Below are positions 1-32,056 of a stretch of 32,056 nucleotides of DNA, piece by piece. The notes below the pieces were generated by a model. The model was given only the letters and a program-made list of their open reading frames with translations, was not told where the DNA came from and ran no database searches. The first letter of the stretch is position 1; every line of letters begins with the position of its first letter. The stretch is from an uncultured Candidatus Saccharibacteria bacterium. GTDB taxonomy: Bacteria; Patescibacteriota; Saccharimonadia; Saccharimonadales; JAGQNJ01. A program made the position numbers and the translations under genes. Where the stretch lies: NCBI GenBank assembly GCA_964603625.1, contig CAZRVM010000002.1, positions 31,935 through 63,990 of the forward strand, given 5' to 3'.

Positions 1-1462
1 GTTTTCTGACACTGCCATTTATCATAATGCTTTGGCAACGCTCTAAAATACTTTCGGGGGCACCTTTTGCAAAAACATGAAGTTCACCTTTTTCGCCCCA
101 TTTTCTTATTGAAGACATTCTTTTTCTGCCAGAATCAAACGAGAATTCTTTAAGTTCAGGAGAATCTTGGTTGAGTTTTGTAGTATCGATTTTAGCTTTG
201 TGAGCTAATGTAATTAATGAAGCTTCGGTGGGGTCGCCAATTGCGTACCAATTAGCATGTTGCTCATCTGGTGCTTCAACTTCTGCATTACTTGCAGAGG
301 CTCCGGCTACTACAAATAACTTAAGTTTTTCAAGCTCTGCATCGTCAATATTTTTGCCGTTTTTCTTAATTGCTCCGTTAGTTTCATAGCCTGTACCACT
401 TACGGTAAAGGTTTCGTTCCCAACAATTATTTGTTCAACGGTCATTTGATTTTTGGTAAGCGTGCCAGTTTTGTCGGTACAAATAATACTAGTTGCGCCT
501 AATGTCTCAACGGCAGATAATTTTTTAACTAACGCTCTAGCTCTAGCTAGTTTATTGGCTGCTTGAGATAATGAGGTGTTAATTTCTGCTGGCAACCCTT
601 GTGGAATTATAGAGCTGGCAATTCCAATTGCGAACAAAAAAGCATCTTTTAAAGATAAATTAGCCTCGATTGCAATTGGTAATAATATTGCGCAAAGAAT
701 AACCGTACCTTGCGTTACGCGCTTAGCAATATTATTAATTTCTTTTTGAAGTGGGCTTAAGTCTGATGAAGTGTCTTGGCTAAGATTGGCTATTCTGCCA
801 AGTTCAGTTTGCATACCAGTTGCTATTACTATGCCATAACCATGACCTGTGGCTATTGTTGTTCCCATAAAACAAATATTATTACGTCTACCCAAAGTAG
901 TATTAACTTTGATAGCGTGAGTAAATTTCCGAGAAGGGTTAGATTCGCCAGTTAATGCAAAATCATTAGATGATAATTCTGATTCTTCAAATATTCTAAT
1001 ATCGGCTGGTACGGAATCGCCCTCTTCAACATAAATAATATCTCCAGGTACAATATTGCTAGATGCAACGAGCTCAAGTTTATTATTTCGTTTAACCTTA
1101 GCTTCTGGGACCACTAAACTGATTAGAGATTCCATAATTTTTTCGGCTTTGAATTCTTGAGTAAAACTAATTATGGTATTGAACGCAATCAGCACCAAAA
1201 GTACGAAAGCAGTTCTTTTATCTCCTAAATAAAAAGAAATTATGCTACTTACAAAAAGCAGAATTATCATAAAATCTTTAAATTGCTTCAAATACCGAAT
1301 AAACATAGGCTCTTTACGGATTTCAGCTAGAGTGTTAAAGCCATAAGTTTTAATTCGCTGAGTTGCAATTACATCATCTAATCCTTCTTTACTTGTTTGG
1401 AATTGCTTAAAAACTTGCTCAGTTTCTTGTTGGTAATAATTGTTATTTTTAGATTGATCCAT
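1..1462 (-). CDS. Cation-transporting P-type ATPase, N-terminal ~487 aa; the 3' end of the gene lies beyond the window start
   Basis: Absent from the ORF track because it runs off the edge. Reverse-strand ATG at 1462..1460 is open to position 2. Hand translation gives MDQSKNNNYYQQETEQVFKQF..., the TGES actuator motif (DFALTGESNP), the phosphorylation motif ICTDKTGTLT (DKTGT codons at 461..475) and KGAPE. Confidence 0.85.
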   Translation of the reverse strand, partial: MDQSKNNNYYQQETEQVFKQFQTSKEGLDDVIATQRIKTYGFNTLAEIRKEPMFIRYLKQFKDFMIILLFVSSIISFYLGDKRTAFVLLVLIAFNTIISFTQEFKAEKIMESLISLVVPEAKVKRNNKLELVASSNIVPGDIIYVEEGDSVPADIRIFEESELSSNDFALTGESNPSRKFTHAIKVNTTLGRRNNICFMGTTIATGHGYGIVIATGMQTELGRIANLSQDTSSDLSPLQKEINNIAKRVTQGTVILCAILLPIAIEANLSLKDAFLFAIGIASSIIPQGLPAEINTSLSQAANKLARARALVKKLSAVETLGATSIICTDKTGTLTKNQMTVEQIIVGNETFTVSGTGYETNGAIKKNGKNIDDAELEKLKLFVVAGASASNAEVEAPDEQHANWYAIGDPTEASLITLAHKAKIDTTKLNQDSPELKEFSFDSGRKRMSSIRKWGEKGELHVFAKGAPESILERCQSIMINGSVRK

Positions 1463-1495
1463 AATGCTTAATCTTAGTATAAAACAGATTTAGCG

Positions 1496-1501
1496 TATAC
1501 T
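1496..1501 (+). promoter_or_regulatory. Candidate -10 (TATACT) 7 nt upstream of the polA ATG
   Basis: TATACT, then gtaaaat, then ATG at 1509. No purine-rich SD in between. Confidence 0.35.
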
Positions 1502-1508
1502 GTAAAAT

Positions 1509-4136
1509 ATGGTATCAAAAAATAGTCCTAAGAAGTTAGCCATAATTGATGGAAAAAGTATATTTTACAGGGGTTACTACGCTATGCCAAACCTTAGCAC
1601 TAAAGACGGTATTCCAACCGGTGGGGTGTTTGGCTTTGCTTCTATGGCTTTGGAGGTAATTAAAAAACTACAACCAGATTATGTGTGTGTAGCTTGGGAT
1701 AAGCCTAAAACTAATATCAGAAAAAGGCTTGAAATTTATCCTGAATATAAAGCGGGGCGCAAGCCAGCCCCAGCCGATTTTTATGAGCAAGTACCGATTT
1801 TGCACGAACTTTTAGAAGCGTTTGGTTGGCCACTTTATGAGCTTGATGATTATGAGGCAGATGATATTATGGGAGCTTTGGCAGTTCAGGCATCTGCCAA
1901 AGATATTGAGACAATGCTTATAACTAGCGATCTTGATATGCTCCAGCTTATTAATGAGAAGGTAAAAGTTTATGCGTTAAAAAAAGGTCTAAGCCATATT
2001 GAGCTTTTTGATCCTGCAAGTTTTGTAGAAAAGTATAATATTGAGCCAAACCAGTTTTTAGATTTAAAAGCATTAAAAGGGGATAGTTCCGATAATATTC
2101 CGGGCGTGCCAGGAATTGGTGAAAAAAGTGCTATTAATTTGCTCAAAGAATATAAAACTTTAGACGGAATTTATGATAATATTGACCTTCAAAGAGAAGT
2201 TGTGCGTAAAAAATTAATAGCCGGCAAAGATTTAGCTTATATGAGTAAAGAGCTTGCTAAAATTTGGGTAGATGCACCAATTAAACTAAATTTGAGCGAA
2301 GTAGATGGCAGTAAATGCAACCCAAAACGAGTTAGAGATGTACTTCAAAAACTAGAATTTAAATCTTTGCTCAGAGTAAGTACTACCATTTGGAATAGCG
2401 AAATTGCTCCAGAAGAAACACATGCTTTAACTGGTGTTACTAACCACATAATAAATAGTGACGAAAAATTAAATAAACTAGATTTAAGTGGTCTTAAACG
2501 AGTTGTTATAAAGATTCGTGTTTTAGGCAAGAATGGGCAAAAGCCATCAATAATTTTAATAAGCCCAAACAAAAATACTGTATACACCCTAGAGCTTAAT
2601 AAAATAACTAATAGTAAAGTTGTTCATTTACTTAAAAATTTACCGTCTTTAGTTGGATACGATGTTAAGACAGCCTTAAAAGCATTACTTGGGCTAGGTA
2701 TAAATTTGAATAAGATAGAGCACGATGTAGAAGTTGGTACTTTTTTGATTAATAGCTTACGCCGAGAACATAGCTTGAGTGAGTTGATTGAGGCAGATTT
2801 AGGATTTAACACAAGGTTAGACAACCTTTCTAATGATGAATTTGTTGAGCGAGCCGGAGAAATTACGAAGAGTATTTGGCTCCTTTATGATTTTCAGCTT
2901 AAACAACTGAAAGGGCTACCTAAAACTTTTCAATTAGCAAAATCAATTGAATGGCCTGTTATTCCTGTGCTAGCCCGAATGGAATATGAAGGAATTGAAC
3001 TTGATATTAAGTATTTAGAGACTTTTGCGGTAGAACTTGAAGACCAAATTTCTGATATTGTACAAACTATTTATGGTATGGCTAACAAAGAGTTTAATAT
3101 TAGTAGCCCTAACCAACTGGCCGATGTGCTATTTAAAGATTTGGGTTTGCCAACAATAGGCATTAAAAAAGGTAAAACAGGGTTTTCAACAGCTGCAAGT
3201 GAGCTTACAAAATTACGAGATAAGCACAAAATAATTGATTTAATTTCAAAATATCGTGAATACACCAAACTTAAGAATACTTATGTTGATACATTGCCAA
3301 CAATGGTAGATGAGAATAATAGACTTCACACAACCTTTAGTTTAACAGTGGCTCAAACTGGTCGTTTGAGTTCTAGTGATCCAAATTTACAAAATATTCC
3401 AGTTAGAACAGAACTTGGAAGGCGAATTCGGGAAGCATTTGTAGCGGGCGAGGGTAAAGTTTTTGTTAGTGCAGATTATTCTCAGTTTGAATTACGGTTA
3501 GCAGCCGTTTTAGCGAAAGACAAAGCGATGATAGATATGTTCAATGAGGGTGCTGATATTCATACAATTACCGCTTCACAAATCAGCGGGCGTTTACCAG
3601 AGGATGTAACTAAAAATATGCGAAGAGATGCAAAAGTAATTAATTTTGGAATTTTGTATGGCATGAGTCCGCATGGTTTAAGTGAGGCAACAAGTATGAC
3701 ACGAGAACAAGCAATAACATTTATAAATAAATACTTTGAATTAAGGCAACCTCTTTTAAAGTATTTAGAAGGCCTTAAAGTTAAGGCAAGAGAAGATGGT
3801 TATGTTGAGACTTTATTTGGGCGTCGTCGTTTAATGCCTGATGTTAGATCTAGTAATTTTATGATTAGGTCATCGGCAGAACGAGCAGCTATGAATATGC
3901 CAATTCAGGGAACGGAAGCAGATTTAATGAAAATGGCTATGATTGAGGTGGATAAAAAACTTGATGATGACTGTAAGCAGTTATTGCAAATTCACGACTC
4001 AATTTTAGTTGAATGCCCCGAAAAGAAAGCAAAAAAAGTAGCGAAAACTTTAACATTGATTATGGAGAATATTTACAAATTACCAGTCAAGTTAACCGTA
4101 GATACTACAATAGGTAAAACTTGGGGTGAACTTTAA
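1509..4136 (+). CDS. polA: DNA polymerase I
   Basis: 875 aa. It has an N-terminal 5' nuclease domain (GGVFGF, ADDIMG, GDSSDNIPGVPGIGEK) and C-terminal family A polymerase motifs (DYSQFELR, RRDAKVINFGILYG, QIHDSILVE). The central 3'-5' exonuclease-like region lacks the DxE ExoI acidic motif (VVIKIRVLG instead), so it is probably a Bst/Taq-like vestigial proofreading domain. Confidence 0.95.
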   Translation: MVSKNSPKKLAIIDGKSIFYRGYYAMPNLSTKDGIPTGGVFGFASMALEVIKKLQPDYVCVAWDKPKTNIRKRLEIYPEYKAGRKPAPADFYEQVPILHELLEAFGWPLYELDDYEADDIMGALAVQASAKDIETMLITSDLDMLQLINEKVKVYALKKGLSHIELFDPASFVEKYNIEPNQFLDLKALKGDSSDNIPGVPGIGEKSAINLLKEYKTLDGIYDNIDLQREVVRKKLIAGKDLAYMSKELAKIWVDAPIKLNLSEVDGSKCNPKRVRDVLQKLEFKSLLRVSTTIWNSEIAPEETHALTGVTNHIINSDEKLNKLDLSGLKRVVIKIRVLGKNGQKPSIILISPNKNTVYTLELNKITNSKVVHLLKNLPSLVGYDVKTALKALLGLGINLNKIEHDVEVGTFLINSLRREHSLSELIEADLGFNTRLDNLSNDEFVERAGEITKSIWLLYDFQLKQLKGLPKTFQLAKSIEWPVIPVLARMEYEGIELDIKYLETFAVELEDQISDIVQTIYGMANKEFNISSPNQLADVLFKDLGLPTIGIKKGKTGFSTAASELTKLRDKHKIIDLISKYREYTKLKNTYVDTLPTMVDENNRLHTTFSLTVAQTGRLSSSDPNLQNIPVRTELGRRIREAFVAGEGKVFVSADYSQFELRLAAVLAKDKAMIDMFNEGADIHTITASQISGRLPEDVTKNMRRDAKVINFGILYGMSPHGLSEATSMTREQAITFINKYFELRQPLLKYLEGLKVKAREDGYVETLFGRRRLMPDVRSSNFMIRSSAERAAMNMPIQGTEADLMKMAMIEVDKKLDDDCKQLLQIHDSILVECPEKKAKKVAKTLTLIMENIYKLPVKLTVDTTIGKTWGEL

Positions 4137-4153
4137 AATATATTGTTAGCTAG

Positions 4154-4198
4154 TTTTACTTCAAATATTTTTAATAGATAAACTGTTTAAAAGTAAAA
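4154..4198. terminator. Possible AT-rich hairpin between convergent polA and the 81-aa ORF
   Basis: TTTTACTT (4154..4161) is the exact reverse complement of AAGTAAAA (4191..4198). Extra A-T pairs occur inside. The loop is large and there is no clear T-run. Confidence 0.25.
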
Positions 4199-4211
4199 AT
4201 ATTACAAAATT

Positions 4212-4457
4212 TTACTTAATGATAACAATAGTTAGGCGGAGTTTAGATTTTAACTTATGGCTTAAATCATAAAGCTCGAATCGCAAATTAGTTGCTATTG
4301 AAGCATTTGGGACTCCAATTTTAATACCATTTTTTGCAATACTGAGCTTGGGAGTTATATCAAATCTATCTTGAATATATTTTCGAATAATTAAAAAATC
4401 TTCTGGCTCACTACTAGAGCCTCGTTTTTTCAATAAATCGCCAATTGTGTCTGCCAT
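4212..4457 (-). CDS. Small hypothetical protein, tentatively DUF721/DciA-like
   Basis: 81 aa. The pattern IGDLLKK...NGIKIGVPNASIATNLRFELYDLSHKL resembles, from memory, the DUF721 core (L.V.V.s.a.a.eL). Not verified by any search. Confidence 0.45.
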   Translation of the reverse strand: MADTIGDLLKKRGSSSEPEDFLIIRKYIQDRFDITPKLSIAKNGIKIGVPNASIATNLRFELYDLSHKLKSKLRLTIVIIK

Positions 4458-4464
4458 TTACTTT

Positions 4465-4472
4465 AGTATATA
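4465..4472 (-). promoter_or_regulatory. Candidate -10 (TATACT/TATATA, reverse strand) 7 nt upstream of the 81-aa ORF ATG
   Basis: The reverse complement reads TGCTATATACTaaagtaaATG. Confidence 0.3.
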
Positions 4473-4612
4473 GCAATTTTAGCTTTTTTCTTCATCTATT
4501 ATAAGGTATTTCAACAAGATGAAACCATAGTTTCTTAGTAAAATGCTTATTTGGTACTTTAAGGCAGTGTAGTAATAATTATTTGTAAACTGAATTTGTT
4601 AAGTATACGCTG

Positions 4613-4618
4613 TACAAT
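4613..4618 (+). promoter_or_regulatory. Candidate -10 (TACAAT) 6 nt upstream of the fpg ATG
   Basis: tgTACAATaatagtATG, with no SD. Confidence 0.35.
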
Positions 4619-4624
4619 AATAGT

Positions 4625-5506
4625 ATGCCAGAATTACCAGAGGTTGAAACAGTAAAGCGTGGTTTGCAGAAATTTTTGACCGGACGAGTTGTATCATCAA
4701 TAAAGTTTGATTGGCCAAAAGGTTTTCCAAACACTAAAGCTGATGTTGATAAATTTTTAATTGGTGCAACAGTTACGGAGGTGAAGCGGCGAGCCAAAGT
4801 GTTAATGATTGAGCTGAGTACAAATTACACTTTAGTTATTCATCTTAAAATGACTGGCCAACTTGTTTTTGTTGGGAATGAAAGTCAGTGGGGTGGCGGG
4901 CACCCAAATGATAGTTTAATTAATCAACTGCCAGATAAATCTACTAGAGTAATTTTTGATTTTGCAGACGGCTCAAAATTGTTCTTTAATGATCAGAGAA
5001 AGTTTGGCTGGATAAGGTTATTGCCAACAGCAGAAGTACCAAATATAGAATTTATGAAAAAAGTTGGCCCCGAACCATTAAGTAAAGATTTTAATGCCAG
5101 AAAATTCATAAAGCGTATTAAACGAAGAGCTAACTCTAAAATTAAGGCAACATTGCTTGACCAAACTGTAGTTGCTGGTATTGGCAATATTTATGCCGAT
5201 GAAGCATTATTTTTAGCTAAAATACATCCAGCTCAGGTTGTTAACTCTATTTCAGATTATAAATCAACTGTATTATTCAATTCTATAAAAGAAATACTTA
5301 ATCAAAGTATTTCTCAAGGAGGGTCTAGTAGCCGAAATTATGTTAATGCCGAAGGAAAAAGAGGCGAATATTTAAATTTTGCTAATGTATTTAAGAGGGA
5401 AGGCAAGCCTTGTTTACGATGTGGAGAACAAATAATTAAAATTAGAGTTGCTAATAGAGGAACACATATTTGCCCTCGCGAACAAAGGCTAGTTACTAAA
5501 AAATGA
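4625..5506 (+). CDS. mutM: Formamidopyrimidine-DNA glycosylase (Fpg/MutM)
   Basis: Canonical N-terminus MPELPEVETV (catalytic Pro2, Glu3), H2TH region (LLDQTVVAGIGNIYADEALF) and a C-terminal finger, CLRCG...THICPREQ. Confidence 0.9.
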   Translation: MPELPEVETVKRGLQKFLTGRVVSSIKFDWPKGFPNTKADVDKFLIGATVTEVKRRAKVLMIELSTNYTLVIHLKMTGQLVFVGNESQWGGGHPNDSLINQLPDKSTRVIFDFADGSKLFFNDQRKFGWIRLLPTAEVPNIEFMKKVGPEPLSKDFNARKFIKRIKRRANSKIKATLLDQTVVAGIGNIYADEALFLAKIHPAQVVNSISDYKSTVLFNSIKEILNQSISQGGSSSRNYVNAEGKRGEYLNFANVFKREGKPCLRCGEQIIKIRVANRGTHICPREQRLVTKK

Positions 5507-6411
5507 TCTACTTTTTTGCTGGCGATAATAAATATTTAATTAAAGCAAGTGTTGATAAGCTAACTTTACCTATAATTAAAGAAGCTGGAGACTTAGCTGT
5601 TGAGAAATTAGATGCTGAAGAAACTTCTATTTCGGCAGTAATAGACTCTATTAAAAGTCCACCATTTCTTGTTTCGCAAAAGTGTGTTGTTGTTCAAAAT
5701 GCTAATGATAAAGATTTACTTGAAAAGATTTTAAATACAGACCCAATAGATTCTATAACAGCGGTAGTTATAATTAGTAAATTAGATAAAAGAGCAAATT
5801 ATTATAAGTTGTTGCAAAAAAATAAAAATTTTAGTTTGTTTGAGCAGGCTAAAGTAAATAATATATCAAACTGGGTAGTTAACTATGTTAAAGATTTGGG
5901 TGGCAATATAAATAGGATTGACGCAAATTATTTGATTGATAGAGTTGGTTCGAATCAGATTTTATTAACTAATGAGTTAAATAAATTGTATTTGTACCAA
6001 ACCAACATAACTAAGGAGACGATAAACTTACTTACATTTCAAAGATTACAGGCAACAACTTTTCAGTTATTAGAAACAGCATTTAATGGGCAGTTAAGCA
6101 AGACTCAACAACTCTTCATTGATCTAAAAATGCAAAAAATAGAACCAACATTAATAATTGGTGCAATAGCTTGGCAATTACATTTATTAGTTTTAGTTAA
6201 ACTTTCGGGAAATAAAAGCCCAGAAACAATCGCAAAAGAGTTAAAAATAAGTCAATTTTCAGTAGCAAAAACAAAATCTTTAGCTAGTAGAATAATTTTT
6301 ACTAAACTAAAAAAGTTAGTTATGCGTGCCAGTGAGCTAGATTTGTCAATTAAAACTCAGTACACAGATTCTGAGCAGGCAATTTTGCTATTTTTAGCTC
6401 AACTTTCATAA
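5503..6411 (+). CDS. holA: DNA polymerase III delta subunit
   Basis: 302 aa. The start overlaps the fpg stop (ATGA). The N-terminus YFFAGDNKYLI is typical of HolA. holA followed by a reverse-strand rpsT is the arrangement seen in Firmicutes. Confidence 0.65.
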   Translation: MIYFFAGDNKYLIKASVDKLTLPIIKEAGDLAVEKLDAEETSISAVIDSIKSPPFLVSQKCVVVQNANDKDLLEKILNTDPIDSITAVVIISKLDKRANYYKLLQKNKNFSLFEQAKVNNISNWVVNYVKDLGGNINRIDANYLIDRVGSNQILLTNELNKLYLYQTNITKETINLLTFQRLQATTFQLLETAFNGQLSKTQQLFIDLKMQKIEPTLIIGAIAWQLHLLVLVKLSGNKSPETIAKELKISQFSVAKTKSLASRIIFTKLKKLVMRASELDLSIKTQYTDSEQAILLFLAQLS

Positions 6412-6487
6412 AAAATTTAAGCTATTTATTTAGCTGAAAGTGGATTTATATAAAAAGCAAAATAATAAAAATTTGCAAAACTAATAA

Positions 6488-6874
6488 TTATTTTTTGTCT
6501 GAAAGCTTTTTGGTGGCCGATTTTTTGCTAGTTGGTTTAGGTGTTGCTTTTTTAGTAGCTGGCTTCTTATCTGTTTTAGCGGGGGATTTCTTAGCAGAAG
6601 TTTTAGATGATTTAACTCCAGCCTCTTTTGTTAAAGAAGCTAAACGAGCTTTTTTGCGAGCACCTTTGTTCTTATGTAAAACACCTTTTTTGACAGCTTT
6701 ATCTATTTCGCGGTGAGCATCTGCTAAAAGTTTATCAGCACCTTTTTTATCGCTAGCTAAGCTATTTTGTAGTGCCTTAATAGCACTCTTTAAAGATCTT
6801 TTAGTTTTGCGATTTCTAATTGTAGCTTTGTTAGCAACTTTAACGCGCTTTTTTGCTGATTTGATGATTGGCAT
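6488..6874 (-). CDS. rpsT: 30S ribosomal protein S20 with a Lys/Ala/Pro/Thr-rich C-terminal extension
   Basis: MPIIKSAKKRVKVANKATIRNRKTKRSLKSAIK is a canonical S20 N-terminus. The protein is 128 aa, against roughly 85-90 aa for typical S20. Confidence 0.9.
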   Translation of the reverse strand: MPIIKSAKKRVKVANKATIRNRKTKRSLKSAIKALQNSLASDKKGADKLLADAHREIDKAVKKGVLHKNKGARKKARLASLTKEAGVKSSKTSAKKSPAKTDKKPATKKATPKPTSKKSATKKLSDKK

Positions 6875-7083
6875 TTTGCTAAATATTTCCTTTATATACT
6901 AATATTTTTAACTGTTGTTAAACTATAGACTATAACCTCTGTTTTGTAAAGAAGAAAGTTAGATTTGGTTTTTAGATTAGTATTAACTATTAGTTTTAGA
7001 GTATTTAAAATAAAAATAAAGTTGTGGACTAGCCAAACTTCTTGTGTTAATCTAAAAATGTATATAAGTAATAATAAATAATT

Positions 7084-8769
7084 ATGGAACCAAATATAAA
7101 ACAAAGCATAGTAGACAGATTAAAACAAACTAATAATGTTTTAATAACAGTAAAGAATAACCCTTCGGTTGATCAATTAGCGTCATGTATTGGGTTAACA
7201 CTCTTTTTAAATAAACAAGGCAAACATGCTACTGCAGTATTTAGTGGTGAAGTGCCATCTACAATTGAGTTTTTGAAGCCAGATGAAACATTAGAGAAAG
7301 ACACAAATTCATTACGGGATTTTATTATTGCGCTAGATAAAAGCAAGGCAGACAAATTACGGTATAAAGTTGAAGATAAAGTTGTTAAAATCTTCATTAC
7401 TCCTTACAAAACTAGTATTAATCAAGATGATTTAAATTTTAGTTTGGGCGATTTTAATGTAGATGTTGTTGTAGCTATTGGAGTTCATGGCCGAGAAGAA
7501 TTAGACCAAGCGATTATGGCGCATGGCAGAATCTTACATGATGCCACAATAATTTCAGTAAATAATAACAAGCCGGCAGATTTAGGGGCGCTTAATTGGA
7601 ATGATGCAAAAGCGAGTAGTTTATCTGAGATGATAAGTGGTTTAGTGGAGTCATTACAGCCAAATTTACTAGACGCCCAAATAGCCACGGCCTTACTCAC
7701 AGGTATAGTGGCTGAAACGGATCGTTTTAGTAACACAAAAACAACCTCAAATACGATGAATGTGAGTGCTAAATTAATGTCTGCTGGAGCTAATCAACAA
7801 CTTGTAGCCACAAAACTGGAAGAATCTGTAGTATTAGCACCACCACCCAAAACGCAACATGATGGCAATGGTACGCTAGAGATTAATCATCCAGAGCCAG
7901 AACCGTTGCCTAGTCCATCAAAGCTTAAGCCTGTAGAGGATAATCTCAATGAATTTAAGACAGGAAATATTAAGGGTAAATATATACAACCACCAACAAA
8001 TGCGGAAGTGGATGAAGATTTTAACGATAGTTTAGTTAAGCAAGAGTCAATTGAGCTTCCACCGCCAGCTGCAACAGAAGATTATAACGAAGATGGAGAA
8101 ATTTTTATTGATGATAATGGCGAATTTAAAACAGGGCTACAAGACAAACAATCAGAAAAGATTTCGAGCTCAGCTTCGCCTGGCAGGATGACACTTGAGC
8201 CTCCAACACTTGGAGGCGACCTAACTGCTAATACTCAAGTTAATAAGTTAGACCCTAGTATCGATCCATTAAGTAAAAGCCCAGATAGTAATCCATCAAT
8301 CTTGACGCATGGCACTCCTTCAGCTAATACTCAACTGCCAACACATGTAACAGGCAAGGGTATTGATATTAAACCAACTCAAACTCTTTCTTCAATTGAA
8401 GAACAGGTAGACAGCCCACATTTAGATGAGCCAACTTATAACAAACCAAATTTTGAAGCAAATCATAAAGAAAATAATCAGACAATATCTGAACTTGAAG
8501 CTAGAACTGAAAGTTATGGGCCTAGTGGTAGTCAAACAAACTCATCTGCTCAAGATGATGTGCCTGGATTAGATAGTCTTAACGAAGCCAGACAAGCGGT
8601 TGAATCGGCTGCACAAAACTTGAAAGGACAACCTCTCGAACCTTTACAAAGCCTTAATTCGCAACCTTTAGGCGAAGAATTACACCCTACTGAGTCTGCT
8701 GTAAATGATTCTTCCCAGACTGCTTCACCGCCCTCAGTTCCACCACCAATGATGCCACCTCATTTCTAA
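7084..8769 (+). CDS. Degenerate DHH-family (NrnA-like) N-terminal domain fused to a ~320-aa P/S/Q/E/N-rich low-complexity tail
   Basis: The first ~245 aa align by eye to the DHH domain (NNPSVDQLAS, VVAIGVHG, GIVAETDRFSN), but acidic and His motif residues are substituted. No DHHA1 domain follows. The position upstream of truB matches nrnA-truB synteny in Actinobacteria. Confidence 0.6.
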   Translation: MEPNIKQSIVDRLKQTNNVLITVKNNPSVDQLASCIGLTLFLNKQGKHATAVFSGEVPSTIEFLKPDETLEKDTNSLRDFIIALDKSKADKLRYKVEDKVVKIFITPYKTSINQDDLNFSLGDFNVDVVVAIGVHGREELDQAIMAHGRILHDATIISVNNNKPADLGALNWNDAKASSLSEMISGLVESLQPNLLDAQIATALLTGIVAETDRFSNTKTTSNTMNVSAKLMSAGANQQLVATKLEESVVLAPPPKTQHDGNGTLEINHPEPEPLPSPSKLKPVEDNLNEFKTGNIKGKYIQPPTNAEVDEDFNDSLVKQESIELPPPAATEDYNEDGEIFIDDNGEFKTGLQDKQSEKISSSASPGRMTLEPPTLGGDLTANTQVNKLDPSIDPLSKSPDSNPSILTHGTPSANTQLPTHVTGKGIDIKPTQTLSSIEEQVDSPHLDEPTYNKPNFEANHKENNQTISELEARTESYGPSGSQTNSSAQDDVPGLDSLNEARQAVESAAQNLKGQPLEPLQSLNSQPLGEELHPTESAVNDSSQTASPPSVPPPMMPPHF

Positions 8770-8790
8770 ATTTGTAGTAAATTTATTCTT

Positions 8791-9462
8791 ATGGACGGAT
8801 ATTTATTAATTGATAAACCTGTGGGTTGGACAAGTCACGATGTGGTGGCTAAGATTCGCGGATTAATAAAGCAACAACTGGGCATAAAGAAACCTAAAGT
8901 TGGCCATGCTGGCACTTTGGATCCTTTTGCAACAGGATTATTAATTATTTTAGTGGGAAAATATACCAAAAGAGCTAACGAATTCTTAAAATTAAACAAG
9001 TCTTATGAATTTAGGGCAAAACTTGGTGAAATTAGCACTACCGGAGACCTTGAAGGCGAGATTAAAACTTTTTCAAATAATACCCCCACACTAACAGAGA
9101 TGCGAGATGTGCTTAGTAGCTTTTTAGGTGAAGTTGAACAAATTCCTCCTACGTTTTCGGCAATTAAAGTGAACGGTCAAAGAGCTTATAAATTAGCTCG
9201 TAAGGGCAATAAAGTAGAAATGCCAAAAAGGTTGATAAATATTTACGAGTTAAAGCTTATAAAATATGAGTATCCTTATTTAAGTTGTATATGTAGCGTT
9301 TCTAGTGGTACATATATTAGAACTTTAGCAGAAGATATTGGTAAATCTCTTAAAACAGGGGCTTACTTAACTAATTTAAAGCGGATTTCAATTGGTGAGT
9401 TTAGCTTAAAAATGGCTCATAAAATTGAAGAAAATAATTTACTAGATAATTTACTAGTTTAA
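8791..9462 (+). CDS. truB: tRNA pseudouridine(55) synthase
   Basis: GYLLIDKPVGWTSHDVV and the catalytic-Asp motif GHAGTLDPFATGLL. Confidence 0.9.
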   Translation: MDGYLLIDKPVGWTSHDVVAKIRGLIKQQLGIKKPKVGHAGTLDPFATGLLIILVGKYTKRANEFLKLNKSYEFRAKLGEISTTGDLEGEIKTFSNNTPTLTEMRDVLSSFLGEVEQIPPTFSAIKVNGQRAYKLARKGNKVEMPKRLINIYELKLIKYEYPYLSCICSVSSGTYIRTLAEDIGKSLKTGAYLTNLKRISIGEFSLKMAHKIEENNLLDNLLV

Positions 9463-9735
9463 ATTTTTAGATTTTTTGTTGGGCCGTTTCCAGAATTTAA
9501 CAAAAATAGCCGAAAATATTAACACTCCACCAATGGCCACAGTTAAGCCAGCCATAGTGCCGGTGTTAATTAGACCACCATTGTTAGAGTTATTAGAAAT
9601 GCTACCATTGTAAACACTTCCGTTATAGACATCATCATTATATTTGTAAGATGAAGTTTCTGCTAAATATCTAAAATTTAAAGTTTTATTAAAGACTAGT
9701 GCAGTTTGCGATAATTGATTAGATAATGTTGTCAT
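9454..9735 (-). CDS. Small hypothetical protein with a C-terminal TM helix and basic tail
   Basis: 93 aa. An N/G/Y-rich stretch is followed by LINTGTMAGLTVAIGGVLIFSAIFVKFWKRPNKKSK. There is no N-terminal signal peptide, and an in-frame TAA lies 2 codons upstream of the ATG. The 3' end overlaps truB by 9 nt. Confidence 0.4.
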   Translation of the reverse strand: MTTLSNQLSQTALVFNKTLNFRYLAETSSYKYNDDVYNGSVYNGSISNNSNNGGLINTGTMAGLTVAIGGVLIFSAIFVKFWKRPNKKSKNLN

Positions 9736-9788
9736 AAGTATTTACAATATTACAATATTTATGATAGCATAAGCACATAGGAAAATAT

Positions 9789-10016
9789 ATGAAATTAAAT
9801 ATAACTGATATACTACAAAAAGAAATGAGCCGAACCGAGTTTTTGGGTTTAGTGGGGGCGGGATTAATGTCTATGATTGGTGTAACAACCATGCTTAAGA
9901 ATCTAGGTGGGTTTTTCTCAAAAACTAATACCGGAGTCGGCAATATTGATTACGGTATGAATACTTATGGTGGAAGTGAGAAAATCGCTGGTAATAATCT
10001 AAGAATTAATCTGTAA
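9789..10016 (+). CDS. Small hypothetical protein with an N-terminal hydrophobic segment
   Basis: 75 aa. MSRTEFLGLVGAGLMSMIGVTTML resembles a signal or TM segment, followed by a G/N-rich tail. An aggaaaa SD-like tract lies upstream. Confidence 0.4.
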   Translation: MKLNITDILQKEMSRTEFLGLVGAGLMSMIGVTTMLKNLGGFFSKTNTGVGNIDYGMNTYGGSEKIAGNNLRINL

Positions 10017-10039
10017 AAAAACAACTCTCAAATTATATA

Positions 10040-10068
10040 TTGACATTTAGTGTTAAGGGTGATATAAT
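10040..10068 (+). promoter_or_regulatory. Consensus sigma70-type promoter upstream of rpsO
   Basis: TTGACA (10040..10045), a 17-nt spacer ending in TGa, then TATAAT (10063..10068). This would give a ~65-nt rpsO leader. Confidence 0.55.
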
Positions 10069-10118
10069 TCTGTTATTAGGTTAAAATAAAGTTTTATATT
10101 GTAAATGATGTCTGAAGC

Positions 10119-10127
10119 TGTTATAAT
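10119..10127 (+). promoter_or_regulatory. Second candidate extended -10 (TGtTATAAT) 11 nt upstream of the rpsO ATG
   Basis: gcTGtTATAATctgaaatagcgATG. Confidence 0.35.
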
Positions 10128-10138
10128 CTGAAATAGCG

Positions 10139-10405
10139 ATGATAACAAGTGAGAAAAAACAATCGGTTATTAATGATAATGCCAAACATAAGTCAGATAC
10201 TGGAAGTTCAGCTGTTCAGGTTGCAATCTTAACTAAGCGTATTGAAGAAATTACAGAACATCTTAAGACTAATAAGAAAGATCATATGGCAAGACGGGGC
10301 TTGCTACAAATGGTTGGGAAGCGTAAGCGTCACTTAGCTTATATAGCTAAAAAAGATAGCGATGAATATTTAGCTTTAATTAAAAAGCTAGGTTTGCGCC
10401 ATTAA
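10139..10405 (+). CDS. rpsO: 30S ribosomal protein S15
   Basis: 88 aa with [49 protein letters not shown], a canonical S15. Confidence 0.95.
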
Positions 10406-10406
10406 A

Positions 10407-10434
10407 ATTTAGATTTTAGACTTTAGGCTTTAGA
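10407..10434 (+). repeat. Four tandem heptamers (NTTTAGR) just after the rpsO stop
   Basis: atttaga ttttaga ctttagg ctttaga, read directly from the sequence. Confidence 0.6.
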
Positions 10435-10494
10435 GTAGTTGCTAAAACCTATTATCTAGAATCAAAGTTCTAGGTAATATAAATTAAATCGGGT

Positions 10495-10537
10495 GCAAGA
10501 CACAGGTTTCTCAACTACGGAGATACTTGAATCTTGT
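10495..10537 (+). promoter_or_regulatory. Long imperfect hairpin in the pnp leader
   Basis: Hand-folded. 10495..10500 pairs with 10532..10537 (6 bp including G-U). 10503..10507 pairs with 10525..10529 (5 bp). 10509..10512 pairs with 10520..10523 (4 bp), with a 7-nt loop. It ends 23 nt before the pnp ATG. Confidence 0.3.
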
Positions 10538-10560
10538 TCCTGAAAAGAAAGTATAATTAA

Positions 10561-12696
10561 ATGAATAAAACTATAAATCCTCTTGGTAAAAAAATAATTA
10601 AAGTAGAAACCGATTTTTGTGGTAAAAAACTAAGCTTAGAGGTTGGTAGAGTGGGCTTTAGAACTACGGCATCTGTTATTGCGCGCTATGGCGAAACGGT
10701 AGTGTTGGCCAGTACAATGGTTGGCGACAAGCCAATTGAGGGGTTTGATTATTTCCCTTTAAGCATTGATTATGAAGAAAAGATGTACGCTTCAGGTAAA
10801 ATTAGTGGTTCAAGATTCATTAAGCGAGAGGGGCGCCCAAGCGAAGATGCGATTTTGATTGGGCGGTTGATTGATCGACCAATTCGCCCACTTTGGCCTA
10901 AGGGTTATCGTAATGAAGTTCAGGCAGTTGCAACAGTCTTGAGCTTAGACCCAACATTTCGGCCAGATATGATAGCGATGATTGCAATAAGTTCTGCCTT
11001 AATGTTAACTGGTGCTCCTTTTGACGGCCCAGTTGCAGGCATTAGGGTTGGTTTTAAAGAAGGTAAGCCAGTAGGCTTTTTAAGTGCTAAAGAGTTAGAG
11101 CAAAATAAATTAGACTTAGTCGTTGCTGGCACGAAAGATGCAATTATGATGGTTGAGGCAGGGGCTAATGAAGCTACAGAAAATGAGTTGGTTCAGGCTT
11201 TAGAATTTGCTCAGGAGGCTATTAAGCCTGCCGTAAATCTACAATTAGAATTAGCTCAAAAGGTAGGCGTTAAAGAACAAGAATATGAGCTTGCACTGCC
11301 CGATAAAGACATCCAACAACGAGTGGAAACTTGGCTAGAGGGTAGATTAGGGGCTCAGCTTCGTGCGCCATATCCTGAAAGAAATAACTTGGTAAATGAA
11401 CTAAGAGAAGCCATGAAAGATCATTTTATAGCCGAAATCGGTGATGAAGCCTATAAAGAGCAACGTCAAGAGTATGATGATGCTTTTATTTTAGCTATTC
11501 ACGGCGATGTTAGAGAGGGTATATTAAAAGAGGGGATTCGCCCAGATGGAAGGCAGTTAACAGAAGTTAGGCCACTTTCTAGTGAGGTTAATATTTTGCC
11601 AAGAGCTCACGGCTCAAGCCTATTTACGCGAGGCTTAACTCAAGCAATGAATATAGTTACTTTAGCGCCACTAAGCTACTCTCAATTGATTGACACAATG
11701 GAGAAAGACGAAGAAAAACGGTATATGCACCATTATAATGCACCAGGCTATACAGTTGGTGAGGTCCGTCGGCTAGGCAGCCCGGGTAGGCGCGAAATTG
11801 GACATAGTGCTCTTGCCGAACGAGCTTTGATGGCGGTTTTGCCAAGTGAAGCAGATTTTCCTTACGCAATTAGAAGTGTTAGTGAAATAATGAGTCAAAA
11901 TGGTTCTACTTCTATGGCGGCAACTTGTTCAAGCTGTTTGGCACTAATGGATGCGGGAGTTCCACTTAAACGGCCTGTAAGTGGTATTGCAATGGGTCTA
12001 ATGATGAATGGTGATTCGCCAGTAATACTTAGCGATATTGCCGATGCCGAAGATTTTGCTGGAGATATGGATTTCAAAGTTACTGGTACCTCTAAAGGGA
12101 TTACTGCTCTACAAATGGATATGAAAGTTCATGGTTTACCAGTAAAAGTTCTGGCTCAGGCTTTAGAGCAGGCAAAAGAGGGCCGAGCATTTATTTTAAG
12201 TCATATGCTAGAAACCATTGCACAACCAGCTGAGATGAGTAAATTCGCACCACGAGTTATTTCTATCAAGATAAATCCAGATAAAATTCGCGATGTGATT
12301 GGCAAGGGTGGTGAAATGATTAACAAAATTATTGCTGAAACTGGAGCTGAAATTGATATTAAAGATGACGGAACGGTTATGATTGCCAGCCCAGACAAAA
12401 AATCTATAGATGGTGCTACTCAGTGGATACAACAAATAACAGCAGAGCCAGAAGTTGGTACCATTTATAAAGATTGTCGGGTGGTGAGTGTGCTTGATTT
12501 TGGGGCGTTTGTTGAAATAATGCCAGGTCACGAAGGCTTGGTGCATGTAAGCGAAATGGCCGAAGAACGCGTTGCAAAACCTAGCGATGTAGTTGCAGAG
12601 GGTAATAAAGTTACAGTAAAATTAGTAGCGATAGATGAAAGAGGCCGGTTGCAATTAAGTATGAAAGCTGCTGCCCGTGAACAATCCAAGAAATAA
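10561..12696 (+). CDS. pnp: Polyribonucleotide nucleotidyltransferase (PNPase)
   Basis: 711 aa with two RNase PH-like domains, a KH domain (KIRDVIGKGGEMINKI) and an S1 domain (GAFVEIMPGHEGLVHVSE). The rpsO-pnp linkage is conserved. Confidence 0.95.
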   Translation: MNKTINPLGKKIIKVETDFCGKKLSLEVGRVGFRTTASVIARYGETVVLASTMVGDKPIEGFDYFPLSIDYEEKMYASGKISGSRFIKREGRPSEDAILIGRLIDRPIRPLWPKGYRNEVQAVATVLSLDPTFRPDMIAMIAISSALMLTGAPFDGPVAGIRVGFKEGKPVGFLSAKELEQNKLDLVVAGTKDAIMMVEAGANEATENELVQALEFAQEAIKPAVNLQLELAQKVGVKEQEYELALPDKDIQQRVETWLEGRLGAQLRAPYPERNNLVNELREAMKDHFIAEIGDEAYKEQRQEYDDAFILAIHGDVREGILKEGIRPDGRQLTEVRPLSSEVNILPRAHGSSLFTRGLTQAMNIVTLAPLSYSQLIDTMEKDEEKRYMHHYNAPGYTVGEVRRLGSPGRREIGHSALAERALMAVLPSEADFPYAIRSVSEIMSQNGSTSMAATCSSCLALMDAGVPLKRPVSGIAMGLMMNGDSPVILSDIADAEDFAGDMDFKVTGTSKGITALQMDMKVHGLPVKVLAQALEQAKEGRAFILSHMLETIAQPAEMSKFAPRVISIKINPDKIRDVIGKGGEMINKIIAETGAEIDIKDDGTVMIASPDKKSIDGATQWIQQITAEPEVGTIYKDCRVVSVLDFGAFVEIMPGHEGLVHVSEMAEERVAKPSDVVAEGNKVTVKLVAIDERGRLQLSMKAAAREQSKK

Positions 12697-12697
12697 T

Positions 12698-12871
12698 ATG
12701 AACCAGATAGATACCTACAAATTACGCAAAATAAATACTGTTGTTTTAGCAATGGTTAGTGGCTTGTTCGTAAGTTTAGTAGGCTCTGATAGCACTTTGT
12801 TTTGGGTTGTATCTTTTTTATTTGGATCAGCTCCTATGTTTACTATACTGGAGTTAAAGAAAAATGGCTAA
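12698..12871 (+). CDS. Tiny hypothetical two-TM membrane protein
   Basis: The ORF track gives 12677. I prefer the ATG at 12698, 1 nt after the pnp stop. It has two hydrophobic segments. The stop overlaps the next ORF start by 8 nt. Confidence 0.35.
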   Translation: MNQIDTYKLRKINTVVLAMVSGLFVSLVGSDSTLFWVVSFLFGSAPMFTILELKKNG

Positions 12872-13112
12872 AAAACAACTCACCAAAGAGCAAAAAGCTT
12901 TTCGGTTTTACGACACCGCTTTAGGTCACCTAGTTTTGCTGGTAATTATTTGGGTAATTGGCTTTAACCTATTTTTATTAGCAATAGATAGTGGCAGTTT
13001 GTTGCAATGGTGTGGTGTAATCATCAGTTTAGTTTGGGGCTTTTATCATCTAATAGAAGCTACCAAATTGTTCATTAAAAAATTATGGTTTACAGCAAAA
13101 AAGAAAGCCTAG
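12864..13112 (+). CDS. Small hypothetical two-TM membrane protein
   Basis: 82 aa with a basic N-terminus, two hydrophobic helices and a basic C-terminus. It overlaps the UDG start by 28 nt. Confidence 0.4.
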   Translation: MAKKQLTKEQKAFRFYDTALGHLVLLVIIWVIGFNLFLLAIDSGSLLQWCGVIISLVWGFYHLIEATKLFIKKLWFTAKKKA

Positions 13113-13690
13113 AAGCAATTAGACAGTCTATTTTAGACAACAATGTTTGCCCAGAACTTAAAGCTTCAGCTACTCAGTTAGTGTTTGAATCGGGTAATTC
13201 AGATGCCCAACTGTTGTTCATTGGTGAAGCTCCTGGCAAGCAAGAAGATGAACAGGGTTTGCCATTTGTTGGAGCATCAGGTAGGTTGCTAGACGAAATG
13301 CTAGAGTCAATCAACCTTAAGCGGAGTGAGGTTTATATTACAAATATAGTTAAGTATCGTCCACCAAATAATCGCGATCCTTTGCCGCAGGAAAAACAAG
13401 CCTTTTTGCCATATTTGCAAGCCCAGATAGAGGTAATTCAACCAAAATTAGTTATTCCACTAGGAAGACATAGTTTGAATTGCTTCTTACCAGATTTGCA
13501 AATTAGTAAAGTGCATGGCCAACTTCGTTTTCAAGAAGAAATAGTTTTTTTGCCACTTTACCACCCTGCAGTAGCCCTTTATAACGGTAAAATGCGTAAA
13601 ATCTTAATGGAAGATTTTTCAAAGATACCCGAATATATAAATCAATTTAATAAAGAAAACAATAAGGAGAAAAATAATGATTCAAGATAA
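13085..13690 (+). CDS. Family-4-like uracil-DNA glycosylase
   Basis: Motif A is LLFIGEAPGKQEDEQGLPFVGASGRLL. NIVKYRPPNNRDP and the C-terminal YHPAVAL are present. Only 2 Cys occur in the whole protein. Confidence 0.8.
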   Translation: MVYSKKESLEAIRQSILDNNVCPELKASATQLVFESGNSDAQLLFIGEAPGKQEDEQGLPFVGASGRLLDEMLESINLKRSEVYITNIVKYRPPNNRDPLPQEKQAFLPYLQAQIEVIQPKLVIPLGRHSLNCFLPDLQISKVHGQLRFQEEIVFLPLYHPAVALYNGKMRKILMEDFSKIPEYINQFNKENNKEKNNDSR

Positions 13691-15710
13691 ATCAAATAAT
13701 TTAAAAAGAGGAGCAGATAAGTCTAATTCTAGTCCTCAAAAAAAGTTAAGTAAAAATAATACCAGAAGTATGTCGCGCGGAGCGGCAATCCGTGCTCATA
13801 AGCGAAGCATTGAAGATGCTCAAAAAATGTTAGACTCTTACACATCTGCTTCTCAAAAGTCAGAAATAAAGCCTAGAGCCAACCAAATTACAGATGATTT
13901 CAACAAACTAAAGATTACTTTTTTGGGTGGCTTAGAAGATGTTGGAGAAAAAAATTGTGCCATAATTGAGTATCAAAATGATGCAATTGTTTTAGATTGT
14001 GGCAATAATCTTGGAGTTGACCTACCAGGAATTAACTACGAAATTGTAGATCCAGTCTACTTGGAGTCAATTAAACATAAAATTCGTGGTTATGTTATTA
14101 CGCATGGCCACCTAGATCATATAGGTGGCTTAAAACATATTGTTCCAAAATTCCCAGCACCAATTTATGGATCTGGTTATTCTATTGGTATAATTGAAAA
14201 ATCTTTTCAAGATGTACCTGCCGGAACAGAAATTTTTACTCCACAAACAGTTACCATGAATATGGATAATCACGAAAAACTGAAAGTGGGTAGCTTTATG
14301 GTTGAAATGATAAGAATTACTCATTCTATACCAGAAGCTTGCTCGGTAAACATTGAAACTCCAGTTGGGCGAATAATCGCTACTGGCGATTTTAGGTTAG
14401 ACCCAGAACCGTTAGATAAAATGCCAAGTGATATTAATCGTTTAAAGCAACTTGGTGATGAGGGAGTTTTAGTATTATTAACAGAGAGTAGCTATTCATA
14501 TTCTGAAGGACGAACGCCAACTGAGCAAACTTTACAAAAAAGTTTTCAAGATGTAATTTCAGGTGCGTCTGGTAGGATATTTTGTGCTGTTTTTTCAAGT
14601 AATATGAATCGTATTCAGATGATAATTAATTCAGCAGTTGGCTCTGGCCGAAGGGTTGCCTTAGATGGTAGGAGCATGATGGCTTATGCCGAAATAGCAG
14701 TTCGGCAAGGATTGCTTAAAGTACCAAAGGGTACTATTGTTTCAATGAAAGAGACAGTTGGCATTCCCGATGAACAGTTATTGGTAATGTGCACCGGTGG
14801 TCAGGGTGAACCAAATGCTGCACTTCAAAGAATGAGTGAAGGTAATCATCAATATATAAAATTAAAGTCTGGAGATACGGTTTTAGTTAGTTCTTCACCA
14901 ATTCCCGGAAATGAATTGCGTTATGATGCCATTGGCAATAATTTAGCTAAAATTGGTGTTAAATTATTCCGTCATCCTACTCATGAAGTTGATGGTTGTG
15001 GCCCACTTCATGTGTCTGGTCATGCTCGCCGTGATGAAATGCGAGAAATGATAAATTTGGTGCGTCCAAAATATGTAATTCCGGTTCATGGTGGAATGTT
15101 ATACCGAAAATACCATGCTGAAATTGCTATTGAAGAAGGCTGGAAACGAGAAGATGTAGCTTTAATAAATAATGGAGATAGCGTATTAGTTTCTTCAGAA
15201 AAAATTGAGCAAAATGGCCAAGTGCCACACGGTAGTTTACTGGTAGATCAAACAGGTGAAATTGTAAGTAGCATTGTTGTCAAAGATAGGATTGTATTGG
15301 CGGGCGAAGGTATGGTGGCGGTTGTATTAACTATAGATAGAAAATCGGGCACATTATTAACTAGTCCAGATATTCTAACTCGTGGTTTTATTTATATTCG
15401 TGATTCAGAAGAGTTGATGAACGGTTTACGGCAAGAACTTAAAAGAGCTGTAGCTCAGCGCTTTAAACGAATAGACTTAGACAGGTTTAAGGCTGAGCTA
15501 AAAGACCATGTTACTCACTATTTATACGAACAAACAAAACGGTCACCAATTGTTATTCCTGTTGTTAATGTAATAGGTGGTAATAAAAATAATAGCGAAA
15601 AACAAAACAGTAATACAAAATCTGCACCAGAAAAAACGACCGAACAGCTAGAAAAAGAACAACAAGAGCGGTTTGCAGCTCTTCGCGCCAAGTTGCTAAA
15701 TACAAAGTAG
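13677..15710 (+). CDS. rnj: Ribonuclease J with basic N- and C-terminal extensions
   Basis: Metallo-beta-lactamase motif ITHGHLDHIGG, a beta-CASP region and HVSGHARRDE. SD aaggaga lies upstream. The start overlaps the UDG end by 14 nt. Confidence 0.9.
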   Translation: MIQDKSNNLKRGADKSNSSPQKKLSKNNTRSMSRGAAIRAHKRSIEDAQKMLDSYTSASQKSEIKPRANQITDDFNKLKITFLGGLEDVGEKNCAIIEYQNDAIVLDCGNNLGVDLPGINYEIVDPVYLESIKHKIRGYVITHGHLDHIGGLKHIVPKFPAPIYGSGYSIGIIEKSFQDVPAGTEIFTPQTVTMNMDNHEKLKVGSFMVEMIRITHSIPEACSVNIETPVGRIIATGDFRLDPEPLDKMPSDINRLKQLGDEGVLVLLTESSYSYSEGRTPTEQTLQKSFQDVISGASGRIFCAVFSSNMNRIQMIINSAVGSGRRVALDGRSMMAYAEIAVRQGLLKVPKGTIVSMKETVGIPDEQLLVMCTGGQGEPNAALQRMSEGNHQYIKLKSGDTVLVSSSPIPGNELRYDAIGNNLAKIGVKLFRHPTHEVDGCGPLHVSGHARRDEMREMINLVRPKYVIPVHGGMLYRKYHAEIAIEEGWKREDVALINNGDSVLVSSEKIEQNGQVPHGSLLVDQTGEIVSSIVVKDRIVLAGEGMVAVVLTIDRKSGTLLTSPDILTRGFIYIRDSEELMNGLRQELKRAVAQRFKRIDLDRFKAELKDHVTHYLYEQTKRSPIVIPVVNVIGGNKNNSEKQNSNTKSAPEKTTEQLEKEQQERFAALRAKLLNTK

Positions 15711-15735
15711 AGTATAAATTTTCCATAGAATATTA

Positions 15736-15764
15736 TTGACAAAAAAGCACTAGCGTGTTATGAT
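15736..15764 (+). promoter_or_regulatory. Near-consensus sigma70-type promoter for the acidic 102-aa ORF
   Basis: TTGACA (15736..15741), a 17-nt spacer ending in TGt, then TATGAT (15759..15764). Confidence 0.5.
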
Positions 15765-15814
15765 GTAATCATCGACTGACAAACAAACTCTAACTAAAAA
15801 TAAAGGAAAAATAA

Positions 15815-16123
15815 ATGTACCCAACAACAAACCCAGAATTAGAACCAAGAGGATTGCAAGGCTATCCAGAGATTGATGGCAAAAAAATGGAAGATGCGAT
15901 TACTGCAGGTCGTCAAGCTGAATATGACAGTCGGCAGCAAGAACTATCCGAAGGATTAAGTGCAGAGGGTTTAGCTGGCGATCAGAAAGACGCTTCTTCT
16001 ACAAGTGCAGGTGTTGAAGAGCTAAAAGAAATATTGCCAGTACCTGAAGGCACAACTCCAACTACTGAAAGTATTGGCCAAGTAGCCGTTCAAAGCGTTG
16101 AGCAAAATAAAACTGAACAATAA
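15815..16123 (+). CDS. Acidic low-complexity hypothetical protein
   Basis: 102 aa, E/Q/T/G-rich. It has its own promoter and an aaaggaaaa SD-like tract. No recognisable family. Confidence 0.5.
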   Translation: MYPTTNPELEPRGLQGYPEIDGKKMEDAITAGRQAEYDSRQQELSEGLSAEGLAGDQKDASSTSAGVEELKEILPVPEGTTPTTESIGQVAVQSVEQNKTEQ

Positions 16124-16146
16124 GGATTTCGCTCGTTATACATTAT

Positions 16147-16203
16147 ATGGTAGTAATGATTACTGATGGCACTTTGCTGTTATATTGGTCAGCAAATTAC
16201 CAT
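16147..16203 (+). other. Nested stem-loop element downstream of the acidic ORF
   Basis: The outer stem pairs 16147..16154 with 16196..16203 (8 bp including one G-U). The inner stem pairs TTGCTG (16174..16179) with CAGCAA (16190..16195). No U-tract follows. Confidence 0.3.
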
Positions 16204-16330
16204 AACTTAATCAAACCAAAATTTAAATATTTTAATAAATTCGCTTTTGTTAAGATTAAAGCATAAGGTTTAACTTTAGGAATTTGCAATAAATAGACCA
16301 AAAGCAATATTCATAACTTCAATAAACGGA

Positions 16331-16339
16331 TGATATAAT
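16331..16339 (+). promoter_or_regulatory. Extended -10 (TGaTATAAT) 8 nt upstream of the ftsK ATG
   Basis: ggaTGaTATAATaagaaaatATG, with no SD. Confidence 0.4.
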
Positions 16340-16347
16340 AAGAAAAT

Positions 16348-18504
16348 ATGGCCAGAAAGAAAAAACATTCTAGAAAATCAGCAACACAAATAGCTGAACA
16401 ATCACCATTTTGGGCAATGGCTGGCGGTATCTTAATGATACTGCTAGCCATTTTTACACTTCTTGGTGGATTTGGTGCTGGCGGACCATTACCTACGGGG
16501 TTATTTAATATAGCTCATTGGTTGTTTGGTTGGGGCGCATATATGGTGCCAGTTGCTTTAATATTCTTTGGTATTTATAAATTTACAAGCGAAGATAATC
16601 GAATTCCACTGGGCAAAAATGTTAGTATGTTGGTTTTCTTAGTAATGTTTTCGGCTTGGCTTCATGTTGCTTTTGTGTCTGGCGATAGAGACATTGGTTT
16701 TAGTGGCGGATTTGGGGGGAATGTGGGAGCTCTTATTGGTAACCTAACTCTTAGTGCCCTAACTAAGATTCCAGCAAGTATAATGCTTTTTGTTTTTGCG
16801 ATGTTGGCTTTCTTTTTTGCCTTTAATATTTCACCAGATATATTGTTAGCAATTGGTAAGTTTTTTAAAGGCCGTGAAGAAGATTCTGATTTGGCAAAAC
16901 TCAAAAAAGATTCTCATTTTGAGATAAAGGGAGACAATCCTGAAGAAGTTATAATTGAGGAACCTCTACCAAAACGAGCAAAAGGCAATTTTAAAAATAC
17001 TGCTAAAGCTTTAACTGTTGAAGAAAATCACGAAGCTTTGACGGCCAAAAGTGATCCAACATGGAAATTTCCAGATTTGAATTTACTTAATCAACAGTAT
17101 AATGCACCTGATGCTGGCGATGTAAAGGGTAGGGCTGATATTATTCGCGAGTCACTAGCTAATTTTAATATTAATGTAGAAATGGAAGGCGCAAACATTG
17201 GTCCAAGAGTAACGCAATACACTTTAAAACCATCAAATGGCGTGAAATTAAGCAAGTTAGCTGGTTACGCAGATAATTTAGCCTATGATTTGGCTGCAAC
17301 AGCTATCAGAATTGAAGCACCAATACCTGGAAAGCAAGCTGTTGGCGTTGAAGTGCCAAATATTAAGGCATCTACAGTACGAATTAGCAGTATTTTTACT
17401 TCTAATGCTTGGAAGACTTCACTAAAACCGTTAACAATTGCTGTTGGTAAGGGTATTTCAGGTAACGCAATTGTTGAAGATTTAAGTGAAATGCCACATC
17501 TATTAGTTGCTGGTCAGACGAAAGCGGGTAAAAGTGTTATGATTAACACCATCCTTACGAGCTTTTTGTTTCGAAACAGTCCTAGTGATCTTAAATTAAT
17601 TTTAGTTGACCCTAAGCGTGTTGAGCTTAAACCTTACGATGGCATACCGCATCTCCTAACACCAGTGATTACTGAGCCTGAGAAATGTGTTAGTGCTCTG
17701 AAATGGACCGTTGCCGAAATGGAGCGTAGATATAGGGCGCTTAGCGAAGAGGGTTTCAGAGACATTGGTGAGTATAATAAGGCAAAGAAAGATGAGGGCA
17801 TGCCCTTTATTGTGGTAGTAATAGATGAACTGGCTGACCTTATGATGATGGCAGCGAGAGATGTCGAGGCATTAATAGTTCGGATTGCTCAAAAAGCTCG
17901 TGCAGTGGGTATTCATCTAATATTGGCGACCCAAGATCCTCGGGCTGAGGTTATCACTGGACTTATAAAAGCTAATGTACCAGCACGTATGGCATTTACT
18001 GTAGCTGCGCAGGTGAATTCTCAAATAATAATTGGTCAAACTGGTGCTGAAAAGCTACTCGGCAAAGGTGATATGCTTTTGTCCACAGCCGACAAACCTA
18101 AGCCTATACGCGTACAGGGCGCATTAATTGAAACTGAAGAAGTTAGAAAACTTTCAAAGTTTTTGCGTGATCAACGCGAGCCTCAATATGATGATGAAGT
18201 AGTTAGTCAGCCAGTACAGTTTAATGGACGAGGTAGTATAGTTTCTGATATGGACTCAACAGACGAGCCGGTTTATAAAGAAGCAGTTAGAGTTGTTATT
18301 GAAGGCGGTAAAGCTAGCACTAGCTACTTACAAATGAGGCTCAAAATTGGCTATTCCAAAGCTGCCAGACTAATGGAGATAATGGAGCAAAATGGAATAA
18401 TTGGCCCATCAAAAGGATCTAAGCCAAGAGATGTTTTGGTGAGTTCATTAGATGATGTTCAGGATGATAATACAACAACAATTGATGTAACAGAAGTTGA
18501 TTAA
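16348..18504 (+). CDS. ftsK: DNA translocase FtsK/SpoIIIE
   Basis: N-terminal TM helices, a linker, a motor domain with Walker A (LLVAGQTKAGKS) and Walker B (VVVIDELADL), and a C-terminal gamma winged-helix (STSYLQMRLKIGYSKAARLMEIMEQNGIIGP). Confidence 0.9.
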   Translation: MARKKKHSRKSATQIAEQSPFWAMAGGILMILLAIFTLLGGFGAGGPLPTGLFNIAHWLFGWGAYMVPVALIFFGIYKFTSEDNRIPLGKNVSMLVFLVMFSAWLHVAFVSGDRDIGFSGGFGGNVGALIGNLTLSALTKIPASIMLFVFAMLAFFFAFNISPDILLAIGKFFKGREEDSDLAKLKKDSHFEIKGDNPEEVIIEEPLPKRAKGNFKNTAKALTVEENHEALTAKSDPTWKFPDLNLLNQQYNAPDAGDVKGRADIIRESLANFNINVEMEGANIGPRVTQYTLKPSNGVKLSKLAGYADNLAYDLAATAIRIEAPIPGKQAVGVEVPNIKASTVRISSIFTSNAWKTSLKPLTIAVGKGISGNAIVEDLSEMPHLLVAGQTKAGKSVMINTILTSFLFRNSPSDLKLILVDPKRVELKPYDGIPHLLTPVITEPEKCVSALKWTVAEMERRYRALSEEGFRDIGEYNKAKKDEGMPFIVVVIDELADLMMMAARDVEALIVRIAQKARAVGIHLILATQDPRAEVITGLIKANVPARMAFTVAAQVNSQIIIGQTGAEKLLGKGDMLLSTADKPKPIRVQGALIETEEVRKLSKFLRDQREPQYDDEVVSQPVQFNGRGSIVSDMDSTDEPVYKEAVRVVIEGGKASTSYLQMRLKIGYSKAARLMEIMEQNGIIGPSKGSKPRDVLVSSLDDVQDDNTTTIDVTEVD

Positions 18505-18574
18505 ATAAATTAACTTGCATTAATTAACAAAATTGCTTACGATTAAGCCAGAAACAAAAACGGTTCAACAAACT

Positions 18575-18616
18575 AAAGAGCCGGTAAGAGTTGTTACTTT
18601 TAACGGCTCTTTTTTT
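18575..18616. terminator. Intrinsic terminator shared by convergent ftsK and the metallopeptidase gene
   Basis: AAAGAGCCG (18575..18583) pairs with CGGCTCTTT (18604..18612). An inner GTAA/TTAC pairing is present. The stem is followed by a T-run to 18616 and preceded by an A-rich stretch, so it could act in both directions. Confidence 0.6.
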
Positions 18617-18617
18617 G

Positions 18618-20078
18618 TTATAAGCCTTTGGACGACTTTAGAGATTGAATTTCTGAACTAGTTGGCCAGGTATTAAATGTGCAACCTTGCAAACTAATTG
18701 ATTGTTGTTGCATAACAGGTGCAGGTTGTCCAGTGCCAGCACAATATCTGTGACCAAAGCCTAACCAGTGACCAGTTTCATGATTGATTACCATAGTTCT
18801 ATAACTATCTAGTGAACCACCTGCACTATTCCATGCGGGGCTGGCCCCTGACCATCTATCGAAATTAATGATTACATTATTTCCAACTCTACAACTCCAG
18901 GTACTATCACAGATTGTTGAACTAAAGCTTGGCACTAAACTTGCCTCGCTTAGCCACGCGGTATAATTGCATCCACTTGTTACAAAAACAAAAGAAACTT
19001 GCCCGCCAACAGACCATCCCTGGCTATCGTCATAAACAGCTTGGAGCTTATTTTTAAATTCACTTATATATGAGTCGCTAACTCCTTTGGTAGCAACACA
19101 ATAACGGTAAGTAATATGTTTTTTTGGAGCATTTTTTAGTGTGATTTTTGATTCTGTTTTTTCGTTAATGGCAGTTTTTATTTTAGTAATTGCTTCTGTT
19201 TTATTTTCTATGTCTATTCTAAATTGTTTGGCTATCTCGTTTAGTTTTTTATCTATTGCTTGAGAGCTTAAAATATAAGTAAAATCTTCTTCAATGTAAA
19301 AGTTTGCAATATCACTTTTGCTGAGCTGTTTTGTTTGATCTTCAAAAGTTAGAGTAATTTTAGTAGCTATACTTTTATTTAAATTATCTGTCAGCTCTGT
19401 TATATTTTTATAATTTTCTGGTGCTGGCACTTCACTAAAAGGAAGATTAATTTCTGTTTTATTTTGTTTAAGTTGATCTAAAATTGCCAAACTGGCGTCT
19501 TCATTATTTATTGAGGTTAGTGGTGTTGCTGGAATAATAATAAATTGCTGGTCTTGAAACTTAATGTGCGATCCACTTGGTGAACTTTCTAGCGCTGGTT
19601 TTAAGGATTCAATTTTTTGATTACTTATTGCTTTGTTTAATTCGTAACTAGCGTTATTATTTTTACTTTTAATAAAATTAACCAGAGGTATTTTGTAACG
19701 ATTTTGTTGGATACCTTTATTAACTTGTTGATAATTTATAGACAATCCAAGTTCTTCAGATTTAACAGTTTGAGCCTTATCTCTAACCTTTAGTGTTATT
19801 TCTTTGGGTAGTTGGATGATGTCTTTTATTTTTCTATCTAAATCTGTAAAAGATACAGATCCGATGGCCTGATTATTGAGTAATGTTTTGGGGTATGTTT
19901 TATTGCTATAGATAATAGTCAGTAAGATATTGGAAATTAATATTGAAGCAAAAACAACTAGAAGAAAAGCAAGAGAAATTTTATTTAAAAATAATTTATT
20001 AAATTTTAGGGAAGCTTTTTTTATAGGAACTTTAATTGAAAACGACATTTTAGATTGTGAACTTCGGCTAGATTTCAT
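18618..20078 (-). CDS. Membrane-anchored zinc metallopeptidase (HExxHxxGxxH), possibly DUF3152-like
   Basis: 486 aa. A basic N-terminus and one TM helix (ISLAFLLVVFASILISNILLTIIY) are followed by a long linker and a Cys-rich C-terminal domain with NHETGHWLGFGH...APVMQQQ. The family name is from memory only. Confidence 0.7.
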   Translation of the reverse strand: MKSSRSSQSKMSFSIKVPIKKASLKFNKLFLNKISLAFLLVVFASILISNILLTIIYSNKTYPKTLLNNQAIGSVSFTDLDRKIKDIIQLPKEITLKVRDKAQTVKSEELGLSINYQQVNKGIQQNRYKIPLVNFIKSKNNNASYELNKAISNQKIESLKPALESSPSGSHIKFQDQQFIIIPATPLTSINNEDASLAILDQLKQNKTEINLPFSEVPAPENYKNITELTDNLNKSIATKITLTFEDQTKQLSKSDIANFYIEEDFTYILSSQAIDKKLNEIAKQFRIDIENKTEAITKIKTAINEKTESKITLKNAPKKHITYRYCVATKGVSDSYISEFKNKLQAVYDDSQGWSVGGQVSFVFVTSGCNYTAWLSEASLVPSFSSTICDSTWSCRVGNNVIINFDRWSGASPAWNSAGGSLDSYRTMVINHETGHWLGFGHRYCAGTGQPAPVMQQQSISLQGCTFNTWPTSSEIQSLKSSKGL

Positions 20079-20084
20079 TAGTCC

Positions 20085-20093
20085 AGTATAACA
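20085..20093 (-). promoter_or_regulatory. Extended -10 (TGtTATACT, reverse strand) 6 nt upstream of the metallopeptidase ATG
   Basis: The reverse complement reads TGtTATACTggactaATG. Confidence 0.4.
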
Positions 20094-20099
20094 AACATT

Positions 20100-20128
20100 T
20101 TGACAAACAGGGGTTGTGTTGGTAAAAT
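20100..20128 (+). promoter_or_regulatory. Near-consensus sigma70-type promoter of the rpsF operon
   Basis: TTGACA (20100..20105), a 17-nt spacer, then TAAAAT (20123..20128). It sits back-to-back with the divergent metallopeptidase promoter. Confidence 0.55.
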
Positions 20129-20148
20129 AAATTAGTAATATTAACTTT

Positions 20149-20179
20149 TTGTTCGTAACATCTTTTGGTATACGGGCAA
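20149..20179 (+). promoter_or_regulatory. Hairpin in the ~95-nt rpsF leader
   Basis: TTGTTCGTAAC (20149..20159) pairs with GGTATACGGGCAA (20167..20179). That gives 11 pairs including two G-U, with one bulged A. Confidence 0.35.
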
Positions 20180-20229
20180 GCTAAGATAAATAATTATTTG
20201 TTTTAGCAACCAAAGAAAGGAGACGGTTT

Positions 20230-20601
20230 TTGAATAAGTATGAATTAGCTATACTGTATCACCCAGATTTAGAGGTAGATCTAGACAAAGGTGAGCAACG
20301 CATTAAGAAAATTATTCAAGATAATAAAGGTAAGATTCTTAGTACAGATAACTGGGGTAGAAAAAAGTTAGCCTATTCAATTAATAAACTAAACTTTGCA
20401 GTTTATGTTTTTTATACTATTGAACTTATGCCAGAAAGTATTGCTAAAGTTGAGTCTTTGCTCAACATTACAGATGAAGTAATGCGATATTTAATTGTTA
20501 AGTTAGACGATAAAGAGCAAGCTAAAATTGAATCTGCTAAAAGCGATTTAAAAAATAAGCAAACTCAAGCTAGTGAAGACATTAAAAAAGCTAGTGCTTG
20601 A
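20230..20601 (+). CDS. rpsF: 30S ribosomal protein S6
   Basis: TTG start preceded by aaaggaga. NKYELAILYHPDLE...WGRKKLAYSI is a canonical S6. Confidence 0.9.
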   Translation: MNKYELAILYHPDLEVDLDKGEQRIKKIIQDNKGKILSTDNWGRKKLAYSINKLNFAVYVFYTIELMPESIAKVESLLNITDEVMRYLIVKLDDKEQAKIESAKSDLKNKQTQASEDIKKASA

Positions 20602-20640
20602 AGTTGATTGAATAGAGTAGTGTAAAAAGGAGGTGAGATT

Positions 20641-21105
20641 GTGGCAAAAGGTTTTAACAAAGTAATTTTAATGGGAAACTTAACAAGAGACCCGGAGGTT
20701 AGAACAACTCCAAATGGACAAAGTGTAGCCAATTTTTCATTAGCTGTAAATCGTAGCTGGAAAGGCTCAGATGGTAATCAGCAAGAATCAGTTAGTTATA
20801 TTGATTGTGTTGCATGGGGTCGTACAGGCGAAGTTATAGCGCAGTACATGCAAAAAGGTCGTCCAATTTTAGTTTCTGGTCGGCTTGATCAACGGGCTTG
20901 GGAACAAGACGGGCAAAAGCGTAGCAAAGTGGAAGTTGTGGTAGAAGATTTCAATTTTGTGGGTGGCGGTTCTGGAAGTGGAGATTTTGGTGGAAGTAAT
21001 AGGAATGCAAATTCTACTGATGATCCTAACAAAAAGACAGATGAAGTAGAGGTTGAAGACATCAAGGAAGATGAAGCTATCAATTTAGACGACATCCCAT
21101 TTTAA
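20641..21105 (+). CDS. ssb: Single-stranded DNA-binding protein
   Basis: GTG start after AGGAGG. OB-fold N-terminus (NKVILMGNLTRDPEVRTTPNG), a Gly-rich linker and the acidic tip DDIPF. Confidence 0.92.
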   Translation: MAKGFNKVILMGNLTRDPEVRTTPNGQSVANFSLAVNRSWKGSDGNQQESVSYIDCVAWGRTGEVIAQYMQKGRPILVSGRLDQRAWEQDGQKRSKVEVVVEDFNFVGGGSGSGDFGGSNRNANSTDDPNKKTDEVEVEDIKEDEAINLDDIPF

Positions 21106-21112
21106 GTATGTT

Positions 21113-21349
21113 ATGCAATATTACGCTGGTTTTCCATGTAATATCTCAGGTATTCATTTACTTACTAAGCAATTAATGCTGTATGTATTGCCTGTTCTAA
21201 CTTTGATTATTGGTAGAATAATATATAAAAGAGTAGGTCCTAAATTACGAATAATTTTACCTGCACTAACAATATTTTTAGCTTTTGCAGTTTTTGGTTG
21301 GGTGTGGCTTGCAGTTCTTCCTTGGGGATGTGACCCTCTGGGATTTTAA
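21113..21349 (+). CDS. Hypothetical small membrane protein between ssb and rpsR
   Basis: 78 aa with two hydrophobic helices. It fills the ssb-rpsR gap almost exactly. No SD. Confidence 0.4.
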   Translation: MQYYAGFPCNISGIHLLTKQLMLYVLPVLTLIIGRIIYKRVGPKLRIILPALTIFLAFAVFGWVWLAVLPWGCDPLGF

Positions 21350-21369
21350 TAAAAGAAAGGAATTAGTTT

Positions 21370-21573
21370 ATGGCAAAGATTTTTAGAAAAAGAGACGAAG
21401 TAGCATTTTTTGACTACAAAGATTTTAAGACATTACAACGGTATGTTAATGTGTATGGTCAAATTGAGAGTCGTAAGAAAACTGGCTTAACCGAAAGCCA
21501 GCAACGCCATTTGGCAAGAGCTATCAAGCGAGCTCGTCACTTAGCATTACTTCCATTTGTAGCAAATAACTAA
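21370..21573 (+). CDS. rpsR: 30S ribosomal protein S18
   Basis: FFDYKDFKTLQRYVNVYGQIESRKKTGL...QRHLARAIKRARHLALLP is a canonical S18. SD aaagga lies upstream. Confidence 0.9.
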   Translation: MAKIFRKRDEVAFFDYKDFKTLQRYVNVYGQIESRKKTGLTESQQRHLARAIKRARHLALLPFVANN

Positions 21574-21580
21574 TAAAACT

Positions 21581-21904
21581 ATGGACTTAAATAGTTTTAA
21601 AAATAAAATAGTTACAATTCAGCCAAAAAACTTGAATATTTTTGGAACTGGTTCTCCAGGTATCGTTGGTTCATCTGTTGCAGGGCGGGGCGGTAGTACA
21701 GAAGCAGATGTTATACTGAGTCTTAATCGGTTAGTGTATGATTTACTTGACGGTTTAAAATCAGGTAAAAAAATTAATGAAATATCTCAAGCAAAAGAAC
21801 TAGTTATTGCTGAGTTAAAGAATTGTAGGGTTATGAATTTAATTGACGATAATCAATTAGATGAATTGATGGTTGATTTAAGTAAGATTGGAGAAGATTC
21901 TTAA
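21581..21904 (+). CDS. Hypothetical protein translationally coupled to efp
   Basis: 107 aa. The stop overlaps the efp ATG (TAATG). No family recognised. Confidence 0.5.
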   Translation: MDLNSFKNKIVTIQPKNLNIFGTGSPGIVGSSVAGRGGSTEADVILSLNRLVYDLLDGLKSGKKINEISQAKELVIAELKNCRVMNLIDDNQLDELMVDLSKIGEDS

Positions 21905-22470
21905 TGGCGTTTGGAATTACAGATTTAAAAAAAGGTACTTTGTTTCAGTTTAACGGCGAGCCATTTAAGGTTGTTGAGTATTCGCAAAAAGTTATGGGTA
22001 GAGGCGGCTCAATTGTTAATGTAAGAATTAAAAGTCTAATTGACGGTAAAGTTTTAGAGAAGACTTTTAAGGGCAACGAACAGCTTGAACCAGCAGAAGT
22101 TACGAATAAAAATGTGCAATATTTATATAACGATGGCACGAATTTCTTTTTTATGGAAGACGAGTCTTATGAGCAGTTTGAAGTTATGCAAGATTTAATT
22201 GGCGACCAAGCTGGATATTTGAAAGAAGGTGATAAAGTTATTGTTCAGCTTTTTGATGGCCGAGTTATTAATGTAGAATTGCCAAAAAATGTATATCTTA
22301 AAGTTACCTATACCGAAGATGTGGTTAAGGGTGATACTACATCAAATGTCCAAAAAGATGCAGAACTTGAAACAGGCATAAAGGTAAAAGTACCGGCTTT
22401 TATTAAGGTTGGTGATGTAATTAGTGTAGACACAGCAACAAATGCTTATAGGGAGAGAAAGAAGGACTAA
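21904..22470 (+). CDS. efp: Elongation factor P
   Basis: 188 aa with typical EF-P organisation. The tip loop is KVMGRGGSIV, with Arg at the position of E. coli Lys34. Confidence 0.92.
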   Translation: MAFGITDLKKGTLFQFNGEPFKVVEYSQKVMGRGGSIVNVRIKSLIDGKVLEKTFKGNEQLEPAEVTNKNVQYLYNDGTNFFFMEDESYEQFEVMQDLIGDQAGYLKEGDKVIVQLFDGRVINVELPKNVYLKVTYTEDVVKGDTTSNVQKDAELETGIKVKVPAFIKVGDVISVDTATNAYRERKKD

Positions 22471-22472
22471 CA

Positions 22473-23207
22473 TTGTCAAAAATTCGACTAGTTAATTTAT
22501 TAGTTAATAAAAAATTAGTGGAGACGCGTAGTCAGGCAGAAAATTTAATAGCATTAGGCGAAGTTTTAGTGAATAAAAAAGTAATTAAAAAGTTTGACTA
22601 TTTTGTTAGTGAGACTTCTGAAATTAGCATAACTGCAAACGAGCATTATGTTTCTAGAGCGGGTTTAAAGTTGGCATCTATTGCCCAAGAATTTAAATTA
22701 AATTTTAAAGACAAAATTGTTTTGGATGTTGGGTCTTCAACAGGAGGTTTTACTGATTTTGCAATTCAAAATGGGGCAAGGAAAGTAATAGCAGTTGAAA
22801 TGGGGACTAATCAATTACACCCAAGCCTGCGAAATAATGATAAAATTCAATTATATGAACGAACTGATATTCGTGATTTTGTTCAGAGCCATACCATAAA
22901 AAGTTTAAATATTGATGTAGTTTTAATTGATGTTTCGTTTGTATCATTAAAGGAAATTTTACCTCATATTTTGCTTGTCTGTAACGACACTACATTAATG
23001 GTTGCAATGTTTAAACCACAATTTGAAGTTGGCTCAAATGCTAAACACAAAGGTGTCATAAAAAATGAAAAATTAAGAAGAGAAATAATTAAAGATTTTG
23101 AAGTTTGGCTAAAAAGATTTTTTAAATTAATTGATAAATCTGATAGTAAAATTTCTGGAGCTAAAGGCAATTTAGAGCGATTTTATTTATTAAAAACAAT
23201 CAGTTAA
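22473..23207 (+). CDS. tlyA: TlyA-family rRNA 2'-O-methyltransferase
   Basis: TTG start, an S4-like N-terminus (RLVNLLVNKKLVETRSQAENLIALGEVLVN), and the SAM-binding motif VLDVGSSTGGFTDFA. Confidence 0.85.
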   Translation: MSKIRLVNLLVNKKLVETRSQAENLIALGEVLVNKKVIKKFDYFVSETSEISITANEHYVSRAGLKLASIAQEFKLNFKDKIVLDVGSSTGGFTDFAIQNGARKVIAVEMGTNQLHPSLRNNDKIQLYERTDIRDFVQSHTIKSLNIDVVLIDVSFVSLKEILPHILLVCNDTTLMVAMFKPQFEVGSNAKHKGVIKNEKLRREIIKDFEVWLKRFFKLIDKSDSKISGAKGNLERFYLLKTIS

Positions 23208-23227
23208 AATTTAAATAGCTTTTAAGT

Positions 23228-24124
23228 ATGACGAGCAATAATTTTATATATAAGAGTCAAAAAACTAAATGTCGTTTTAGCAAACGAAAATATTACCTGA
23301 GCTTTCTTTTTGTAGTTTTAGTTGTGATTTTTTTATATTTTAACTTAAGAGATAAACGTCAAAATCTAAATAATAATCAACAGCAAAATCATGAAAATAC
23401 AATTCAAACAAAAACTAAAATAGAATCACAACCTCAGGATCAGCAGAAAAAGATAGATCTACAACCAGTGATTGACAGTTTCACTAGTAGAAATCCTGGA
23501 AATTATGGGATTGAAATTATAGATACAAATGGTAATAAACTTGCGGAAGAAAATCCTGATAAACAGTTTTTTACAGCAAGTATTTATAAGTTATTTGTAG
23601 CCTATGTTGGTTATCAGCGCATAGATGACAAAACTTTTAGCAAAGATGACTCGTACTTAACAGGCTATACTAGAGGTCAATGTTTAGATGCCATGATAAG
23701 AGATTCTTACAGCCCTTGTGCAGAAAAAATGTGGAACGAGCTCGGTAAAGATAAGCTAACTTCAATTATGCAAGACTATGGGTTGAAGAATACGAGTTTA
23801 ACAGGTTTGAATACTTCGGCTAGTGATACAGCAATTATTCTGCGTAAAATTGCAAATGGAGAAGGATTAAGCGCAGAATCTCAACAAGCGTTTTTAAGCT
23901 CTATGGATGAACAAGAGGCAAAGTATCGCAGGGGTTTACCGGCTGGGTTTAGTAAACTTAAAGTTTACAATAAAGTTGGCTGGGACGAAGATAGACTATG
24001 GCATGATGCCTCTATCGTTCAGCTAGAAAATGGTCAAAAAATAATAGTATGCGTTTTTACAACTGGTTTAAACTCTAGTATTGTGGCAAAACTAGGTGGC
24101 GAAATAGAGAAAACTTTAGAGTAG
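23228..24124 (+). CDS. Membrane-anchored serine hydrolase of the class A beta-lactamase-like fold
   Basis: An N-terminal TM helix and a Q/N-rich linker are followed by a domain with an SxxK motif (FTASIYKLF). Its length and layout resemble COG2367-type proteins. The other class A motifs are not clearly conserved. Confidence 0.6.
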   Translation: MTSNNFIYKSQKTKCRFSKRKYYLSFLFVVLVVIFLYFNLRDKRQNLNNNQQQNHENTIQTKTKIESQPQDQQKKIDLQPVIDSFTSRNPGNYGIEIIDTNGNKLAEENPDKQFFTASIYKLFVAYVGYQRIDDKTFSKDDSYLTGYTRGQCLDAMIRDSYSPCAEKMWNELGKDKLTSIMQDYGLKNTSLTGLNTSASDTAIILRKIANGEGLSAESQQAFLSSMDEQEAKYRRGLPAGFSKLKVYNKVGWDEDRLWHDASIVQLENGQKIIVCVFTTGLNSSIVAKLGGEIEKTLE

Positions 24125-24763
24125 TTTTTTTAGCCCTTCTTTGTCTAATATGGTTATGGTGCCTTGTGATAATAATATTAATTTTCTGCGTTCCAAAATA
24201 CCTAATTCTCGGCTTGTTGTTTCTCGGCTGGCATTTATTGAGCTTGCAATATCTTGTTGTATTAGCGGAACATCTACAAGGGTACCATTATCAATAGTTT
24301 TCCCAAATCTTAGCGACATAGTTAGGATAAAAGACGCAAGCCTAGTTCTAACACTTCTATATTCTAAATTTAAAACCCTTTCTGATTGTATGCGGTATTG
24401 ATTAATAACTAGGTCTATAAATGGGTACATCGATTCGGGTTTATCTTTTAAATGTTGAATAAATGTTTCTCTGGTTAATCTGTAAACTTTTGTTGGTTTT
24501 AGAGCTTGATAAATTATGCTTCTGCCTTTACCCGTTACTGCCCAAATAAGTGGAAAAATTTCATTAGGTTTTCTAAAAATTAATAGATTTTCTTCGCCGT
24601 ATTTACTTATATTAAATGCTTTTACTAAACCTTCTTCTATGTAGTATACAAAGTTTGGAGATTCGCCTGGACGAATTATGTATTCATTTTTTTTATAATT
24701 TAGCTCTGTGCCTAGTTTGAATAAGTTTAAGAATACTTGTAATTGGCTGTCATCGCTTAACAT
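24116..24763 (-). CDS. Crp/Fnr-family transcriptional regulator
   Basis: An N-terminal cNMP-binding-like beta-roll (IIRPGESPNFVYYIEEGLVK) and a C-terminal HTH (IQQDIASSINASRETTSRELGILERRKLI). The 3' end overlaps the upstream convergent gene by 9 nt. Confidence 0.85.
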   Translation of the reverse strand: MLSDDSQLQVFLNLFKLGTELNYKKNEYIIRPGESPNFVYYIEEGLVKAFNISKYGEENLLIFRKPNEIFPLIWAVTGKGRSIIYQALKPTKVYRLTRETFIQHLKDKPESMYPFIDLVINQYRIQSERVLNLEYRSVRTRLASFILTMSLRFGKTIDNGTLVDVPLIQQDIASSINASRETTSRELGILERRKLILLSQGTITILDKEGLKKLL

Positions 24764-24769
24764 AGATTA

Positions 24770-24778
24770 ATTATTACA
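24770..24778 (-). promoter_or_regulatory. Candidate extended -10 (TGtAATAAT, reverse strand) 6 nt upstream of the crp-family ATG
   Basis: The reverse complement reads gTGtAATAATtaatctATG. Confidence 0.3.
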
Positions 24779-24822
24779 CAAAAACAAAAGGTGTAAACTG
24801 TAAATTTAGCTGAGAAATTTTG

Positions 24823-24838
24823 TGTGATTTATATCTCA
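24823..24838. promoter_or_regulatory. CRP-like operator TGTGA-N6-TCTCA
   Basis: TGTGAtttataTCTCA has one mismatch to TGTGA-N6-TCACA. It lies in the divergent region between the crp-family gene and the PH-domain gene. Confidence 0.4.
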
Positions 24839-24912
24839 TAGTTTGTGTGCTAAAGCTAACTGCAATCTACCAAGTAAAGTGACAAGATTATAAGTAGGAA
24901 GGAGGGGAAAAG

Positions 24913-25617
24913 ATGATAGATTTATTCAAAGTAGAAAGGCAGCTCTTAAAAATTGGTTTCAAAAATAAATTTTTTGGAAAGCCGGAAGTCAGGGAGTTGT
25001 GTCAAATTTTAACTCCGGACGAAGTTATAAGGCATGCAGTGATTGGGCATTACGAAGGGGGTTTTGCAATTCTTGTGGCTACCGATCTTAGAGTTCTTTT
25101 AATAGATAAAAAGATTTGGTTTTTAACTATGGAAGATATACGCTACGATATGATAGCCGAAGTTGATTTTTGTGCCAGGTTAATAGATGCGACAATCTCA
25201 ATAGTAACCTTTAACAAAACATTGGTTTTTAACAGTTGGCGTAAACAGTATTTAAGAGAACTATCTAAATTTGTACAACAGCGTGTAACTGAGATAAGAC
25301 ATATTGAGGCATCTTGGAACGAACTACAAAATACCAATATGTATGAGCCCGTTTCATTGCAGACCCTGCCTGCTACTAATGCTAGTAATCAGCAATATCT
25401 TACACAAACGCCAGTAAATAATTTTAGTAATAATTTAAATAGCGAAGAAAGCTTTTTAACCAGCTACCAACAAGCACAGGTGAAGATGCATTCGTTAGCT
25501 CATTTAGCCGGCAAGTTAGCTACTCAAGATTTTAACCGTCAAAAACCTTTAATTAGACCGCTATATCCTAGACCATCGCTGGCAACTCACTATAAACAAG
25601 GCGGTTTGAGGAATTAG
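24913..25617 (+). CDS. Bacterial PH-domain (YokE-like) protein with a Q/N/S-rich C-terminal half
   Basis: Strong SD (ggaaggagggg). ILTPDEVIRHAVIGHYEGGFAILVATDLRVLLIDKK resembles bacterial PH-domain proteins, from memory. Confidence 0.55.
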   Translation: MIDLFKVERQLLKIGFKNKFFGKPEVRELCQILTPDEVIRHAVIGHYEGGFAILVATDLRVLLIDKKIWFLTMEDIRYDMIAEVDFCARLIDATISIVTFNKTLVFNSWRKQYLRELSKFVQQRVTEIRHIEASWNELQNTNMYEPVSLQTLPATNASNQQYLTQTPVNNFSNNLNSEESFLTSYQQAQVKMHSLAHLAGKLATQDFNRQKPLIRPLYPRPSLATHYKQGGLRN

Positions 25618-25656
25618 GTAGGTAATTGATTATTTAATTTAAAATATCGTTTTTAA

Positions 25657-26736
25657 TTAAACATTAAATCTGAATTCAACCACATCGTTGGGTTGCATAA
25701 TGTAATTCTTGCCTTCTGTGCGAATTTTGCCTGCAGTTTTGGCTAAAGCTTCAGAACCTGCCGAAATGAGATCTGGAAAACTGATGATTTGAGCCGAAAT
25801 AAAGCCTCGTTCAAAATCACCGTGGATTACTCCTGCAGCTTGAGGAGCGGTCGAGCCTTTTTTGATTGTCCAGGCTTTCACTTCTTTTTCTCCAGCTGTT
25901 AAATAACTTTGAAGTTCAAGTACTTCATAGGCCGAATGAATTAATTGTTCAAGGCCAGAAGATTTTATGCCGTAGCTTTCAAGTAATTCGTGTTTTTCTG
26001 ATTCATCTAGTGTTTTGAGTTCTTCTTCTAATTTGGCGCAAATAAAAATGCATTGGTTTGGTGCAACGAGTTGAGTCAGCTCATTTATCTTAGAACTATT
26101 GCTTAGAGTATCCTCATCTACATTAAAAACATAGATTACAGGTTTGACAGTTAACAAATGCAAATCATTAACTTCCTGAATTTCATCTGCCTGCAATACA
26201 TTTCGGGCAAGGATACCTTTATTTAAAGACTCTTTAAGTTGTTGTAGCTTATCTACACTTTTTTGAAGTTTGGAGTTTGCTCTAGCTTCTTTGGTAAGTT
26301 TTGGTAAGCGTTTTTCTATAGTTTGAAGATCGGCTAAAATTAGCTCGGTATTAATAATGTCTATGTCTCTTTTAGGATTCAAATCAACATCAACATGTGT
26401 TACGTCACTGTCTGAAAATGCACGAACTAGATGACAAATGGCATTGCATTCTCGAATATTGGCCAAGAACTGATTACCTAAACCTTCACCTTTGCTTGCG
26501 CCAGCAACCAACCCAGCAATATCAACAAAGGTTACGGTGGCAGGAACGATTTTTTGGCTACCATATAATTTGGCTAATTTGTTAAGGCGTGCATCGGGTA
26601 TGGGTACAATCCCAGTATTTGGTTCAATGGTTGCAAACGGGTAGTTTGCAGCTAAAATATTATTATTAGTTAAAGCGTTAAAAAGTGTTGATTTGCCAAC
26701 ATTGGGCAAACCAACTATACCTATTGATAAGCTCAT
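25657..26736 (-). CDS. ychF: Ribosome-binding ATPase YchF
   Basis: IGIVGLPNVGKSTLFNALT, a TGS-like C-terminus and GDFERGFI. Confidence 0.95.
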   Translation of the reverse strand: MSLSIGIVGLPNVGKSTLFNALTNNNILAANYPFATIEPNTGIVPIPDARLNKLAKLYGSQKIVPATVTFVDIAGLVAGASKGEGLGNQFLANIRECNAICHLVRAFSDSDVTHVDVDLNPKRDIDIINTELILADLQTIEKRLPKLTKEARANSKLQKSVDKLQQLKESLNKGILARNVLQADEIQEVNDLHLLTVKPVIYVFNVDEDTLSNSSKINELTQLVAPNQCIFICAKLEEELKTLDESEKHELLESYGIKSSGLEQLIHSAYEVLELQSYLTAGEKEVKAWTIKKGSTAPQAAGVIHGDFERGFISAQIISFPDLISAGSEALAKTAGKIRTEGKNYIMQPNDVVEFRFNV

Positions 26737-26743
26737 AGTTTAT

Positions 26744-26752
26744 AGTATAACA
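26744..26752 (-). promoter_or_regulatory. Extended -10 (TGtTATACT, reverse strand) 7 nt upstream of the ychF ATG
   Basis: The reverse complement reads cTGtTATACTataaacATG. Confidence 0.4.
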
Positions 26753-26833
26753 GAGGTAAGATATTTTATGCATACATTAATTTTTAGTTTTGTAAGAAAT
26801 TATGAAATAAGTTTTTAATATTTTGCTTATGCT

Positions 26834-26842
26834 TGGTATAAT
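26834..26842 (+). promoter_or_regulatory. Extended -10 (TGgTATAAT) 11 nt upstream of cassette gene A1
   Basis: gcttatgctTGgTATAATcttaattaaatATGAGTGATG. Confidence 0.45.
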
Positions 26843-26853
26843 CTTAATTAAAT

Positions 26854-27318
26854 ATGAGTGATGCGGCAACATTCAATAACTCAGATTCAGAATCGGGTAA
26901 TGGTATGCATAGAAATAAAAAGATTATTTTAGCTGTTGTAGTGTTTATTGCCGTTTTCAGTTGGCTTGCCTGGAGCTTAACTCACAAAAAATCAGAGACA
27001 AACCAAGTTACAAATAATAATAGAAATTCTGGTGTAGTGGTATCTACGCCAACTCCAGAGCAAATCCAATCGGCCAAAGAGAACATCGGTACTTCAGGTA
27101 ACATAGTTTCTATTAACACAGATGCTAAAAAGATTACTCTAAAGATTACTGACACCTCTCAGCAGACTGAGTTCGCCTATACTGATAAAACTACCATACA
27201 TAAAGGAATTTCTAATGAAACCGTAACATTAGCCGATCTCAAACCAAACTTAGTTGTAAGCTTATCTTTTGAAGACACGCCCGATGGCAAGATAGCTAAA
27301 GATATATGGTACCAATAA
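26854..27318 (+). CDS. Cassette protein A1: small signal-anchored protein with a ~90-aa beta-rich ectodomain
   Basis: 154 aa with one TM helix (IILAVVVFIAVFSWLAWSL). Paralog of 29582..30040. Confidence 0.7.
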   Translation: MSDAATFNNSDSESGNGMHRNKKIILAVVVFIAVFSWLAWSLTHKKSETNQVTNNNRNSGVVVSTPTPEQIQSAKENIGTSGNIVSINTDAKKITLKITDTSQQTEFAYTDKTTIHKGISNETVTLADLKPNLVVSLSFEDTPDGKIAKDIWYQ

Positions 27319-29528
27319 TGAAGTTCATAAAGAAAGCAGCCCTATTAACCATTGTAAGCCTAATTAGCTTATTCCTTATGCAGTTAATCTTAATTGGTAA
27401 GGCAAGTGCAGCACCACTAGCTACTAGTTCACAACTAGAAAATATAAAGTCTTTATATATTCCAATGAAAGATTACCCAATAATTGGCTCAAACTGGCCA
27501 TCTAGAAATGAAGATGGCTGTGGAGGTTCAAAAGACCAACATAAAGTGTTTCCATGGCTAGGACAATACGATAACGAAGACGAAACTGATGGCAACCCAC
27601 TAGGTACAGGCAATCACTTAAATGAAGCCGGCAATTGCTCAAACAAATACCTAGATGGCGGTACCAATACAGCTCCACTCTACACTTCTCTAGCTGGTCC
27701 ATGGATTGACCCTACCGCTTATGCTGCTTGGGCGAATGGCAACGGTATGGGTCCTAATTGGAAGCCTCCAGTAGACACAACAGGTTGCGAAACAGACTCC
27801 GATGTAGTAAACCCATCATTTACCCAAAAGCATATTTGGGGGCAATGTGATATTGATATGACTAATCAATCTAGTGCTTTATTTAGCCGTATTGGTGCAC
27901 CCTATACTCCGAGTAACGATGGTAGAAACCTGTATTCTAATGGCTCAACATTATTTGTGCAGAAGTTTAATGTAACCGCTGAACAATTAAGCGTACTCGC
28001 AGACTTAAGCTATACACTAGATTTTAATGCTCAAGCTGATGATTTTTTTGCAGTGTATATTAACGGGGTTTTTGTTGGTGGTAGTACTGATACAGCAGCC
28101 GAAACTCAGTTAGCAGGTATAAATGTAACTAATATAATTAAAGAAGGAGAAAATGTATTAGCAATACAAGTTATTGATAAGGCTGTTTGGGTACAAGATG
28201 GTGATACTGAAACTCATAAATGGCGTGATGCAGGAATTGCATATGAACTAAATTTGACTCCAAGATCTTCTCAGGTTTATGATCTTGAACCAAGCTTTGA
28301 AATAGGTATAGGTGATAAAAAAGTTTATTTTAAGGTTAAAAATAACGGTGGTGGAGAATCTGTAAAGTCTGACGGGAAGGGAGTTACGGTTAAGAGGTAT
28401 GTCAAAATAAAAGGTGTAGAATATGTAATTAGCCCAGACGCAACTGATCAAAAAATTCTCGGAGGGAAAACGAATAATTATGATTTTGTTATACCTGCAA
28501 CCATAAACTTGACTCCTGGCGATGAAGTCTGTGCTTACATATCGGTTTCTCCTGCTTCAGGGGTAACTGGAGGAAATATCACTGTACCAGAAAGATCTAG
28601 TGGCAGTAGGACAAGTCCAATTTGCGAGACTATTTCTTCTAGACCTTATTTTAGAGCTTATGGGAGTGATGTGGTTGCAGGCAGAAGGTTTAAAAGTGCT
28701 TCTAATCTCTGTCGAGTCGATAATCAATATATTCGTGCTTATAATATTGGTTCTGGTACTAACTGGTCTGGTTCTGGTGTGCAATTTGCTGCAAGTGCTA
28801 CAGGCATTATTAATGGCTTTATGTCGGTTAGTATGCATAGTGGCTCTACTGGAACCGATGAAATTCCCAAACCAAACTCTGGTCTTACATTTAGTAATAC
28901 AGTCCCAAATAATCTAGGTAACGATGAAGGTGCTTACGCTGGCTGTATGGGTGATTATAAGACTCTAGCTGATAATATTATTAGTAATAGTAACGGTAGT
29001 ATTAACTGGGTAGGCAGTAGAACGATTTCTAGTTCGGCAGACTTAACTAATAATATGTTATTTGTGAATGGGAATTTAACTATTAATGGAAATATTGATT
29101 CAGAAAATACAACCTACAGTAAACTTAGTGATGTAAGAACTAACTTAATTGTTGTAATGGGTAATATCTATATAAAATCAAATGTAGCTAATTTAGATGG
29201 ATTATTTGTAGCATTGCCAGATGGCGGTATGGGGGGAGGAGGAGTTATAAACACTTGTGGCACTACTTTAGATCCGCCTGTTGCTGGTGAATGCGATAGT
29301 TCATTAACGGTTAACGGCGCATTCTTGGCTGATAGGGTATTGCTTAATAGGCTTCATGGAGATATCAATAGTGCTACTGAAAAAGAAGCGGACGATAGCA
29401 CTAAAATGGCCGAAAAATTCATCTTTACGCCAGACTTTTACTTGGGTTTACTAAATACTAAAAACACTCCACCGCAAATCGGCTCTTATAAATACGATTC
29501 AATTAGTAATTTACCACCTGTTCTCTAA
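27318..29528 (+). CDS. Cassette protein B1: secreted Cys-rich multidomain protein (~736 aa)
   Basis: The ORF track starts at 27306. Alignment to B2 (MKFIKKAALL vs MKSLKKLLFF) favours the ATG at 27318, which overlaps the A1 stop (TAATG). It has a Sec signal peptide with an ASA|AP site. Domain signatures are listed in the findings. Confidence 0.8.
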   Translation: MKFIKKAALLTIVSLISLFLMQLILIGKASAAPLATSSQLENIKSLYIPMKDYPIIGSNWPSRNEDGCGGSKDQHKVFPWLGQYDNEDETDGNPLGTGNHLNEAGNCSNKYLDGGTNTAPLYTSLAGPWIDPTAYAAWANGNGMGPNWKPPVDTTGCETDSDVVNPSFTQKHIWGQCDIDMTNQSSALFSRIGAPYTPSNDGRNLYSNGSTLFVQKFNVTAEQLSVLADLSYTLDFNAQADDFFAVYINGVFVGGSTDTAAETQLAGINVTNIIKEGENVLAIQVIDKAVWVQDGDTETHKWRDAGIAYELNLTPRSSQVYDLEPSFEIGIGDKKVYFKVKNNGGGESVKSDGKGVTVKRYVKIKGVEYVISPDATDQKILGGKTNNYDFVIPATINLTPGDEVCAYISVSPASGVTGGNITVPERSSGSRTSPICETISSRPYFRAYGSDVVAGRRFKSASNLCRVDNQYIRAYNIGSGTNWSGSGVQFAASATGIINGFMSVSMHSGSTGTDEIPKPNSGLTFSNTVPNNLGNDEGAYAGCMGDYKTLADNIISNSNGSINWVGSRTISSSADLTNNMLFVNGNLTINGNIDSENTTYSKLSDVRTNLIVVMGNIYIKSNVANLDGLFVALPDGGMGGGGVINTCGTTLDPPVAGECDSSLTVNGAFLADRVLLNRLHGDINSATEKEADDSTKMAEKFIFTPDFYLGLLNTKNTPPQIGSYKYDSISNLPPVL

Positions 29529-29555
29529 AGCTATAAATAGTTTGGCTATCTAGCT
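29529..29555 (+). terminator. Weak hairpin after the B1 stop
   Basis: AGCTA (29529..29533) pairs with TAGCT (29551..29555) and ATAG (29537..29540) pairs with CTAT (29546..29549). It is AT-rich, and only a partly T-rich tract follows. Confidence 0.25.
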
Positions 29556-29561
29556 TATGAT

Positions 29562-29570
29562 TGTTATAAT
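29562..29570 (+). promoter_or_regulatory. Extended -10 (TGtTATAAT) 11 nt upstream of cassette gene A2
   Basis: gcttatgatTGtTATAATttacgataagtATGAGTGATG. Spacing is the same as in copy 1. Confidence 0.45.
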
Positions 29571-29581
29571 TTACGATAAGT

Positions 29582-30040
29582 ATGAGTGATGTAGTTGCGT
29601 TTAATGACTCAGATTCTATAAAAAAGAGCATTCGTAATAAGAAGTTAGTCATTGCTGTAGTGGTTTTAATACTTATCTTGGTCGGATTATTAGCTTGGGC
29701 TTTGACTCATAAAAAACCAATAAAAAAACAAACACCAAATAGTTTGAATTCGAGTAACGTGATAGCCAAGCCAACTCCAGAACAAATCAAACTAGCCAAA
29801 GAGAACATAGGAACATCTGGTAAGATAGTTTCTATTAATACAAATACTAAAACAATTACATTAAAAAAAGCAGATAACTCCCAAGTAGATTACATATATA
29901 ACGATAAGTCTACTGTACATAAGAGTGTATCTAACTTAGATGCCAGTTTTTCTGACCTCAAAGAGGGTTTAGACGTAAGTCTATCTTATGAAGAAACAAG
30001 CAATGGAAATATTGTTAAAGATGTATGGTATCTAAAATGA
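29582..30040 (+). CDS. Cassette protein A2 (paralog of A1)
   Basis: 152 aa with the same architecture. Shared blocks are MSD..FN.SDS, AW.LTHKK, PTPEQI..AKENIGTSG.IVSINT and VSLS.E.T..G.I.KD.WY. Confidence 0.7.
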   Translation: MSDVVAFNDSDSIKKSIRNKKLVIAVVVLILILVGLLAWALTHKKPIKKQTPNSLNSSNVIAKPTPEQIKLAKENIGTSGKIVSINTNTKTITLKKADNSQVDYIYNDKSTVHKSVSNLDASFSDLKEGLDVSLSYEETSNGNIVKDVWYLK

Positions 30041-32056
30041 AATCACTAAAGAAACTACTATTCTTTGCTATATATAGCCTACTAGTATTAAGTTTTAGCC
30101 AAGTAGTACTAAGCACAAAAGCTCACGCTGCTACCCTTGCAAGTAGTTCAGATCCAGTCATTAAATCACTCTATATTAAAATGAGCGACTACCCAATAAA
30201 TGGCTCTAACTGGCCATCTAGATACAACGATGGCTGTGGTGGTTCACCAGCTTACCCACTAAAAGTATTTCCATGGCTAGGGCAATACCAAGATGAAGAT
30301 ATATACGATGGAGATCCACTAGGAACAGGCAATTACATAGACGAAGTAGGAAATTGCTCCAACAAATATCTTGATGGTGGGACAAATACAACCCCACTTT
30401 ACACTTCACTTGCAGGTCCATGGATTAGTCCAGCTGCTTTAGGTGGATGGGCTAACGGTGGTGGAGGTGGCTGGGGAGCGCCAGTAGATACTCAGGCGGG
30501 GGGGTGTATTGTTGACTCTGATGTATTAAGACCAGGTTTTACTCAAGCACATTTATGGGGAAGTTGTGACCTAGACTACACAAATCAATCCGATGCTTTG
30601 TATAGCAAAATTAGCGTTCCTTTTAAGGATGATTCATCTGATCCTGGTTTTGACGGTATGAGTCTTTACTCAAATGGTACGACCTTGTTTTATCAAGAGT
30701 TTAATCTAACTAATGCTCAACTAAATGCTTTAAATAATAACACGGAGAGTCTATATTTAGATATACAAGCAGATGATTGGTTTGTGGCTTACATAAACGG
30801 AGTTAATATAGCTGGTCACCAAGTTTCTGCTGAGCCAAGAAGAATTACCATTGCCGATACTAGTACACTTGTTGCTGGTACTAATAAATTAGCTATTCAA
30901 GTAATTGACAAAGCAGTCTGGATTGATAGTGTTAGCAACCCCTTGCAATTATCCCGTAACTCAGGTGTTTCTTACCAATTAAGTACTATTTCAAATTCCG
31001 CAGTTAGATATGATTTGGATCCAGATTATACTATTTCACCAGACGGTAGGACTATAGACTTTAGTGTTGTTAATAGTGGGGGTGGCACTTCTAGAAAAGC
31101 AGATGGATTTGGAGTAACTGTAACTAGAGAAGTATATATAAATAATTTTCCAATCTCTTTGCAACCTCCAGTAATGAATGACCAACAGATCGTTGGTGGA
31201 GAAAACAAGCCCTATCAATATTTATTACCAAACACCATTACTTTAAATGTCGGTGACGATGTTTGTGCATACATTAAGGTAGAACCGGCTTCTGGTATTA
31301 CAGATGGTGCTGTAGATAGTTCAATAGCGGAGAAGATTAAAGAGGCTAGTAAGTGTGTAACTATTAGCTCCAAACCCTACTTTAGAGCCTACGGTAATGA
31401 TGTAATAGTAGGTAGAAACTTTGCTAATCCTTCTGGCTGTATTGTGAATAGTGGTGTTAAGCAATCTATACGAGCATTTAATTCTAATTCAGGTTCTGGT
31501 TGGTCTGGAGCAGGCGTACAATTTGCCGCAAGTGCTACTGGTATAATAGATCACTTTATGTCGGCTAGTATGCATAGTGGCTCTCCTGGAACCGATGATA
31601 TTCCCAAACCAAATGCTGGACTTACATTTAGCAATACAGATTCAGATAATCTAGGTAACGACGAAGGAGCTTACAAAGGCTGTATGGGCGACTACAAGTC
31701 TCTAGCAAACGACATTGTTGCAAAGGGCATAGATAGCTGGAAGGATGCTTCAAATTTTACACTTTACTCGGGTAATTTGAACGAATTAGATGATCATATT
31801 TTATTGATTAAAGGAAACTTATACATTAATACAAATATACCTAGTAGCCCTACAGGTGATCCAAGCTACTCAAGTATTAGCGATATTAAAACTAACTTAA
31901 TAATTGTACAAGGTAATATTTTCATATCCCCAGTAATAAAAGATATAGACGGATTATTCATAGCACTAAAAGATAGTAACTCTGGTCTTGGGGGCGTTAT
32001 TAATACCTGTGGAAATACTGATACACCAGTTGGTAATTGCAAGAGTGAATCTTTAA
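30037..32056 (+). CDS. Cassette protein B2 (paralog of B1), 5' 673 codons; the 3' end lies beyond the window
   Basis: Absent from the ORF track because no stop occurs in the window. The ATG at 30037 overlaps the A2 stop (ATGA). I translated the frame by hand to 32055 and found no stop. The signal peptide ends AHA|AT. It is collinear with B1 throughout. Confidence 0.8.
   Translation, partial: MKSLKKLLFFAIYSLLVLSFSQVVLSTKAHAATLASSSDPVIKSLYIKMSDYPINGSNWPSRYNDGCGGSPAYPLKVFPWLGQYQDEDIYDGDPLGTGNYIDEVGNCSNKYLDGGTNTTPLYTSLAGPWISPAALGGWANGGGGGWGAPVDTQAGGCIVDSDVLRPGFTQAHLWGSCDLDYTNQSDALYSKISVPFKDDSSDPGFDGMSLYSNGTTLFYQEFNLTNAQLNALNNNTESLYLDIQADDWFVAYINGVNIAGHQVSAEPRRITIADTSTLVAGTNKLAIQVIDKAVWIDSVSNPLQLSRNSGVSYQLSTISNSAVRYDLDPDYTISPDGRTIDFSVVNSGGGTSRKADGFGVTVTREVYINNFPISLQPPVMNDQQIVGGENKPYQYLLPNTITLNVGDDVCAYIKVEPASGITDGAVDSSIAEKIKEASKCVTISSKPYFRAYGNDVIVGRNFANPSGCIVNSGVKQSIRAFNSNSGSGWSGAGVQFAASATGIIDHFMSASMHSGSPGTDDIPKPNAGLTFSNTDSDNLGNDEGAYKGCMGDYKSLANDIVAKGIDSWKDASNFTLYSGNLNELDDHILLIKGNLYINTNIPSSPTGDPSYSSISDIKTNLIIVQGNIFISPVIKDIDGLFIALKDSNSGLGGVINTCGNTDTPVGNCKSESL

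Follow-up and report, generated by a model that had tools for sequence, protein, structure and literature searches.

Tandem cassettes ahead of a Saccharibacteria type IV pilus locus pair a membrane-anchored protein with a modular, Cys-rich candidate adhesin

The window, a stretch of 32,056 nucleotides from an uncultured Candidatus Saccharibacteria bacterium, ends in two copies of a two-gene cassette, A1-B1 then A2-B2, which the list of open reading frames places at 26854-32056. These cassettes are the first genes of a type IV pilus locus. They most likely encode interchangeable adhesins (B) together with their own membrane-bound helper proteins (A). B belongs to a large and unnamed family with a recognisable anatomy and a conserved genomic position, in which modules are swapped and A co-varies with B. 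By analogy, B may be a non-homologous counterpart of PilC/PilY1 docked through its C-terminal peptide, with A as a module-specific chaperone, a reading to which we give a probability of about 0.45.

The initial annotation had described a tandem duplication of a signal-anchored small protein and a large Sec-exported, Cys-rich multidomain protein, and the pairwise identities and DNA repeats confirm both the pairing and the duplication. A1 and A2 are 52% identical (E 1e-42) and B1 and B2 are 53% identical across 680 columns (E 0.0) in pairwise alignments, and the cassette DNA repeats with a period of 2.72-2.75 kb at 71-80% identity; similarity of this extent is far beyond chance. At 53% amino acid identity, with ~75% DNA identity in the best segment, the synonymous sites of B1 and B2 are saturated. 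The stop codon of each A gene overlaps the start of the following B gene as described earlier (TAATG at 27316-27320, ATGA at 30037-30040). A promoter-like site stands before each cassette (Table 1). In cassette 1 the -10 hexamer ends 12 nt 5' of the A1 ATG, with the same geometry before A2, implying a very short or absent leader. Phase variation was also considered. The only notable tracts, G6 in B1 and G7 in B2, are both invariant in five or six independent near-identical assemblies and therefore give no evidence for it. No Rfam family and no tRNA were found within the window.

Table 1. Features of the two cassettes, in positions of the window.
Feature	Position	Strand	Description
Promoter-like site, cassette 1	26815..26842	+	TTAATA, 16 nt spacer, TG-TATAAT
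A1	26854..27318	+	154 aa; bitopic membrane protein, paralogue of A2
B1	27318-29528	+	736 aa; alternative in-frame ATG at 27306
B1 Sec-type signal peptide	27318..27410	+	Residues 1-31; predicted cleavage ASA↓AP
B1 variable N-module	27411..28265	+	Cys-rich residues 32-200, jelly roll residues 201-316
B1 Ig-like beta-sandwich	28266..28577	+	Residues 317-420; start of constant region
B1 constant C-module	28623..29477	+	Residues 436-720
B1 C-terminal tail	29478..29528	+	Ends YDSISNLPPVL-COOH, then stop codon
Promoter-like site, cassette 2	29542..29570	+	TTGGCT, 17 nt spacer, TG-TATAAT; -10 ends 12 nt before A2 ATG
A2	29582..30040	+	152 aa; A1 paralogue, 52% identity
B2	30037..32056	+	Runs off the window end, 673 aa visible; alternative start at 30025

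The genomic context of the cassettes becomes visible beyond the window. In a 99.7% identical contig (L004), B2 is complete at 751 aa and is followed by a third cassette and then, 49 nt on, by pilM-pilN-pilO-pilB-pilT-pilC. Across L001, L004, L008/9, L010 and L012, B genes directly precede pilM-pilN-pilO-p78-pilB-pilT-pilC in the same orientation. Among the 52 Saccharibacteria species-representative loci containing pilM, 50 have one to three B genes ending ≤700 nt upstream of that gene; a single copy is the rule and tandem copies occur in eight. L036 has a second cassette, placed after the pilA-pilD-minor pilins-pilX-like genes. The adjacency of B and the pilus genes may mean co-regulation only. 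A type IV (pre)pilin identity was rejected for both proteins: true pilins in related loci carry the class III signal and N_methyl motif, and A and B have neither a class III signal (G↓F/M-T-L-x-E) nor a match to N_methyl (PF07963).

As proposed from the start, B is predicted by sequence rules to carry a cleavable Sec signal peptide: AxA sites are found in B1 (ASA↓AP) and B2 (AHA↓AT), A31 is invariant and AxA recurs family-wide. Alternatively, the N-terminus of B, which is long and hydrophobic, could stay uncleaved and act as an anchor. Beyond it lies the N-module, with a Cys-rich region (C68, C107, C157 and C177 in B1) and, at residues 201-316, a galactose-binding-like jelly roll. All ten Cys of mature B1 do align with Cys of B2 in the pairwise alignment, eight of them are also in register in an 11-sequence alignment, and six family-conserved Cys fall within the C-module. 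The jelly roll that the initial annotation suspected gave weak matches to GH2/LacZ N-domains in Pfam and NCBIfam, sub-threshold in Pfam (BetaGal_ABD2 20.1 bits, cut-off 23; Glyco_hydro_2_N 17.5, cut-off 28), and Foldseek matches to GH2 N-terminal domains with E about 1e-10, the alignments to GH2 structures spanning only ~230-290 columns. For this jelly-roll and Ig comparison alone, a first full-length model of B was used, which was poor (pLDDT 54.7). The following segment, first called CARDB/Ig-like, is an Ig-like sandwich (model pLDDT above 90) but not a CARDB domain by Pfam, in which PF07705 gave no match.

The C-module of B1 contains the motifs PYFRAYGxDV, SGxGVQFAA, GLTFSN, GNIYI..LDGLFVA, TC..C..LTVNGAF and AExFxFxPxxYL and the invariant polar residues D451, N616, D627, R678 and E699. 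A model of the C-terminal region is beta-rich (pLDDT 84 overall), with the tail as its low-confidence part, disordered in the monomer model. The beta-solenoid reading that the initial annotation gave for this region was not confirmed, as the model matched no beta-helix structure in Foldseek against the PDB. The constant module has no relative in Pfam, NCBIfam, the PDB (sequence profiles and Foldseek) or BFVD (Foldseek). Several assignments of B were tried and rejected. It is not a member of glycoside hydrolase family 2, as it has no Glyco_hydro_2_C TIM barrel and only sub-threshold N-domain matches; it is not a sortase (LPXTG) substrate, as it ends in LPPVL-COOH with nothing after; and it gave no secretin, N0/N1 or PilP match in Pfam/NCBIfam, as a secretin (PilQ/GspD, PF00263) or PilP would.

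Judging from sequence comparison, the conserved part that defines the family is the C-terminal ~440 aa of B and not the jelly roll. Searches with the constant part yielded at least 6048 clusters (50% identity) at E<=1e-3, and a second, word-indexed homologue search with alignment added zero sequences. The shared region corresponds to residues ~320-736 of B1, while the N-termini vary and total length ranges over ~600-1550 aa. The extreme C-terminus is ungapped in all 113 complete representatives (113/113) and reads Y-[DQ]-[YS]-I-x-x-L-P-P-[IV]-L-COOH. In one genome, B2 and B3 show no relation in their first ~330 aa, share homology from the Ig-like domain on and are ~97% identical from residue 444. 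The GH2-like jelly roll is one such variable module and is missing from most family members.

Each A protein has a single hydrophobic helix, in agreement with the one TM helix first predicted. A1 consists of an acidic and basic N-tail, the helix (~residues 24-42) and an ectodomain of beta type, ~90 aa long. In Pfam the A ectodomains gave only sub-threshold scores (CusF_Ec 12.6 and 14.3 bits, cut-off 27; DUF1344 16.6, cut-off 23.1), as did a SpoIIIAH match to A, and a profile search against PDB sequences returned no match to the ectodomain; A has no named family by Pfam, NCBIfam or PDB sequence profiles. The A ectodomain of the window shows no chaperone-like signature. About 50 of 66 B genes in the family are preceded by an overlapping gene for a 104-335-aa single-TM protein, and the positive-inside rule fits an N-in orientation in 41/54 of these partners. 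Their ectodomains fall into beta, TPR, SurA-like and other families, which track the clusters of B N-modules: the beta type accompanies the window-type N-module in 6/6 cassettes and is found in 0/49 others. SurA_N-B fusions also exist in the family. The Cys-rich, jelly-roll N-module of B and the beta ectodomain of A are thus one of several interchangeable matched pairs.

The initial annotation is partly supported by these results. It was right about the cassette, and the context and the family-defining part lay beyond its view. Neither protein could be placed in a characterised family, nor could a catalytic motif be recognised in A or B; the A-B linkage on which it had staked its interpretation is conserved across dozens of species, the signal peptide and TM helix are present, and the reduced genome it assumed is indeed that of a member of the Saccharibacteria. 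The attachment role it suggested has gained a specific mechanistic frame in the pilus locus, although it is still a role that we infer.

We propose that the cassettes would act as the leading genes of a retractile type IV pilus (T4P-1) locus and that B would be a modular surface protein, disulfide-bonded and exported by Sec. Its binding part would be the variable N-module, in the window the Cys-rich region and lectin-like jelly roll, and its link to the pilus system would be made by the constant Ig domain, the C-module and the invariant C-terminal peptide of 11 residues. As in PilC/PilY1, the free peptide may supply a beta-strand to a minor pilin of PilK/PilX type; the adhesin would then sit at the pilus tip, where it may help to prime assembly. 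A, a type-II membrane-anchored partner whose translation would be coupled to that of B, would be made just before it and may have an ectodomain specific for the N-module. Until B is loaded, A would probably serve as its chaperone or holder, or as a mask of the binding site. One pilus could gain several binding specificities from tandem copies whose N-modules differ or have diverged. We infer the surface location, binding and tip docking of B and the chaperone role of A. The tail of B contains a Pro-Pro pair, which is unusual inside a beta-strand. In S. epibionticum no gene lies between ychF and pilM, and T4P-1 is essential in this organism; B is therefore not a universally required primer, unless S. 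epibionticum encodes it elsewhere or PilX1 gives the strand in cis.

A bolder version of this proposal, which we put forward tentatively and rate somewhat below the docking model itself, is that the B family represents a phylum-wide, non-homologous counterpart of PilC/PilY1 that had gone unrecognised. In it, a constant module of novel fold would donate YDYITTLPPIL-COOH to the tip complex. The N-modules, each with the gene for a membrane-tethered chaperone, would determine which host bacteria are seized, and host range would evolve by the swapping of A-B cassettes before pilM.

Alternatively, B may be an adhesin anchored in the wall or S-layer whose genes, like those of tapirins in Caldicellulosiruptor, share only location and regulation with the pilus genes; the C-module would then be an envelope anchor, and A would aid export or folding. 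This reading would fit the overall adhesin-like architecture and the proximity to T4P genes, as well as the promoter-like site of each cassette and the dispensability of B at the ychF-pilM position in S. epibionticum. However, Pfam and NCBIfam revealed no SLH, LysM, CWB or LPXTG in B, wall anchors do not typically have a flexible tail that ends in a free, invariant peptide, and the near-universal position before pilM (50/52 loci, across deep lineages) exceeds what loose co-regulation would predict. We consider this alternative unlikely, if a serious one.

In type IVb systems, TcpF and CofJ bind minor pilins at the tip via a flexible terminal segment. B could similarly be pilus cargo, a soluble protein that serves colonisation or acts as an effector and is released when the pilus extends, its C-terminal peptide being a secretion or tip-binding signal. 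Yet a constant module of ~300 aa far exceeds the needs of a secretion signal, cargo of a monoderm has no outer membrane to pass, and the lectin/Ig architecture and membrane-anchored partner better suit a retained adhesin. Cargo is improbable, despite Sec export, the place of B in the pilus locus, its conserved flexible terminal peptide and the precedents cited in PMC13533445 (its reference 49).

A structural role, with A and B forming a wall or S-layer conduit or collar that replaces PilP/PilQ in a monoderm and TPR partners acting like pilotins, is a shade less probable still. B does hold the first position of the pilMNO operon, its conserved C-module is large and beta-rich, and the TPR partners resemble pilotins, but B has no secretin or PilP signature, its N-modules are unrelated between paralogues of one genome, its copy number varies from 1 to 3, the partner ectodomain is not conserved, and B is missing from the S. 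epibionticum locus although T4P-1 is essential there. Least probable is an extracellular glycan or peptidoglycan hydrolase with the jelly roll as carbohydrate-binding module, since the resemblance to a GH2 N-terminal jelly roll and Ig domain is confronted by the lack of any detected TIM-barrel or other catalytic domain, by the absence of the GH2-like part, which is variable, from most family members, and by a constant module that matches no enzyme fold.

Saccharibacteria are tiny bacteria living attached to other bacteria, and type IV pili have been experimentally implicated in host binding by ultrasmall episymbiotic CPR bacteria. To our knowledge, no binding component of the essential T4P-1 pilus has been described. 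B bears on how these episymbionts recognise and bind host bacteria. In environmental Saccharibacteria the T4P-1 locus nearly always opens with a B gene; the family carries no annotation, and it combines module swapping with matched partner genes. The family is undescribed in the Saccharibacteria pilus literature, and the lack of a gene at the B position in the best-studied model strain may explain why it was overlooked. If tip docking is true, B would be a concrete determinant of host specificity and would show that the PilY1 problem has been solved structurally a second time, independently, and cassette type and number would be a simple genomic marker predicting host range in uncultured lineages.

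Residues ~200-420 of B1 resemble the two-domain unit of sugar-binding jelly roll and Ig-like domain in GH2 hydrolases; unlike these enzymes, B has no catalytic TIM barrel, and the likeness goes no further than the Ig domain and the variable module of the window type. Tapirins, which occur as adjacent paralogues, are like B large Sec-exported binding proteins adjoining the T4P locus of a monoderm, but we know of no co-varying partner gene for them. No tapirin structure was among the Foldseek PDB matches of B. In Caldicellulosiruptor the C-terminal domain of tapirins is structurally unique (10.1101/359786); it is the domain that binds, whereas the C-module of B is the constant part.

Nanosynbacter lyticus TM7x encodes two large pilus-locus proteins without a PilD signal, PilX1 and PilX2, which have been proposed to be PilY1-like and resemble B in these respects. 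The identity of B with PilX1 was considered and rejected. PilX1 (TM7x_00475) lies at the far end of the locus downstream of the pilins, is of minor-pilin type and matches the T4aP_pilX profile, and the published locus begins at pilM1 (TM7x_00415); B is not pilin-like and is encoded ahead of pilM, so PilX1 and B are separate genes. With PilX1, which has a jelly-roll domain, TM7x already has a candidate tip protein.

For A, the closest likeness is to the YfgM (TPR_21) and PpiD/SurA_N chaperones, as proteins in the A slot are single-pass and N-in with ectodomains that include TPR and SurA_N types. The A1/A2 ectodomain differs in being a small beta domain without significant match, and its interaction with B is one we propose. 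An accessory protein supporting a PilY1, TfcP of Myxococcus, is described in PMC8833165.

PilC/PilY1 proteins are exported via SPase I, combine diverse N-terminal adhesin domains with a conserved C-terminal domain and several disulfides, and complete the PilK beta-sheet with their last ~10 residues; Neisseria has two paralogues (PMC13533445). B is unrelated to them in sequence and fold: its constant module is no beta-propeller, it has no match to PF05567 (Neisseria_PilC) at E<=1, and no PilY1 structure was among the Foldseek PDB matches of its C-module model. The likeness is therefore by analogy only. B is also encoded before pilM and not after pilX, has a dedicated, co-varying membrane-anchored partner, and belongs to a monoderm; its docking is our proposal. 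Set against these differences, B and PilC/PilY1 both lack a prepilin signal and use Sec/SPase-I export (for B, by sequence rules), and both join varied N-terminal modules to a C-terminal domain that is conserved. They also share several disulfide-type Cys, a place in the T4P cluster (for B, before pilM in 50/52 loci, with one cassette adjoining a pilX-like gene), paralogues within one genome, and a short conserved peptide at the extreme C-terminus.

The final 5.2 kb of the window is occupied by two back-to-back copies, both on the + strand, of a cassette in which a gene for a small membrane protein with a single TM helix (A) precedes a gene for a large, Sec-exported, Cys-rich protein (B). The tandem duplication proposed in the initial annotation is borne out: A1 and A2 are 52% identical (E 1e-42), B1 and B2 are 53% identical across 680 columns, and the DNA repeats have a period of 2.72-2.75 kb. 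In each copy, as had been described, the stop codon of A overlaps the start codon of B, and a second in-frame ATG 12 nt upstream of each B start would bring the overlap to 13 or 16 nt. Mature B1 has ten Cys, each aligned with a Cys of B2, again in agreement with the earlier description. That description was accurate, and the key facts about the cassette are found outside the window: its pilus linkage, the constant module of B and the matched partner modules. The two-cassette feature is real and non-trivial, and its anatomy is established.

Coordinates of the cassette genes and associated features in the window and in related contigs (L001, L003, L004, L036)
Feature	Location	Strand	Product or remark
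A1	window 26854-27318	+	154 aa
B1	window 27318-29528	+	736 aa
A2	window 29582-30040	+	152 aa
B2	window, start 30037, truncated by window end	+	673 aa visible
Stretch directly before A1, with promoter-like site	window 26834-26853		TGnTATAAT
Stretch directly before A2, with promoter-like site	window 29562-29581		TGnTATAAT
G7 tract within B2	window 30496-30502
C-module DNA, B2 and B3	window 31239-32056; L004:9654-10468		90% identical
DUF3152/metallopeptidase-like secreted protein	window 18618-20078	-	486 aa
Gene between pilO and pilB	L004:13175-13408		78 aa
Three-gene insertion between ychF and A1	L003:6880-9295		361 aa, 40 aa, Peptidase_M15 protein of 287 aa
Additional A-B cassette	L036:6282-11005
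Two A genes with upstream regions	L001:9523-9822; L001:12270-12569		GCA_964529015.1

Upstream of both A genes lies an extended -10 promoter-like site whose end is exactly 12 nt from the ATG. The argument for promoters rests on this identical geometry at A1 and A2 and not on the number of matches, which overall is not enriched in the cassette region. As no Shine-Dalgarno sequence precedes A1 or A2, the position of the site suggests that the A transcripts are leaderless or near-leaderless and that each cassette has its own promoter. No terminator-like site was found between B1 and A2. The G7 tract within B2 is unusual for a 35% GC genome; as it is identical across five independent assemblies, it gives no sign of phase variation.

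The window has a GC content of ~35%, and its remainder is housekeeping chromosome, including polA, fpg, holA, truB, pnp, an RNase J gene, ftsK, rpsF, ssb, efp, tlyA and ychF. The DUF3152 protein gene adjoins ftsK, a position kept in relatives. A third cassette, the kind of further copy that the initial annotation proposed looking for, emerged from another contig: L004, 99.7% identical to window 24461-32056, completes B2 (751 aa) beyond the window end and continues with A3 (182 aa) and B3 (757 aa). There, pilM lies 49 nt past the third cassette and is followed by pilN, pilO, the 78-aa gene and pilB. The 78-aa gene, kept in nearly all loci, corresponds to SEML1_0107, an essential gene of S. epibionticum, and has only a faint match to archaeal Pilin_N. 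In a more distant relative (L001), two cassettes are followed by pilM-N-O-p78-pilB-pilT-pilC-pilin, and the arrangement is also found in three more lineages, where B identity is only 28-32%.

Based on our survey of 57 loci, nearly all from distinct species-representative genomes, the placement of B before pilM is near-obligate. Of the 52 loci with pilM, 50 have it on the strand of the last B, which ends less than 700 nt upstream (median 133 nt), with one B copy upstream in 44 loci, two in 7 and three in 1. The five loci without pilM comprise three contig ends, one second cassette (L036) and one true exception (L057). The L036 cassette sits at the far end of its pilus locus. It follows pilA, pilD, three minor pilins, a pilX-like gene and, on the opposite strand, an integrase gene of tyrosine-recombinase-like type, a neighborhood that hints at cassette mobility. 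The insertion before A1 in a 99.7%-identical strain (L003) is absent from the window.

B represents a phylum-wide dark family with a constant module of novel fold and an invariant terminal peptide. An exhaustive profile search returned 6048 cluster representatives at E<=1e-3 (3266 at E<=1e-30), and B relatives are almost exclusively encoded in Candidatus Saccharibacteria/Saccharimonadales genomes. Family members, annotated at source only as 'hypothetical protein', vary at their N-termini and in total length (roughly 600-1550 aa), and share the part corresponding to B1 residues ~320-736. No Pfam or NCBIfam model exists for this part, and its profile matched no PDB sequence. The C-terminal 437 residues of B1 are predicted with confidence (pLDDT 84, pTM 0.80, from an 81-sequence alignment) to form an Ig-like sandwich and, after it, a beta-rich module of ~300 aa. 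Foldseek searches of PDB and BFVD with this model gave nothing at E<=1e-3, the weak matches spanning the Ig domain only. Six Cys of the constant region are kept family-wide, and the 113 representatives whose module is complete all share the ungapped terminus Y(100/113)-[DQ]-[YS]-I-[TS]-[TS]-L(105)-P(91)-P(110)-[IV]-L(107)-COOH; this tail is the sole low-confidence part of the modeled C-terminal half. Every member inspected has a hydrophobic N-terminus, most with a Sec-type signal peptide and AxA site. A few start instead with an uncleaved-looking anchor, and such members, for example P0036 and P0048, resemble A-B fusions.

The N-module of B1 and B2 consists of a four-Cys region and a jelly roll. 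The jelly roll has sub-threshold matches to GH2/LacZ sugar-binding domains, and in a low-confidence full-length model the jelly roll plus the Ig domain has matches to the N-terminal domains of GH2 (E about 1e-10). N-modules are swapped within the family. B2 and B3, both of the window's own genome, show no relationship across the first ~330 residues, with homology starting exactly at the Ig domain, and their C-modules are ~97% identical in protein from residue 444 on, their DNA being far closer than that of B1 to B2. The B2/B3 gene is therefore a mosaic from module swapping and gene conversion of the constant part. In the related genome GCA_964529015.1, the DNA of the two A genes and of the regions before them is 100% identical over at least 300 nt, and the B genes next to them reach only 73-88% identity in the best segments, which points to either recent A gene conversion or an assembly artefact.

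The proposed A-B linkage held across relatives: about 50 of the 66 surveyed B genes overlap an upstream gene whose 104-335-aa product has a single TM helix near residue 28. Lys and Arg are richer on the N-terminal flank in 41 of 54 such proteins, which indicates an N-in, C-out orientation. The ectodomains belong to several mutually unrelated families. The helical two-Cys family has 18 members and the TPR family 12, two of which score above threshold for Pfam TPR_2; five proteins form a ~320-aa type, and the window's own beta type makes a further family. The ~320-aa type is read as SurA-like only indirectly, because long B-family members carry SurA_N_3 (5 of 42 in the alignment labeled A3, at the N-terminus by our reading) and anchor-like N-termini suggest A-B fusions; Pfam gave no match in the two ~320-aa members scanned. 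The A family co-varies with the B N-module. All six cassettes with a beta-type A, and none of the 49 others, carry the window-type N-module; these six represent about three independent lineages, and the statistics should be read accordingly. Other multi-member N-module clusters each have a single partner type, save for partners in no named family.

We infer that B acts as an adhesin associated with the pilus, with A as its module-specific, membrane-anchored helper, and class the cassette with the modular pilus adhesins that have an accessory protein. The main rival is that B is a surface adhesin like the tapirins, the Caldicellulosiruptor surface binding proteins, and merely co-located with the pilus genes. 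It is less likely that B is cargo, a conduit or an enzyme; consistent with the initial annotation's report of no catalytic motif, no catalytic domain was found in B1 or B2. In the TM7x study, type IV pilus locus 1 begins at pilM1 (TM7x_00415), with PilX1 at its far end; in S. epibionticum, where T4P-1 is essential, ychF (SEML1_0103) directly adjoins pilM (SEML1_0104) with no intervening gene; and the TM7i paper does not mention A/B-type genes. The family therefore appears undescribed in the literature, and B may be missing at this position in the mammal-associated model strain. If so, B suits an accessory or specificity role more than a place in the core machine, and the idea of B as a universal primer is weakened.

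For the pilus-associated adhesin, the closest mechanistic precedent is PilC/PilY1, the type IV pilus tip adhesins. These are exported by SPase-I, combine diverse adhesin domains at the N-terminus with a conserved C-terminal domain, contain several disulfides, often occur as two paralogues and are locked at the tip because their final ~10 residues complete the beta-sheet of the minor pilin PilK (PMC13533445). B follows the same logic feature for feature; however, the folds are unrelated, and B would thus be an analogue of PilC/PilY1 rather than a member.
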